Made by a program: the position numbers and the translations under genes | Shown here: piece by piece, positions 1 to 64,000 of the stretch | Layout of the letters: each line of letters opens with the position of its first letter | Position numbering within the stretch: position 1 is the first letter of the stretch | Notes under the pieces: model-generated | Seen by the model: the letters and a program-made list of their open reading frames with translations, nothing else | What the model was told of the DNA's origin: nothing | Databases searched by the model: none | NCBI GenBank assembly: GCA_963805625.1 | Contig: CAWDVE010000013.1 | Location: 320,001 to 384,000, forward strand | DNA: 64,000 nucleotides | DNA from: an uncultured Candidatus Rokubacteria bacterium | GTDB lineage: Bacteria > Methylomirabilota > Methylomirabilia > Rokubacteriales > DASRDR01 | Direction of reading: 5' to 3'

Positions 1-1
1 C

Positions 2-220
2 GTGGCGCCCTTCACCGGCGACCGGGGGGACGTCGCAGCCAAGTCCACCTGGAAGGACGGCGTGCGCAGGCTTGAGATCGCCCGGAAGCGCGCGACCGGA
101 AGCGATTTTGACGTGCAGTTCACCGACAAGAAGGAGTACGCTTTCGCCGTTGCGGTCTTCGACAATGTGCAGGTGCGACACGCCTACACGCCGGGCGTGC
201 TGAAGCTCGTTCTCGAGTAG
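2..220 (+). CDS. C-terminal fragment of an ethylbenzene-dehydrogenase-gamma-like (DOMON/EB_dh) heme b protein, truncated by the window edge
   Basis: WKDG..LEIARK..G..DVQF and FAVAVFDN motifs typical of EB_dh C-termini. Confidence 0.7.
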   Translation: MAPFTGDRGDVAAKSTWKDGVRRLEIARKRATGSDFDVQFTDKKEYAFAVAVFDNVQVRHAYTPGVLKLVLE

Positions 221-362
221 GTCGACGGAGAGGATCGCCGGGAGGGGCCACCCCCTCCCGGCGTCGCGCCGACGCACGGGGTGGGATGCGAAGCCACCTT
301 CGGGCCGCGGCGCTGGTTCGCTGATCGCCTGGGACTCGGCAGGGAGGAGGGCCCTGAGTGAC

Positions 363-1553
363 GTGTTGGTGACGTCGCGTTTTCCCTCGTGCGTTGTCAT
401 CCTCGTGGCGGGCTTGCTGCTCTGCCGAGTCTCGGCGGCAGCGTCCGAGCCCGTGTTCAGCTCGACGCAGGATCCGGTCGCGGGTTCCCGGATCTTCGGA
501 GAAAAGGGCTGCGCACGCTGCCACGCGATCAACGGTGTCGGTGGTAAAGTCGGTCCGGATCTCGGGAGACTGCCCCGCGCCCGATCGTTCTACGATCTGG
601 CCGCCGCCATGTGGAACCACCTGCCGCGCATGGCCGAACGCATGCGCCAGCTCGGGATTCCCCGCCCCCGCTTGGACGCCCGTGAAACCGGTGATCTGGT
701 CGCGTTCCTGTACACGCTCAACTACTTCGATCCGCCCGGTAATCCCGGGGCCGGGCAGCGGCTCTTCACCGAGAAGAAGTGTGTGGTCTGCCACCAGGTA
801 GGCGGGACCGGAGGGGTGATCGGGCCGAATCTCGACGCGCTGGGACAGTACGGGTCCCCGATCTTCGTCGCCGCGGCCATGTGGAATCACGGCCCGGGCA
901 TGGCCGAGGCGATGCGCGCCAAGGGCGTCGCACGGCCCACGTTCAGAGATCGCGAGCTCGTCGACCTGATCGCGTACATCCGGTCCGCCGGCCCGAAAAC
1001 CGGTGACGAGCCGCTCTACGTCCTGCCGGGCCGAGCCGAGACGGGCCGACGGCTGTTCACCGAGCAGCGCTGCGCCGACTGCCACGGCCCCGCCGGAAAG
1101 GGTGGCGGGATCGGGCCGGACCTGGCGGGGCGTGGCGTGCAGCGCAGCCTCACGGAGTTCGCAACCTCCATGTGGAACAAGGCGCCGGCCATGACAGAGG
1201 CCATGCGCGCGCGGGGTATCCCCGTCCCGCAACTCTCCGCCGAGGGGATGGCCGACATCGTCGCCTACCTCTACGCGGTCGGATACTTCGCGGTCCCCGG
1301 CGATATCCAGCGAGGAGCCCGGATCGCGCGGGACAAAGGGTGCCTCCAGTGCCACACGGTCCGGGCACCGGGAGGGACGGCGCCCACCGATCTCGCGCGC
1401 GCCGCAGGGCTGGAGTCTCCGGCAGCGGTCGTCGCAGCGCTCTGGAACCACAGCTTCGCGGGGGCAGGGCGACCCGGGGCCTGGCCGGAACTCCGTCCGG
1501 CGGAGGTGGCGGACCTGGAGGCTTACCTCCGGAGTCTGGGAGGGACGCGCTAG
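363..1553 (+). CDS. Tetraheme cytochrome c made of four tandem class-I-like domains
   Basis: Signal peptide; CARCH, CVVCH, CADCH, CLQCH, each followed by a (M/L)WN(H/K) motif. Confidence 0.9.
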   Translation: MLVTSRFPSCVVILVAGLLLCRVSAAASEPVFSSTQDPVAGSRIFGEKGCARCHAINGVGGKVGPDLGRLPRARSFYDLAAAMWNHLPRMAERMRQLGIPRPRLDARETGDLVAFLYTLNYFDPPGNPGAGQRLFTEKKCVVCHQVGGTGGVIGPNLDALGQYGSPIFVAAAMWNHGPGMAEAMRAKGVARPTFRDRELVDLIAYIRSAGPKTGDEPLYVLPGRAETGRRLFTEQRCADCHGPAGKGGGIGPDLAGRGVQRSLTEFATSMWNKAPAMTEAMRARGIPVPQLSAEGMADIVAYLYAVGYFAVPGDIQRGARIARDKGCLQCHTVRAPGGTAPTDLARAAGLESPAAVVAALWNHSFAGAGRPGAWPELRPAEVADLEAYLRSLGGTR

Positions 1554-2896
1554 TGCCGCGGCGGCGGTGGCTCCCCCGGCAGATGGTGCCCTGCGCCCTC
1601 ATCTTGGCTGGTATCGGGGCCGCGTCGTTCCAGGCGGTGGCCCAGCAGCCCTCGACGGGCCCGCCGGGTGGAATCGCGCCGGTGGCAGAGAGCTGCGTCA
1701 CCTGCCACCTCGAGATCGGGGACGAGCGCCTGGCGGCGCCCGTCAAGGCGTTCCCGAAGGACATTCATGCCGCCAAGGGCTTCGGGTGCACGGCTTGCCA
1801 CGGAGGCGATCCCAAGGAAACCGGCATGGAGGCGATGGATCCCGCCAAGGGCTACATCGGCAAGCCAGGCCGACGGGAGATCCTCCAAGTCTGTGGCCGC
1901 TGTCACTCGGATGCCCGGTTCATGAAGCGCTACAATCCGAGTCTGCGCGTGGACCAGGTCTCCGAGTACTTCACCTCCGTGCACGGAAGACGGCTCCGGG
2001 AAAGCGGTGACGCCAAGGTCGCCGTCTGCACCAGCTGCCATCCCGCCCACTCGATCGCCCCCCCTTCGGATCCGCAGTCCAGCGTGCATCCGCTCCGCGT
2101 CGCAGAGACCTGTGGGCGCTGCCACGCGGACCCCGCGCACATGGCCGGCTACAAGATCCCGACCGATCAGCTGCAGAAGTACAAGGGCAGCATCCACTGG
2201 GCCACGATGTCCCAGAAGGGCGACCTCTCCGCCCCGACCTGCAACGACTGTCACGGGAACCACGGGGCCGCCCCGCCGGGCGTGTCCTGGGTCGGCAACG
2301 TGTGCGGCCAGTGCCACACGGTGATGGCGGAGCTCTTCGCCAAGAGCCCGCACGCGAAGGCCTTCACCCAGATGGGCGTGCCCGGCTGCGCCGGATGCCA
2401 CGAGAACCACGAGATCAAGGCCGCGAGCGATGCGATGCTGGGCATGGGCGACGGCGCCGTGTGCGCCGGGTGCCACGCCTCTGACGACAAGGGAGGATCG
2501 GCCGCAGTCCGGATGCGGGCGCTCATCGACGGCCTCGCGGCCGAGCATGGGCGGGCGCAGGCGATCCTGTCCCAGGCCGAGCACGCGGGGATGGAAGTGA
2601 GCCAGGCCCAGTTCGACCTCAACGGGGCGAAGGACGCGCTGGTCAAGGCGCGGGCTGCCGTCCATGCGTTCGCGCTGACCGCGGTGCAGAAGGAGGCGGA
2701 GGCCGGGGTGGCGGTGGCGACCAGGGCTCACGCCCGGGGCGTCCGAGCCCTCGAGGAGCTTCGCTTCCGCCGGGTTGGGCTGACCGTCTCCGTGGCGATC
2801 ATCGTGGCGCTGATCGCCGGCCTCGCCCTCAAGATCCGCGAACTGGATCGCCGCGCCGCGCGGCGGGAGTCGCAAGCGAAGGAGGACATGCGATGA
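1553..2896 (+). CDS. Nonaheme cytochrome c (c3-family-like) with C-terminal membrane anchor
   Basis: 9 CxxCH; signal peptide; C-terminal hydrophobic helix; GTG overlapping the upstream stop (ATG 1583 is an alternative start). Confidence 0.9.
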   Translation: MPRRRWLPRQMVPCALILAGIGAASFQAVAQQPSTGPPGGIAPVAESCVTCHLEIGDERLAAPVKAFPKDIHAAKGFGCTACHGGDPKETGMEAMDPAKGYIGKPGRREILQVCGRCHSDARFMKRYNPSLRVDQVSEYFTSVHGRRLRESGDAKVAVCTSCHPAHSIAPPSDPQSSVHPLRVAETCGRCHADPAHMAGYKIPTDQLQKYKGSIHWATMSQKGDLSAPTCNDCHGNHGAAPPGVSWVGNVCGQCHTVMAELFAKSPHAKAFTQMGVPGCAGCHENHEIKAASDAMLGMGDGAVCAGCHASDDKGGSAAVRMRALIDGLAAEHGRAQAILSQAEHAGMEVSQAQFDLNGAKDALVKARAAVHAFALTAVQKEAEAGVAVATRAHARGVRALEELRFRRVGLTVSVAIIVALIAGLALKIRELDRRAARRESQAKEDMR

Positions 2897-3348
2897 CGGA
2901 TGGGGTGCTGGCGGAGGAGCGGAACCGGCGGGGGTTCCTGAACTGGTTCCTGGGCACCAGCGCGGTGGGATTCGCGCTCTCCGTCCTTTATCCGCTGAGC
3001 CGCTACCTCGTTCCCCCGCCGACGGGGGAGTCCAGCGCCGTCAGCGTCACCCTGTCCATCAAGCCGGACGACGTGAAGCCGAACTCGGGGCAGATCTTCA
3101 AATTCGGGAGCCGGCCCGGCCTGCTCGTCCGGACGCCGGCCGGGGAGCTTCGGGCCTTCTCGGCCGTCTGCACCCATCTGAACTGCACCGTCCAGTACCG
3201 GCCGGACCTGAGCCACATCTGGTGCGCCTGTCACAACGGCCACTTCGACCTGAACGGCACGAACATCGCCGGGCCGCCGCCGCGTCCCCTGGAGCCGCTC
3301 GTCGTCAACGCTCGGGGAAACCAGATCGTCGTGACCAAGGGCGCCTGA
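2893..3348 (+). CDS. qcrA: Rieske 2Fe-2S subunit of a Rieske/cytochrome b complex
   Basis: Tat-like NRRGFL; CTHLNC and CACHNG Rieske boxes; GPPPRPL. Confidence 0.93.
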   Translation: MTDGVLAEERNRRGFLNWFLGTSAVGFALSVLYPLSRYLVPPPTGESSAVSVTLSIKPDDVKPNSGQIFKFGSRPGLLVRTPAGELRAFSAVCTHLNCTVQYRPDLSHIWCACHNGHFDLNGTNIAGPPPRPLEPLVVNARGNQIVVTKGA

Positions 3349-3351
3349 GTC

Positions 3352-4449
3352 ATGGCGGCTCCTGGGACGACGCGCGGCCGGCTCTGGCACTGGCTCGACG
3401 CGCGTGTCGGGTTGGCCGACCTCGAGAAGCTCGCGAAGAAGAAAGCGGTGCCGCTGCACCGCCACGCGTTCTGGTACTACTTCGGCGGGATGACGCTCTT
3501 CCTTTTCATGGTCCAGGTTTCGACGGGAATTCTTCTCCTCCTCTACTATCGTCCCAGTGCCGAGGAGGCCTACGAATCCATTCAGTTCCTGATGGCCGAG
3601 GTGCAGTTCGGATGGCTCGTCCGCTCGATCCACGCGTGGGCCGCAAACCTGATGATCTTCGTCCTCTTCGTGCACCTCTTCAGCGTGCTGCTCCTCAAGG
3701 CCTATCGCGCACCGCGAGAGCTGACCTGGGTATCGGGCGTCGTCCTGATGGCGCTGGCGATGGCGTTCGGCTTCACCGGCTACCTCCTCCCCTGGAACGA
3801 ACTGGCCTACTTCGCGACCAAGGTCGGGACCGAGATCACGGGCGCGGTTCCTCTGGTCGGGGCGTTCCTGCTGCGGCTGCTGCGCGGAGGAAGCGAGGTC
3901 ACCGGAGCCACGCTGACGCGCTTCTACGGGATCCACGTGGCGATTCTTCCGGCCGTCACCATGCTGCTCCTCGGCCTGCACCTCTTCCTGGTGCAGAAGC
4001 ACGGGATGAGCGTGCCCCCGAGCATCGAGCGCGAGGGAAAGCCGGCCCGCACCATGCCCTTCATGCCGAACTTCCTGCTCCGCGATCTGGTGGGGTGGCT
4101 CTCGGTCCTGGCGGTTCTGGCGGCGCTCGCCGCCTTCTTCCCTGCCGAGCTGGGCAAGAAGGCCGATCCGTTCGCGTCGGCTCCGGCCGGAATCAAGCCC
4201 GAATGGTACTTCATGTTCATGTTCCAGACGCTCAAGTACCTGCCCGCCACCATCATGAAGATCGAGGGCGAGATCGTCGGGGTGCTCGGCTTCGGACTCG
4301 GCGGGCTGTTCCTCCTTCTCATCCCGTTCCTCGATCGGCGGGCTGATCGAGGAGACCGAACCAGGTTGTTCACGTGGATCGGGCTCGCGATCATCGCGTA
4401 CATGATCGTGCTGACCTATCTGGGCTACACGGCGAGCCCCACCAAGTGA
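3352..4449 (+). CDS. qcrB: Cytochrome b (fused b/subunit IV)
   Basis: [26 protein letters not shown], Qo-site PEWY. Confidence 0.95.
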
Positions 4450-5075
4450 CCTGCCGGACGATCGTCCTGGGAACCGTGCTGGCGGGCGGCGCCGCTCTGG
4501 CACTCGTCTCCGGGGCGGGCGGCGCCTCATCGCCCGGGGACCCGACGCGGGGCCAGGCGGTCTTCGCCGCCAAGCAGTGCGGGAGCTGCCATCTTCCCGG
4601 CGCGCAGGGACCGGGTCTGGGCCCGGCCCTCGAGGTCCTGCGACGGCCGCAGGGCGCGTACGAGCTCTGCGGCCGGCTCTGGAACCACGCCCCAGCGATG
4701 CTCGCCCACCTGGCGGGACGCGGAATCGAGTGGCCGGTGATCGACGCGGCCGAGATGGAGGACCTGATGGCATATCTCGGCGCCGACCCGGCCCGAGACC
4801 CCACGCCGAACCTTCAGGTCGGTCAGGTGACGCTCCTCCGCAAAGGCTGCCTGAAATGCCACAGCCTGAGGGGCGAGGGAGCGCACCTCGCGCCCGAGTT
4901 AGCCCGCTCCCGAGTCGTCGCCGATCCCCCGGCCACATGGGCGGCGCGGATGTGGCGCCACACGCCAATGATGGCGACGAAGGCCCAGGAACTCGGTATT
5001 CTGTACCCAAGATTCGCCGCGCACGAGATGACGCATCTCATCGGCTTCCTGAGAAACATGGCGGCGTTACCCTGA
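4446..5075 (+). CDS. Diheme cytochrome c, paralogous to the domains of 363-1553
   Basis: CGSCH, CLKCH; LWNHAPAM and MWRHTPMM motifs; GTGA overlap with cytochrome b. Confidence 0.85.
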
Positions 5076-5091
5076 GGGGAGGAGCGAAGCG

Positions 5092-5460
5092 ATGTCACAG
5101 TACCGATCCAGTGGTCTGACCCTCGTCGGCGGTCTCTTGCTGGCTGGGTCGCTCGTCGTGCTGGCCGATGCCCAGGTGAAGGCCCCGCCAGACTTCACGT
5201 TCGAGCAAGGAAAGGAGAGTCCCGGGACCGTCAGCTTCAGCCACGACAAGCACAAGGAGTCCGGCGTAGACAAGTGTCAGGCCTGCCACACCAAGATCTT
5301 CAAGATGAAGAAGGGCACGTCCGGGCCCCTCGTGATGGAGAAGATGAAGGCTGGCGAGCAGTGCGGCACCTGCCACAACGCCACGGCAAAGGTGGCCGAC
5401 AAAGTCGTGTTCGGGGTCTCGGACAAGGAGAACTGTGCGAGGTGCCACAAGAAGTCATAG
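5092..5460 (+). CDS. c7-type triheme periplasmic cytochrome
   Basis: Signal peptide; FSHDKH, CQACH, CGTCH, CARCH; GGAGG RBS. Confidence 0.9.
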   Translation: MSQYRSSGLTLVGGLLLAGSLVVLADAQVKAPPDFTFEQGKESPGTVSFSHDKHKESGVDKCQACHTKIFKMKKGTSGPLVMEKMKAGEQCGTCHNATAKVADKVVFGVSDKENCARCHKKS

Positions 5461-5493
5461 CGGCGGAAGTCCGTGCACCATGCCCACCCTCCT

Positions 5494-5524
5494 CCGATCG
5501 CCCCGCCGGTGGCGGGGCGATCGG
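5494..5524. terminator. Perfect 14-bp GC hairpin (mRNA stabiliser or attenuator) after the c7 gene
   Basis: CCGATCGCCCCGCC-GGT-GGCGGGGCGATCGG; no U-tract. Confidence 0.6.
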
Positions 5525-5694
5525 CTCGGCGGCGACGCCACCCCGGTGGTGCCGGAATTTCAGCCGTCCCCCGCGGACAACCGGGTGAGCCCGGGCTATC
5601 GGGATCTTGACGTGCCGGCCACCTGGGACCGCTGGCTCCGACCCCGGAGGCGCCTGCCATCGGGACGGGCCCGACCCGCCAAGAGACACGGCTA

Positions 5695-6627
5695 GTGTCC
5701 GAGACCGTCGCGGCTAACCCGCCGAGCCGGCGTCGCGGGCGCCGCGTGCACGTGGTCCTCATCGTGACCGTCCTCGCGCTGCTGGCGGGAGGCGTCGCCC
5801 TCACCGGGCTCTGGGAGTTCAGCTCGAGCCCCATGTTCTGCAACTCGTGCCACATCATGAAGCCCTACGTGAGCGCCTGGCAGACCTCGAAGCACAACCA
5901 AGTCGCCTGCGTCCAATGCCACTATCCGCCGGGCTTCCGTGACACGATCTGGGTCAAGTACCAAGCGCTCACCCAGGTGGTGAAGTGGGCGACCCACACG
6001 TACAGCTCGAAGCCGTTCGCCGAGGTCGAGAACGGGAGCTGCCTCCGCTCGGGCTGCCACTCGGAGCAGGCTCTCCAAGAAAAGGTCACGTACAAGCACG
6101 GCATCGCCTTCCAGCACACGCCACATCTCACCCAGGGGCGGCGCGGCCTCCAGCTCCGCTGCACGAGCTGTCATACGCAGATGGTGGTGGAGCGGCACAT
6201 CGACATCGCCGATACGACGTGCTTCCTGTGCCACTTCAAGGGCACGAAGGCAGCCCGCGAACTCACCCCGTTCGCCGGCTGTACCGGATGCCATCAGCCG
6301 CCGAAGGGAGACATCCGGATCGGCTCGCTGCGCTTCAACCACGAGGAGGTGCAGCGGCGTGGTGTGGCCTGCCAGAAGTGTCACCTGACCGTGGTGCAAG
6401 GGGACGGGGTGGCCCCCCGGGAACGCTGCTACACCTGTCACAACCAGCCCGAGAAGATCGGGAAGTACGCCGACACCGCGGTGGTCCACCACGTCCACGT
6501 GACGACCCACAACATCGAGTGCACACGGTGCCACACGGAGATCACGCACCGGCTACCGCCTCCCATAGGCCTCCCAGGGGTAGCCGACGGTGGCACGAAC
6601 CGCCTCGAAACGCTGGTGAGTCGATGA
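5695..6627 (+). CDS. NapC/NirT-like membrane-anchored multiheme cytochrome
   Basis: N-terminal TM; FCNSCHIM..Y..W..S.H..V.CVQCH NapC signature; 8 CxxCH plus CLRSGCH. Confidence 0.9.
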   Translation: MSETVAANPPSRRRGRRVHVVLIVTVLALLAGGVALTGLWEFSSSPMFCNSCHIMKPYVSAWQTSKHNQVACVQCHYPPGFRDTIWVKYQALTQVVKWATHTYSSKPFAEVENGSCLRSGCHSEQALQEKVTYKHGIAFQHTPHLTQGRRGLQLRCTSCHTQMVVERHIDIADTTCFLCHFKGTKAARELTPFAGCTGCHQPPKGDIRIGSLRFNHEEVQRRGVACQKCHLTVVQGDGVAPRERCYTCHNQPEKIGKYADTAVVHHVHVTTHNIECTRCHTEITHRLPPPIGLPGVADGGTNRLETLVSR

Positions 6628-7967
6628 GGCGGCTGCTCGTGGCTGTCCTCGCGCTGGGACTCGCAGGGACGGCGCCGACCGGCGGCCTGCGCCCCGCCGT
6701 AGCCCAGGCGCCACCGGCCAAGTCGCCGATGGAGCGCCCGGAGGTGCGGCCACCAGAGCGCCCGCACGGACCGGGAGAGTTGGACTGCCTGTCCTGTCAC
6801 CAGGGCAAGCACCGCGGCGTGCTGAGCATGTACCTGGGGATGGGCGGGCGCGGCACCCCCATGATCCCGAGCCACATGGTCCAGGTCAGGGTAGAGTGCG
6901 TGGCCTGCCACACGGTGCCCAAGGAAGAGGCGACACAGTCGAGCATCGTCGGCCAGACGTTCAGGCCAAGCGAGCGGGCCTGCGTCGACTGTCACGGGGA
7001 GGCATACCGAGGGATGCTCGGACGGTGGAGCACCATCCTGGCCCGAATGCGGGACATCGTGGGGCCCAAGCTATCGACCGCGCGGGAGACGCTCACCGCG
7101 GCGGATCCCAAGCACGCCAGGCTCGCGCGGGCCCGACAGCTCGTGGACGATGCCGAGTTCAACCTTCGCTTCGTCGCGCTCGCCAAGGGAGTGCATAACG
7201 TCTTCTACGCCGCGGACCTCCTGAAGCTTGCCAACGGCTGGGCCGACGAGGCAGCGACCCTGGTGGGAAAGCCGCTGCCGAAGGGCGACGACCTTCTGGT
7301 GCGCGGCGGCTACTGTGCGGTGCTGTGCCATGAGCAGGCGGGCGTCAAGCCCAAGGCGACGGTGACCTTCAGAGGGCAGCAGCTGCCGCATGACCGCCAC
7401 GTGAACGAGCTTGGCGCCACTTGCACCTCGTGCCACTCGGCCGAGACCCACCGGGCCGTGACAGCGACTCCCGCGACGTGCGCCGGCTGTCACCACGCGC
7501 CCGCGAACGAGCGGTGCGAGTCCTGCCACCGGGCCCAGGCTGCGCTCTTCCGCGGACAGGTGCAGGACGCGCCGCTACAGATCGAGCCGGATGTGATGGC
7601 GGCCGCCGTGACCTGCACGGGCTGTCACGACTGGAGCCGGAAGCATTCCCGGCAAGCCGTCGGAGACAAGTGCGTGGAGTGCCATGAGGCATCGTACCGG
7701 GCGCGGCTCGCCGAGTGGACGACCGGCTTCGATCGTGGCACCGCCGACGCGGCGGCCACGCTGCGGCGTGCGGAGTCCGCGCTGGCCGTTGCGCGCCGGG
7801 CCGGCCATCGCTCCGCGGAGGGGGAACGTCTCGTCAAGGAGGCGCAGCAAGCCCTGGCCCTCGTGCGGCGGGCGCGGCCCGTCCACAATGCGCTCGCCGC
7901 CGACGCACTGCTTGACGTGGTGCGGCAGAAGGCCGAGGCGGCCAGGGCGGAGGCCGCCCGCCGCTGA
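6624..7967 (+). CDS. Multiheme cytochrome c (8 CxxCH plus CAVLCH) with helical segments
   Basis: ATGA overlap with the upstream gene; signal peptide MRRLLVAVLALG. Confidence 0.88.
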   Translation: MRRLLVAVLALGLAGTAPTGGLRPAVAQAPPAKSPMERPEVRPPERPHGPGELDCLSCHQGKHRGVLSMYLGMGGRGTPMIPSHMVQVRVECVACHTVPKEEATQSSIVGQTFRPSERACVDCHGEAYRGMLGRWSTILARMRDIVGPKLSTARETLTAADPKHARLARARQLVDDAEFNLRFVALAKGVHNVFYAADLLKLANGWADEAATLVGKPLPKGDDLLVRGGYCAVLCHEQAGVKPKATVTFRGQQLPHDRHVNELGATCTSCHSAETHRAVTATPATCAGCHHAPANERCESCHRAQAALFRGQVQDAPLQIEPDVMAAAVTCTGCHDWSRKHSRQAVGDKCVECHEASYRARLAEWTTGFDRGTADAAATLRRAESALAVARRAGHRSAEGERLVKEAQQALALVRRARPVHNALAADALLDVVRQKAEAARAEAARR

Positions 7968-7989
7968 TGGGCAAGGAGACGGCCCAGAC

Positions 7990-8826
7990 ATGACCCGCGG
8001 TTGGCGGCCGCCTCCGCCCGACCCCGTCCGCCCAGACTGGCTCGTCGCCGGCCTGGCGGCCGTCGGCGTGATCCTGGCCGGCTACCTCACTTGGACGAAA
8101 GCAACGGGCGGGAGCGCTCTCTTCTGCACCGCGGCGGCCGGCTGCGAGGTTGTCCAGGCAAGCCGATACGCGATGCTCCTCGGGATCCCGACGGCGGCGT
8201 GGGGCGCCGCCCTCTACACCGTCGTCGGGGGGCTCGCCCTGGCCGGGCTCACGGCACGTCGTTGGCTGATCGCTTTCCTGCTGGTCGCCGGCGGCATGGG
8301 GTTTGCGGGCTACCTCACCTACCTTGAGCTGTTCGTGATCGCGGCCGTCTGCTGGTACTGCGTGGCCTCGGCGGCGATCACGCTCGCACTCCTCGGATCC
8401 TTGCTCGGCCGATGGCCGCGAGGGCGGCGACGAACCGGGGCCGCCCGTCTGGTCACGCTGGGGGCGGGCGCCGCCGTGGTCGCGGTCGTAGTCGGCCTTT
8501 CGGTGCACGCGCTGACCGCGCCCGGCGGCGCCTACGCCTACCAGGAGGCGCTCGCCCGCCATCTGGCGCAGAGCGGTGCCGTGATGTACGGGGCGTTCTG
8601 GTGACCCGCGTGCAAAGAGCAAAAGGCCCGGTTCGGGCCCGCGGCTGACCTTCTTCCGTACGTCGAGTGCGACCCGCGCGCGCCGAGCGCACAGCCCGAG
8701 CGCTGCAAGCGGGTCGACGTTCGCGGCTACCCGACCTGGGTCCTCAGCGGGCTTCGACACGAGGGCGCGATGACACTCGACGAGCTCGCCCGAGCCTCCG
8801 GATTCGTGTGGCGGGCGCCGGGGTAG
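7990..8826 (+). CDS. VKOR-thioredoxin fusion, probable selenoprotein (Sec at TGA 8602-8604)
   Basis: VKOR loop Cys pair and CWYC; the frame continues past TGA as YGAFW-U-PAC-KEQK..YVEC..C...GYPTW to TAG 8824-8826. Confidence 0.88.
8605..8644 (+). promoter_or_regulatory. Candidate bacterial SECIS element
   Basis: Upper stem GGCCCG-GTT-CGGGCC (8625-8639) with a G-initial loop 26 nt after the UGA; lower pairing CCGCG/CGCGG. Confidence 0.7.
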
Positions 8827-8877
8827 GACCCTGCTGGACACCGGGACGGCTCCTCGTGGGCAGTTCGTCCTCCAGTG

Positions 8878-10569
8878 CTACCCGTAGGTGAAGGGCTCGT
8901 GGTTCATCCCGTGGCAGAGGAGAAAGCACCGACCGGAGCCCGATCCGTTTGTCTCATACTCCAGGCGACCCTGGTTCTGGGAGGGCTGGACAACCGTCCG
9001 GCCGTCGGGATCGCGCAGCATGAAATTGATCAGGTGGGGGTTCCGCCGGGAGCCGTGGGCGTCGTGGCACACCGCGCAGGAGGCCTGGGCTCGGACGAGG
9101 TGGGCCTGATGAGGGAACTTTCCCGCTTGGTTGGCCAGGAACGCCGCCCGGTTGTGGCACTTGTAGCAGAGCGCATAGGCATCGGGCGCCTCGGGTGATG
9201 GATCGTTGGTGCGGAACTGGCGCTCGAGGATTGGCGCGAACGTGGAGCCGTGCGGACCCCGAGGGCGGTCCGCCCCCACGGCATCGTCGCTGTGACAATC
9301 GGAGCAGGTGACTCGGCTCGCGGCGGTGTAGCCGGCCTGGAAGCCCGAAGCGCCCGGATTCCGCCCGCGGGCGGCCACCGGGTGGAACGAAGCGTTGCCA
9401 GGATCCAGCTCGAGCCGCACGTTACGGACGTTGTCCTGGCGAACCATGCCGCGGGTCGTCTGGTCGCGAAGACCGTGGCAACGGTAGCACACCTCGGCCT
9501 CGCTGGCGGCCTCGTCGACGAGGCTCGCCGACTGCGTCACACCTGCCACCCCACGGAGCGGACCGGGCAGGCCTGGAGGCGCCACCCGCTCCCCGGTGGC
9601 CTCATGCGGGTTGTGACAGTCCGCGCAGGTTGCGTGCCGGGACATCGTCCGCGGGTCCTCGACCGGATCGTGGATCCCGTCCGTGGACGCGACGGGGTGA
9701 GCGCTCGCCTTGGCGATGGACGCCTCGACGTTCTTGCTGGCGAGGTTGCCATTGTGACAGACGAGACAGACGCCGCGCTGGGTCGAACGGGCAAGGAGTC
9801 GCGCAGCCTGCCCGGCGCTATGGGGCCAGTGGCAGTTCTCGCAGGCGTTGGTCGCCACGGTTAGATAGGGCGAGGTCGGCCAGGGGTCGGTGCCCCGGCC
9901 GTTCCACTCCTTGGTCGAGGTCGCATGACTCGACCCTGGCCAGTTCGCGAGCGTGTGGCAGGCGGTGCACAGCCTCCCGCCGCGATCGTCGATGCGGAGG
10001 AAGGCGCGGAAGCGATTCTCGTGCGGATCATGACAGGTCGTGCACTGAACCTGGCGTCGGGCGTCCAGGGCGACGCCCGGTGGAAGCCCAGTGGGATCCG
10101 CCAGCTCCCCGTGACCCGTGCTGAGGGCGCGCCCGTACTCGAACGAGATGGGGTGGTCGTCAGAGAGGTCGGTCCCCAGGTCGGCCCGCCCGCGGAGAGG
10201 GCCCAACGCCGGCCGCCCAGACCGCGGTGCGACTCGGAGGAGCCCGAGTGCGGTCGTGCCGTCATGGCACGACAGACACAGGCGGGAGGCACCGTTGGGC
10301 TGCCTCGGTTTCACCTGCAGGGTGGAGCTCCCATAGAGCCGGTAGGTTACGGGCGGCAGGGCGCGGTTCCACAGGGCGCGCGTCGTCGCGGCCCGGTGCG
10401 GGACATGGCAGAAGATACAGAGCTCCGTCGTCCCGGTGGCGCGCACCGGCCCGCGCCCAGTGGCCGACAGGTTGTGCACCGTGTCCACGATCGCGGCCCG
10501 TACCGCGCCAGGCACGAGGAAGAGAAGTGCGAGCACGATCAAAGCCGGGAGCGTCCCTCTCCTGTCCAC
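8878..10569 (-). CDS. About 12-heme cytochrome c with an N-terminal OmcE-like tetraheme domain
   Basis: 11 CxxCH plus CFLLCH; HNLS..CIFCHVPH..LWNR..CLSCHDG..DLSDDHPI; start approximate. Confidence 0.88.
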   Translation of the reverse strand: MDRRGTLPALIVLALLFLVPGAVRAAIVDTVHNLSATGRGPVRATGTTELCIFCHVPHRAATTRALWNRALPPVTYRLYGSSTLQVKPRQPNGASRLCLSCHDGTTALGLLRVAPRSGRPALGPLRGRADLGTDLSDDHPISFEYGRALSTGHGELADPTGLPPGVALDARRQVQCTTCHDPHENRFRAFLRIDDRGGRLCTACHTLANWPGSSHATSTKEWNGRGTDPWPTSPYLTVATNACENCHWPHSAGQAARLLARSTQRGVCLVCHNGNLASKNVEASIAKASAHPVASTDGIHDPVEDPRTMSRHATCADCHNPHEATGERVAPPGLPGPLRGVAGVTQSASLVDEAASEAEVCYRCHGLRDQTTRGMVRQDNVRNVRLELDPGNASFHPVAARGRNPGASGFQAGYTAASRVTCSDCHSDDAVGADRPRGPHGSTFAPILERQFRTNDPSPEAPDAYALCYKCHNRAAFLANQAGKFPHQAHLVRAQASCAVCHDAHGSRRNPHLINFMLRDPDGRTVVQPSQNQGRLEYETNGSGSGRCFLLCHGMNHEPFTYG

Positions 10570-10591
10570 GGCCAATGGCGAGGCCTCGCCC

Positions 10592-11662
10592 CTAACCACC
10601 AGCCTCCTCCGGTTCGCCTGGGGTCCGCGGCAGGTACTCGAAGACCTGGATGCGGCCGTTGTAGGCATCGGCTACGTAGATGCGGTCCATCGGGTCGATG
10701 AACAGGCCTCCGGGCAGCCAGAACTGCCCACGCCCGGCCCCGGCCTCGCCAAAGGTCAGGAGGAGACTGCCCTGCCGGTCAAACACCTGGACGGCGTCGA
10801 ACAGGGCCTCGACCACGTACACGTGCCCGTCGCTATCGAGAGCCACTCCTTTGGGGCTCGCGAAGTCGCCGGCGGTGTCGCCTTGGCGGCCGAAGTAGCC
10901 GCGCAGCACGCCGTCGGGCCCGAGCGCTTGCACACGGTAGCCCAGCGCGTCCGTCACCCAGAGGGTGCCGTCGGGCGCCAGCGCCAGGTGGGTGGGGTAA
11001 TTGAACTCTCCCGGATCCGTGCCCCGCACACCATAGGCGCCCACGGGACGACCGGCACCGTCGAGCACCCAGATCTGATGGGCCGCACTGTCGGCCACGT
11101 AGAGGCGGTCACGCGCGGCGTCGTAGGCCAGGCCGGCCGGCCGGCGAAAGCGAGGATCCGCGATGACGACCAGGGGCTGTCCGTCCGCCGCGTGGACCGA
11201 CACCACGGCCAGCGCGGAGTCAGCCAGGAATACGTGACCGCTCCGGGGGCCCGCCCCCAAGGCGAGGGCCACCGGCGAGGACAGCGGGCGTCCGCCCACC
11301 TCAGTCACGCGGGTCACCCGCTTGTTCGGTGCGTCCCAGACCCACAGCGCCGGCGCCCCGGGGTCGGCCATGTAGAGAATGCCGTCACGTGCGGCGATGC
11401 CGGTCGGCCGCACCAGCCTACGGCCCTCGGCGCCGGCCACGACGCGCACCGCCCGATCCCAGAGCGATGGCTGAATGCCGAGGTCCTCGGGTGCGGCCAC
11501 GGCGGCCACCCAGCGGATGCGCGGGCGAGCCGGCGGGGCTGGCCACGCCACCGGCCCGCCTCCAGTCTCCTGCGCGGGGTCGGGCGGCCGGGCGGCTCGC
11601 TCGCAGGCGGGCGCGAGCAGGGTCACCCCCGCCAGGAGGGCCAGGACTAGGCGTCTGGACAT
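10592..11662 (-). CDS. NHL-repeat beta-propeller lipoprotein
   Basis: Lipobox-like LAPAC; repeated F..P.G.A...G..YV.D..N.R.QVF units. Confidence 0.9.
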   Translation of the reverse strand: MSRRLVLALLAGVTLLAPACERAARPPDPAQETGGGPVAWPAPPARPRIRWVAAVAAPEDLGIQPSLWDRAVRVVAGAEGRRLVRPTGIAARDGILYMADPGAPALWVWDAPNKRVTRVTEVGGRPLSSPVALALGAGPRSGHVFLADSALAVVSVHAADGQPLVVIADPRFRRPAGLAYDAARDRLYVADSAAHQIWVLDGAGRPVGAYGVRGTDPGEFNYPTHLALAPDGTLWVTDALGYRVQALGPDGVLRGYFGRQGDTAGDFASPKGVALDSDGHVYVVEALFDAVQVFDRQGSLLLTFGEAGAGRGQFWLPGGLFIDPMDRIYVADAYNGRIQVFEYLPRTPGEPEEAGG

Positions 11663-11675
11663 GGCGGTCCCCGCC

Positions 11676-13724
11676 TCAGAAGCGGCGGATGACCTGGACG
11701 GTCACCCGGTACTCGCGTGTGTCGGTGTCCCCGCGCTGCCGGTCGAATAGCTCGACGGCGGGGGCCACTTCCAGCTTGCGGAAGCGCCAACGGACGCGCA
11801 CGCGAGCCTCCCAGGCCTCCTCCGTGGGGAACAAGGTGTCCTGGAGCCGCTGATAGCCGCCCCCGGCCTCGGCGATCAGATCGCCAGGCAGCAGCCAGGT
11901 GAAGAGCGCCCGGCCAGCCAGCCGCTGGCTTGTCCGGTCCTCGCTCCGGTAATATTCCACGGACTCCTCGCCAGTCAGGGTCAGCGTCACGTCCCGCGCC
12001 AGGGTGATGGTGACCAGCTCCGTTGCCAGCAGGCGGTCGTAAGCCAGCTGTGTCGAGTCGTACCGTCGGGCCTCGCCGAGAAGGCTGGCGGTCAACCAGG
12101 GCCCGTCGTGGCGCAGCTCGACGCCCACGGCACTCGTCTCCTGGTCGTCCAGGAAGCGGTCGTCGTGCCCCGAGAGGAGGTGCTCGTCGGAGCGGTCGTA
12201 GAGGGCGAACGCTCGGATCCAGCCATAGTCCACAGAGACGTCGGCACGGAACCCGACAGTTGCGAAAGTGAGGGAGGGCGAGACCTCGAACCGATAGTCG
12301 ACCGCGATGATGTCGCCAGGATTCAGGCCGGGCGTCGTCCCCGCACAGGGCAACGGCACGATCTCCGTGCGACTCCCCACCGTCCGCAGCGTGTAGTCAC
12401 GACCCTCGACCAGCGGCGTGGGTGGCCCCGGCGCCGGGAAGCACCCCAACGGGAGTGGCCCCGTAGCGACCTTCGTCACTACCACGGACGTCTCGATCAC
12501 GAACGGGTTCCGGAGGCTGATGGGGAGGGCGAACGGACTGGTCAGTGTGTGGGGTTCCTGAGGCACGAAGGTTTCCGGGCTCTCGAAGTGGTCGGCCTCG
12601 TACTCGAGGTTCCCGCCGAGACCAACCTGGAGCTGCCCGTCCCCCGGCAGGCGCTTTGTATAGACCGTGGCCAGGCGCCCGGAAACCCGGTCCCGTTCGC
12701 CACCCTCGAGCTGCTGGACGGTGCCGTCGATGGCCGCCGTCGTGCGCAGGCTCTCCCACAGCTGGTGGCGCAGGGCGGCGGCGGCCGTGTGCACTGTCTC
12801 GGCTCCGCCCACCGAGTCGGTGTAGGTGAAGAAGTAACGATAGGAGCTCTGCAGGGTCGGCGTGTGGTCGATCCGGAGGCCGGCGTCGAAGAGGGCGGTC
12901 GTGAGATCGATTCCCGAGACCCCGTCGGCGTCACCGCCGTCGCGACGGTACGCGCGGGCCCGCACATCGCCGTGCCACGTGCGCTCGGGCCCCAGGTCTA
13001 TGCCGTAGGCGACGTTGGCTTCGTGGCTCTGATAGTCCAGGTTCGGGAAGACGTGGTCCACGAGGTTGAGGAACTCGTAGCGCAACTCGAGGTCGCTATC
13101 TATCCACCCGCGACGCCCCTGATAGGTGACGAACGTCCGGTCCTCGTCGCGGGTGGCCACGAAATCGACGCCTTGCGACTCCTCGTCGACCAGCTCCTGC
13201 CGCACCGTGAGCACGGAGGGGATAGGCAACCAGCGCGCCTCCAGCGTCGCGCCGCGCGTCTCCAGCTCTAGCTGGCTTGCACCCGGACGCCCGAGCGGCA
13301 ACAGCGACTGGGAGCGGGTGGCGAAAAGCCGGAGGGCCAGTGGCTCGTCCCGCAGGAAGTCGGCGGCCAGGTCGTACCCCCACAGAGTACCGTCGCTGAA
13401 CGCAATGTCGCCTCCCCCCACCCCGGTGACCCACTCCTGGGAGAGGCCGAAAGAGCCCTCGACCGAGAGGGTGAGCAGGCGCGGGTCGCGGATGTGGATG
13501 GCCGGATTCCGGATCGTCAGGATCTCTTGGAGCAGCGCGTCCTCGAAGCGCTCGGTCGACCCCCGCCCTTGCTGGGCTCGCTCGAGGTCGTAGGTGAACA
13601 GCATCTCTAGACTCCCCTCCCAGGGGCTCGGGATGATCATCTGCGCAGCTGCCGGTCCGCCCGCGACGAGCACGACGACCACCAGCGCGACCCGCGGCAG
13701 GCCCGTCGGTCTGGGCCGCCTCAC
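11676..13724 (-). CDS. Outer-membrane beta-barrel (porin of a porin-cytochrome conduit) with an inserted loop domain
   Basis: Signal peptide; alternating amphipathic strands; terminal Phe (VQVIRRF); GTGA overlap at 13721-13724. Confidence 0.75.
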   Translation of the reverse strand: MRRPRPTGLPRVALVVVVLVAGGPAAAQMIIPSPWEGSLEMLFTYDLERAQQGRGSTERFEDALLQEILTIRNPAIHIRDPRLLTLSVEGSFGLSQEWVTGVGGGDIAFSDGTLWGYDLAADFLRDEPLALRLFATRSQSLLPLGRPGASQLELETRGATLEARWLPIPSVLTVRQELVDEESQGVDFVATRDEDRTFVTYQGRRGWIDSDLELRYEFLNLVDHVFPNLDYQSHEANVAYGIDLGPERTWHGDVRARAYRRDGGDADGVSGIDLTTALFDAGLRIDHTPTLQSSYRYFFTYTDSVGGAETVHTAAAALRHQLWESLRTTAAIDGTVQQLEGGERDRVSGRLATVYTKRLPGDGQLQVGLGGNLEYEADHFESPETFVPQEPHTLTSPFALPISLRNPFVIETSVVVTKVATGPLPLGCFPAPGPPTPLVEGRDYTLRTVGSRTEIVPLPCAGTTPGLNPGDIIAVDYRFEVSPSLTFATVGFRADVSVDYGWIRAFALYDRSDEHLLSGHDDRFLDDQETSAVGVELRHDGPWLTASLLGEARRYDSTQLAYDRLLATELVTITLARDVTLTLTGEESVEYYRSEDRTSQRLAGRALFTWLLPGDLIAEAGGGYQRLQDTLFPTEEAWEARVRVRWRFRKLEVAPAVELFDRQRGDTDTREYRVTVQVIRRF

Positions 13725-14113
13725 CGGGCTACGTGACAGCGGGTGCAGGTCTCGAAGCTGATGCCCCAGGCCGTGCGGCCGTCGTGGCAGCCGCCGCACG
13801 CCTGGCCCTTGGCCATAGCATCATGCGTGAGAGGTGTCGCGGCCGTCCCGATCTCCCCGGGGTGGCAGACGTAGCAGCGATAGCGGATCCGGTGGATCCA
13901 GTGTGGGAAGGTCGCGGGTGGGGGCTCCGTGGGTCCCGCAGGCGCCCGCTTGAGCACGACGAGGCCCTCTTGGGCGGTGGCGCGGGTGGCCAAGGCGCCT
14001 GCCAGGATAGCCGGGAGAACGAGCGCAGCCCATCCGAGGCGACGCGGAAACCAGGGGGAGTCGAACGGGTGACATGGGCCGTCCCCCGGCCGACCGGCAA
14101 TCGGGACGTTCAT
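13721..14113 (-). CDS. c7-type triheme cytochrome
   Basis: FPHWIH, CYVCH, CGGCH, CTRCH; hydrophobic signal. Confidence 0.88.
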   Translation of the reverse strand: MNVPIAGRPGDGPCHPFDSPWFPRRLGWAALVLPAILAGALATRATAQEGLVVLKRAPAGPTEPPPATFPHWIHRIRYRCYVCHPGEIGTAATPLTHDAMAKGQACGGCHDGRTAWGISFETCTRCHVAR

Positions 14114-14118
14114 GGCCC

Positions 14119-15255
14119 TTAGCCTCCGAGGCCCGGATGACACTTGACGCATGCATCGGACGGGAACGCCACGGTACCGTGGCACCGCCCGCACAGCTGG
14201 CCGCCATCGATCTGAGCCATCGAGATCGGAGTGACGCCCGCCTCCTGAGCGAACGGTGTTGGGTGACAGCTGTCACAGACCAGGAGCGCAGTGTGGCTCG
14301 CGTGGCGGAACACAACCTTGAGCTCCTCTCCCCCCTTGGGTGTTCGCTCGACGTCGAGGTCGAGGACCTCGGGCGGTGCCGCTCCCCCGTCCGGCCCGTT
14401 CTTGGGGGCCAAGAGGCCGTCGGCAAGGGCGCGAGTCCAGTCGGGCACCTCCTCGTTCACCGGGATTCGTGCCTTGGCCTCCGCCCACGTACGGGCCTGC
14501 TCGAGCGGTGCCCCGGCAGGCGGGCGCTGCCAGCTGTCACGGGCGGGAATCCGCAGGTGGCAGCGCGCGCAGTTCTCGAAGGAAAACGCGACCCTGCCGT
14601 GACACACACCGCAGGCCGGGGGCTCGGGGATGGCGGACGCCGTGGTGGCGGTGGTGCGCATCTTCTGTGACCCGCCGCGCAGGTGGCCGATCCCCGCTGA
14701 GAGCCACTCCACCGGGAAGGTACCCGGATGGCAGCTCGTGCACGCCAGCCACTGGGTGTGGATGGCGTGGGGAGCCTGGACCTCGAACAGTCGGCTCGCC
14801 CGGTCGGAGACGAGGCGGACGTCCAACTCGTAGACGGGTCTGGCGGGCGAGTCGGGTGCCAGGGCGGCCTGCGGATGGAGGAGGCCCTGGCCCACAGCCG
14901 CCTCCCAGTCAGCCCCGCCACCAGGGTGGGTCGGAAGCAGTCGGCGAGCGTCCTCCCAGGTCCGGGCCTCCTCCAGAGGCGATGTCGCCCCTGTCCGGCG
15001 GGCGTCCTGGCGACGCGCTTCGGCCGCGGCCCGCAAGTCCGCCACCTCGCGCCTGAGTTCCTCCACCTCGCGAGTCAGGTCCTGCTGGATCCGGCGGGTC
15101 GGCGGGAGGGCGCCTGGCTCGGGCACCCCGTCGAAGAAATAGGGCAGGATCCGCTGCCGGGCTTCGGGGCTGCAGGCTGCGAGCGCCGCCAGGGCCAGGC
15201 CGAAGCCCACGGCCAGGCGCGCCCCCCGCTTCGCGTTGCGGCAGCCGCCGCTCAC
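14119..15255 (-). CDS. Hexaheme (two c7 domains) lipoprotein cytochrome with a coiled coil
   Basis: Lipobox LAAC; 6 CxxCH; duplicated PLE.ARTW..A...P.......DW..A...GLL.P module. Confidence 0.88.
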   Translation of the reverse strand: MSGGCRNAKRGARLAVGFGLALAALAACSPEARQRILPYFFDGVPEPGALPPTRRIQQDLTREVEELRREVADLRAAAEARRQDARRTGATSPLEEARTWEDARRLLPTHPGGGADWEAAVGQGLLHPQAALAPDSPARPVYELDVRLVSDRASRLFEVQAPHAIHTQWLACTSCHPGTFPVEWLSAGIGHLRGGSQKMRTTATTASAIPEPPACGVCHGRVAFSFENCARCHLRIPARDSWQRPPAGAPLEQARTWAEAKARIPVNEEVPDWTRALADGLLAPKNGPDGGAAPPEVLDLDVERTPKGGEELKVVFRHASHTALLVCDSCHPTPFAQEAGVTPISMAQIDGGQLCGRCHGTVAFPSDACVKCHPGLGG

Positions 15256-15998
15256 TTGATGTGGCACTTCAGGCAGAGGTACTCAGTACTCACCCCGCCC
15301 AGATAGCCGAGGAGGAACTTGTCATCCACGGCCGCCCGATTGTGGGGATCGTGGCACGATGAGCACTCCATGCCCGTCCGGCCGACCACCGGGCCGTTGG
15401 CCACGCGGCCGAAGCCGTCGTCGTGGTAGAGGCGGACGCCCAACGTGGTGGGGTCGGGCTGCCAGTCGCGCAGGGCCACCTCGCGCCCGGTCCGGACGCC
15501 GTTGTAGGTATTGCGGGCCTGGCGGTAGGGGTAGGGCATGGCCACCGGGTGATTCCCCGTTAGGTTGCCGCCGGACCCGATGTTGGCCGGGTTGAGCACG
15601 CCGATGCGACCCTGAGCGAAGTTTTCCGGAGCCCCGTTCCACCACCCGACGTCGCCGACCGCAACGCTGCCGTCGTGGCAGGACAGGCACTTGATGGTCG
15701 GCCCCCCGAAGGTGTCGCTACGGAAGGTGGGGAACGGTGTGCCGGCAGTGGTGGAGGGCACGTCCCAATGAAACGTGTTCGGCGATAGCCGTTGGTTCCA
15801 CAAGAGGCGCGTCGAGCTGGCCCGGTGCGGCGTGTGGCAGAAGGTGCAGAGACCCGAGGCCGGCGACCCCTGGCCGGCGAAATCGTGCCTGGTCCCGCGG
15901 ATCCCAGTCCCGGGAGCCTGGGCGACGGCCGGCGGGACGAATACGGCGCCCGCAGCGAGCAGCACCAGAACTACGACCCGGCGGTGGCAAGCGGTCAC
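15252..15998 (-). CDS. omcE: OmcE-like tetraheme extracellular cytochrome (nanowire candidate)
   Basis: I.GT.HD..CTFCHTPH..LWN..CLSCHDG..NHPV..ECSSCHDPH..FL..LCLKCH matches the Geobacter OmcE motif order and size as recalled. Confidence 0.78.
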   Translation of the reverse strand: MTACHRRVVVLVLLAAGAVFVPPAVAQAPGTGIRGTRHDFAGQGSPASGLCTFCHTPHRASSTRLLWNQRLSPNTFHWDVPSTTAGTPFPTFRSDTFGGPTIKCLSCHDGSVAVGDVGWWNGAPENFAQGRIGVLNPANIGSGGNLTGNHPVAMPYPYRQARNTYNGVRTGREVALRDWQPDPTTLGVRLYHDDGFGRVANGPVVGRTGMECSSCHDPHNRAAVDDKFLLGYLGGVSTEYLCLKCHIK

Positions 15999-17101
15999 GG
16001 GGGCACCTCCGCGCGCACGGCCTCAACCTCAGTCTCCTCGGCGGTAGTGTTGACCAGACGGTAGACCTCCACGCGGTGGTTCATGAAGTCGGCCACGTAG
16101 ATGCGGTTCTCGCGGTCAATCGCGATGGCAGTGGGATTCTTGAGCATGCCCGGAAGCGGCCCTCGGCCGCCAAAGAACAGGAGCACTCGGCCGCGCCGAT
16201 CGAAGATCTGCACATTGCTCCACCCCGAGTCCACCACGTACACGTGCCCGAACGTGTCGAGCGCCAAGCCCTTCGGTACGTCGAACATCCCCCACGCCGT
16301 CCCACGGGCACCGATCACCCCCACTGGCCGACCCTCGGGGTCGAAGATCTGTACGCGCCCGTTGATGGTGTCGGTCACGTAGAGCCTACCGTCCCGGTCC
16401 ACGGCCGCATACGTCGGGAACAGGAACTGCCCTGGGTCGACGCCCTTGCCGCGTCCGATCACGCCCACCAGGGACCCGGTCGCGTCGAAGACCTTGACCG
16501 TGTGCTCGGTCGAGCGGCTGGAGCCCGTGTCGACGACGTAGAGTCGACCTCGGGCCCGATCGAGCGCCAGGCCCACGGGGCGCTCAAGCGTCGGGTGCCC
16601 GATCGTCGCGACACGCTGACCGGCGAGGTCGAACACCTGGACGACGCGGCGCACCTGCTCGGCGACATAGAGGCGACCGTCCGCGTCCACGGCGAGCCCC
16701 GTCGGGCGCCCCAGGGGCTCGTCGCCCCCGACGCGGCTCACGCCCCCGCGCGCGAGGTCGAAGGCAAAGACGGCGCCCTGGGCGGGGTCAGCCACGTACA
16801 GACGGGTACCGTCGTCCGTGACCGCCAGCCCGAGTGGCTCGGCCAGGCGGAGGGGTGTGGGAGATTCCCCGCCCAGGAAGTCGAGCCAGCGCCGACGCGA
16901 CCCTGGGACGTCCCCCTCCCCGATCAGGCTCCGAACGTGCTCGATGCGGGCGACCTCCGGGGGTGGCGGCCAGACCGGACGGGTCGGCGGCTCCGCCACG
17001 GGTGGAGCCGCGCACCCAGCAGCCAGGAGCCCGGCGGCTAGGATCCGGGCAGCGGTGCGCGAAAGCGCCACCCTCACCTTCGGCGGACCCGACCGGGTCA
17101 T
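15995..17101 (-). CDS. NHL-repeat beta-propeller lipoprotein (paralog of 10592-11662)
   Basis: Lipobox LAAGC; WPPPP..ARI; NHL repeats. Confidence 0.9.
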   Translation of the reverse strand: MTRSGPPKVRVALSRTAARILAAGLLAAGCAAPPVAEPPTRPVWPPPPEVARIEHVRSLIGEGDVPGSRRRWLDFLGGESPTPLRLAEPLGLAVTDDGTRLYVADPAQGAVFAFDLARGGVSRVGGDEPLGRPTGLAVDADGRLYVAEQVRRVVQVFDLAGQRVATIGHPTLERPVGLALDRARGRLYVVDTGSSRSTEHTVKVFDATGSLVGVIGRGKGVDPGQFLFPTYAAVDRDGRLYVTDTINGRVQIFDPEGRPVGVIGARGTAWGMFDVPKGLALDTFGHVYVVDSGWSNVQIFDRRGRVLLFFGGRGPLPGMLKNPTAIAIDRENRIYVADFMNHRVEVYRLVNTTAEETEVEAVRAEVPP

Positions 17102-17230
17102 GGCCCCATGCTAGCGCAGCGTCCGTCTCCGCTCCAAGGTCCCGGAGCGCCGCCGCGGCTCCTCAGCTGACGAGAGCCGAATGCATCATGTGGGCGTTGG
17201 GCGGTTCGTGGGCATCTTCCACGACGGGGC

Positions 17231-17323
17231 GAGGTGCCGCCGCGCCAGCATCTCCGGATCCAGGCGGCATTCCAGCGCCACGTGGAGAATGCCCTCTCGA
17301 AGACCATTAATCTGCCCGAGGAA
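17231..17323 (+). pseudogene. Short remnant of a ribonucleotide reductase large subunit
   Basis: Translates as EVPPRQHLRIQAAFQRHVENALSKTINLPEE, the conserved QAAFQ.H.D.A.SKT.N.P segment; no start codon or flanking domains. Confidence 0.7.
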
Positions 17324-17480
17324 TCGAGCGCCGACCCAAACCCCGAGCGATTGAGGAGGCGTCCTCACACCAATTCTTGCGGGCTCGGCGATCCTTGACC
17401 CTCTGAGAGCCTCCAGGTACGCTCGGTCCACTCTTGGCGTGGCAATACACTGACCGGACTGCGTGAGGGAGGTCCGGCCG

Positions 17481-18154
17481 ATGAACTGTCCCCGGTGCCA
17501 GCACGAGAACGAGGCGGGCGCGAAGTTCTGCGAGGAATGCGCCGCGCCGCTGGCCCGGGCGTGCGCCAATTGCGGTCGGCCACTGTCGCCGACAGCGAAG
17601 TTCTGCCCCGAGTGTGCGCACCCAACCGGCCCATCTGCCGCGTCGGCTCCGGCTCCGCGATTCGACGCCCCTGAGTCCTACACCCCCAAGCACCTCGCCG
17701 AGAAGATCCTCACCTCCAAGAGCGCGCTGGAGGGCGAGCGCAAGCTGGTGACGGTGCTCTTCGCCGACCTCAAGGGCTCGAGGCGCGGCGCCTGGGCGAC
17801 CGCGCGGTCGAATCCTCTCCGGAGCACCACGGGTTCGCGGCCCATGCGCGGCACCTGCTCGGCGACATCGCGAACCATCCCGACCGGTTCGACGCCCAGA
17901 GCGGCGAGGCTCACTACCGCGAGGCGCTGGCCCTCGCCGAGCCGCGCGGCATGCGCCCCCTCGTCGCGCACTGCCACCTGGGCCTCGGCGAACTCTATCG
18001 ACGTGCAAGCAAGCGCCCGCAGGCGCAGGAGCACCTCACCACCGCGACGACCATGTACCACCAGATGGGCATGAATTTCTGGCTGGAGAAGTCAGAGGCG
18101 GCGATGGGACCGCCCCATAGGGACTCACCGGTGCCCCCGGCAGTCACCCGCTGA
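17481..18154 (+). pseudogene. Double zinc-ribbon/adenylate cyclase/AAA/TPR gene with a large internal deletion
   Basis: MNCPRC..CEEC..CANC..CPEC..GERKLVTVLFADLKGS joined out of frame (~17780) to the family C-terminus GMRPLVAHCHLGLG..MY..M.M.FWLE. Confidence 0.88.
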
Positions 18155-18181
18155 GCCCGACCCGGTGCAGGAGGTTCGAGC

Positions 18182-18700
18182 GTGGCAGCGAGGCTTCCCT
18201 ACGTCGAGCGAGAGCAGGTGCCCGCCGAGGTGCAGGCGACGTACGACCGGGTCGCGAAGTGCGGCGGTCGGGGGCTGAACTTCTACCGGCTCATGGCCCA
18301 CCATGCCCGGTCGGTGCCCCCGTTCGCCCAGTGGTACGCAGCGCTCCGCGAGGGCGCCCTCGATCCGAAGCTGCGGCAGCTCGCCTACGTTCGGGCATCG
18401 CAGCTCAATCGGTGCCGCTACTGTATGATGCACCACTCGGCCCTCGGACAGAGGCTCGGAGTCTCTCGGGAGCAGCTCGAGGTCCTGCCCGACTTCGAGA
18501 CGAGCCCCCTGTTCTCGGAGCTCGAGCGCCTGGTGCTCCGCTACGCGGAGCAGATGACGGTGCGAGTCCAGGTCGACGGCACCCTCGTCGAGGCGCTGCG
18601 CGGCCATCTCTCGCTTGAGGCGCTGGTGCACACCCTGAGCATCGCGGCCGCGAACTTCACCAACCGATTCAACGAGGCGCTGGGGACCGAGCTGGAACCA
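18182..18700 (+). CDS. AhpD/carboxymuconolactone decarboxylase family protein, natural stop apparently lost
   Basis: RLPYV, ASQLNRCRYC..HH, NRFNEAL; the ORF runs on to 19627 antisense to the patatin gene. Confidence 0.75.
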
Positions 18701-18877
18701 CATCCTCGACTGGGGACCAGGCGGGCTCCTGGAGACCTTGGCGACTCTCCACAAGGCGGGGATTCAGACGGCAGGCGCCGGCCGGAACGACGGAGAGGCT
18801 GCCGCGCCCGCGCTCGTGGAGCTGCCCCGCATAACCGGATGCTCTCCCGATCGTCTACGGCTGGGCCACGCCGGGAC

Positions 18878-20044
18878 CTACCCAACCCCCCCGGGAAGTG
18901 GAAACGCCGTCGGTCGAGGCAGCGCCGGCAGGAAGTAACGGCGGAGCGCCGCGTCGCAGACCGCGTAGCCCCAGTTGATCAGCCGCTGCCGGACCTCGGG
19001 CTCCATCCGCGCGAGTCGCGTGTCGATATCGGCGAGCGCCAGCGTCTGGTTGACAGGGCACGGCAGCGCGGCAGCTGCGCCGTAGTCGGCGATGTTCGTG
19101 CGAATCCCCCAGTAGGCGCCCGTCCGCAGCTTGGCCTCGAGCGAGCCCACGACCTGGCGTTTCCGCAGACTTCGAACCTGATTGTCGATGAGCGAGTTGA
19201 TCCGGATGCTGTGGCGTACCCAGTCCCGCTCGGGTTCGGGCTCTGGTTGCATCTGGCCCCCACCATCGCTCACGAACACCGTCCGGTATCGCTTCCAGAC
19301 CGTCTCGAGACCGAGGTTGTCGTACACGCCGCCATCCGACAGCACCACGTCGGAGGTGTACGGCTCCCGGTGGAGTGGCTCCGTACCGGGCGTGAATTCG
19401 TTCGGATCCAACTCGAGGGTCGCCGGCGACAGAACCGGTGGGAACGCGGAGGAGGCCGCCACTGCGACGGCCAACTGGATCTTCGGGCTCTTGACCTCGC
19501 CGACCCGGTAATCGCGCATGTAGGGCTTCATGAAGCGCCACAGTGCTCCGGACTGGACGTTCGTCGCGTTCAACACGATCCGTGGGGGATCATCCGGCAA
19601 GTCCTGGAGAGTGGCTTCGCCGAATAGGTGGCGGCGATAGGCGTCAGTCACCCGGTCAGAGATCGTCCCCGGCAGGACCAGGCCGATGACGACGGACCCG
19701 ACGTCGATCGTGCGGCCCGCGAGCGCCCGGATGGGCCCGACCACCTCCTCGACGTAGCGGCGCGCGATGCCCGTGGCGCCATCGAAGTCTAGCCGTCCCC
19801 ACTTGAGTCCCAGCGCGGCACCGGTGATGGAGCCGCCGGAGACGCAGGAGATTCGAGCCAGCGTCTTGAGCAAGCCTGCCTCGTTGAGCCGCCATATCGC
19901 TCCTGCGTGGAACAGCATGGCGCGATACCCGCCGCCTGACAGACAGAGGCCGCGCCCGTCCTCAAGCTTGCTGGTTGCGGGTCGTTCCTCCTCCGAGAGG
20001 ACGGGAGACAGCGCCTCGGCCAGTATCGTGCCAGGGTCAGGCAT
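18878..20044 (-). CDS. Patatin-like phospholipase
   Basis: LSGGGYRA, VSGGS nucleophile elbow, ASSAFP, DGGVYDN. Confidence 0.92.
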   Translation of the reverse strand: MPDPGTILAEALSPVLSEEERPATSKLEDGRGLCLSGGGYRAMLFHAGAIWRLNEAGLLKTLARISCVSGGSITGAALGLKWGRLDFDGATGIARRYVEEVVGPIRALAGRTIDVGSVVIGLVLPGTISDRVTDAYRRHLFGEATLQDLPDDPPRIVLNATNVQSGALWRFMKPYMRDYRVGEVKSPKIQLAVAVAASSAFPPVLSPATLELDPNEFTPGTEPLHREPYTSDVVLSDGGVYDNLGLETVWKRYRTVFVSDGGGQMQPEPEPERDWVRHSIRINSLIDNQVRSLRKRQVVGSLEAKLRTGAYWGIRTNIADYGAAAALPCPVNQTLALADIDTRLARMEPEVRQRLINWGYAVCDAALRRYFLPALPRPTAFPLPGGVG

Positions 20045-20860
20045 CGCGGTCCTCCTTGCGCGTCGAGTCGGTCCAGCTCCGCGCTTCCGCCATCATAGCC
20101 TCACCGGCGTCGTCGACTCCCAGTGCGCGAGCGCCTTCTCAGGCCCCCGGATCTTCTTGGTCTCGTCCAAGATCTCTCGCTTCCGCTTCAGCAAGTTCAG
20201 CTCGTCGCCCTTGTCGATCTTTGCCTTCTGCACCGTTGCAGCCGAGGCCGCAAGCTGAGGGTGCCGCCCCACGCCGGGATGGCGCGGGGTGAGCCGGCGC
20301 TCGGGGTCGCCCTCGGGGCCTGGGGTCCAGCCGCCGGGGGAGGCAGGAGGAGGCCGGACCTCAGCTCCGCCCGCGGAGGTGGCACCGGAGGTGTTGCTAA
20401 TCGTTCCTTCTATGCGCTGGCTATGCGCTGGCGGTGGGCCCCACTGGCAATGTGGGCACACCACACGGCGTAGGTTAGGTATTCCTAGTCCTGGAGCGCT
20501 GTCAAGCTCGGCGGGGCGCCTCGATTCTTCGCTCGGGGTCCTCGCGAGCGCGATGGATCGCGGAGGCTGCAGGGGCTGTCCAGACGACCCCCCGAACACT
20601 CGGGCCGCCGACCAGGAAGGGGCCACCGCCGCCATCACACTGAAAACCGACCTGGGTCTTGGCTTGACGGCAGTCGTGGCTTGGCGCTTAGTAGACCCCC
20701 AGACGGTGTCCGATCCGGCGAGATCCGCATGGTTCGGACGATGACTCGGAAAAGCGAGAACCGAGTATGCACCGCGACAGGTTCATCGGCGAGAGGTCCT
20801 AGCGACGCGACGCGCCCAGCTGCGTGCGTGCGGCTGGCGGCGGAACCCGAGGGAGGTGGC

Positions 20861-21643
20861 ATGGCCTACACCGACATCCTTTACGAGAAGGAGGGCGGCG
20901 TCGCCTGGATCACCATCAACCGCCCCGGAGTGCGGAACGCCTTCCGCACCCGTACGGTGGCTGAGCTGACCGACGCTTTCGTGGATGCGCGGTGGGACCG
21001 CACCGTCGGCGTGGTCGTGTTGACGGGGGCCGGCGACAAGGCGTTCTGCTCCGGCGGCGACCAGAAGGAACGGGGGCAGGGAGGCTACGCCACGGACCAG
21101 CGCCCCATGGACGTGGAGGCACTGCACAGCGCGATCCGTCACATCCCGAAGCCGGTGATCGCGATGGTCAACGGGTTCGCCATCGGCGGCGGCCACGTGC
21201 TGCACGTGCTGTGCGACCTCAGCATCGCGTCCGACACAGCCATCTTCGGCCAGACGGGGCCGCGGGTGGGGAGCGTGGACGCCGGGCACGGGACGGGTTA
21301 CCTGGCACGGGTGGTGGGGGAGAAGAAGGCGCGCGAGATCTGGTACCTCTGCCGGCAGTACACGGCGCAGGAGGCGCTCGCGATGGGGCTGGTGAACAAG
21401 GTGGTGCCGCTGTCGGAGCTCCGGGCAGAAGTGGAACGCTGGTGCGCGGAGCTCCTGGAGAAGAGCCCGACCGCGCTGGCGCTCGCCAAGCAGTCGTTCA
21501 ACATCGACTCCGAGCCGCGGGCCGGTGTCGCGCAGTTCGCCCACACCGCGCTGAACCTCTACTATCAGACCGAGGAGGCGCTGGAGGGCCGCAACGCTTT
21601 TGTGGAGAAGCGCCCCGTGAACTTCGGCAAGTTCCGGTCGTAA
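20861..21643 (+). CDS. badI: 2-ketocyclohexanecarboxyl-CoA hydrolase-like (MenB/crotonase family)
   Basis: [28 protein letters not shown]; operon context; GGAGG RBS. Confidence 0.75.
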
Positions 21644-21674
21644 CCTCTGTTGCCGCTGCATGTGTTGCCGCTGC

Positions 21675-22260
21675 ATGGAGACCACCCTCACCGAGGCGAG
21701 GATCCGGCAGGCCAGGGCCGGCGGCTTCTGGCGCGACGAGAGCGTCGAGATCTATCTCGACCGGTGGGCCTGCGAGCGGCCCGATCGCACGGCGATCGTC
21801 GACGGCGCGGGCCGGCTGAGCTACGCGGCCCTGGCCCGGCGCGTCGAGCGCGTGGCCCACGGCCTCCGCGGCCACGGAGTCGAGCAGGGCAGCGTGGTTT
21901 CCTGCCAGCAAGGACATCATCATCCGCGGGGGCGAGAACATCCCCGTGGTGGAGGTCGAGAGCCTCCTCTACACGCATCCCAAGATCGCGGGCGTGGCCA
22001 TCGTGGCCATGGCAGACCCTCGCCTCGGCGAGCGGGCGTGTGCGGTCGTGATCCCGCGCGAAGGTCAGTGCCTCACGCTCCCCGAGGTCATCGCCTTCCT
22101 CGAGCGCCACCAGCTCGCGCGCCAGAAGTTCCCCGAGCGCCTGGAGGTCGTGAGCGAGTTCCCGATGACCCCCAGCGGCAAGATCCAGAAGTATCGGCTG
22201 CGTCAGCTCGTGGCGGAGCGGATCGCGGTCGAGCGGGGCGACGCCCCCGGTCGTGGCTGA
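21675..22260 (+). pseudogene. aliA: Cyclohexanecarboxylate-CoA ligase-like gene with internal deletion and frameshift
   Basis: N-terminus (..GFWRD..VVSCQ) joined at ~21909 to the C-terminus KDIIIRGGENIP..PSGKIQK in another frame; the AMP-binding core is absent. Confidence 0.85.
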
Positions 22261-22321
22261 TCCGCCCCGAGCCCGGCAGGCTCGTTCTCCCTGGTCGGTC
22301 GATTCGCGAGGAGAGCATGCG

Positions 22322-23119
22322 ATGGAGCTGAACCTGGCAGGCAAGAGTGTGGTCGTCACCGGCGGGGGCTCGAACATCGGTCGCGCCATCAGCCTGGCTT
22401 TCGCCCGCGAGGGCGTCCATCTGACCCTCGCGGAGATCGACGAAGGCCAGGGCCAGAAGGTGGTCGCCGAAGCCCGGAAGCGGGGCGCGTCGTCGGCGAC
22501 CCTGGTACCCACGGACGTGACGAAATGGGAATCGGTCCAGGCCATGGTCAAGGAGGTCGAGGGCCGGCTGGGCCGGGTGGACGTGCTCGTGAACAACGTC
22601 GGCTGGACCTACGACCGGCTCTTCGTCGAGAAAGAGCGGGCAGAGTGGGAGAAGGAGATCCAGCTGAACCTCTGGGGCATGATCAACTGCACTCGCGCGG
22701 TGCTCGACGGCATGATCGCGCGTAAGGCAGGCGCCATCGTGAGTCTCGGCTCCGACGCCGGCCGCATGGGCGAGTTCCGCGAGGGCGTGTACGGCGCGTG
22801 CAAGGCCGGGGTGATGGCGCTCAGCAAGAGCCTCGCCCGCGAGGTTGGGCGCCACGGCATCCGGCTCAACGTCGTCTGCCCGGGTATGACCATCCCGGCC
22901 TCGGAAGAGGACTTCGGGGCCCGAAGCATGTGGGCGGCCGAGGCGAACCGGGCATGGAGCGCGCCCGAGATGCAGGCGCGCATCGCCAAGGCCTATCCGC
23001 TCAGGCGGACTGGTAAGCCGGAGGACGTAGCGCCGGCGGTGGTTTTCCTCGCCTCCGACGCGGCCGGCTTCATCACTGGACAGACGCTCTCGGTCAGCGG
23101 CGGCTATACGATGATGTGA
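22322..23119 (+). CDS. badH: SDR, 2-hydroxycyclohexanecarboxyl-CoA dehydrogenase-like
   Basis: TGGGSNIG, NNVGW, SDAGRMG, YGACK, GQTLSVSGG. Confidence 0.75.
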   Translation: MELNLAGKSVVVTGGGSNIGRAISLAFAREGVHLTLAEIDEGQGQKVVAEARKRGASSATLVPTDVTKWESVQAMVKEVEGRLGRVDVLVNNVGWTYDRLFVEKERAEWEKEIQLNLWGMINCTRAVLDGMIARKAGAIVSLGSDAGRMGEFREGVYGACKAGVMALSKSLAREVGRHGIRLNVVCPGMTIPASEEDFGARSMWAAEANRAWSAPEMQARIAKAYPLRRTGKPEDVAPAVVFLASDAAGFITGQTLSVSGGYTMM

Positions 23120-23155
23120 CCCGCTCCTTGGAGCACTGAGGCGGAAGAGGACTAC

Positions 23156-24307
23156 ATGGACCTCGCGTTCACCCCCGAGCAGGAGGAGCTGGTCCGCGCC
23201 CTTCGCACCTTCGCGAAGAAGGAGCTTCAGCCCCGCTCGTCTCATTGGGATAGGACCGGCGAGTTCCCGTGGGACGCCTACCACCAGATGGCGGAGCTGG
23301 GGCTCCTGGGCCTCCGGACGCCGGCCGCCTACGGGGGCCAGGACGCCGACCTTCTCACCTTCGGCCTCGCCATGGAGGCGATCGCGCGCGGGGACTTCGG
23401 CTGCACCTACGGGATGCAGCTCGCCGGCCTCTCGGGAGAGATCCTCGGGCGGAACGCGAGCGAGGAGATCAAGGCCCGCTGGCTCCCCCCGATCGCGCAG
23501 GGGAAAGCGGTCATCGCGCTCGCCCTCACCGAGCCCGGGGTCGGCTCCGATGCGGCGAACCTCGCCTGCCGGGCGGAACGCCACGGGGACGAGTACACGA
23601 TCACCGGCGAGAAGTCCGGAATAAGCCTCGGCATGGTCGCCCAGGCGGCCATTCTGTTCGCTCGGACCGACCCGCGGGGCCGGGCCCGCGGTGTGACGGC
23701 GTTTCTCGTCCCTCTCGATGCGCCGGGCGTGTCGCGGAGCCCGCTCCGGGACATGGGGACGCGCGCGATCGCGCGCGCCGTGCTGTCCTTCGACCAGGTG
23801 CGCGTGCCGCCCTCGCACCGGCTGGGCCCCGAGGGCACCGGCTTCCACCAGGTGATGCAGGGGTTCGACTACAACCGTGTCGGAATCGCCCTCGCCTGCC
23901 TCGGCGTTGCCCAGGTCTCACTCGAGGAGACCATGGCTTACGTCAAGGAGCGAAGCGCCTTCGGACGGCGGCTCGCGACGTTCGAGGGCGTGTCCTTCCC
24001 GATCGCCGAGGCCGCAACCCACATCGACGCCTGCCGCTGGCTCTGCTATCGCGCGCTCTGGCTCGCCGACCGCGGACAGCCCTACACGAAGGAGTCGGCG
24101 ATGACCAAGTGGTGGGCGCCCCGTCTCGCGGTCGAGACCATCCACCAGTGCCTACTCCTGCATGGCCACTACGGCTACACGGACGAGCTGCCCTTCGAGC
24201 AGCGGTTGCGGGACGTCATCGGGCTCGAGATCGGCGACGGCACGGCGGAGGTCATGAAGGTGATCGTGGCCCGGGAGCTCATGGGCCGCGAGAGCCTGCC
24301 GTACTGA
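23156..24307 (+). CDS. aliB: Acyl-CoA dehydrogenase, cyclohexanecarboxyl-CoA dehydrogenase-like
   Basis: LTEPGVGSDAA, HGHYGY, EQRLRDVIGLEIGDGTA. Confidence 0.78.
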   Translation: MDLAFTPEQEELVRALRTFAKKELQPRSSHWDRTGEFPWDAYHQMAELGLLGLRTPAAYGGQDADLLTFGLAMEAIARGDFGCTYGMQLAGLSGEILGRNASEEIKARWLPPIAQGKAVIALALTEPGVGSDAANLACRAERHGDEYTITGEKSGISLGMVAQAAILFARTDPRGRARGVTAFLVPLDAPGVSRSPLRDMGTRAIARAVLSFDQVRVPPSHRLGPEGTGFHQVMQGFDYNRVGIALACLGVAQVSLEETMAYVKERSAFGRRLATFEGVSFPIAEAATHIDACRWLCYRALWLADRGQPYTKESAMTKWWAPRLAVETIHQCLLLHGHYGYTDELPFEQRLRDVIGLEIGDGTAEVMKVIVARELMGRESLPY

Positions 24308-24331
24308 CGGTGGTCATCGACCAAGACGCTC

Positions 24332-24356
24332 GAAGGGGGAGCCAGGCCTCCCCTTC
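24332..24356. terminator. Hairpin between convergent genes
   Basis: GAAGGGGGAG...CTCCCCTTC inverted repeat with one bulge. Confidence 0.45.
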
Positions 24357-24427
24357 TCGTGCGGCCGAAACCGCGGCCGGTCGACCTAGCCTTTGTTGTG
24401 CCGGGCGTAGAGGGCGGTCGCCCGGAG

Positions 24428-26221
24428 CTACTCCACGGCCATGCCGCCGCCTTGGAGGGCCGGACGGGCGCTGGCGCGCATCCTCTTGAGCAGCCGATTC
24501 GCGATGGGATGGACCTTGGGGTGGACGCCACCGTTTCGGTTGGCGGCTTCCTGCCAGGCGTTGGAGCGTTTGGCGTAGACCGCGGCGTCGTCCAGCTCCC
24601 GGCAGTCCAGTCGATCCTTGTTGATGTCCACCACGATGGTGTCGCCGTCCTCGATCAGGGCGATCGGGCCGCCGAGATAGGCTTCCGGTCCGACGTGACC
24701 GATGACCAACCCGACCGAGCCGCCGGAGAAGCGCGCATCGGTCATCAAGCCGATGGTAATGCCCTTTTGGCGGCAGAGCGTCGTGATCCGCGATGTCGGA
24801 TCGAGCATCTCCGGCATGCCGGGCGCCCCGCGCGGGCCCTCGTAGCGGATGACCACCATGTCCTGGTCGGCAAAGACCTCGGGCGTGTGCTCCAGAGCGG
24901 CGATCAGCTCGTGCTCGCGGTCGAAGACGCGAGCTCGGCCGACGAACCGGCCGTCCTTCACACCGCCTTCGACGCCCGCGACTTTGATGATAGCGCCCCC
25001 GTCAGGGGCCAGGCTCCCTTCGAGCAAACGCAGCCCGCCGGTCTTCTTGAATGGCTTGGCGACCGAGTAGATCACCTCGTGATCCGGCTTCGCCGGCGCG
25101 AGCCGCCGCACCTGCTCGGCGAGCGTTTCCCCGGTGCACGTCACGGGGCGGTCGTCGACCAGACCCGCGTCGAGCAATTCCTTGACGATGACTGGCAAGC
25201 CGCCCTTGGCGTCGACGTCGACCATCGAGTACATCCCGAACGGCCGAGCGTTCACCAGCACCGGCACGCGACGCGACAGCGCGTTGAACTCCTTCTGGCT
25301 GAGGACGTCCTTCCACAGATCGATGCCGGCCGCGCGGGCGATCTCGACGGCGTGCAGCGCCACGTTGGTGGACCCACCCATCGCGATCGCCACGATCAGC
25401 GCGTTTCTGAGCGACGTGGGCGTCACGATGTCACGCGGCTGGATGCCTCGCTTGGTCATCGTCAGGAGGCAATCGACCAGCTGGTCCGGAAACTCTCGCA
25501 GCCGCCGCTCGTCCTCGGACGGCGGCGAGACCATGTGCAGCGGCTCCATCCCCAGCACCGCGATGAACGACTGCATCGTGTTGTAGGTGAACATGCCGCC
25601 GCAGCTGCCGTATCCCGGACAGGCGTGGAGGGCGATGCGCGCGCGCTTGGCCGGATCGGCATCGCCCGCGACCTGGAACGCGGTGACGAGGTCGATACGC
25701 TCTCCAGTGGCCGGGTCGATGCCGGGCCTGATCGAGCCGTCCGAGACGATCACCGCCGGCTCGTTGTGCTCCAGTATCGCCGCCAGCGTGCCGACCGGAG
25801 GCTTGTCGCAGGCGACCACGGCGATGATCCCCTTCACGTCGTTGCCGTTCAGGTGCATGTCGACGCTGTCGTTGGTGACCTCGCGGCCGATCAGCGAAAA
25901 GCGCATGCGGTCGGTGCCGTTCAGCTGCCCGTCCGACACCCCGAGGCCATAGGCCGGGGGAATCAGGCGGATCGGCAGGTCGTCCCGAAGAACGCGGGCC
26001 GAGATCGCGGCCTGGATGGCTTCGACCTTGCGAGTGACCCCGAGGTAGCACTGGCTGTCCCCGAGAGTGCCCGTCACCGCCCAGACCGGGTGGTGGATCT
26101 TGTACGGGTCCTGGCCCAAGGAGCGCGCGGTCCCGACACGCTGCACGTCGCGCCCCGGGTTGGCTGACACGAAACCGGCCTCGGAGCTACTGGGGCGCCC
26201 TTCACGCGCACTCGGCATCAT
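24428..26221 (-). CDS. IlvD/Edd family dihydroxy-acid dehydratase
   Basis: VSDG, CDK..G, GSCGGMFT.NTM, GGSTN, YEGPRG.PGMPEML, TDARFSG. Confidence 0.92.
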   Translation of the reverse strand: MMPSAREGRPSSSEAGFVSANPGRDVQRVGTARSLGQDPYKIHHPVWAVTGTLGDSQCYLGVTRKVEAIQAAISARVLRDDLPIRLIPPAYGLGVSDGQLNGTDRMRFSLIGREVTNDSVDMHLNGNDVKGIIAVVACDKPPVGTLAAILEHNEPAVIVSDGSIRPGIDPATGERIDLVTAFQVAGDADPAKRARIALHACPGYGSCGGMFTYNTMQSFIAVLGMEPLHMVSPPSEDERRLREFPDQLVDCLLTMTKRGIQPRDIVTPTSLRNALIVAIAMGGSTNVALHAVEIARAAGIDLWKDVLSQKEFNALSRRVPVLVNARPFGMYSMVDVDAKGGLPVIVKELLDAGLVDDRPVTCTGETLAEQVRRLAPAKPDHEVIYSVAKPFKKTGGLRLLEGSLAPDGGAIIKVAGVEGGVKDGRFVGRARVFDREHELIAALEHTPEVFADQDMVVIRYEGPRGAPGMPEMLDPTSRITTLCRQKGITIGLMTDARFSGGSVGLVIGHVGPEAYLGGPIALIEDGDTIVVDINKDRLDCRELDDAAVYAKRSNAWQEAANRNGGVHPKVHPIANRLLKRMRASARPALQGGGMAVE

Positions 26222-26314
26222 GACCTCCGATCATGGGATTCACGCTCGATGGTTCCGTGTAGCCCCCAAAGTCGACATCGACGGTGCCGACAATCTGACC
26301 TGCGTCGTTGATTC

Positions 26315-26684
26315 GCACTTCGTCCTCGGTGAGCTTGAAATAGGATCGCGGCATCAGCATCGCCGCCGTGGCGCCCAGCTCGCCCGCGTGCCGCGCGAGC
26401 TCGATCGATTCGGCAAGGCTGTTGCCGAGATCCCGACCAGGACCGGGGCGCGCCCATTGACCGGGGCGCCCTTTGACAGCCTTCACGACGACCTGGGTGA
26501 GCGACCGGCGCTCATCGAGACCCAGATGGGCGAACTCACCGGCGGACAACTGGGTGCTGAACCCGTGAATCCCCGCCTCGACGAGCCATTCGATCCGCTC
26601 GCGCACGATGGCGAAATCGATCCGGTCGCCATCCCGGCTGAAGGGTGTTGGCAAATTCGCGAACATGCCACCGATTCTCTTCAT
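26315..26684 (-). pseudogene. 5' part of a dihydrodipicolinate-synthase-family gene, decayed and truncated
   Basis: PTPF..DG..ID, GEF..L..DER, SIELARHA..LGA; local duplication near 26440-26475; the catalytic half is missing. Confidence 0.8.
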
Positions 26685-26729
26685 GGCGAGCTCCTGGCGA
26701 AGGGCTCGAACCGATACCCTAGGCTTAGA

Positions 26730-26987
26730 TCACCACACGCGGACCAGGCCCGCAACCCCACGCCGGGCGCGCCCCGCGAAGCACGGCTCGGAACGTCAAC
26801 AATCCCAGTTACTAGCGACCAACCGCAGGGCGCATGCGGTCTCACATCCGAGGCCGGCCGGCTTTCGGGGTCATTCGCGCCACTCCCACGGCGGAACCGG
26901 CCGCCTGTCGGCCCACAGTCCGGCACGCGCGGCCCGGGCCTCCGCCTCGAGCGCAGCCAGCCGGACGTCGGTGGAGTACCGCCGGAA
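26730..26987. repeat. About 260-bp direct repeat, copy 1 (thermonuclease 3' end plus downstream flank)
   Basis: Highly similar to 29617-29877 by direct reading. Confidence 0.92.
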
Positions 26988-27210
26988 GAACCTAGACGGC
27001 GACGCAGCGGGATCGGGCGGATCCGGATCGTGTCGTCGTGCGCTGACGCCCACGGAACTCCAAGTAGCGGTGGCCACCCGGCAACTCTCGAGGCGAGCCA
27101 CGCGAGCCCGGTCTCCTGTGGCCGGGGCCGGGCCATCAGCGCCGCGACGCGCGTCCGCTCGGGCGGTCACGGTCCTGGCGGCCGCGCCCTCGCGCTCACA
27201 CTCCTCGCTG

Positions 27211-27219
27211 TGGCATAAT
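27211..27219 (+). promoter_or_regulatory. Extended -10 element (TGgCATAAT), probable leaderless transcript
   Basis: Six nt separate it from ATG 27226; no SD present. Confidence 0.55.
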
Positions 27220-27225
27220 CGGCTA

Positions 27226-27636
27226 ATGAAATCCGCTTGGAACCATCTCCAGGTCAACATCGAGCCGCGCAATCGCGCCTTCTACCAGGAGCTCTTCACG
27301 CTCCTGGGCTGGGAGAAGTGGCACGAGGACGAGAACATGCTCGGCATGGGCGTCGAAGGCAAGGGCTCGTTCTGGTTCGCCTCGGCGCCCGACAGGCAGA
27401 AGACCGACTACGATCAGCTCGGCGTGAATCATCTCGGTGTCCGGGCCGAGGAGCAGAAGGACGTGGACACCGTCGCGGCCTTCTTGAGGCGGAAGAACGT
27501 ACCGTCGCTCTTCGGGACGCCGTGCCACCGCCCAGAATTCGCCGAGGGCGAGGGGCAGACCTACTACCAGGTCATGTTCACCTCGCCGGACAACGTCCTG
27601 CTCGAGGTCGTCTACATCGGGCCGAAAGCCGCGTAG
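27226..27636 (+). CDS. VOC/glyoxalase family protein
   Basis: NHLQVN, AFY..LF..LGW, GVNHLG, YY.V.F..PD...LEVV. Confidence 0.88.
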   Translation: MKSAWNHLQVNIEPRNRAFYQELFTLLGWEKWHEDENMLGMGVEGKGSFWFASAPDRQKTDYDQLGVNHLGVRAEEQKDVDTVAAFLRRKNVPSLFGTPCHRPEFAEGEGQTYYQVMFTSPDNVLLEVVYIGPKAA

Positions 27637-27914
27637 CCTAGGGGCGGACGCGAGTCTGCCGATCCTCCCGAAGCGGCACCGCGCGCAGCAGTCCGTAGCC
27701 AACTCCCGTCGGGCGATGCGCCCCTCGGCCTCCGGCCTGGTCCGCTCGAGCATGAGACACAAGGGTACTGGCGTCCCGTGTCGCTCACCGCGGCATGTCC
27801 CTTCGTCCTTCCGCCGGACAGCCTCCACGGTGAGCCCACCCGGCGAGGCGAGACGCCCGGCGAGGCAGGTTCTCAGGGCCCGGGCCCGAGTCCCGAAGCC
27901 GGACGCGAGTCCGC

Positions 27915-28165
27915 CGGTACTCCCACGGGGGAACCGCGCGAAGGGTCCGCCCACAGCCCCCGTCGGGCGATGCACGCATCGGCCGCCAGCCTGGCCAGGG
28001 CGAGGTCCGACGAGTACCGGCAGAACCCACCACGCGGAGCCCGCGCGGACGAGCTCCTGGTCGAGACTCCGGCCGTCGGGCAGGCGAACCTCGGCCACGA
28101 GGCGGCCGTAGCGATCGCGGTCCGTCGCCTGGACGACGACCAGCTTCCCGAACGTGAGCGCCGCC
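27915..28165 (-). pseudogene. Frameshifted thermonuclease (SNase) fragment
   Basis: DRDRYGRLVAEVRLPDGRSLDQELVRAG.AW, then a frameshift to ARRGLWAD. Confidence 0.85.
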
Positions 28166-28246
28166 GCGCCTCGTCGCCGAGCTGCGGGAGCGTCCGCCGC
28201 GCCTCCGCGACGACGGTGGGGACCGGCCACTGTTATCGTGATCTCC

Positions 28247-28783
28247 ATGGGAGATGCGCCCGAACTGCATGAGCAGCTCTACGAGCGCCGCATCGTCCTC
28301 GTGACTGGCCGGCTCGACGACGGCGTGGCGGCCCGAGCCGCGGCGGCGCTCCTGAGCCTCGACGCGGCGGGGAATGCAACGATCGACGTCCACGTGGATA
28401 GCCCCGATGGCGCGCTGGAGGCCGCCTTCGTGCTCATCGACACGCTGGGCCTGATCCGGGCACCCGTGCGCGCGCTGGGTCGCGGACTGGTCGGCACGCC
28501 GGCGATCGGCGTCGTGGCCGCGGCCGGCTACCGCGCGGCCTCGCCGCACGCGCGGTTTCGGCTCGCTCAGCCCCCCGTGCGGCTCGTCGGAACACCCGAC
28601 GAGGTCGATGCCGGCAGACGCTGGCATCGCGACCTGCTCGTGAGGTTCCAGGCGCATCTCGCCCGCGCCACCGGGCGGCCGGTCGACGCGATCGCGGACG
28701 ACATGAGAGCCGGACGGACTCTCGACGCGGCGGAGGCGCTCGCCTACGGGCTGATCGACGAAATCAGCCCCACGTCACGGTGA
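28247..28783 (+). CDS. ClpP-fold protein lacking the catalytic Ser/His (ClpR-like)
   Basis: L.ERRIV...G.LDD, DSP.G, P.ARF..AQP, A.EA.AYGLID.I. Confidence 0.8.
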   Translation: MGDAPELHEQLYERRIVLVTGRLDDGVAARAAAALLSLDAAGNATIDVHVDSPDGALEAAFVLIDTLGLIRAPVRALGRGLVGTPAIGVVAAAGYRAASPHARFRLAQPPVRLVGTPDEVDAGRRWHRDLLVRFQAHLARATGRPVDAIADDMRAGRTLDAAEALAYGLIDEISPTSR

Positions 28784-28808
28784 CGGGTCGGCCCGCCACT
28801 CCGCGGCT

Positions 28809-28947
28809 CCCGAGTTCCTAGTCCGCCGGCCCCAACGAGCTGCGAAGCTAAGACATCATCGAGCGGCTCGCGCCGGCGAAGTGGAGTTGTTTCTATCTCT
28901 ACGTCACGCTCGACATCCTCAGCCGGTACGTCGACCGGTGGATGGTC
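28809..28947 (+). mobile_element. IS3-family transposase (rve) remnant
   Basis: PE....GPNEL.S*DI....PAKWS.FYLYV.LDI.SRYV..WMV with a stop and a frameshift. Confidence 0.8.
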
Positions 28948-29369
28948 AGGACGACAGCGGGCGGAACGGCGAGTAGACCCAAGGCGAGACCGAGCACGAG
29001 GACCCCGTCTAGCATGGCGTCCTTCTCCAAGCGGGCACGGAACCGCCTGCCTCACCCTATCGCCGACCCAGCCCCGGACGCCAGACGCCCTCTGAGGCCC
29101 CCAGGCAGACGGAACTCGCCACGTTCATCCAACCGATGCTTTGCACGACCCTGCGCGCCCCGAACCGTCTCGGTGACCCGCGTGCGGCCCTGGAGAACCC
29201 TGGTTGCCGTCCTCCTCGGGGGCTTCGTCCTGAGCGGCTGCGCCCAGCCGGTCGCCATCCCGAGGCCGACCGACGCGCTCCTGCCACCGCCGCCCGCGCC
29301 GCTCATCGAGCGTCGGTGCTGGCGTTCGAAGTCGACGTGCGTATGGGGCGACTCCTTGATCCACTAGGG

Positions 29370-29502
29370 CTAGCCGTCGAGGGTCTCGCCCCAGGATCGC
29401 AACGCGCGCATCCTCATCAGTCAACCGCCGGGCGATTGCCAGACCGATACCGCGCGTGCCGCCGGTGACGAGCGCAATCCGCCCTGAGAAGTTCACATCC
29501 AT
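29370..29502 (-). pseudogene. N-terminal fragment of an SDR
   Basis: MDVNFSGRIALVTGGTRGIGLAIARRL..., after which similarity ends. Confidence 0.8.
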
Positions 29503-29616
29503 TCCTCCCGAGGCGACAAGACCCTTCGCCGCCTTTGACGCCGAAGTCAGCGCGGTTCCGCTGGCTCATAGCGTCGCAGAGGGTTCGCCGTCCGATGCGA
29601 TGCGACATGCAATAGG

Positions 29617-29877
29617 TCACCACACGCGGACCAAGCCCGCAACCCCACGCCGAACGCGCCCGCAAAAGCACGGTTCGGAACGTCAATGATCCCCAGTTAC
29701 TCGCGACCCACCGCAGGGCGCATGCGGTCTCACGTCCGAGGCCGGCCGGCTTCCGGGGGTCATTCGGCGCCACTCCCAGGGCGGAACCGGCCGCCTGTCG
29801 GCCCACAGTCCGGCACGCGCGGCCCGGGCCTCCGCCTCGAGCGCAGCCAGCCGGCCGTCGGTGGAGTATCGCCGGAA
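29617..29877. repeat. About 260-bp direct repeat, copy 2
   Basis: Matches 26730-26987. Confidence 0.92.
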
Positions 29878-30357
29878 CCACCACGCGTAGCCGGCGCGGA
29901 CGAGCTCCTGGTTCAGGCTCCGGCCGTCGGGCAACCGCACCTCCGCCAGCAGGCGGCCGTATCGATCGCGGCCCGCCGCCTCGACGGCGACCACCTGCCC
30001 GAACGCGAGCGCCGCCACGTATTGCTTCGCGCGCTCGCCCCAGGGCTGCCCACGCTCCGGCGCGTCGATGCCCCGGAGCCGGACGACCTCGCCGCGGCCG
30101 GCCCGGAGAACGGTGAGCGTGTCGCCGTCGGCGACGCCGATGACGCGAGCCGTGAACGTTTCCGCCGACGCCGCCCGAGCCGCCCGAGCCGGCAGGATCG
30201 GCGGAGCCGGTGGAATCGGCAGAGTCCGCAGAATCGGCAGATCCGACAGGGTGGGGAGAGTCAGCAGAGTTGGCAGCGTCAGCAGCGGCAGCAGCGCGGC
30301 AAAGGCGAGCGCCCGCGTTCGCGGTCGCGTGCGACGGGCCCAGGCGCGCGAGACGGT
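29683..30357 (-). CDS. Secreted thermonuclease (SNase); no canonical start codon found
   Basis: DGDT, VRLRGIDAPE..QP.G, DRYGRLLA, GLW...PVPPWEWR; preceded by an Arg-rich stretch and an LPT-repeat hydrophobic leader. Confidence 0.8.
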   Translation of the reverse strand, partial: TVSRAWARRTRPRTRALAFAALLPLLTLPTLLTLPTLSDLPILRTLPIPPAPPILPARAARAASAETFTARVIGVADGDTLTVLRAGRGEVVRLRGIDAPERGQPWGERAKQYVAALAFGQVVAVEAAGRDRYGRLLAEVRLPDGRSLNQELVRAGYAWWFRRYSTDGRLAALEAEARAARAGLWADRRPVPPWEWRRMTPGSRPASDVRPHAPCGGSRVTGDH

Positions 30358-30368
30358 CGCCGACTCCC

Positions 30369-31979
30369 CTACCCGCGCGGCACCCGCGGCGGGGCGGTGA
30401 CCTTCCGGTACAGTAGCCGCAGCGCGGCCGTCCCCTCGCTGCCATGGATCACGTGGACCCGCACCGAGAGGACCTGGCCGTCGACGGGGGCGCGCACCTC
30501 GACGAGACGCCGCCCCTCGTCGCCAAGCCGCGCGAGCGTCCGCCGGGCCTGCGCGACGGCGTCGCGAGCGGACAGGAGATCCGTCTCCGTCTTGGCGAGG
30601 CTTCCCGGGGTGGCCAGTCCGGCGCCCACGAGGGCGCGCGCCTGGTCGGCGGCGGTCTCTCGCAGCCGCAGGGTGGCGAGACGCTCGGCCAGCTCGGCGA
30701 TCGCCTGCTGGCGCTGCCGCTCGAGCTCGGGGTCCTTCCAGGCGAGCCGCGCGAGGAGCTGCCCCTGCTGGACGCGGTCCCCTTCCCGGACGAGGAGCTC
30801 CCTCGCTGGGTCCGTGAGGTGGCCGATGAAGAGCTCGGTCACGTCGTCGAACTCGATCGTCGTCGCTGGCGCCACGGGCGCGGCACGCAGGGGCGGGGGC
30901 GCGGGCGCCGCCTCCCCGGGCGCTGCCTCCGCCGGCCGGATCGTCTGGACCAGGACGAGCCCCGACAGGACGAACAGGGTGCCGATCCTCGGGTCCTCCA
31001 GATCGCGCGGGCGGGCGAAGCGAAGCTCCAGCGCGCTGAGGCCGGTCCTGAGCGTCTCGTAGGCCTCGGGGTCGGGCTTGAGCGTCACCGCGTCCGGCGT
31101 CCGCACGACCCCGTGGAGGTACGTCTCGCCATCGGGGGGAATCTCGCGGAGAAGGTCACGGAGCAAGCGCTGGCTCAGGCTGACGGGCCGGGTCACAACG
31201 GTCACCGCCCGCCCCGCCTGGGCGACGATGCCGCTCGGATAGACGTTCGCGCTCTCGTTCGGGCCCACGGTGTGGATCGCGCCCGTCTCGGGGTCGAGGA
31301 CGATCAGCGTGCTCACGTTCTCGATCCCGAGGATCCGGACGCGCCGGTGGAGACGGCGCTGCGAGAGCCGGAAGAGGCCGTCGAGGTCGGCCCACACCTC
31401 ACGCGTCCCTTCCCAGCGGCGGAAGTCGACGATCGCCCCGGGGGTCGTGCGCGTCAGCACGTGGAGCGACCGCGCAAAGCCCATCTGATGGAGGGGCCAG
31501 AGGACAGCCAGCCCGAGGAGGAAGCCGGCGCCGAGGATGGCCTCGCCGCGCGAGCCCTCGGCGGGACGAAGCGCCTCGCGGCCCGGGAAGACCGCGCGCA
31601 CAGGGCTCGGGTAGCACAGCGGGACGCCGGGCGGGTTGGCGGCGTCCACCAGGAGATGGCTCAGGTAGCCGAGCGCGAACGCGAGCGGCCACCGCGGGTC
31701 GAGCCACGCGAGCGGCCAAACGAGCGGCAGGACCGGGAGGGTCGCCAGGGCGAGGCCGAGGAACGAGTGGGTCAGCGTCCGGTGGCCCACCCGGCGCTCG
31801 AGCCAGCCGGCCAGCGGGCGGCAGCAGCGGCCGATCGGCGACGTGGGCGTGTCGATGTCGGGCAGCAGCGCCCCGAGGAGGACGCACGCGGCGACCACGG
31901 GCGTGAGGGTGATACCGAGCACGGTCCCGGTCGCGATCGTGAAGACCAGCCCGAAGGTCGCGTGGGTCGGCGCGCGCAT
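30369..31979 (-). CDS. YdjM-type membrane metal-dependent hydrolase fused to a HlyD/MFP-like lipoyl-hairpin domain
   Basis: TH, LPDIDTP.S, HRTLTHS, SHLLVD; C-terminal LVREGDRVQQGQLLA-coiled coil-EVRAPVDGQV. Confidence 0.8.
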   Translation of the reverse strand: MRAPTHATFGLVFTIATGTVLGITLTPVVAACVLLGALLPDIDTPTSPIGRCCRPLAGWLERRVGHRTLTHSFLGLALATLPVLPLVWPLAWLDPRWPLAFALGYLSHLLVDAANPPGVPLCYPSPVRAVFPGREALRPAEGSRGEAILGAGFLLGLAVLWPLHQMGFARSLHVLTRTTPGAIVDFRRWEGTREVWADLDGLFRLSQRRLHRRVRILGIENVSTLIVLDPETGAIHTVGPNESANVYPSGIVAQAGRAVTVVTRPVSLSQRLLRDLLREIPPDGETYLHGVVRTPDAVTLKPDPEAYETLRTGLSALELRFARPRDLEDPRIGTLFVLSGLVLVQTIRPAEAAPGEAAPAPPPLRAAPVAPATTIEFDDVTELFIGHLTDPARELLVREGDRVQQGQLLARLAWKDPELERQRQQAIAELAERLATLRLRETAADQARALVGAGLATPGSLAKTETDLLSARDAVAQARRTLARLGDEGRRLVEVRAPVDGQVLSVRVHVIHGSEGTAALRLLYRKVTAPPRVPRG

Positions 31980-31985
31980 GGGGCG

Positions 31986-32654
31986 TCAGGGTCCTGCGGC
32001 CGTGAGCCCGACCGCCCGGTAGAGGGCGAGCGCCGCCAGCTCCGCCGACTGCCGGGCCTGGAGGAGCTCGAGCCGCGCCCGGGCGAGCGCGCCCTCGGCC
32101 TGGAGGAGCGGCGCCAGGTCGCCCGTCCCGTGCTCGAACTTGATCCGCTCGAGGAGCTCGAGCTTGACGGCGTGGGCGACCGCGGCCTCGCGGACCTGGA
32201 CCGTCGCGCGCGCGGCGGTCACCTGGTACGCGGCCTGGACCACCTCGGCGACGACCTCCGCCTCGGTCACGGCAAGCGCGCGCTCCGCCTGCGCGAGGCC
32301 GAGCCGGGCGCGCTCGGCGTCCCGGGTGCCCTCGCCGAGGAACTTCGAGAGATCGAGGGCGAGCCCGACGGCCGCGCGGTCCTGGCCGGTGAGGAAGTCG
32401 TAGCCCTGGTGCGCCGTCACGCTCGGGACGAGCCAGGTCCACCACTCGGTCCCCCGGACGTCGAGGCGCGCGAGCGCGACCTTGGCGCGCGCGTCCTGGA
32501 GCCTCGGCGCGTGCTGCCGGGCAAGCGTGAGGAGCGTCTCGATCGGGAGGTCGGCGGGGTCGATAGCCGGCGAGTTGGCCGCCGCCGGTCTGGTTCCGCC
32601 GGCCACCACGACGAGCGTGGCCAGGCACACGAGCCGGAACACGCGGCTACGCAT
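31986..32654 (-). CDS. Short TolC/OEP-family protein (single repeat, ~222 aa)
   Basis: Signal peptide; V..AYQ, FEHG.....LLQAE..L.RA..........L.L.RAVG OEP pattern. Confidence 0.72.
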   Translation of the reverse strand: MRSRVFRLVCLATLVVVAGGTRPAAANSPAIDPADLPIETLLTLARQHAPRLQDARAKVALARLDVRGTEWWTWLVPSVTAHQGYDFLTGQDRAAVGLALDLSKFLGEGTRDAERARLGLAQAERALAVTEAEVVAEVVQAAYQVTAARATVQVREAAVAHAVKLELLERIKFEHGTGDLAPLLQAEGALARARLELLQARQSAELAALALYRAVGLTAAGP

Positions 32655-33528
32655 GGGAGCTCCTCCTCGAGGCGGGTGCCGCGAGCCTCTCAAGCGCCAC
32701 GACGCAGGCCTCGGCGATGATCTGGCGGACGACGGCTGGCGGCGGCCGCCGGAAGGCCGGGAGCGGCTCGACCAGCGGCGCGTAGGAGAGCATCGTGACG
32801 GGCCGGCCGCCGACCCGCCGCGGGGGCCGGATCGCGCGCTCGCGCGCTCTGATGTAAGCGCCCAGGGCCCGGGCGAGCGAGGTGATCGCCTGCCGGGCGT
32901 CGTCGTGGCTGGAGACGTCCGACACGACGACCCGGTCGGCCCGGGTCCGCAGGCCCGCCAGTCGGACGAACGCCCCGCCGTCGGCGAGAACCCGGCCGTC
33001 CCACTCGACCGGGGTCATGAGCCCCGGCAGCGCGGCCGAGGCGCTCACCGCGAGCGCGACCTCGACGTCGGGGGTCGCGTCCGGGCTGAAGCAGAGCGGC
33101 CGGGCGTGGGTGAGGTCGGTCGCCTGGATCGTGCACGGCAGCCGGAGGTCCCGGAACCGGGCGTGGCCGAGCAGGCGGTCCACGGTCTGCCGGTAGGGCG
33201 CGACGCTCCACCATCCGGGCGGCTGTCGGTGGGCGTGACGGCGGAACCAGTTGGCCACGATCCGCCGCTCCGGCCACGTGTAGCGGAGGAAGTCCCGCCG
33301 GCGGAGCGTCGTCCCGAGCCGGGCGATCTCGGCCGCGGAGTAGCCGGCCGCGACCAGCGCGGCGACGAAGGCGCCGATCGAGGAGCCCGAGACCTCGACG
33401 ATTGGGAGCCCGAGGCGCTCGATCGCCTGGAGCGTGCCGACGTGGGCGTAGCCCCGTGCCTCGCCGCCGGAGAACGACACGTGGAGCGTGGGGCCGTTGC
33501 GGCGGGTCACCGCTCTCGTGTTCGTCAC
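32647..33528 (-). CDS. Patatin-like phospholipase (RssA/NTE-like)
   Basis: SGGEARG.AH.G, GSSIG, ASAALPG, LADGG. Confidence 0.88.
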   Translation of the reverse strand: MTNTRAVTRRNGPTLHVSFSGGEARGYAHVGTLQAIERLGLPIVEVSGSSIGAFVAALVAAGYSAAEIARLGTTLRRRDFLRYTWPERRIVANWFRRHAHRQPPGWWSVAPYRQTVDRLLGHARFRDLRLPCTIQATDLTHARPLCFSPDATPDVEVALAVSASAALPGLMTPVEWDGRVLADGGAFVRLAGLRTRADRVVVSDVSSHDDARQAITSLARALGAYIRARERAIRPPRRVGGRPVTMLSYAPLVEPLPAFRRPPPAVVRQIIAEACVVALERLAAPASRRSSHA

Positions 33529-33529
33529 G

Positions 33530-34435
33530 TCAAGACCGCCGCGTGAGGAGGACGCGGACGACGAAGAAGAGCGCGCCGAGCGTCCCCGCCAGGATGTAGA
33601 GGTCCCGGTCGTCGAGCCCGAGGGCAACGAAGCGCGTGGCGACGAGGCCGGCCGCGACCAGGAGCAGGACCGGCGTGAGGTCGAGGTAGCGGAGGCCGGC
33701 GCCGTGCTGGAGCGCGCGGATCGCCTCGAGCGCGACGGGCCCCTCGCCCGCGACCTGGCGGGCCATCTCGACGATCGCGTGGGGGTTACCGGCCGCCTGC
33801 TCGAGGACGGTCGCCTCGAAGAGCGCGACGTCCGGGATCCGGGCGCGATCCACGCTGGTCCACAGGAGCGCCTTCGCCTCGTCGCGCGTGAGCGGCGGGA
33901 GGTCGAGCCGCTCGAACGCCCACCAGAGCTTCTGGAGCCCGGGGCGGCAGTCGCGGGTCGCCCCGAGGACGACGGCGGCGTCCAGGCACGCCTCGAGGAC
34001 CGGCGCCATCGCCGGCGTCGCCGCCTCGAGCTGGTCCAGGATCAGCACCGTCGGACGCGTGCGGAGGCTCGCCACCACGATCGCGGTCAGCTGGCGGACC
34101 GTGACGCGGCCGAGGAGCCGCGCGCACTCGGGCCAGGCCGTGGGGGCGCGGGCGCCGTCCGCGAGGACGAGCTGGCCGCGCGCGTGGAGGCTCTCGCCGA
34201 GCCCGAGGAGGCTGAGGCGAAGCGGCTGGACGTGCGGCACGTAGACGGCCTCCGGGGACTCGGCGGCGACCGCGCGCAGGAGGTGCGTCTTCCCCGCTCC
34301 GATCTTGCCCACGAGGAGCGTGTGGCGCCCGCGCGCGACGTTCGCGAGGAGGCGCGCGCGCTCGGTCTCGCGGCCGATCACAGGCAGCTCAGGCGCGAGA
34401 GGTCCCAGGGCTCGGCATCCTTCGGGCGTGGGCAC
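33530..34435 (-). CDS. AAA/P-loop ATPase with two C-terminal TM helices
   Basis: IGRE.E, Walker A GKIGAGKT, Walker B VLILDQ, GNP; hydrophobic C-terminus. Confidence 0.82.
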   Translation of the reverse strand: MPTPEGCRALGPLAPELPVIGRETERARLLANVARGRHTLLVGKIGAGKTHLLRAVAAESPEAVYVPHVQPLRLSLLGLGESLHARGQLVLADGARAPTAWPECARLLGRVTVRQLTAIVVASLRTRPTVLILDQLEAATPAMAPVLEACLDAAVVLGATRDCRPGLQKLWWAFERLDLPPLTRDEAKALLWTSVDRARIPDVALFEATVLEQAAGNPHAIVEMARQVAGEGPVALEAIRALQHGAGLRYLDLTPVLLLVAAGLVATRFVALGLDDRDLYILAGTLGALFFVVRVLLTRRS

Positions 34436-34599
34436 TGCAACCCGGCGTACGTGAGGGCGTCGAGGCTCGCCCAGCCGAGATGCACGACCAGCTCGTCGGC
34501 GCCGTGGCTCAGCACGAGCCGCGCGCCGCCCGCGGGGTCCTGGGTGAGCGTCGTGATCACGTCGTAGTGCCGCCAGTCGAGAGCGCAGAGCATCGCCAT
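34378..34599 (-). CDS. Small hypothetical protein
   Basis: GGAGG RBS; coupled to neighbours. Confidence 0.55.
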   Translation of the reverse strand: MAMLCALDWRHYDVITTLTQDPAGGARLVLSHGADELVVHLGWASLDALTYAGLQCPRPKDAEPWDLSRLSCL

Positions 34600-34600
34600 G

Positions 34601-34939
34601 TCAGGCCTCCTCAGGTTCGGATGCGGCCGCGGCCCCGTCGGCCGTGGCCTCCCCGTGCATGACCGGGCAGCGCGGACCATCGCCCGCGCGTCGCCGCGGC
34701 CGGGGAACGAGTGGATTCGACGACGCGAGGCTCATCCGGAAGCGTGCGAGCTCGGCACGCTGGACGCCGTTCAGGCTCGCCTCGAGCGCGCGGGCCTCGG
34801 TGCGGAGCGCGTCCACGCGGCGCGCGAGCAGCGTCGCGCGCGCGGTCGCCCGCGTCTCGCGGGTCGCCTGGCGGTCGGCGTGGCCCTCGAGCCGGAGGAT
34901 CCGGCGGACCTTGCGGGAGCGGATCATCGTCGTCGTCAT
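34601..34939 (-). CDS. Small basic coiled-coil hypothetical protein with a CPVMH motif
   Basis: GGAGG RBS; operon position. Confidence 0.55.
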   Translation of the reverse strand: MTTTMIRSRKVRRILRLEGHADRQATRETRATARATLLARRVDALRTEARALEASLNGVQRAELARFRMSLASSNPLVPRPRRRAGDGPRCPVMHGEATADGAAAASEPEEA

Positions 34940-35158
34940 GCGGGATCGCCTCCTCGAGGGAATGGGTGGAGGAATCGGTGGCTTTAAGGGCCAGCTCACC
35001 CTGGGCGCTCGGGGGCTCGATCGGGGCGGCCGCTGCCGCGGGGCGCCCGGCCTCCGCGGAGAGGTCGGCAGAGAGGCGGTCGGCACACCCGCAGCGCCGG
35101 TGCTCGCGGGGCGGAACCGATTCGGCCCGTCGAGCGGCTCGGGCGCGTCGGCGCTGGC

Positions 35159-36061
35159 TCATCGCGACCCTCCGCCGGGCGAGCGGCCGCTCGCGGTTGT
35201 CGCTCGGCTGTCAGGGGTTCCGCCGGGGGCGGCGTGGCGTGCAGCCGTCGCTCGGCCGCGGTCCGGGGTCCCTCCGGCGTCCGCTTCGCGCGCGCTCGCG
35301 CGATCCTTCGCCGGTGGCGCCGGCGGTCGCCACCAGGGCTGGGCGGCGAGGAGTTCTCGGATGGCCACGGGGGTCGCGATCGTCTCGCGCCAGGCCGACC
35401 CGGGGTCGTGGCCGTCGGGGTGGTCTCGCTCTTCCGTCCGGTCCCGTTCTTCCGTCCGGTCCCGTTCTTCCGTCCGGTCTCGTCCTTCCGTCCCGTCCCT
35501 TCCGATCCGGCGGTCTCGTGCGCGTGCGCACTCTCGGTCTCGGTCTCTTTCTCTTCTCGGTCTCAGTCTCCCGAGGGGCGAACCCGGCGATTCTTCGGGT
35601 GTTTCCATGTCGAGTTCCGTCGGGATTGGCGCACGGGGCGTTCGGTCGGGTCCAAGTTCCGTCGCCGACGTCGCGGCAGCCCTCCCGGATCTGGACGGGG
35701 CCAGGACGCCGGCGAAGCGATCGGCGAGGTCCGTGTACCGGCCGTCGACCGTCGGGTACTTGTCGATCGCGAGCTCGATCAGCCGGTGCTGGCTTCGCCG
35801 GCCCCGGTGCCCGGGGTACCAGACATAGCGCTTGCGCCGGAGCGACCGGCAGAGCTGCTCGACGTGCTTGACCGGCAGGCGGGTCTCGATCGCGAGCTGC
35901 GGCCAGCTGGTCCGGATCGCGCCATTCCGGGGGCTCGCCCTGAGACAGAGCCAGACGAACATGGCGAACTCGTTCCACGTCATCCACCGGGACAGGAGGT
36001 GCTCGTCGAGCGAGCGGCGGAGCTTCAGGAAGTGGTTCGCGCCGGCCGGTTGCCTGCTCAT
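35159..36061 (-). CDS. Winged-helix replication-initiator-like protein (phage/plasmid type)
   Basis: F.KLRR...W.....F.WL.L.A N-terminus, HTH-like SW.QLA.ET.L...V...L; low-complexity ERDRD linker. Confidence 0.6.
   Translation of the reverse strand: MSRQPAGANHFLKLRRSLDEHLLSRWMTWNEFAMFVWLCLRASPRNGAIRTSWPQLAIETRLPVKHVEQLCRSLRRKRYVWYPGHRGRRSQHRLIELAIDKYPTVDGRYTDLADRFAGVLAPSRSGRAAATSATELGPDRTPRAPIPTELDMETPEESPGSPLGRLRPRRERDRDRECARARDRRIGRDGTEGRDRTEERDRTEERDRTEERDHPDGHDPGSAWRETIATPVAIRELLAAQPWWRPPAPPAKDRASAREADAGGTPDRGRATAARHAAPGGTPDSRATTASGRSPGGGSR
35430..35504. repeat. 18-bp tandem repeats (TCTTCCGTCCGGTCCCGT, three copies plus degenerate copies)
   Basis: Read directly; encode RDRTEE repeats. 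Confidence 0.9.
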
Positions 36062-36648
36062 GTGAGCCTCAGGGCGTCGCTCGGCCTCAGCACGCCGGGC
36101 GGCAGGTCCGGCTCCGCCGCGAACGTCAGGCACTCGATCCCGTCGACGACGAAGGCGTGCCGGTAGTCGAGGAGCAGATACGGGTACTCGGTGGTCGTCA
36201 CCGCGAGGCCTGTCCGCTGGACGGTCCGCCAGAATATCTCGGGGCTCAGGTGGATCTCGACCCGCCCGGCCGCGTGGGGCCAGATCCCGAGCACGATGTC
36301 GTAGTGCCGCGGGATATCGAGCTTCGCGAGGAGCCGCCGAATGGTCTCGCGCATGGCGGCGGCCGCGGGCCCGATCACGCGCGCCTCCGTCGGAGCGAGA
36401 GGCTCGGGCGGGATCCCCGGTGTCGCGCCGGCTCGCCCGAACCGCGGGTCGCGGAGGACCGCGGCCACGTCCGCATGGCGCGTGAGAATCCACAGGCCGT
36501 GCGGCGTGCGGTGCATCGGGTCCTGCTCGCGCAGCTGGCGGTAGTAGCCGTAGGGATCGGTGAGGCGTGTCGTGCTCAAGGGCCGGAAGAGGTCAAGATC
36601 GATCGCCGGATCGGTCGCCGTCGGGGTCGTCCGCGTGTGTGTCGTCAT
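36058..36648 (-). CDS. Chimeric protein: cytochrome P450 N-terminal segment plus unknown domain
   Basis: DPYGYYRQLREQDP.H....G.W.LTRHADV.AVLRDPRF; no heme-binding Cys motif. Confidence 0.65.
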   Translation of the reverse strand: MTTHTRTTPTATDPAIDLDLFRPLSTTRLTDPYGYYRQLREQDPMHRTPHGLWILTRHADVAAVLRDPRFGRAGATPGIPPEPLAPTEARVIGPAAAAMRETIRRLLAKLDIPRHYDIVLGIWPHAAGRVEIHLSPEIFWRTVQRTGLAVTTTEYPYLLLDYRHAFVVDGIECLTFAAEPDLPPGVLRPSDALRLT

Positions 36649-36800
36649 GGCCGACCGAGGAGGGCAACCCTGGTGCCAGACGGCGTCACGTCATTGCGCG
36701 CGTCCCCGAAGTGCGTGAGCTTTCAGACGAAGACTCGCTGACGCCACGACTCGTGTCAGCGCGCGCCGCGCGTGGAAATCCGCCCCGTGCGCGCTTCGAA

Positions 36801-36871
36801 GCGGATTCGGGGTGGATTCGAGGCGGATTCCGGAGCGGATTCCGGGGGTCGACTCCGGAGCGAGTTCCGGA
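36801..36871. repeat. Six imperfect 11-13-bp direct repeats (GCGGATTCCGGA consensus)
   Basis: Read directly; intergenic, upstream of the - strand operon. Confidence 0.8.
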
Positions 36872-37118
36872 CGGCAATCCGACGCGACCCGCGGGACCGT
36901 CGACGCGCGGCTCCGCCACTCGGGGCGCGCCGTCTCCCTCATCGAGGGCGGCGCTGGTCCCGGAACGGGCCCCGCTCAGCGGCTCATGACCACTCGCGCC
37001 GCGTCAGGTGCCGCCCGGGCTCGCGAAATCCCGCTGCCGTCGCCCGCGATCCAGCTCCCGGCGATGGATATCCCGCGCGTGCTCACGCGCGAGGGTACAC
37101 GACGCGTGCCCCCGCGTC

Positions 37119-37147
37119 TTGACAGCATATGCACGCCGTCATAGCCT
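37119..37147 (+). promoter_or_regulatory. Sigma70-type promoter
   Basis: TTGACA-17 nt-TAGCCT upstream of the DUF4331 gene. Confidence 0.6.
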
Positions 37148-37209
37148 GCGCCAAGTGCTCCCGGCAGAGTCCAGGCTCTGCGAGTATCAGGGAACGGGGA
37201 GGCAACATC

Positions 37210-38772
37210 GTGGCAGATCACAACGATCCCAATGCGGTCAACTCGATCTTCTCCGACATCGACGTCAGCGCAGCCGACCTCTACGATCTCTTCGGATTCC
37301 CCAGCAATGACACGGCGGCCGCGGAACACGTTGTCATCGCCCTCACGTTCGCCTCGGTTCCGGGCACCGGGGTCTTCGACACCGACATGCTGTACAGGAT
37401 CCAGCTCCATGCCGCGCCGAGAGTCGCCCGCTCGGTCGACGACCACAGCCTCGAAGCCCTACTGAAGTACTTCGACTCCCTCAAGGAAAAATACCTGGGG
37501 GCGCGGAACACCTCGGAGATCCGGGTTACCGTGGATGCGGCCCGACGCGCCACCGTGAAATTCATCAACTTCCCAGGCGGCAGCTTTTCGACCGTCGTCG
37601 ATATCAACGAGGTCCTGACCATCCAGTCACCAACCCGCCACTCGATCAAGACGTTCATCGGCGGTCGCGATGATGCATTCTTCAACGATCTCACGGGATT
37701 CTTCCGCTCCATCAACTATGCGCCCCAGTTCTATCACGTGCCTCACACGATGACCGAGGCGCGGGAGCTGAACATTCCGAAGACCCTCCTCGAGCTGGAG
37801 GGCAACGACCTCTTCAATCACGACTCCGGCGACCCCGAATGGGGCTATGGGCTCAAGAAGGATCTGCCTCCGGGTCCCCATACCTGGAGCGGCACCAGGT
37901 TCCGGAAGGACGCCCGGGGCAACTTCCGGTTCGTCTACACCGGCAAGGACTGCCAGGCGGGAAAGAACGTCAACGCCATCATCCTCGAGATCCCCCTTGC
38001 CTTCATCACCGAATCTCCCGCCGAGAACCGGATCGTCAACACCTGGGGGGAGAGCTGGGTTCTCAAGGCCGCTCACAAGGTCGAGACGATCCCTGACGAC
38101 CCCCTCTGGCTAGAGCATCCCGCGACACTGCTCGACACCTTCCGACTCGACAAGGAGTTGAAGAAGTACAAGCTCGTCGACACCGACGGCCAGCCGTTCG
38201 CCGATGCGGGGCTGAGTGAGCGCGAGGACAGCCGGCAGCTCGGCGCCAACAACTTCTGGCTGGCGCCCCACTTCGTCAAGCGGCTGGCCCATCTCGGCTG
38301 GGGCTTCGGACCCTCCATTAGCGCCCTGGGTCTTCAGACCGCGTTCGACCACGACAACTCGTCAGTCTCGGTGCACCGGAAATACGCGTCCGTCCTGGAG
38401 GCGTTTCCACGGGTCACGAAGATCCTGTTCCAGGAGCTGAACATGCCCGACAACACGTGGAACACGAAGGGCCTCCCGATCACGCTCCGGCGTCCGTTCG
38501 AGATATTCGTTCCGAACGTCTGCGCCATCGACATGGACACGACCGGAACGTGGCCGTTTGGGCGACGCCTCGAAGACCAGGTGGCCACGAGGTTCCTGTC
38601 GCTGTTCCTCGACATGCAGGCTGAGTTCAAGGGCAAGAAGTACCACATCGACTTGCTCAACGACCAGTCCCTGTGGGATGGAGCGCCGATCGAGCCGAAG
38701 ACGCCGCCGAATCCGTTGAAGAACGACAAGGAGTTCTTGAACCACTTCCCGTATCTGGCAGAGCCGTGGTAG
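37210..38772 (+). CDS. DUF4331-like protein without signal peptide
   Basis: ADH.D..ADLYDLFGF, F.GGRDDAFF.D, G.NVNAI.LEIP, P.GRRL.D, NDK.F...FPYLA.P. Confidence 0.8.
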   Translation: MADHNDPNAVNSIFSDIDVSAADLYDLFGFPSNDTAAAEHVVIALTFASVPGTGVFDTDMLYRIQLHAAPRVARSVDDHSLEALLKYFDSLKEKYLGARNTSEIRVTVDAARRATVKFINFPGGSFSTVVDINEVLTIQSPTRHSIKTFIGGRDDAFFNDLTGFFRSINYAPQFYHVPHTMTEARELNIPKTLLELEGNDLFNHDSGDPEWGYGLKKDLPPGPHTWSGTRFRKDARGNFRFVYTGKDCQAGKNVNAIILEIPLAFITESPAENRIVNTWGESWVLKAAHKVETIPDDPLWLEHPATLLDTFRLDKELKKYKLVDTDGQPFADAGLSEREDSRQLGANNFWLAPHFVKRLAHLGWGFGPSISALGLQTAFDHDNSSVSVHRKYASVLEAFPRVTKILFQELNMPDNTWNTKGLPITLRRPFEIFVPNVCAIDMDTTGTWPFGRRLEDQVATRFLSLFLDMQAEFKGKKYHIDLLNDQSLWDGAPIEPKTPPNPLKNDKEFLNHFPYLAEPW

Positions 38773-38778
38773 CAGCCG

Positions 38779-39969
38779 ATGCACCTCGCGGCAGCGAGGG
38801 TCTCTGACTTCGAGATCGAGCTCGGACGGCTCGACCGGAATCTCGCCGAGCTCGGAAGCGACGCCCTCACCGCCGGCTCGCATACCGCCACGGCAACCAG
38901 ACACGCCTGGCTGCTCTATCAGCGCGCCTCGCTCACCGGTGACCTGGCCGGATGCGAGGCCGCTGGAGAGGCGGCCAGCCGCGCCATCGGGCGGATCGGC
39001 CCGGCTTGGGATCTCTGTCTTCTCAAGGCGACCGTGGATTTCACCCTTCACCGCATTGCCGATGCCAAGCGGGACCTGGAGGCGGCCGGCGGCCTCGGCG
39101 ACACCGTTCACGGCCGGGCATTACACGCGGACATCTGCTTCCAGGAAGGCCAGTACGCGTGCGCGCGAGACGGCTACGAAGGGGTGATTCGCGACGATCG
39201 GACGTGGGACAATCTCGCCCGTCTGGCCCACTTGAGAGTGACCATGGGCGACGCCGACGGCGCCGATCAGCTATACCTCGAGGCCGAGGACGAGCTCAGC
39301 GCGAAACAGATGCGGCAGTATGCGTGGGTGGAGCTGCAACGAGGCTTGCTGGACCTGCGACGTGGACGGCACGAGGACGCCGCGGAGCACTATCGACGGA
39401 GCGGTCGCGCGTATTCCGGGTATTGGCTGATCGACGACCACGCCGCCGAGCTCTTGGCCGCCCGGGGACGTCTCGAGGAGGCGGCCGGGCTGTATGAGAG
39501 CGTGATCGAGCGCGTGCCGAGACCGGAGCTCCAGCACGCGCTCGGCGACCTGTATGCGCTGATGGGAAAGCTTGAACAGGCGCGAAGGTGGCACGATCGG
39601 GCGCTCGCCGGGTACCTGGAGTCGACGCGCCGCGGCGGCGTTCACTACTATCATCACCTCGCGGATTTCTACGCCGATGTCCTGGACAACGGCGCGGAGG
39701 CGGTCAAGTGGGCGCGCCGCGATGTCGCGCTGCGCCGGAACTTCGCGACCGAGGCGGCGCTGGCGTGGGCGCTACACACGAGCGGCCAGCCGTCCGAGGC
39801 GCTCGACACGATGAGTCAAGCTCTCTCGTCGGGAGTGAGAGACGCCCACCTCTTCAGTCGGGCCGGACGGATCCACCTGGCTCTGGGAAGGGTCGCCGAG
39901 GGCGGGCGGTACTTGCGGATGGCGGCCGATCTCAACCCCCATCATGAGAGCTTTCATGTCCATCGCTGA
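38779..39969 (+). CDS. TPR protein (paralog of 62730-63989)
   Basis: Helical repeats; shared TWDNLARLA, AYSGYWL, YYHHLA.FYADV, LNP..E.FH.H. Confidence 0.88.
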   Translation: MHLAAARVSDFEIELGRLDRNLAELGSDALTAGSHTATATRHAWLLYQRASLTGDLAGCEAAGEAASRAIGRIGPAWDLCLLKATVDFTLHRIADAKRDLEAAGGLGDTVHGRALHADICFQEGQYACARDGYEGVIRDDRTWDNLARLAHLRVTMGDADGADQLYLEAEDELSAKQMRQYAWVELQRGLLDLRRGRHEDAAEHYRRSGRAYSGYWLIDDHAAELLAARGRLEEAAGLYESVIERVPRPELQHALGDLYALMGKLEQARRWHDRALAGYLESTRRGGVHYYHHLADFYADVLDNGAEAVKWARRDVALRRNFATEAALAWALHTSGQPSEALDTMSQALSSGVRDAHLFSRAGRIHLALGRVAEGGRYLRMAADLNPHHESFHVHR

Positions 39970-39973
39970 CGTG

Positions 39974-40048
39974 ATGGGCGCGGGCAGCGACGAGGACTAC
40001 TTCCGCGAGATGGAGGACGGCGTCGGTCTCACTCCGGGTCGGAACACC
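39974..40048 (+). pseudogene. Possible remnant of a gene homologous to 57596-60304
   Basis: GSDEDYFREMEDGVGLTPGRNT resembles GSDSDYLRAMDRGL...GRNN. Confidence 0.45.
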
Positions 40049-40398
40049 TTAACGAGCCTCGTGAAATACGATGACGGCACTCCCAGGAGGCGGACGCACG
40101 ATGTGCTCCCTACACCGGCCCACGTGCCGGCCCACGTGCCGGTTGACGGCGGCGGTGTGGCGGCATAGCATGCCACTAGTCGGGCGCGGTTGGCGCGCGC
40201 GGAGGCTGTCATGTGCGCGGTGTCTACGCCTTCAGTCTGCGGGGCTCGGCAGCGCTGGCGCAGCTGAATGACCGTTGTCGTCGAAGGTGATGCGCACGAC
40301 TGGCGCGCGGCTCTTGCTACTCAGCCCGGAACTCACATGTCTCCACCTGGTCGGGTTCATCGCGACAAGAGTTAGTCCCCCTCGATGAAGGAGCGGAC

Positions 40399-41445
40399 AT
40401 GGCAAAGAAAAAGTCCGCCACAACGACTGCAGCGGCGCCGCCTCCCGAAGGAAGCTTCATCTTTCGAGGGACGGTGCAGCGAGCCAAGGACTCCACGGTT
40501 CCTGACATAACGCCGAACGCACGCACCTGTGTCGTTCGAATAGACGAGGTCATCGCGGCGCCGCCGGCACTGGCCCGCATGGCCGGACGCGAGGTGACCG
40601 TCATTGGCACGAGGCCGATGAAACAGGGCGAGCAAGCCATGTTTCACACCGGCAGCGTGAGCTTTGGACAGGAAGTGGCGGTGCGCGCGGTGCAAACGGA
40701 ACCATTAGCAGCGGGTGCATCCTCGAAAGGATTCACTGCCGCACGCGCCGCGGCTGCGCCGTTGGCAGCGACCTCCACCGCCGCCGTCGATCCCGTTCAG
40801 GCCCATCGCGACTTGCTGCTGAAGCGCAGTCTGGACAGCGCGGATGTAGTCGTGGCCGGAACCATCGTCCAAGTGAGAATGGCACCTGAAACGCAGGCAC
40901 TTGCTTCGCCTGCCACGAGCGCCACCGGGGTGCGCCTTTCGGCGGCTCGGCGTCGCCTGGCCGCGGGTCCGGCGCCCGGCGCTTCAACACGCCTGCCACG
41001 CATCACCGAGCACGACCCGCTCTGGCACGAGGCCGTCGTCAACGTCGAAAGTGTTGAGAAAGGATCGACCGGCCAGAAGCAGATTGTCGTTCGGTTCCCC
41101 GGTAGCAACGACGTCCGCTGGCGGAATCACCCAAAGCTCCGTCCCGGTCAACAGGGCGTGTTCTTGCTCAGCGAGCCTGCCGAGGCAGGCCCTGGCGATC
41201 GCGCGCTGTCAGCACGCCGTCGCGCGGGTGTTACGCGTCTGACAACCATGGCCACACCCTTGGCCCAGAGTGGAGCCCTCCAGGCGATGACCGACCCTCA
41301 GCCCATCGTCGCCATCGATAGAGTCCGACAGTTGCTGAATCAGCCTTCGCCGGCCGCGCGGGTGACAACGGGCTCGCCCAGGGGCCCCGTCCGAGCATCA
41401 AGATCCCGAAAAACACCGCGAAAGCGCCGTTCGAAGAAGGGCTGA
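40399..41445 (+). CDS. Hypothetical protein with two putative beta/OB-like domains and basic termini
   Basis: AAGGAG RBS; FIFRGTV.. and ADVVVAGTI.. repeats; EHDPLWHEAVV. Confidence 0.75.
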   Translation: MAKKKSATTTAAAPPPEGSFIFRGTVQRAKDSTVPDITPNARTCVVRIDEVIAAPPALARMAGREVTVIGTRPMKQGEQAMFHTGSVSFGQEVAVRAVQTEPLAAGASSKGFTAARAAAAPLAATSTAAVDPVQAHRDLLLKRSLDSADVVVAGTIVQVRMAPETQALASPATSATGVRLSAARRRLAAGPAPGASTRLPRITEHDPLWHEAVVNVESVEKGSTGQKQIVVRFPGSNDVRWRNHPKLRPGQQGVFLLSEPAEAGPGDRALSARRRAGVTRLTTMATPLAQSGALQAMTDPQPIVAIDRVRQLLNQPSPAARVTTGSPRGPVRASRSRKTPRKRRSKKG

Positions 41446-41476
41446 TCACTCGAGATCACCGGCAGGAGATAACGTC

Positions 41477-42988
41477 ATGCCAAGCGGCAAGAAAGTGATC
41501 GGTCGATCGGCAGCGAAACGGGGGCGCACGCGAGCAGGCAACCGTGCCGCACCGCAACACGGGCGACGAGGCAGGGCAGGCACGTTGCCGGGAGGTGGCC
41601 AGCTGTTGCTCGTGAACATGATCCCTCGATCGCTCAGTGACGAGACCAATCAGGATAGCGAGCCGTCGCTTGCGGTGAACCCGCAGAACACAGATCAGAT
41701 TGTAGGCACCGCCTTCACGCCCGATCCTCTGGGTGGCAATCTGGCCCCAGTGTTCATTTCCACCGACGGCGGCAGCACGTGGCGACTGAGTTCTATCGTG
41801 CCCAGCCAGACGCAGACCGGCGATATCTACGTGGGGTTCGGGCCGAGCGGCCAGCTGTACGCCGGCATCCTACGCTTCCCCTCGCCAGTCAACGATATCC
41901 GCATGAACATCTTGCGGACGACCGACGTCCAGTCGGCAACCCCGATGACCGTCCTCGTCGATCGACTTGGCGCCGATCAGCCATTCTTGCAGACTCGGCA
42001 AGAACAGACCGGCGGAAACGCCGGGTCGCAGGATCGTGTCTATGTCGGCAGCAACGATTTTGCCGTGCCGCAGAGCACATCGACGATCGACTTTTCGCTG
42101 AACGCCAGAGCCGCCCACGCTGTTTTCAAGAACGCGCGGATCGATAGGCGCCCCAACACCATGCAGAACGGTCCTCAAGTCAGGCCGGCCTGCCATCCCA
42201 ACGGTCGGGTCTATCTCGCGTTCATGCGCTGGACCGCGCAGCAAGGCAACTGGCCGGCCAACACGCTCGTTGTCACCGGCGATCTGATTGTCGTCCGCGA
42301 CGACAGTGGTGGCAACGATGCGCCGCCCTTCACCAGCTTGCGCGATCCCGTCGACCACCAGCCCGGCGTGCGTGTTGTCCAGGCGATCACGTTTCCCTTC
42401 CACCATGATGAGAGCGGCGTGCCCGGGCAGCAGCGATTGGGCGGCGACGTCGCCATCGCGGTCGATCCCACAGACGAGGACATCGTATACGTGGCATTCG
42501 CTTCGCTCGAACAGTCTGGGTATACCGTCCGCGTGCGGCGGTCCACCGACGGTGGCCTGACGTGGTCGGATGATCTCCGGCGGCTTCCGCGTGCGACCAA
42601 TCCGGCCTTGGCCGTCAACACCGATGGCACAGTCGGCCTGCTTTTTCAACAGCTCACCGGAGTCAGTGCCCTTCGCTGGGTCACGCAGTTCGCACGGTCG
42701 TCCAACGGCGGTACGGACTGGACCTCATTCGTCCTCGCCGACACTCCGGCCAATCAGCCGGTGGCGGACTTCAGCCCGTATCTCGGAGACTACGACTGCG
42801 TGCTCGCAGTGGGGAAGGATTTCTGCGGGATCTTCTCGGCCAGCAATGCGCCCGATCCCGCGCATTTCCCCAATGGCGTGATCTATCAGCGCAACGCCGA
42901 TTTCGCGTCCCGCCGGCTGCTGGGCGTCGACGGTTCGACGACAGTCGCCCGGTCGATCGATCCGTTCTTCTTCCGTGTGAGCGAATAA
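41477..42988 (+). CDS. Sialidase-like Asp-box (BNR) beta-propeller protein
   Basis: EPSLAVNP, STDGGSTW, STDGGLTW, SSNGGTDW, YLGDY. Confidence 0.82.
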   Translation: MPSGKKVIGRSAAKRGRTRAGNRAAPQHGRRGRAGTLPGGGQLLLVNMIPRSLSDETNQDSEPSLAVNPQNTDQIVGTAFTPDPLGGNLAPVFISTDGGSTWRLSSIVPSQTQTGDIYVGFGPSGQLYAGILRFPSPVNDIRMNILRTTDVQSATPMTVLVDRLGADQPFLQTRQEQTGGNAGSQDRVYVGSNDFAVPQSTSTIDFSLNARAAHAVFKNARIDRRPNTMQNGPQVRPACHPNGRVYLAFMRWTAQQGNWPANTLVVTGDLIVVRDDSGGNDAPPFTSLRDPVDHQPGVRVVQAITFPFHHDESGVPGQQRLGGDVAIAVDPTDEDIVYVAFASLEQSGYTVRVRRSTDGGLTWSDDLRRLPRATNPALAVNTDGTVGLLFQQLTGVSALRWVTQFARSSNGGTDWTSFVLADTPANQPVADFSPYLGDYDCVLAVGKDFCGIFSASNAPDPAHFPNGVIYQRNADFASRRLLGVDGSTTVARSIDPFFFRVSE

Positions 42989-43415
42989 AGCGTCCCGACG
43001 CCTCCGAATCCGTTCGTCCTTGCCGCCCAGCTGACTGGCGGACGATCCTGGGACCGTCCTCCTCACCGCTGTACACGAGCAGTTCAGGGTCGAGCGTCGC
43101 TGGGATCCCGGTCGGTCGCCGCACCTCGTTGACGGCGGATCCGGTCTCATTCCCCGTAGCAGCGGAGCACGCCGAGTCGCAGTCCACGAGCCGTGAGATC
43201 CGCGAGCACTCCCCGAATGACCCGAATGAATGGAAACGCGTCGCCGACCAGCCGTCGCGGATGGCCACCGATCACCGCGTGCCGTGCGTGTCTCCAGGCC
43301 GACGAACCGCGACATCGGTACCCGCCACGGCTACCGCTCTGGGAGGACCTCGCGATCTCCTTGGCATTCCGTGGTCTCGCCTCTGCGGAGAGCGCGGAGT
43401 GAGACCATGGCGACC

Positions 43416-44537
43416 TCACTCGACCGCTCGGGTCACGCTTCCCGCCATGATCAGCCGATACTGCCGCGGGCTCGTCCCGACCATGCGCCGGAACACCCGG
43501 CACAGGTGCGCGGCGTCACTGAATCCCACGAGCTCGGCGATCGCCTCGACCGACTTGCCCTCGCCCGACCCGTAAGACTCCTTCACCAGCTCCACGCGCA
43601 CGCTCCTCACGAATCGCCGCCAGGTCATCCCGAGCTCCTGCTGCACCAGGCGGACGAGGTACCCTCGCGCAGTGCCGAGCGACGCCGCGATCTCGCCGAG
43701 TGAGCACCGCCCCTGGTAGTGCTCGCGAACGTGCTCGATGGCGTAGGCCACCTGAGGACTGAACCTCAGGGTCGCGAGATTCAGGCCGGCGATGGTCGTG
43801 GCGATCCGGGAGGCCAGCTCATGCAGTCGAAAGGGCCGCTGAAAGATGGCCACGATCCGTCGTGGGTCGACGTGAAGGGCACCGGCCGACCCCGCCTGCT
43901 GCGCGACGAGAATGACTCTGGAGCCGCCTTCGTCCAGGCCACCGAGGCCCCGACACAGATTGGCATACTGCGTCCAGCCTCCCTGGTCGAGACGCTCCCA
44001 CAGCACCATGAGCATCGGCGCGTGGCCGCTGACGAGCTGTCGGGCGGACTCCGCATCCGGGACCGACAGCACGCGACCTCGGTTCCTCAACAGCACCCGT
44101 AGCACAGCCGACTCACCACGATCTCCGCCCACCAGGAGAACCTCGCGTGATGGCCGGATCGGGACAGCCGTCGCCTCGTGAATCGACCCCAGGAGATCGC
44201 GCAGGTCGAAGGGCTTCACGAAAAAATCCGAGGCGCCGCTCTTCATGCAGTCGACCGCGACGCGCAGGTTGTGCTGGCCCGTCAGCACGATCACGGGAAT
44301 AGGCCCCTGAAGGGGCTCGACCTTCCGGAGTAGCTCGCGGCCGTCCATGTCCGGCAGCCCCAGGTCGAGGAGCATCAGATGAACCGTCCGCGAGGAAAGC
44401 ACGGACAATGCCTCTCTTCCATTGACGGCAAGCCGCAGCTGATAAGTGTCCTCGAGGACATTCGCGAGGAACTCCCGCACACCGGGATCATCCTCGACGA
44501 TGAGAACCGTAGCGGGGGAAACCGCCTGAGACTGCAT
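43416..44537 (-). CDS. Response regulator: REC, degenerate REC and AraC HTH
   Basis: VLIVEDD, LLDLGLPDMDG, KPF; IAELVGFSDAAH..R.F....G.SP.QYR. Confidence 0.9.
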   Translation of the reverse strand: MQSQAVSPATVLIVEDDPGVREFLANVLEDTYQLRLAVNGREALSVLSSRTVHLMLLDLGLPDMDGRELLRKVEPLQGPIPVIVLTGQHNLRVAVDCMKSGASDFFVKPFDLRDLLGSIHEATAVPIRPSREVLLVGGDRGESAVLRVLLRNRGRVLSVPDAESARQLVSGHAPMLMVLWERLDQGGWTQYANLCRGLGGLDEGGSRVILVAQQAGSAGALHVDPRRIVAIFQRPFRLHELASRIATTIAGLNLATLRFSPQVAYAIEHVREHYQGRCSLGEIAASLGTARGYLVRLVQQELGMTWRRFVRSVRVELVKESYGSGEGKSVEAIAELVGFSDAAHLCRVFRRMVGTSPRQYRLIMAGSVTRAVE

Positions 44538-44854
44538 CAAGTACTCCGCCGCAGACACCAGCCCTGCGGACATCGAGTCGAGGGTCGACTCTGGTTAATG
44601 GCTATCGCACGGAACGTGACCTGTCAAGGGGCCAGTCCTTCCAATGCGCGTTGCGGGACCCGGTCGCGGGGTCGCCGTCCCCAGGGAAGGGACATGCGTT
44701 CAAGAAAATCTCACTTCCATCTCTTGTCAGCTCGGAGCCCGGGGTTCCAACATGCAGCAAGGGGGATCCTGGAGAGGAGGAAAGGCAGTCGGGACGAGCC
44801 AAGATCTGGGTAGGCCGAGTGACACGCCGATGCGTCAGCCGGAAGGAGTGTCCT

Positions 44855-45184
44855 ATGGCACAGCAAGACGAGGCCTTCGTCCGAGCCACTGGTGAAGCAA
44901 ACGAAGTCTTCGAGAAGATTGGGAAGGCGGTCGAGGAGAAGGTCAAGCAGCACGCCCGTGAGGTGAACGTCCTCGAGATCGCGCGATCGTCGGGCCTCGA
45001 GCTGACTGAGGGGTCGCTGACCGAGCTACAGATCCCGACGGTCATCCCCGTCCACCCGTTCATTCCCTGGCATCACTGGTTCCCGTGGCGACCGCTCTGG
45101 TGCTGGTGGTGGCATTTCCGGTACCCGTGGTACCGCTGCTGCCCGTACTGGTGGTACCGATGCCACTGGTATCCATGGCACTAG
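44855..45184 (+). CDS. 109-aa protein with a helical leader-like N-terminus and a Trp/Cys/His/Tyr-rich C-terminal tail
   Basis: AAGGAG RBS; the last 38 aa contain 12 W, 4 C, 5 H, 5 Y, 5 P. Confidence 0.8.
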   Translation: MAQQDEAFVRATGEANEVFEKIGKAVEEKVKQHAREVNVLEIARSSGLELTEGSLTELQIPTVIPVHPFIPWHHWFPWRPLWCWWWHFRYPWYRCCPYWWYRCHWYPWH

Positions 45185-45216
45185 CCCTTTGACCCGAGAC
45201 CCCATCGATGAGGACC

Positions 45217-45260
45217 CAGCGGGGCTGCCGGCCTCTGAGCGCCGGTGGCCCCGCTGATTT
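45217..45260 (+). terminator. 16-bp hairpin (two G-U pairs) after the Trp-rich gene
   Basis: CAGCGGGGCTGCCGGC-8 nt-GCCGGTGGCCCCGCTG followed by ATTT. Confidence 0.6.
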
Positions 45261-45394
45261 GAACGGGACGCCAGCGGTCGAGCGCGATCGCAAGGTGCCC
45301 TTCCTCGTCGCCGATCCGATGATCCCGGGATTCTCGAGGCTGCGCGCGTCCCTCTGGCGTCTCGCTCACATCCCACTGTCAAGGAGACATCCCC

Positions 45395-47422
45395 ATGCCT
45401 GAGGCGGGCAAGGCTCGAACGACAAAGTCCCACGCACACCCCAAGCCCGACCTCCCGCCCGACGAGCGCGTGCTCACGCGCCGTCAGGCCGAGTATCTCG
45501 CGGAGACGGCGCAGCTGGAGCTGAGGCAGCTCGAAGGACGCCACCTCCGGGAGCTCGATGAGCTGCTCAAGTTTCGTATCGACCCCACGCTCCTCTTCTT
45601 TCGCAAGGTCTGTGGCCGGGTCGTCCGCAAGGACCCGCTCACGGGCATTCTCTATGGCGTGCCCAACGCCACCGTCTACGTCGAGGACACGGACTGCTCG
45701 TTCCTCGGCTTCTTCCCGGTCGAACACCCCTGGTGGTGGCTCTGGCCGATCGTGTGCCACCGCGAGGTCATCGCCACGGCGCACACCGACGCCTGTGGGA
45801 ACTTCTGCGTCTTCATTCCGCGGTGGGACATCGACCGCATCCTCCGCCTCCGCCGGAAGCGCATCTGCTACCCGGACATCTTCCGTCCGAGCATCCGGGA
45901 CCTGATCCCGGAGCTGGTATTGCGGCCCCGCCCGGTGGACCCCAACCCGCCCGACCCGCCGCCGTTCAATCCCGACATCATCGAGCGCATCGCGCAGATC
46001 GCCGCCCTCGGCGGCCCCGACACGGCGCAGTCGGTCCTCCGGTTGCGTGCCGGCGCCAGCTTCGGAGACGACATCTCGGTGCTCGAGGACGTGCTGGATC
46101 GTCCCGCCTTCGCGGAGCCCCTGCCGCCCCCCCTGAGCGAGGAGGCAGTGAAGCGCCTCGAGCAGATCGAGCTGGCCCCCGGGCGTGACGAGGCGGCGAA
46201 GGCGCCGACGGCGGCTGGCCTCACCAGCATCCTCGCCGAACGCGTCCTCGGCCCGTTCATCCGCTGTCACGACATCATCGTCGCCGAGTGGCAGACGATC
46301 GTGGACATTCCCGACATCACCTTCCGCGTCGAGCAAGACACCGACGGGGACGGCGACGAGGAGGTGATCCACAGCGAGAGTTTCTTCGACGTGCGCTGGA
46401 ACGCTGGCTACATCGGGCCCGTCACCCTCTACGCCAACGCCAGCGCGCTCATCTCGCACGTCTGCCAGGGCCCGTCCATCCCCTGCGTGAATGTGCCCTC
46501 GATCAACACCGTCGGGCTGATGCCGCTGATCGCGACGCACCACAACAACGCCACGGGCTACGCCACCCGCGTCAACCGGCCGCGGCCGCTTGGGCTCTCC
46601 TCGAACCCCCAGGTCAGCCCCGGCCAGGCACCCTACGCCGGGACCCTTCAGCTGCACGGCTGCCACCACATCACCAACGGCGTCTTCTACCGGCTGCTCT
46701 ACAGCTTCAACGGCAACGCCGAGGTCCCGTTCCTGGGCCTCGAGTGGTATGCCCCGCGCCTGGGCGGGGGGGCGCCGATCCACTTCGTGCCCGACAACCA
46801 GGGCTGGTACCCGATTGTCCCGGCCGCGCAGCTCGTCTTCCCCCACTGGCTGCTGAACTGGCCGACGAGCGCGGGTGGCACCTACGACATTCGCCTCCAG
46901 ATCGGCGATGGGGCGAAGAACCCGGTGGGCGCCCCGAGCGCGGTGGTGAAGATGCGCATCGACAACAGCCCGCCCAACGTCGGCTTCGTCGAGCTTCGCT
47001 GGCGGCCGGTGGCCGGCGCGTACCTGCCGCAGAACACCTACTTTTCGCCGTTCACCTGCATCGTCATCCAACGCCCGCCAGTCGACATCGAAGTGGAAGT
47101 GCGCTGGTTCGCCAGCGCGACGCACTTCCGTAACGCCTTCCTGAGCGGCTCCGGCTGTGGCGGCGGCAACCCGGTCCCGCAGCCGCCTCCCTCGAACTTC
47201 GACCACTGGCACCAGAACTTCGGTGACAACGCCGTCTTCCGGATCGCGAGCTTCGTCGTCCCGGCCGGCGTCCCTCAGGGGGCCTACGGCTTCCGCGTGG
47301 ACGCCTGGGGCCGCGCCTTCAATGCCGCCGGCGACGGCGGCGGTCCGGCCACCAACTGGCTGACCAACTACAACTACTCCTACAACGCCGTCCACCTCCC
47401 GGTCGCGATCATCGACGCCTGA
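45395..47422 (+). CDS. Large hypothetical protein with a carboxypeptidase-regulatory/transthyretin-like beta-sandwich
   Basis: AAGGAG RBS; CGRVV...GVP.ATV.VED.D..ATA.TD.CG.F; PDI.FRV.Q; Cys/Trp-rich. Confidence 0.8.
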   Translation: MPEAGKARTTKSHAHPKPDLPPDERVLTRRQAEYLAETAQLELRQLEGRHLRELDELLKFRIDPTLLFFRKVCGRVVRKDPLTGILYGVPNATVYVEDTDCSFLGFFPVEHPWWWLWPIVCHREVIATAHTDACGNFCVFIPRWDIDRILRLRRKRICYPDIFRPSIRDLIPELVLRPRPVDPNPPDPPPFNPDIIERIAQIAALGGPDTAQSVLRLRAGASFGDDISVLEDVLDRPAFAEPLPPPLSEEAVKRLEQIELAPGRDEAAKAPTAAGLTSILAERVLGPFIRCHDIIVAEWQTIVDIPDITFRVEQDTDGDGDEEVIHSESFFDVRWNAGYIGPVTLYANASALISHVCQGPSIPCVNVPSINTVGLMPLIATHHNNATGYATRVNRPRPLGLSSNPQVSPGQAPYAGTLQLHGCHHITNGVFYRLLYSFNGNAEVPFLGLEWYAPRLGGGAPIHFVPDNQGWYPIVPAAQLVFPHWLLNWPTSAGGTYDIRLQIGDGAKNPVGAPSAVVKMRIDNSPPNVGFVELRWRPVAGAYLPQNTYFSPFTCIVIQRPPVDIEVEVRWFASATHFRNAFLSGSGCGGGNPVPQPPPSNFDHWHQNFGDNAVFRIASFVVPAGVPQGAYGFRVDAWGRAFNAAGDGGGPATNWLTNYNYSYNAVHLPVAIIDA

Positions 47423-47636
47423 ACCGACGCCGATTTCGGAAGCCGCGAGCGGCTCAACCGCTCGCGATCCACGGGATCGAACCCGCGGTACCGGAGCGCC
47501 TCCGCGAGGGGCCGCATCCGACCGACCTGGCGTGAGCCCGCTGACCAGAGCCGCTTGGGGATGCCTGCGGGCATCCGCCGCGCGGTGGCTTCGGTCAGCC
47601 CGAGGTCCCGCAACGGTGGCGCACCCCGCTCGGAGC

Positions 47637-48593
47637 TCAGGCGTTGCCATCGAGCGCTGCCAGGGCATCGGCGAAGCGCTGCGTGACGCGCTCGAAGCCC
47701 CGCGCGGTGGGATGGAGCTCGTTTGCCCACCACGTCTTGTAGTCAGTTCCGACGGACAGTGTCTCGCGGATGTCGACGTACTTCACGTGAGAGAACTCAC
47801 TCATCGCGGCCACGTTCTTCAGCTGTGTGTTGAAGCGGTCAATCAGCTGCTTGGCCAGCTTGATCCGCTCCTGAAGATCGTCAAAGCCCTTCTCGCGGAA
47901 GCCCGGTTCGAGCCAGGGTCCGGGCAGGAACCACCAGCCCCCGAGGAATCCCCGGCCATCGGGAACTGGATAGTCATACCCGTGGATCAGAATCGGCAGA
48001 TGCCGACCAAGGCGCTCGTCGCACACCTGGGTGATGGCGTTGAGCATCGTAATGTACGCGAGGCGGACTCGCTCGTCGATGACACCCGCCACGACTTGAG
48101 CGTTGAGACCCCGTGTGGCCGAGCGCGCGTGGTTCAGCAGCATCCCGAACTCGTCGCCCGCCACGTCGTTCCCACCACCGGACAGCAGAACGGCCTTAGG
48201 CACGACTCCCCGGCGAATCAGCTTCTCCAGTCTCCGTGTCAGCTCCTCGAGCTGCCCTCGCCCGTAGGCCATCTCTTCGACGCGGTCTCCCTTGTGCGCA
48301 ACCGACTCGACGTCGTAGCCGTGATCGTCCTCCAGCAGGCGAAGGATGTCGTTCAGGGGGTAGTCGAACCAGGAGTCACCCTCCGCCACCAACACACCGG
48401 CCGTTGCCGGACCCCCGACCGCCCGCAGCCGTGCGGGGTCAATGGTGACGGCGGCCTTCGCTCGTGGCGGCGCCGGCACCGCCCGCATTGCCTTGGCGCG
48501 CCTTCGCAGCGCAGCGGCTCTCAGCTCCAGCACCGCCCGGGCCTCGACACGACCAACCGCGAGTGCCTTGCGGGCCAGGCGATCAGTTGGCAT
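47637..48593 (-). CDS. SGNH/GDSL hydrolase
   Basis: AEGDSWF, SGGGND, HGYDY, NELHP. Confidence 0.85.
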   Translation of the reverse strand: MPTDRLARKALAVGRVEARAVLELRAAALRRRAKAMRAVPAPPRAKAAVTIDPARLRAVGGPATAGVLVAEGDSWFDYPLNDILRLLEDDHGYDVESVAHKGDRVEEMAYGRGQLEELTRRLEKLIRRGVVPKAVLLSGGGNDVAGDEFGMLLNHARSATRGLNAQVVAGVIDERVRLAYITMLNAITQVCDERLGRHLPILIHGYDYPVPDGRGFLGGWWFLPGPWLEPGFREKGFDDLQERIKLAKQLIDRFNTQLKNVAAMSEFSHVKYVDIRETLSVGTDYKTWWANELHPTARGFERVTQRFADALAALDGNA

Positions 48594-48791
48594 CTACGGT
48601 ACCTCCTTTCGATTCTGACCTCGGTCGCATCCCCGCTGCCGTCGGCGCGGGCGAGCGTGCGTCACTCGCCGTAGGACGGGGGCTCCTTCAGCCGACCTCT
48701 CACGTCGCGTGGGACACCGTGAGCGAATCGCGGAGAGCTGTGGTCTTGGGTGTCTTGGGTGAGCACGGTCGCGGGTCCCTCCCCGGAGGGG

Positions 48792-50306
48792 TCACGGCAC
48801 GTCCTCCGCGCTGATCTGCTCCGCCGGCACGTACGTCGGGATGGGCAGCGGCGGGTTGACCGGCGCCTGGCGAAACTCGGGGTTGCCGGGCAGGCCCACC
48901 CACACCTTCCAGCCGGCGCCCTGAGCGTACTCGCGATAGCCGCTGTAACCCGACAGGCTGGGCGTCCACTGGGCGTCGCTGCCCCCGACGCGGACGTAGA
49001 GGTCGCCGCGCCGCCCTTCGACCCGGGCCGCGTAGACGCCCGCCGCGCGGGCATTGTCCTGGAGGTGCAGCGCGCTGCCCGCATGCACCCCCGCGACCTT
49101 CCGGGCATTGATCAGCGCTCGGATCTTGTTCTGCAAGTCGGCGCCCCAGTCGAAGTAGTGCTTCCAGAAGACCGTCGGCACCCCGGGATGGGTCAAGACG
49201 TGAGCGTAGGCCTGCTCGACCTGCCAGTTGTTCGCGAACACGTCGAACTCGTGACCCTTCTCGGGCGTGCCGTCCTCGTTCGTCCGGTACCCCAGGTCGT
49301 GGTTCTGCACGAATGTCACGGCGCGGTTCCTCCAGGGCAGACCGTCGGTCGTGTCGCCCACCATGCCGATGCCGTTCCCGTATCCGTAGAGCGCGAAGTA
49401 GCGACCCTCGCGAAGCTGTTGCAGCGTGAACAGGGTCGTGAAATCGAACACGCTGCTCGCCGACCGGAGATGATCCGCGCCGGTCGCGGTCGCGTCCGTG
49501 GCGGTGTACCAGATCCAGCCCCGCTGCTCGTTGTGGGCCGCCCAGTCGTACTCGCCCACGGAGAACGTCGGCGTCGTGAGCCGATTGTAGAGAGCGACCC
49601 ACCGCGCGTGATAGCCGTGCGCCACGTCGAACCGCCAGCCCCGGTATCCCGCGGACTTGAGCTGGCGCAGGTAGCGCACGATGTCCTGGCGGACCCGGCG
49701 GTCGGTGTGGGCGATGTCACGGAAGCTCTCGTAGCCATACGTGGTGCCGCCATGCCGCGTGTACTCGCTCGGGCGCTCCTCGCATCGCCCGCGCTGCTCG
49801 ACGGGTGTGTCCGCGATCCCGGAGGCGGGGTTCTGGAAAGCCTCGTCCGTCTCGCAGATCGCCCAGGGGCCCCAGTCGGGATTCTTGAAGTCCGCCCAGC
49901 CCGTCAGCCCGTCGCGGTGATTGATGACGACGTCCGCGATCGGCTCGACGCCACTCTGGAGGAGCGCTTCGAGCATCGCCCGGTGCTCAGGGAAGGACCC
50001 GTAGCTGTTGTCCAGTCGGAAGTACTCCTTGGGGTTGTAGCCAGCGCTGAACTCCCCGGCGAACGACGGGGGCGCCAGCCAAATCAGATCGAACCGTCCC
50101 TCGCGAATCGTGGCCGCGTTCTCGCGCACGATCCGGTACCAGGACGTGCTCCCAAAGGTGGGAAACTTCCCGGGATGTCCGTGGCGGTATGACTCCCAGT
50201 AGAAGCCCTGGAGCATGACGCGATCGTCCTCGAACCCCGCCTGCGCGGCGGCGGGCGCAGCGCTCACCAGCACCAGCACGACGGCGAGCGCGACGCGGCG
50301 GATCAC
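48792..50306 (-). CDS. Secreted GH13 alpha-amylase
   Basis: Signal peptide; LQGFYWES, DVVINH, GWRFDVA.G, VGEY, FVQNHD. Confidence 0.92.
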   Translation of the reverse strand: MIRRVALAVVLVLVSAAPAAAQAGFEDDRVMLQGFYWESYRHGHPGKFPTFGSTSWYRIVRENAATIREGRFDLIWLAPPSFAGEFSAGYNPKEYFRLDNSYGSFPEHRAMLEALLQSGVEPIADVVINHRDGLTGWADFKNPDWGPWAICETDEAFQNPASGIADTPVEQRGRCEERPSEYTRHGGTTYGYESFRDIAHTDRRVRQDIVRYLRQLKSAGYRGWRFDVAHGYHARWVALYNRLTTPTFSVGEYDWAAHNEQRGWIWYTATDATATGADHLRSASSVFDFTTLFTLQQLREGRYFALYGYGNGIGMVGDTTDGLPWRNRAVTFVQNHDLGYRTNEDGTPEKGHEFDVFANNWQVEQAYAHVLTHPGVPTVFWKHYFDWGADLQNKIRALINARKVAGVHAGSALHLQDNARAAGVYAARVEGRRGDLYVRVGGSDAQWTPSLSGYSGYREYAQGAGWKVWVGLPGNPEFRQAPVNPPLPIPTYVPAEQISAEDVP

Positions 50307-50456
50307 CCGATCGATCGCATAGGCCCAGCTCCGCCGGTCACCGTGTGGGGAAGCACGAGACGACCCCGACCGCCCGGGAGCCGGCGCCGAGCCCGGCGAT
50401 CACGGTGCGCCCCCGAGAAGCGGGCCCCGGCGCAAGTGGGGGAACGCCACGCGTGG

Positions 50457-52841
50457 TCACCCGCGGCCTGGTGGCCGGCGCTTCCCGGCCCACGGATCCG
50501 GTCCGAGCTCAGGATCGAAGGCACGCAACGGGTGGCGGACCGGGTCCAGCCTCTCTCCGTCGTCCCAGGGTTCGAAGGCGTTCCGAATGTTCGCGAGCCC
50601 GCTGTCGATAAGCTCTGGATGGTGTCGCAGCAGCACCGTTCGGAAGTCTGCCGCGTCGATCCAATCCAGGCCTTCCTTCGTGTACGTCTCGGCGTTGTAA
50701 CAGGTCGTATAGAAGCGATCTGCTTGGAGCCGCCGGGTGGCGTTCAGGATGAAGATCTGAAATAGCGTCTCTCCGAAGCCGAAGTTGGTTGGCCGGCGAC
50801 TCGGCGATTGTTCGGCCAGCGTGCCGATCAGCAGGTCGAGTGCCTCGACGTCCCCTCCGTATACGGCCTCGAGCCGACCGAGCTGCTCTTCGTCATCGGT
50901 CAGGTCCCTGAAGGTGCGGATCGGCTTCAGCAGGAGCTGCCGGCGAAACTCGTTATACCGCGGCACGCCGCGCTCCCTCGCGCGCAGGATGTCGATGGCG
51001 CCCAGATCCAGCACGGGGTGTCCCGGCACGCTGAGCTCCTGCAGAAACCGCGGGAAGTTGTTCAGCTCGAGTGCCCCGGCCGACTGCTTGCCGAAGGAGT
51101 ACAGGAGATTCGTCATGCTCACCCGGCCACTGAGGCGGCTGGATCCCGCCTGGCGGGTCATCGGCATCGGCACACGCTCGATCACCGAGTCGTCCCGGTA
51201 ACGACGGAGCTCGATCGCTTCCGGGAGAAGCGAGTGCAGGCGATAGACCTCGACGAACTCCTCCGTCAGGCTGAAGGGCACGCCGTGCTTGTCGATCGGA
51301 TTGCCCACGACCCCGCCGAGCTCGGGGTGCCTCAGGTTGACTCCCGCCACGGTCTTCCGGCTCTCGCGACTTCGCAGGAGGTTCGTCATCAGTCCGTACC
51401 AGTTCGCATTCAGGGCGGCGTTCAGGGTCCGATTGGGCAGGATCGCCGGCGTCCACTCGATCGTGTGTATCTTGGCTATCACCGCGGCATTGATGAGGCG
51501 CGCGACGTTGAACACGCGGGCGTCCTCCCAGCGGGGGTGCCGAGTCTTGAGTCGCACACAGATCGCGTTGTGTTCCTTGGCGAACAGCGTGTGCAGTAGG
51601 CTCAAGCCCACCCACCAATTGCGGACGAATCCGGTCTCTTCGATGCCGTCGCTCCCGGTCGGCAGCCGGCCGTCCGCCTCGAGCCTCAGCTTGCCGTCGA
51701 GGCCGGAACGAAGGCGGCGCTGAGTCTCCCAGTCGCTCCCGTAGATCTGTGACGCATCCCACCAGTGCGTCACCTCGTTGAGGTACGTGACCGGCGTCTC
51801 CTCCCCATCCGGCAACCGTGTCGGGTCCGGCTGGGTCCGGCCGACCGTCATCTCCCGCAGGAGGTACCTGTCGCGCAGGCTGTCGTCATTCGACAACGGG
51901 ATCCGGTGAACGGCCTGCTGCAGATTGTCGCCATGGCTCACCCAGTCATGGGTCTGGAACTGGATCCAGGCGGCGGCGAGGAGATTGAGGAAGGGCACCT
52001 CCTTCATCGTGTCGCCACGCGTCAGGAGCACGCGACTCACCTCGCGCGGATTGGGGGTCGAGAGCCGCGCTCCGCCCTCAGGCCGAATGGCGCCCGTCTC
52101 GACGTTACGCGAGAAGCGCGTGCCCGCCGCCCCCTCCATCGGGTTCTGCAGATTGTTCCAGCTCCCGTCGGCCGTCCGGTAGCTCTCGACCCCGGCGGGG
52201 GGAACCTGCCCCCTTGCCTGAAACGCGGTCAAGCTGCCCTTCGGGTAGGCGTCCCTCAATCGCTGACGATTGAGCTCGTCGCGCATGTGGGCGAGCGTCA
52301 GGATGCCGCGAAACAGCGATCGTCGGGACCAGTTGGTCCATACTTCGTCCTGGTAGCCCGCCAGTCGCCCGTACACTCGGGTCAGCAGGCCGAACAGCGC
52401 CGCGCCGAGGACACCGAGTCCACTGCCCAGGACGAGCAACGGCCGGCGAACCCGGGGGAGGCCGCTCGCCCCGGCCGGCAACGGAAGCGCCCCCGCCGGC
52501 GGCGTCGAAGGCGCGAGGACCGCGGCCCGGTCGAAGAAGCGCAGCGCCGGACCGGAGGCCCCGATCCGCGAGACGGCGTTGGCGTGTGCCCGTGCCCGCA
52601 GCTCCCGCCAGTCCTCGCGCCCAGGCTCCCGCGCCAGGGCCGCATCGTAGTGCTCGACCGAGGCCGCGTAGTCCTCGAGGTGGAAGCAGGCCAGGGCCAT
52701 GAGCGCCCGGCTGGACCCGCCGGGGTCTTCTCGCGCGGCTGCCTGGAGGGCGACCATGGCGCCGCGATGGTCACCACTCTCGATCAGTCGCATCGCCCGC
52801 TCACGGTCGGCTCTCCACCCGGGTCCGGCCGCGCGCTCCAT
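50457..52841 (-). CDS. TPR plus animal-heme peroxidase/cyclooxygenase-family protein, fatty-acid alpha-dioxygenase-like
   Basis: YRTADGSWN, WIQFQTHDW, THWWDASQIYG, AKIHTIEWT, EEFVEVYRLHSLLP, RERGVPRYNEFRR. Confidence 0.88.
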   Translation of the reverse strand: MERAAGPGWRADRERAMRLIESGDHRGAMVALQAAAREDPGGSSRALMALACFHLEDYAASVEHYDAALAREPGREDWRELRARAHANAVSRIGASGPALRFFDRAAVLAPSTPPAGALPLPAGASGLPRVRRPLLVLGSGLGVLGAALFGLLTRVYGRLAGYQDEVWTNWSRRSLFRGILTLAHMRDELNRQRLRDAYPKGSLTAFQARGQVPPAGVESYRTADGSWNNLQNPMEGAAGTRFSRNVETGAIRPEGGARLSTPNPREVSRVLLTRGDTMKEVPFLNLLAAAWIQFQTHDWVSHGDNLQQAVHRIPLSNDDSLRDRYLLREMTVGRTQPDPTRLPDGEETPVTYLNEVTHWWDASQIYGSDWETQRRLRSGLDGKLRLEADGRLPTGSDGIEETGFVRNWWVGLSLLHTLFAKEHNAICVRLKTRHPRWEDARVFNVARLINAAVIAKIHTIEWTPAILPNRTLNAALNANWYGLMTNLLRSRESRKTVAGVNLRHPELGGVVGNPIDKHGVPFSLTEEFVEVYRLHSLLPEAIELRRYRDDSVIERVPMPMTRQAGSSRLSGRVSMTNLLYSFGKQSAGALELNNFPRFLQELSVPGHPVLDLGAIDILRARERGVPRYNEFRRQLLLKPIRTFRDLTDDEEQLGRLEAVYGGDVEALDLLIGTLAEQSPSRRPTNFGFGETLFQIFILNATRRLQADRFYTTCYNAETYTKEGLDWIDAADFRTVLLRHHPELIDSGLANIRNAFEPWDDGERLDPVRHPLRAFDPELGPDPWAGKRRPPGRG

Positions 52842-52842
52842 G

Positions 52843-53337
52843 TCACGCTCGGCGAGGCCCCACCCGGTTTTGCCCCCGCCGTGCCCGCCTCGTCGTGGCG
52901 GGATCGTTGCGATCGTCGCGCCAGGGCGGGTGATGGAGAGGAATCACGAAGTCGCCGTTGTAGGACGCCACCCCGTTGTCGAACGTGATTCTGCCGATGT
53001 GGCGCGAGTTCTCGATCGTCCGTCGCTGAAGCACCGGAGTTTCGCCGCGGTGCTTCTCGTTCAGGTCGGGGTAGCTCTGCGGCAGACCCGGCTCGACGAA
53101 CAGGACGTCCGATTCCGCGACGCCGAGCTGGTCCGCGACGTGCGCGTGCGACGCATCCCAGGGAGTCGGCCCGCCGTCGGGAAGGTCGGCCAGGTGCCAG
53201 GCGGGGGCGGCGGCCAGTCCCAATCCGCCCGGCGGGGCCGCCGGGTCCCAGAGCGGCCGCAGGTTGGCCCACGGGGCGACGGCGGCCAGGGTGGTCGAAG
53301 GGCGGAGCTTCACCAGGATCCGGTTGGCGTTCGCCAT
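52843..53337 (-). pseudogene. Chimera: peptidase-S8-propeptide-like N-terminus plus a diverged copy of the neighbour's C-terminus
   Basis: RILVKL..FVEP; QRRTIENSRHIGRITFDNGVASYNGDFVI..HHP.WR..RNDPAT duplicates the end of 53384-54457. Confidence 0.7.
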
Positions 53338-53383
53338 GAGAGCTCTCCTCGGTCGGTCCGCGGCGGCGCCGGCTCGATGCGCG

Positions 53384-54457
53384 TCAGCCGACCTTGCGCC
53401 CGTTCACGCGGGTGGCGGTCGCGGGATCGTTCCGGTTCCCCCGCCAGGTCGGGTGGTGGAAGTGGATCACGAAGTCGCCGTTGTACGACGCGACCGCGTT
53501 GTCGAAGACCATCCGTCCGATCCGGCGCCAGTTCTTGAACGTGCGCCGCTGGAAGATCGGCAGACCGCGCGTCGTGCCTTCGTCGCTCACCTCGATGTCG
53601 AACACGAGCGACCGCCTCGGTCTCGGATCGCCCCGGTCGAAGATCTGGGCCATGACCTCGTCGCGGAAATCCAGCCCCTCGCCCTCGATCCTCGGCTGCT
53701 CGGCGGCGACCAGCAGGCGCATGAACTCCGGCGCGCGCGTCGGCTCGGCCGGCGGCTTGCCCAGCTCGGCGATCTCGTAGAGCTGGCGGATGGACGGCTC
53801 CTTGTCGGCGCGCATGAAAACGACGCCCGTGGTCAGCAGGATGGGCACCCCCAGACCGCGGCGCCAGGCGCGGGTGTCGGGGGCGTTGCGAAGCTCGGCG
53901 TCATTGATGTAGTCCGTCCGCGCCCCGCCCAGATCCTGTTGAGTGATGAAGCTCGCCGGCCGAAGCGGCTCGGCATGGTTCGGGTCGAGCGTGGGGTAGA
54001 TCTTCCCGACCAGCGAGAGCGATCGATAGTGCCCCCGCCGGGTCTCCGTGCAGCAGGTCGAGTAACGCCCGATCGCCAGGCCTCGGCTGCCGGGCTTGAA
54101 GTAGCCGGTGTAGGGCGTCTCCTGCGTGATCTCCCACCGGCCGGTGAGGCAGATCCCGTTGGGGTGCAGGAGGCGCCGATAGCCCCGGCGGTCCGGTCCC
54201 CAGCGCAGGTCCGCGCGGGAATCGACGGTTCGTCGGGCGGCGGCGAGGAACTGGTAGGGCTTGCCGAACGGCGCCAGTCCGGCCAGCACGCTGGCGAGCG
54301 TCACCGGGTAGACTGGCAGCGGCGGCTCGTTCCTCCCCCCCCACACCTTCTGGTAGGGGTTGGTGAATACGGCATCTCGCACCTCCGAGAACCTCGCTCC
54401 CAGGTAACCCGCGTCCTCGTCCGTGAATCCCTCCGGCCCCAGCCCGTCGGCTCCCAT
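53384..54457 (-). CDS. Divergent catalase-like-fold hypothetical protein
   Basis: RLLHPNGICLTGRW (compare catalase HAKG), GRYS, SLVGKI; GGAG RBS. Confidence 0.65.
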   Translation of the reverse strand: MGADGLGPEGFTDEDAGYLGARFSEVRDAVFTNPYQKVWGGRNEPPLPVYPVTLASVLAGLAPFGKPYQFLAAARRTVDSRADLRWGPDRRGYRRLLHPNGICLTGRWEITQETPYTGYFKPGSRGLAIGRYSTCCTETRRGHYRSLSLVGKIYPTLDPNHAEPLRPASFITQQDLGGARTDYINDAELRNAPDTRAWRRGLGVPILLTTGVVFMRADKEPSIRQLYEIAELGKPPAEPTRAPEFMRLLVAAEQPRIEGEGLDFRDEVMAQIFDRGDPRPRRSLVFDIEVSDEGTTRGLPIFQRRTFKNWRRIGRMVFDNAVASYNGDFVIHFHHPTWRGNRNDPATATRVNGRKVG

Positions 54458-54468
54458 TCGTCGCTCCT

Positions 54469-57400
54469 CTATTTCTTCCGGCGCGGCCACGGGAACGTGG
54501 CGCCCGGATAGAACTCCTCGTCGCCGGTGGGCTCGAAGCGCTTCAGACCGTCGGCCTCCAATCGGGCCTTCTGCAGGGCGAACATCACGTCCCGGCGCGC
54601 GCGATTGATGCCGCCGAGCGGCTCGTGCTGGGGCAGACTGTGCCAGGGATTGAAGCTGATGTTCTGACAGAACTCCCCCTGCTCGGTCGAGGCAAAGTCC
54701 TGGGGCGGGATGCGGATCGTCGCGAGCTTCTCCCACGGGGAGTCCTTCTCGTCCCACGGGATCAGCGCGTTCTCGATCGGCTGGCGGTCGGTCGACCACC
54801 GCTGAACCTTGAAATCCAGAGACAGCCCGCCGCCCCCCCAGGACGGACTCAGCTGATCCTTGAGCCGCGCCATCAAGTAGTCGTCGGAGGCGCGGTCCGC
54901 CGTGGGCGGATGAAACTGGACCGGCGCCGGAGGGAAGGCGGCATATTTCACCTCCAACTGGCCCAGCCGGTACGGCGTGGCGCTGAACCAGCGGATGTCG
55001 GCGATGCTGGGGTACACCTTGCGGCCGACCAGGGTATTCCACGCCCCCCGCGGATGCGTGAGCAGGTGGCCCAGCACCGGAAGGCTGCCGAACGCGTGGC
55101 TCCCGCCCTTCACGATGGCGGCGAACAGGTCGTGAAAATGCCGCGGGTTGCCGGCGAAAAAGACGTCGTGGCCGATGAACAAGAAGTCCTGGGTGAGCTT
55201 CTCCTCGACGTCTTCCCGCCCCGGGCCCGCGTATCCCGGCGATGGAACCGCGAACTTCTCTCCCCGCACGCCGAAGAGCTTGATCGCCATGCCGCGGAAG
55301 TCCTTCGCGGTGTCCGGGGTCGGATGATCGGCCGCATTGGAGAAGCGGACCCACGCTTTGAAGGTCCGGTCGGCGGGCGTCCGGCCCTTGAACACCCCGA
55401 CCTTGAACTTTTCCCAGAGATGGTCCTCGACGAGGAACTGCGCCCGCACGCACGCGTTGGTCTTGGAGTGTGTGTCGCGGAGGTGCGCGGACGCGTTCCC
55501 GTATTGATCGTCGAGCTTCGCGGTGAGCAGCGCGACGGTGGCCCGGATGGTCTCGGCCTCGTTGCGAGGCACCGACCACGGCTCCAGGACGAACCACGAC
55601 AGGGCGAGCCAGCCGAGCGCCACTGCGCCGACCCGCCAGCCCCACTTCCAGGCTTTGCCGATCCACTCCTTGGCCGTTCGGCGCCATCGCGTCCAGCGGC
55701 TCTCCGGCGGTCCGAATCCTGCGTCGGCAAGGATCACGTCGGCCGCCTTCTCACCGATCATGAAGACGGAAGTCACAATGAAGAACCCGGGAATCCTCGG
55801 AAACACCGAGGCGTCGACCACGCGCAGGTCCTTGGTCCCGTACACCCGGAAGTTGCCGTCGAGCACCGCCATGGGGTCGTCCTTCCGACCGATCTTGCAG
55901 GTGCAGGACGCATGGTGGCCCCAGGCGTTGTCCTTGACGAATTGGGCGAGGTCCTCTCGCGCCTGCTCATCGGGCGCTTCCTCTTCCACGAAGTGGCCCC
56001 GGACGTGGGAGTTGATGGCGCGGACGAACTTGACGCCATCCACGACCGACTCGAGGTCTTCCTGCCAGCCTTCGGTGCCCTCGTGGAAGTAGCGGAAATT
56101 GATGTCGGGGGTATCGCGCGGGTCGGCCGATCGCAATCCGACCGTGCCTCCCGTGTTGTTCGTGTGCGCCTTCAGGACCGCCCAGGTCAGGTAGTTGTGG
56201 CTGCGAACGATCTCCTCCGAATAGCCCGGCTCGTAGCCGCGGAACTTCCCCACCAGCGCGAAACAGAAGAGATCGGGCAGCGGCCGGCACTTGTCGGATC
56301 TCTTGATCACCGCGAGAACCGCGCCGTTCGTCGTGTAGACGCCGCGCCTCCTTTGCCACATCCGGTACTGCCCGTCTTTGCTTCCGAAGAGAGCGCCTTT
56401 GAGGACCGCCCAGTCCTTCTCCATCCGGTTGACGACGCCGACCTCGTACCGGTCCTGCAGATTCCTTCCCACCCCCGGAAGATGAACGCGCACTGCGATC
56501 CCGTGTCTCTCGAGCTCGTCCCGCGGTCCGATGCCCGACAGCTTCAAGAGCTGCGGCGTGTTGAACGCGCCGCCCGCGAGGATCACCTCGCGGGTGGCGC
56601 GGGCCGATCTCGGTTCGCCCGGTTTGTCGCTCGGTTTGCCGTGCGCCCGGTAGAGCCGCTCGCCTTTGAGATACTCGACGCCGACCGCCCGATTCTTGTC
56701 GTCGAAGAGCACTCTGGTCGCCAGCGCATCGAGCTCGATCGTCAGATTGTCCGGAAAGCGCCGCTTGACGTCGATCAGGAATTCGCGCGTGCCGTTCCGC
56801 CGGCGACGGACCGTCGCCAACGGTGGCAGACGAAGCCCGACGGCGTCGTCCTTGACGAGGCGCCAGTCGTTCGGATCGAAACGGCCAAGCAAGAACCACC
56901 AGACGCGCTTGAACGGCAGCTCCACGGCCTTTGCGGCGGCCTTGGTCGACCTGACGATGACCCTGACCAGTCGCTTGTCCCGCTTGAGAGCCTCCACCGG
57001 CACCGCGACTTCGGTGCCCAGCCAGCCCCGGTAACCGTGACGCGTGGGATTGAGACGAAGGAGGTTATACAGCCACCGCCATGGAAACCGGCGGTAATGG
57101 CAGTTCTCCATGCGCTGGTAGTACTTGCGCATGTTCTCGGCCTTCCAGGTGGGATCGCCGGTGAGCTTGGCGAGGTCGTCCCAGTCCTTGTTGTGCGGGT
57201 AGACCATGATCATGGCGTTGTGCGACGTGCAGCCGCCCAAGGTCCCGGCTCGCGGATACCAGATCCAGGGCTCGTCGTTGAACACGCGATGCTTGGGGTC
57301 TCTGCGCTGCTGCTGGTCGTCGCTGTAGTGGCGCACCCAGAAGTCCCAGCGCAGCGCGTCGGCTTCGGTCGAGATGCCGTGAAAGCACGGCACATCGTAG

Positions 57401-57576
57401 TCGTCCGGTAACGCCACTCGCTCTGGGTCCCATCGCACGCCGCCCTTGAGCTCGTACGGGTCGCCGCCTGCTTCCAGGAGCAATACCTTCCGTCCGGCCT
57501 CCGCCAGTCGCGCGGCAACCGTCCCGCCGCCGGCGCCAGATCCCACGACGATGTATTCGTACTGAGGTTCCGTCAT
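54469..57576 (-). CDS. GMC oxidoreductase fused through a TM segment to a catalase-like (AOS/HPL-type) domain
   Basis: VGSGAGG, GTLGGC, GAFNTPQLL.LSGIG, HHASCTC, LRVVDAS; then RDTH.K, WVRFSN, RGMAIK, FNPWH....EPLGGINRAR. Confidence 0.9.
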   Translation of the reverse strand: MTEPQYEYIVVGSGAGGGTVAARLAEAGRKVLLLEAGGDPYELKGGVRWDPERVALPDDYDVPCFHGISTEADALRWDFWVRHYSDDQQQRRDPKHRVFNDEPWIWYPRAGTLGGCTSHNAMIMVYPHNKDWDDLAKLTGDPTWKAENMRKYYQRMENCHYRRFPWRWLYNLLRLNPTRHGYRGWLGTEVAVPVEALKRDKRLVRVIVRSTKAAAKAVELPFKRVWWFLLGRFDPNDWRLVKDDAVGLRLPPLATVRRRRNGTREFLIDVKRRFPDNLTIELDALATRVLFDDKNRAVGVEYLKGERLYRAHGKPSDKPGEPRSARATREVILAGGAFNTPQLLKLSGIGPRDELERHGIAVRVHLPGVGRNLQDRYEVGVVNRMEKDWAVLKGALFGSKDGQYRMWQRRRGVYTTNGAVLAVIKRSDKCRPLPDLFCFALVGKFRGYEPGYSEEIVRSHNYLTWAVLKAHTNNTGGTVGLRSADPRDTPDINFRYFHEGTEGWQEDLESVVDGVKFVRAINSHVRGHFVEEEAPDEQAREDLAQFVKDNAWGHHASCTCKIGRKDDPMAVLDGNFRVYGTKDLRVVDASVFPRIPGFFIVTSVFMIGEKAADVILADAGFGPPESRWTRWRRTAKEWIGKAWKWGWRVGAVALGWLALSWFVLEPWSVPRNEAETIRATVALLTAKLDDQYGNASAHLRDTHSKTNACVRAQFLVEDHLWEKFKVGVFKGRTPADRTFKAWVRFSNAADHPTPDTAKDFRGMAIKLFGVRGEKFAVPSPGYAGPGREDVEEKLTQDFLFIGHDVFFAGNPRHFHDLFAAIVKGGSHAFGSLPVLGHLLTHPRGAWNTLVGRKVYPSIADIRWFSATPYRLGQLEVKYAAFPPAPVQFHPPTADRASDDYLMARLKDQLSPSWGGGGLSLDFKVQRWSTDRQPIENALIPWDEKDSPWEKLATIRIPPQDFASTEQGEFCQNISFNPWHSLPQHEPLGGINRARRDVMFALQKARLEADGLKRFEPTGDEEFYPGATFPWPRRKK

Positions 57577-57595
57577 CGTCCCTCCGCCTGCCACC

Positions 57596-60304
57596 TCAGA
57601 AGGTCTTCAAGAACTCGATCAGCGCCAGCTTGTCGGTGTCGCTCAGATTGGTGCCGAAGTAGTGGCCCCGGTTGACGACGTAGTCCGGGCACTTGCTGAG
57701 CTCCAGCAGCGGGTCGATCAGGTTCGCGAACGCCTGCTCCTTCTGCGCGGCGGTCGCGTTGTCAGGCAACGCCTTCAGGTCCCTCGCGGCCTTCTTGCCC
57801 AGCCGCAACAGCTTCTTGAAATGATCGGCCCGCTCCCGGTGCCCCGTCCCTTCGGAGACGAACGGCACGCTGGCCAGCAGTCCGACCGGCGTGCCCTTGG
57901 GAATCGGGCCGATCTCCAGCCCGTACTTGCTAAAGAACGCGGGAAACGACGCGCTCAAGACGTCCATCACTCGGCTGAAACTGGTCGGAAGATATCCCCA
58001 CGACACTCTCAGGTAGCTGTCGGCGGTCGTGCGCTGGATGTACCCCGGAACCTTGTCCCCCAGGACCGAGTCCTTGCGGCGCTTCTCGGGCCACAGCATC
58101 TGCTGGATCGAGTCGTTGAACGACGCCATGCGCGCCTCGACGCTGGGCTCTCCGTAGAAAGTCCCGACCGCGTTGTTGAGCAGGAAGGGCGCCGTCGACC
58201 ACAGGCTGATGAGCGACGCCGGTCGCGTGTAGCCCCGCCCGTCTCCCGGCATCTCGTACTCCCACGGCTCGCCGGTCTTGGGATGGTGGACCGTGAACTT
58301 GCCCACCGCGGGCAGCTCCTTGTACGTCGTCGACGTGAAGTTGTCCCAGATGTCGCCCCGGAGACCGTTCGTCGCGAGCGGGCTGCACGCGTTGGTGCCG
58401 AGCTCTGTCACCGCGATGCGCCGCTCGGTCGACAGGAAGTTGTCGGCCAGAAAGTCGGGCTCCATGACCTTCTTCCGCATCCACTCGAAGTAGCCGGCGG
58501 AGTTCTCGATGATCTGGTCCTTCTTGCACGCGGTTCCAAGCGGGCACAGGTCCGCCGGCTGCTTGCCGGAGTGGCAGCGTGCGCAGTTCTCGGCGAAGAC
58601 GATCTTGCCGCGGTTGAGCTTGTTCTGATCCGTGGTCAGATAGGTCTTGCCGCCCGGCGCGTCCTTCAAGTGGTCGGGCCGCGCGCTCGCCAGGAAGAAC
58701 AGGGCAAGGTCGGGCGTCTGCGCGACGTTGGCGTTCCAGTACGTCGAGTTCTTCTGCAGTACGGCGATCTCGATCGGGGTAATCCTCTTGCCGGGAATGT
58801 TCCCGATCAACGGCCTGAAATGGAGGAGCCACTCCTCGCTGAACAGGCCGATGTTGATGTAGACGCGGTTCAACGCGCCGAGAATCCCGACCGAATCGGC
58901 GCCATCCTTGAGCACATGAGCGGTCAGCACGGTGTCCGGCGGAATGAAGTACTTCGAGAGCGTCTTGGTGTTGGGGTACTCGTTGAACTGCTTGTTCAGA
59001 ACCTCCCCGCCAGTTAGCTTCTCCGGATGGAACTCGGCCATTTGCAGGCGCGCCGCGATGCTGTAGACCGCGTTCATCGTGCGGGGGTTGTTGATGTTGT
59101 CGCTCGAGACGAGCGACGTGTCGAGGGAGCCCGGCAGAGAAGTGTGAAACAGCTGGAAGACGAAGCTCTCGTGCCGACCCTTCGGATTCCAGAAGAAGAT
59201 TCGGTCGATCCAGAAATACTGCGCACCCGGGTTGGAGTTCAGGTTCTTCCACTCCGGATTCTCGGGGTCCTTCGGCGGATCGATCGGACTCGGACCGACG
59301 TGGCAGAAGCCGCACGACATCCCGACACGGTATGGCCGCACGAGGCTCTTGTCGTTGTAGTACTCGGGATCGGTGTGGTACCGGATCGGATCCCATCTCT
59401 TCTTGGCCGCCTCGTCGAACGCCGGATTCGGGAAGAGACGCAAGCCCACGACACCGCTGGCGTAGCCATAGTAGGAGCCTACGGGTACGGTCTTGCCCCG
59501 GGCTCCGACCCTCACCCCGGGATACTTGCTCTCGTCCTCGAAGGGGTCGGGTTGGCCGACGCGCCGGTCCAGCCACAGGCCAAATCGCTTGGCATCGCCG
59601 CACTGGCCGTAGGGCTCCTGGTCGGTCTTCTTGTCGGCCTTCCAGTCGCAGCCCTTGGGATCCCACGGCTGGAAGCCCGGTTCGTTCACCAGTCCGAAAT
59701 ACTTCCACCGGTTGGCCCGGGACGCCTCGTAGAACTGGCGGTCCTCGCCCTGACAGGCGTCGTCCTCGTAGACGTAATAACCGGGCGGATACGGCGCCGC
59801 CGCCGGTTTGCCCGTGACGTATCCGGAGGGCGCGCCCTTCGCGTATGGGCCAGCGCCCTCCGTGCCGTAGCCGTACTCGGCCCTCTTGTTCCCGCAGTAC
59901 CGGATGCTCGGATGGGAAGACACGGTCTTCAACAGATCGAAGGCACCGAAGGAGTTGTTCCCCAAGAAATCCCACAGCGTGTCGTTGCCCGCCGTCCAGA
60001 CGACCCAGTTGTTGCGTCCCCTGTTGTAGGCCTTCCACGCCTCGTCCTTCGACAAGTGCGTTTCACGCAGGGCCGCGTACACGGCATCGGCATTCAACCC
60101 CCGGTCCATGGCCCGCAGGTAGTCACTGTCCGACCCCGGCAGGTCCTTGGCGACGAGACCGGCCCTCATCGCCTCGTCCTTCACAGAGCCGGGCCCCGGC
60201 CCGCCCAGGAACCTCACCAGAAGAACCGCTACCCCTATCGCCACGATCAGAACGATCACGCCAAGCAGTCGCCACAGCCATCTCAGCGGAGAGCCCTTCG
60301 CCAT
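57596..60304 (-). CDS. Large membrane-anchored diheme cytochrome c, RoxA/MauG-superfamily-like
   Basis: N-terminal TM; CGFCH and CARCH; GYTRPASL.SLWSTAPFL.N; GH.FG..LSD.DK.ALIEFLKTF. Confidence 0.8.
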   Translation of the reverse strand: MAKGSPLRWLWRLLGVIVLIVAIGVAVLLVRFLGGPGPGSVKDEAMRAGLVAKDLPGSDSDYLRAMDRGLNADAVYAALRETHLSKDEAWKAYNRGRNNWVVWTAGNDTLWDFLGNNSFGAFDLLKTVSSHPSIRYCGNKRAEYGYGTEGAGPYAKGAPSGYVTGKPAAAPYPPGYYVYEDDACQGEDRQFYEASRANRWKYFGLVNEPGFQPWDPKGCDWKADKKTDQEPYGQCGDAKRFGLWLDRRVGQPDPFEDESKYPGVRVGARGKTVPVGSYYGYASGVVGLRLFPNPAFDEAAKKRWDPIRYHTDPEYYNDKSLVRPYRVGMSCGFCHVGPSPIDPPKDPENPEWKNLNSNPGAQYFWIDRIFFWNPKGRHESFVFQLFHTSLPGSLDTSLVSSDNINNPRTMNAVYSIAARLQMAEFHPEKLTGGEVLNKQFNEYPNTKTLSKYFIPPDTVLTAHVLKDGADSVGILGALNRVYINIGLFSEEWLLHFRPLIGNIPGKRITPIEIAVLQKNSTYWNANVAQTPDLALFFLASARPDHLKDAPGGKTYLTTDQNKLNRGKIVFAENCARCHSGKQPADLCPLGTACKKDQIIENSAGYFEWMRKKVMEPDFLADNFLSTERRIAVTELGTNACSPLATNGLRGDIWDNFTSTTYKELPAVGKFTVHHPKTGEPWEYEMPGDGRGYTRPASLISLWSTAPFLLNNAVGTFYGEPSVEARMASFNDSIQQMLWPEKRRKDSVLGDKVPGYIQRTTADSYLRVSWGYLPTSFSRVMDVLSASFPAFFSKYGLEIGPIPKGTPVGLLASVPFVSEGTGHRERADHFKKLLRLGKKAARDLKALPDNATAAQKEQAFANLIDPLLELSKCPDYVVNRGHYFGTNLSDTDKLALIEFLKTF

Positions 60305-60371
60305 CTCCCGACGTCTCCTTCCCTTGCTGCCGCCGGAGCTTCGCAGCCTCGCCTGGAACCCGACCGCGCGA

Positions 60372-61607
60372 TCAGCCCTCGAGCCGCGCTCGACGGCACC
60401 ACCGAACCAGGAGCCACGCGACGATCACCGCCACGATCAGCATCGCCATCACGATCATCATGATCGGCCCGCAGATCATCGCGACCGTTTCGGTCAAGAA
60501 CACGGTGATGTCCTTGAGCGCCCCGAGCGTTCCCGGGACGCCGAGAGACTCTGCCGGCGGGGGCATTTTGATCTGGTCCTTCTCCCACTTCGGGGCCAGA
60601 TACGGGAACTCTTTCCGGAACGGCCGGTCGTTCTCCGTCGCGCGCGGCCGCTGCGGGCTGTCGATGAACGAGCTCTCGATCAGCGGGCAATCCCCCTGCT
60701 GACAGGTGAGCAGGGCGACATCGTCGGTCAACAGCCGTCCGTTCGGGAAGCCAACCTTGTATTGCTTCGTATAGATCATCACGTCCGGAAAGTAGTCGTC
60801 TGAGCGGATCTTGAACAACGGTTGAAAGGCGTTCACGAATGCCGGAAAGCACTCCATCAGAAATCTCTCGATGCGCACTCTCGTGCGATTGTGCTCCTCA
60901 ATCGCCGCCACGTGCCGGCTGGGGTGGAGCGTGTTCAGGTATTCGAACCGGCCGACCTGCGTCCGGTTGGACCGGCCAACGTGATCGATCTGGACGCCAT
61001 CCTTGAGCCGGGTCGAAGTCCCCCATAGGAGCCAGTCCTTCCGGTCCTTGTCGGGAAAGGAGGAGAACGGAATGCTCAGGATCATCGCGATCGTGTTGCG
61101 GTTGAAAAAACGCGGGAAAATGAACGGATCGTCGAACACGCCAGTGGCCAGCCGGATCTTCTCGCTGTTCTGCAAGCCGTCATACTTGACGCTGCCGAGC
61201 GTGGCGTCGTTCTTGAGGCGGATCTTGATCGTGACGTCTTCCTTGATGCGGCTGGGGTCCTTGACTGTTCCGCCGTAGCGGGTTCTCTGCTGAAGGTTGT
61301 CGATGGTCACCTCGCTGTGCACGTCCATGTAGATGGCGAACTCGAAGGGCTCGAGCTGATACGGCGGCGGGGTGGTCAGCGCTCGCCGGACATTGAGCAT
61401 CACGACCAGCTGATCGCCGTCCGGGAAGGCGAAGAGGTCGGTGATCCCCGATTCCAGCACCTCCAGCACGAGCGGATCGGCATGGTCCGAGCCACTGAGC
61501 GCCGCCGGCAAGCACAGCACCGCGAGACCGAGGGCCAGCATCCCCGCCCTTCGCATGAGCGCTCTCCTTACGGCCGGCTCTGGCCGGCGCCCTGCCTCGA
61601 TGCTCAT
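60372..61607 (-). CDS. DUF4331-like protein with signal peptide and C-terminal TM
   Basis: SDHADP..ITDLFAF, G..DDPF, QIDHVGR, GFPNGRLLTDDV, ND.PF...FPYLAP. Confidence 0.82.
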   Translation of the reverse strand: MSIEAGRRPEPAVRRALMRRAGMLALGLAVLCLPAALSGSDHADPLVLEVLESGITDLFAFPDGDQLVVMLNVRRALTTPPPYQLEPFEFAIYMDVHSEVTIDNLQQRTRYGGTVKDPSRIKEDVTIKIRLKNDATLGSVKYDGLQNSEKIRLATGVFDDPFIFPRFFNRNTIAMILSIPFSSFPDKDRKDWLLWGTSTRLKDGVQIDHVGRSNRTQVGRFEYLNTLHPSRHVAAIEEHNRTRVRIERFLMECFPAFVNAFQPLFKIRSDDYFPDVMIYTKQYKVGFPNGRLLTDDVALLTCQQGDCPLIESSFIDSPQRPRATENDRPFRKEFPYLAPKWEKDQIKMPPPAESLGVPGTLGALKDITVFLTETVAMICGPIMMIVMAMLIVAVIVAWLLVRWCRRARLEG

Positions 61608-62743
61608 GTCCAATGCAACGCCGCGATCAGGTAGAACATGCCGGCGACCAGGATCCCCGCCGAGCCGTAGCGCACCACGCCCGCCGGCACCCCCGCCGCC
61701 AGCGACGCCGTGCGCCGACGAACGTAGGCAAGTCCGAAGAACATCGGCAGGACGACCATCTGGTGGCCGACCTCCACGCCCAGGCTGAACGCGACGATCG
61801 CCAGCCCGGTGGCAAGGCCGGCCATGCCTTCCATCGCGCTCAGCAGGCCGCCGGCAAAGCCGAGACCATGGAAGAGGCCGAAAAAGAACGCGACCAACAG
61901 CCGGCCGGCGCCGCGGCCGCGCTGCGGTTCAATCACGTTCTCGAGGGCGACGAGGACGATCGAGGCCGCGATCATCGGCTCGACGATCTGTTCCGGCAGC
62001 CTGACGACATTCAGCACCGAGAGCGTGAGCGTGAGCGAATGGGCGAGCGTGAACGCGCTCACGACCTTGACGAGGTCCCACAGCGTCGCGACGGCCAGCG
62101 CCAGGGCCGCGATGAACAGAAGGTGGTCGTAGCCCGAGAGGATGTGCAGGATGCCATGGCGGATGAACTCTCTCGCCATCCGTACCTGGTCGAGGCGGCC
62201 CCACCGCCCCTCCGCCATCGCGCGGAGGTCGATGACGAGCGGCTCTCTCGACGTGAGCAACAGGCCCTCCACCGCCGGCTGCTCGTCCTGCTTCACGCGC
62301 ACCACGTAACTCGCCTCCCACGGATTGCCCGGCGCGAACTCGAACTCGCGCAGCACGCTCTGCTCGACCGCGAGGCGCACCGGCGTGCCGTTCACGCCCC
62401 GATACTCGAGCTCGTAGGTCGGGCGGCCCTCGGCCCCGCCGAGGACGCTGACCAGGAGCCCGTGGAGCGGCCGCTCGTCCGCGGCGATGCGCAGGTGCGC
62501 GAGCAGATAGTCGCCGTGCCGACGCACCATCTCGAAGGCCGAGGAGACTCTCGACTCGTCATGGGCCGCGGCCACCAGCACCTCCTCCATGGACACCCGG
62601 GCGGTCACGCGGACGCGTTCAGGCAACACGACGATGTCCAGGGCCCCCTGCGCCACCGGGTGCGCCCCGGCGCCCCGCGTCTCGAACGCCCCGAAGGCGA
62701 GCACGCTCGCGAGGATCAGGCCGAGCCGTTCAGTGATGCGCAT
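61604..62743 (-). CDS. HupE/UreJ_2 family membrane protein with a periplasmic N-terminal domain
   Basis: AHP after the signal peptide; HILSGYDHLLF, FTLAHSLTL, FGLFHGLGFA. Confidence 0.9.
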   Translation of the reverse strand: MRITERLGLILASVLAFGAFETRGAGAHPVAQGALDIVVLPERVRVTARVSMEEVLVAAAHDESRVSSAFEMVRRHGDYLLAHLRIAADERPLHGLLVSVLGGAEGRPTYELEYRGVNGTPVRLAVEQSVLREFEFAPGNPWEASYVVRVKQDEQPAVEGLLLTSREPLVIDLRAMAEGRWGRLDQVRMAREFIRHGILHILSGYDHLLFIAALALAVATLWDLVKVVSAFTLAHSLTLTLSVLNVVRLPEQIVEPMIAASIVLVALENVIEPQRGRGAGRLLVAFFFGLFHGLGFAGGLLSAMEGMAGLATGLAIVAFSLGVEVGHQMVVLPMFFGLAYVRRRTASLAAGVPAGVVRYGSAGILVAGMFYLIAALHWT

Positions 62744-63989
62744 GGAAGTTCTCGTAACCCGGGTTCAGCTCGGCGACCATCTTCAAGAGTCGCTTGCCCT
62801 CGGCGATCCGGCCGGCGGCCAGCGAAATGATCCCGGCGTGGAAGAACACATGCGGGTCTTTCACGCCGGAGGAGAGTGCCGTCTCCATTACGGCCAGCGC
62901 GGGGGCGAACTGGCCGTCGCGGTACAGCGCCCATGCCAGGCCATCCTGGGTGACGAAGTGGGGGCGCAGCTCCGCGTCCCTGCGGGCCCACTTGAGAGCC
63001 TCGGCCCCGTCCTGGCGCACATCGGCATAGAACCTGGCAAGGTGATGGTAGTAGCGGACCTCGCCGCGCCGAGCCGCGTCGAGATAGGCGGCCAGCGCGC
63101 GATCATGCCACGGTCCCGCCTCGCCGGCTCGTCCCATGAACAGGAACAGATCGCCGAGCGCCTGGGCCACCTCGGGCCTCGGCGAGCGCGCGAAGGTTTT
63201 CCGGTAGAGGGCGACCGCCTGGTCGAACTGGCGCTGCGCCGCCAGCAGCTCCGCGAGGTGCGCCTCGACCAACCAGTAGCCCGAGTAGGCCTTGTCGGCC
63301 TGCTGGTAGTGAGCCAGCGCGCGGTCGTAGCGACCGCGGTTGAACTCCAGGAGTCCTCGCTGCACCCCCACCCACGCATGGGAACGCGTCTGCGTCGTCG
63401 CGATCTCGGCTTGGGCTTGCTCGTATAGCCTGTCGGCTCGCTCGGGGTCCCCGAACTTGGCTTCCCAATAGGCGAGGCGCGCCAGGTTGTCCCACGTAGG
63501 GCTTTCCTCGATGGCACGGAGGTATCCGCTCCTCGCCGCCGCGTATCCGCCTTCCTGGAAGGCGACGCCCGCCTGCATGGCCACCACTGGCGCGCCGTCG
63601 ACAAACCTCGAGAGCGCCACGAGGTCGCGATGCGTCTCTTCCAGCCGATGAAGCCGAAAGTCGAGATGGGCCTTGAGGAGGTAGAGGTTGGCCGTCGGGC
63701 CGACCTCTCGGAAGGCGCGGTCGATGGCGGTGTCCGCCATCGTGAAATCGCCCGCCCCCCCCGTCAGCATCGCGCGCTGAAAGAGCCGGTAGGCTAAGCT
63801 CGTCGCCCTGTCGAGATTGAGCGACGGGCCGAACGCACCGTTCTTGAGCTCGGCGATGCTCTTGTCGATTCGCGTCAGCTCGACATCGTAGTCCGTCGCG
63901 GGTGTTGGCTCGCGCCGGACCAGACTAACCAAGGGGACAGACAACAACATCGCCGCGGCGGTCGCGAGAAGCGGTTTGAGCAATCGCAT
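62730..63989 (-). CDS. TPR protein with N-terminal signal/TM
   Basis: Helical repeats; paralog of 38779-39969; ends in FHAHH. Confidence 0.88.
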   Translation of the reverse strand: MRLLKPLLATAAAMLLSVPLVSLVRREPTPATDYDVELTRIDKSIAELKNGAFGPSLNLDRATSLAYRLFQRAMLTGGAGDFTMADTAIDRAFREVGPTANLYLLKAHLDFRLHRLEETHRDLVALSRFVDGAPVVAMQAGVAFQEGGYAAARSGYLRAIEESPTWDNLARLAYWEAKFGDPERADRLYEQAQAEIATTQTRSHAWVGVQRGLLEFNRGRYDRALAHYQQADKAYSGYWLVEAHLAELLAAQRQFDQAVALYRKTFARSPRPEVAQALGDLFLFMGRAGEAGPWHDRALAAYLDAARRGEVRYYHHLARFYADVRQDGAEALKWARRDAELRPHFVTQDGLAWALYRDGQFAPALAVMETALSSGVKDPHVFFHAGIISLAAGRIAEGKRLLKMVAELNPGYENFHAHH

Positions 63990-64000
63990 CAGCGGGGCTG

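Follow-up and report, generated by a model that had tools for sequence, protein, structure and literature searches.

The gene at positions 7990 to 8826 (+) of the window, which is the whole 64,000-nucleotide stretch of an uncultured Candidatus Rokubacteria genome analyzed here, encodes one membrane VKOR protein with a periplasmic thioredoxin (Trx)-like domain, and the TGA codon at 8602–8604 that interrupts its reading frame is very likely decoded as selenocysteine (Sec) by way of a hairpin just downstream, which would give the Trx-like domain a U-P-A-C redox motif. Oxidizing power for disulfide-bond formation enters through VKOR and DsbB enzymes, and a relay residue that carries selenium in nature would offer a ready-made experiment on selenium in membrane-linked thiol-disulfide exchange, besides adding a family to the bacterial selenoproteome. 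On the sequence evidence set out below, the gene very likely belongs to a genuine family of selenoprotein genes and represents a known enzyme in a Sec variant, which would be expressed through a known form of bacterial decoding.

Gene Structure and Reading Frame

The open reading frame called by gene prediction (7684..8604, +) terminates at the TGA. As a preliminary description of this DNA had pointed out, the frame continues beyond that point: from the ATG at 7990 it runs through 204 codons, the TGA as its sole interruption, and 73 further codons to a TAG, and the peptide strings quoted in that description (MYGAFW-TGA-PACKEQK, LPYVEC, GYPTW, and LDELARASG) all match the translation of 7990–8826. 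The start at 7990 is backed by two database homologues (P0002 and P0003), both of which open with MTRGWRPP. Inspection of the sequence revealed no in-frame ATG, GTG, or TTG between the TGA and the partner cysteine of the redox motif, and the Trx domain with its redox motif therefore cannot be made separately. The features of the gene are listed below, with coordinates given in the window.

7973..7978 (+): AAGGAG hexamer read from the sequence, 11 nt before the ATG, a putative ribosome-binding site
7990..8826 (+): complete VKOR-Trx gene of 278 codons, U205 among them, with a TAG stop at 8824–8826
8038..8394 (+): VKOR domain (PF07884), four-helix membrane core, residues 17–135
8125..8145 (+): loop cysteine pair of the VKOR domain, C46...C52, aligned with the loop cysteines of Synechococcus VKOR
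8350..8361 (+): C121-W-Y-C124, membrane CxxC adjoining the quinone site, aligned with CMYC of the solved protein
8548..8808 (+): Trx-like domain, residues about 187–273, matching PDB 3KP8
8602..8604 (+): in-frame TGA, predicted Sec (U205), first residue of the U-P-A-C redox motif (8602–8613)
8625..8639 (+): SECIS-like hairpin with a 6-bp stem (GGCCCG/CGGGCC) and a GUU loop, 20 nt after the UGA
8668..8706 (+): C227 and C239, the other cysteine pair of the Trx-like domain, both invariant, a probable structural disulfide

Domain Architecture and the Synechococcus Enzyme

The protein had been recognized from its sequence as a VKOR-Trx fusion, and this identity is confirmed by a Pfam match of the full protein to PF07884 (E = 5.7e-24; 85.2 bits, the cut-off being 27.5) and by an end-to-end match to the Synechococcus VKOR structures, in which residues 18–272 align with PDB entries 3KP9, 4NV2, 4NV5, and 4NV6 (E = 2.8e-43). 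Pfam returned no domain besides PF07884 in the full protein at E <= 0.01; the Trx-like domain is matched instead by PDB 3KP8 over residues 187–273 (E = 1.2e-24; Foldseek TMt 0.89). An AlphaFold2 model built from a 34-sequence alignment (mean pLDDT 90.6) shows the four-helix core, a fifth long helix (residues 144–176), and a Trx fold, and its top Foldseek matches are the five Synechococcus entries (TM 0.70–0.77 over 266–269 columns, 36% identity). Across 34 aligned sequences C46, C121, C124, position 205, C208, C227, and C239 are invariant, and C52 is conserved in at least 90%.

The alignment also places the TGA on the first cysteine of the Synechococcus WCPHC motif, exactly where it had been located beforehand. 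In terms of sequence features, the protein has everything found in the solved Synechococcus enzyme except the codon at 205: the two share the same end-to-end architecture of four-helix core, loop cysteine pair, membrane CxxC, fifth helix, and a Trx-like domain at the C-terminus with a motif of the W-C-P-x-C type and a second cysteine pair. The gene described here differs from the Synechococcus fusion in carrying a TGA (predicted Sec) in place of the codon for the first cysteine, in reading U-P-A-C rather than C-P-H-C, and in possessing a conserved hairpin after the TGA; its host, unlike Synechococcus, is a non-photosynthetic, GC-rich bacterium of soil or groundwater type.

Conservation of the TGA Codon and Selection on the Downstream Frame

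Homologues with TGA and with TGC at the critical site, both of which the preliminary description had proposed to look for, were found. A first set, consisting of the host's own genome and 60 genomes of relatives, contained 13 loci with one TGA inside the match and six forms with cysteine (Cys forms). A wider set of 251 genomes of the phylum yielded 49 matches flagged as containing a TGA, and inspection of the DNA placed it at the equivalent codon in 48 loci from 47 genomes (49–68% identity to the query), one genome (G105) having two copies. Within the class, these TGA forms are spread over five families (f1, f2, f5, f8, and f10). Excluded from them was a match in G194 with its TGA elsewhere and a cysteine at the 205-equivalent codon, and 27 genomic Cys forms have TGC or TGT at that codon. 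Two unpublished genomes (G038 and G094) enter the genome tallies only, and neither serves as evidence for any statement on TGA forms; a locus retrieved from G038 was left out. A separate scan of contigs recovered only Cys forms and distant relatives because one of its back-translated patterns contained a Cys codon.

The frame downstream of the TGA evolves as coding sequence. In 45 TGA forms, pairwise differences at codon positions 1, 2, and 3 after the TGA are 0.293, 0.253, and 0.451, the same pattern as in the 180 codons preceding it (0.323, 0.278, and 0.480), and the 50 codons past the final stop give 0.686, 0.683, and 0.730 (44 sequences). By this measure the tail is under coding selection, and by its recurrence the TGA is conserved and not an error, which disposes of the concern that it might be peculiar to a single strain and followed by decaying sequence.

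The residues around the site also differ between the two forms. The motif is U-P-A-C in 45 of 47 Sec loci (the TGA form of G222 reads F-T-U-P-V-C) but C-P-H-C in 20 of the 27 Cys forms, a bias that suggests a re-tuning of the redox site. A protein tree of 74 rows (43 Sec, 27 Cys, and 4 outgroup), from which five partial rows were left out (L139, L140, L081, L122, and L072), leaves the backbone open; the Sec label undergoes four changes on the maximum-likelihood tree, and the supported branches force only one.

The Hairpin as a Candidate SECIS Element

The GGCCCG-GTT-CGGGCC hairpin noted at the outset does lie at the position given in the feature list, and it is kept in TGA forms only. Its parts are GGCCCG (8625–8630), GTT (8631–8633), and CGGGCC (8634–8639). 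The loop starts 26 nt after the UGA, within the 16–37 nt range used by bSECISearch, and the placement of the hairpin agrees with that of known bacterial SECIS elements. When 48 distinct TGA-form sequences were folded together with RNAalifold, a stem was returned at nucleotides 24–29/33–38, counted from the U of the UGA, with a GUU loop and the consensus GGCCCG-GUU-CGGGYC. Taken in order, the six pairs are GC in all 48 sequences; GC in 35 and GU in 13; CG in 47 and CC in one; CG in all 48; CG in all 48; and GC in 47 and AC in one.

This conservation is visible at the level of codons and is associated with the TGA. The string AAGGCCCGGTTCGGG(C/T)C is common to 13 of 13 TGA forms of the first set and is present in none of its six Cys forms. 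Codons +7 to +11 (AAG GCC CGG TTC GGG) are fixed in 46–47 of 47 TGA forms, with an entropy of 0–0.15 bit, and the codons of the flanking conserved alanine and proline vary in TGA forms (0.7–1.4 bit). Among the 27 Cys forms the codons at the hairpin site are mixed, the glycine being encoded by GGC in 19, GGT in three, GGA in three, and GGG in two; RNAalifold returned no consensus hairpin at the site for these 27 sequences, and none of six Cys forms folded singly gave one. The 13-mer of the hairpin has three copies in the 7.27-Mb host genome, only one of them behind a TGA.

An 81-nt stretch folded alone gave z = 0.29, with 123 of 200 shuffled sequences as stable, and the support for the hairpin is therefore comparative and not thermodynamic. 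Double compensatory changes were absent among the 48 sequences, in which the only variation is that one pair alternates between G-C and G-U and that single mismatches occur twice, so that the pairing is not proven by covariation; Rfam gave no match in the window at gathering thresholds. The hairpin is accordingly best described as a SECIS candidate, put forward on its RNA-level conservation, its association with the TGA only, and its position. In the fdhF gene of Escherichia coli formate dehydrogenase, a stem-loop whose loop starts with G and then U lies shortly after the UGA within the coding region. The element described here resembles this SelB/SECIS recoding signal in being a stem-loop inside the open reading frame after a UGA, with a loop that opens G and then U, but it differs in its very short, all-GC stem of 6 bp, its 3-nt loop, and its lack of a bulged U, and binding by SelB is putative.

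The same hairpin lends itself to another explanation, namely that the TGA really ends translation or is erroneous, that the frame beyond it is decaying, and that the hairpin is the terminator of the convergent gene on the minus strand. Gene callers do stop at the TGA, and in a consensus scan the minus-strand hairpin from 8640 to 8624 looked terminator-like and was followed by a T-rich tail. However, 48 loci share a TGA at this codon, the tail evolves under coding selection and folds as a Trx domain matching 3KP8, and the hairpin is exclusive to TGA forms whatever their neighbors; in G054, for instance, the downstream multiheme open reading frame lies on the same strand as the gene. The terminator reading was rejected because the hairpin is kept with the TGA only, independently of neighboring genes, and the explanation as a whole is scarcely credible.

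Selenocysteine Machinery of the Host

Decoding of the TGA as Sec would depend on the machinery of the host, whose genome assembly (28 contigs) is 99.91% complete with 6.26% contamination. It contains selA (505.7 bits), a tRNA-SeC with anticodon tca that adjoins selA (ARAGORN), and selD (395.4 bits), which has an in-frame TGA of its own in the context SHGAG-U-ACK, followed by a GC-rich hairpin. A match to selB lies directly downstream of selA, as two pieces in different frames; the switch of frame, near 224,970–225,000 of contig C21, falls within a run of seven C and five G and corresponds to a 1-nt deletion relative to relatives. The machinery whose presence had been named as a check on the selenoprotein prediction is thus found as far as selA, selC (tRNA-Sec), and selD are concerned, and selB is the component for which the picture is mixed.

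If the deletion in selB were real, Sec insertion would be impossible in this strain, which would yield only a 204-aa five-helix VKOR without the Trx domain while its relatives keep the selenoprotein. The two frames of selB, set beside the one extra base and continuous frame seen in all five of five same-genus genomes, are what this reading has in its favor. It is nevertheless quite improbable: the homopolymer run is a typical site of consensus errors, both halves of selB are otherwise open, and neither the Sec codon context of selD nor the VKOR tail shows decay. Split selA matches also occur in other few-contig assemblies (G050 and G014), which makes a consensus error the likelier reading, and the deletion is probably an artifact of assembly.

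The predicted Sec decoding can also be set against a readthrough of the UGA as another amino acid, either as cysteine through a SelB-dependent tRNA with a UCA anticodon or through near-cognate suppression. Cysteine is the residue at this site in homologues, and selC-like tRNAs that insert cysteine have been described. Yet only one tca tRNA was found in the genome, it is of type SeC according to ARAGORN, and it adjoins selA; with selA and selD both present, Sec is the simplest reading, and insertion of another residue is very improbable. Co-occurrence of selA with the TGA form was considered as a line of evidence and set aside. Among 61 related genomes, 53 have a selA match that exceeds the cut-off, and so widespread a gene does not discriminate. 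The match is strong in 11 of 13 genomes with a TGA form, and the lack of any match exceeding the cut-off in the other two (G024, 89% complete, and G032, 93% complete) counts against the Sec reading.

Genomic Context and Physiological Role

The preliminary description had placed the gene at the end of a multiheme cytochrome operon, and the Pfam annotation of the surrounding DNA agrees, with the VKOR-Trx gene as the last of a co-directional cluster. The neighboring features are as follows.

363..7967 (+): upstream co-directional cluster (Pfam), ending 22 nt before the VKOR-Trx start
2893–3348 (+): Rieske protein (Pfam)
3352–4449 (+): cytochrome b (Pfam)
8878..10668 (-): convergent multiheme cytochrome gene (Paired_CXXCH_1, E = 1.2e-32; MtrC/MtrF-like domain), context only

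The cluster encodes, in order, a c-type cytochrome, a multiheme cytochrome, the Rieske protein, cytochrome b, a cytochrome c, a c7-type cytochrome, a protein of NapC/NirT type, and a further multiheme cytochrome. From this context it had been suggested that the enzyme acts on apo-cytochrome thiols. VKOR-type enzymes are thiol oxidants, and heme attachment requires reduced CxxCH thiols; the protein itself has no match (Pfam, E <= 0.01) to the thiol-reduction types of cytochrome c maturation, that is, the CcdA/DsbD membrane domain or Redoxin/AhpC-TSA. Apart from the window's own locus, cytochrome genes adjoin only 4 of the 10 TGA loci of relatives examined with wide flanks. The cytochrome context is therefore real but not universal, and a role on apo-cytochrome thiols is left unsupported.

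A broader role is suggested by what else the genome encodes. No match to DsbB was found in it, and its single VKOR match is the VKOR-Trx gene itself; in a genome that is 99.9% complete, the absence of DsbB and of a second VKOR suggests a general role of the DsbA/DsbB kind. The reading favored here is therefore a general periplasmic thiol oxidase, frequently though not invariably associated with respiratory cytochrome clusters. Its role is unlikely to be an indispensable housekeeping one, since 12 of 14 same-genus genomes have no match to the protein and none to the VKOR family.

Instead of a general oxidase, the protein could be a dedicated assembly factor for the neighboring Rieske/cytochrome b and multiheme complex, acting for example on the Rieske disulfide or on cytochrome thiols. 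This is possible, though we regard it as doubtful. The position of the gene at the end of the cluster, with a gap of only 22 nt, speaks for such a role, as does the conservation of the arrangement: G019 preserves the order of the whole upstream cluster, and the VKOR-Trx gene of G028 comes directly after the Rieske-cytochrome b pair. Open reading frames with at least three CxxCH motifs flank, within wide flanks, 4 of 10 relatives' TGA loci against none of six Cys loci, and the Rieske protein of the window has a four-cysteine pattern (CTHLNC...CACH), a pattern that would signify a disulfide pair. Against this, the other 6 of the 10 TGA loci have unrelated neighbors (VIT1, rhodanese, glyoxalase, peptidase, or ABC transport genes), and no universal neighbor was found across the TGA loci examined. 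Two genomes (G020 and G017) possess the adjacent multiheme cytochrome yet have no VKOR match, so that co-inheritance of the two genes is inconsistent within the family; the numbers are small, and related genomes are non-independent samples.

Proposed Mechanism

By its homology to the Synechococcus enzyme, the protein would be expected to work in the following manner. Sec205, the exposed first residue of the Trx motif, would exchange with thiols of periplasmic substrates, converting them to disulfides, and would form mixed bonds both with these substrates and with the cysteines of the VKOR loop. Electrons would then pass from C46/C52 to C121xxC124 and on to the membrane quinone. From the general chemistry of selenols, selenium at the attacking and leaving position may be expected to speed both exchange steps.

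A more speculative proposal is that the UGA serves as a selenium-dependent switch. With selenium present, translation would yield a VKOR-Trx(Sec) oxidase complete in itself, in which the selenylsulfide relay is fast; with selenium absent, termination at the UGA would leave a stand-alone five-helix VKOR of the actinobacterial type. Some lineages, the present one among them, would moreover have recruited the Sec form as a dedicated thiol-oxidizing maturation factor for a respiratory module of Rieske, cytochrome b, and multiheme proteins. We consider this proposal unlikely as a whole, but if true it would describe the first selenoenzyme that makes disulfides while wired directly to the quinones of the membrane. 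VKOR homologues with five helices and no Trx domain are described from actinobacteria in the 2015 VKOR phylogeny paper (PMC4555120), and their architecture equals that of the 204-aa product of termination at the UGA. The actinobacterial protein is, on that account, the normal full-length product and has a separate DsbA-like partner, whereas here a five-helix protein would be a by-product.

Relationship to Known Selenoproteins and Annotation

Bacterial selenoproteins with a UxxC motif and a Trx fold have been catalogued, and the main text of the 2026 selenoproteome review (PMC13188914) includes DsbA-like (PF01323), DsbG-like (NF041057), and thiol:disulfide interchange (PF13098) proteins among them. 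The predicted protein is like those described there in having Sec for the first cysteine of a CxxC motif, a secreted Trx fold, and a UGA followed by a hairpin within the open reading frame. It differs from them in that the proteins catalogued in that text are soluble or lipid-anchored single domains, and its own Trx domain is fused to a quinone-linked membrane reoxidase. When searched against NCBIfam, the Trx tail alone matched no family, the DsbG-like NF041057 included, and for the whole protein the sole hits were generic VKOR models that scored under their cut-offs; Pfam, with VKOR as its one match, gave no hit to the DsbA-like PF01323. NCBIfam has no model for a Sec-containing VKOR-Trx family.

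A Sec-containing VKOR was likewise not found in the literature searched, although Deng et al. (2026) and Haft and Tolstoy (2025) may list it. None of the terms 'VKOR', 'vitamin K', and 'epoxide' appears in the main text of the 2026 selenoproteome review (PMC13188914), in the main text of that of 2022 (PMC9312934), or in the main text and four supplements of the deep-Sep paper (PMC12013277), and the string 'selen' does not occur in the accessible text of the 2015 VKOR phylogeny paper (PMC4555120).

Standard annotation had been expected to truncate proteins of this kind, and among the best 120 homologues in a collection of 5.8 billion proteins it does so in 58, which stop exactly at YGA[F/Y]W, the tryptophan before the TGA (56% to 97% identity). 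All but one of the 58 hits with a length below 235 aa are among these, 57 in number, together with P0104, and the remaining 62 of the 120 carry CPHC, CPAC, CPVC, CAAC, CSAC, or CPRC at the site; one database homologue carries the label Methylomirabilota. Very large selenoproteomes are reported for this phylum in the main text of the 2026 review, including a Methylomirabilota metagenome-assembled genome with 63 predicted selenoprotein genes (PMC13188914), and correct calling is therefore important when the metabolism of these uncultured bacteria from soil and groundwater is reconstructed. As they stand in the database, the 58 truncated entries bear names of the "VKOR family" or "uncharacterized membrane" protein kind, and their annotation lacks the Trx domain.

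Selenocysteine genes of the genome

Two loci outside the window, both in the same genome (G000), concern selenium use:

G000:C10:162221-163141 (locus L011): selD, with an in-frame TGA in the motif SHGAG-U-ACK
G000:C21, about 224,970-225,000 (locus L003): selB, directly 3' of selA and near tRNA-Sec

The selD gene encodes a Sec-type SelD, with an 8-bp GC-rich hairpin situated 12 nt past its in-frame TGA, so the genome carries another selenoprotein gene besides the VKOR-thioredoxin fusion. The selB coding sequence is divided between two frames by a 1-nt deletion within a C/G tract (seven C, five G); at the deletion site, the extra base and an intact selB frame are present in all five of the same-genus genomes compared.

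Upstream cytochrome module

The genes upstream of the VKOR-thioredoxin fusion constitute a bc-like respiratory module:

363-7967 (+): Rieske/cytochrome b pair amid mono-, tetra-, and multiheme c-type cytochromes, one of NapC/NirT type

Synteny of this module is full in G019 and partial in G028 and G031, all genomes of relatives. Homologues of the multiheme cytochrome ORF at 5985-7967 (+) in two relatives (G019:C2:301616-303550 and G020:C78:2257-4239) each contain one TGA inside the match. In the window, the first 640 nt of this ORF overlap, in a different frame, a NapC-like ORF at 5695-6627 (overlap, 5985-6627). The TGA in the homologues probably falls within an artefactual extension of the N-terminus and is thus unlikely to denote selenocysteine.

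Minus-strand reading of the hairpin and convergent genes

The following minus-strand features lie within the fusion gene (the hairpin) or downstream of it (the two genes):

8624-8640 (-): the SECIS-like hairpin read as a terminator-like element in a consensus scan, with a 7-bp stem and a T-rich tail
8878-10668 (-): multiheme cytochrome with an MtrC/MtrF-like domain, convergent
10592-11662 (-): NHL-repeat beta-propeller protein, convergent

Read on this strand, the hairpin follows the convergent cytochrome gene at a distance of approximately 240 nt.

Neighbours and unusual copies in relatives

Non-cytochrome genes also recur beside homologues that carry TGA at the U205 codon. Multi-domain rhodanese genes lie directly 3' of the TGA forms in G039 and G041 (loci L095 and L096), and genes for VIT1-family iron transporters lie upstream of those in G056 and G053 (L089 and L094).

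One locus (L083; G058:C71:10976-13599) retains only an isolated remnant of the thioredoxin-like tail (…EQKTRFGPAAKLLPYVECD…YPTW…), lacking both the redox motif and the VKOR domain, and is probably a decayed copy of a Sec-type gene. The G105 bin holds two TGA-form copies, L113 and L139, on contigs C365 and C371; the second, whose contig spans 2 kb, shows a C-C mismatch within its hairpin. It could represent a paralogue, a strain mixture, or decay.

Over the gene, a public record with the title 'Candidatus Binatia' and another with the title 'Candidatus Dormiibacterota' are identical to loci from genomes assigned to the window's phylum by the genome search (pairs L018/L142 and L019/L138), and for both pairs the record titles conflict with that phylum grouping.
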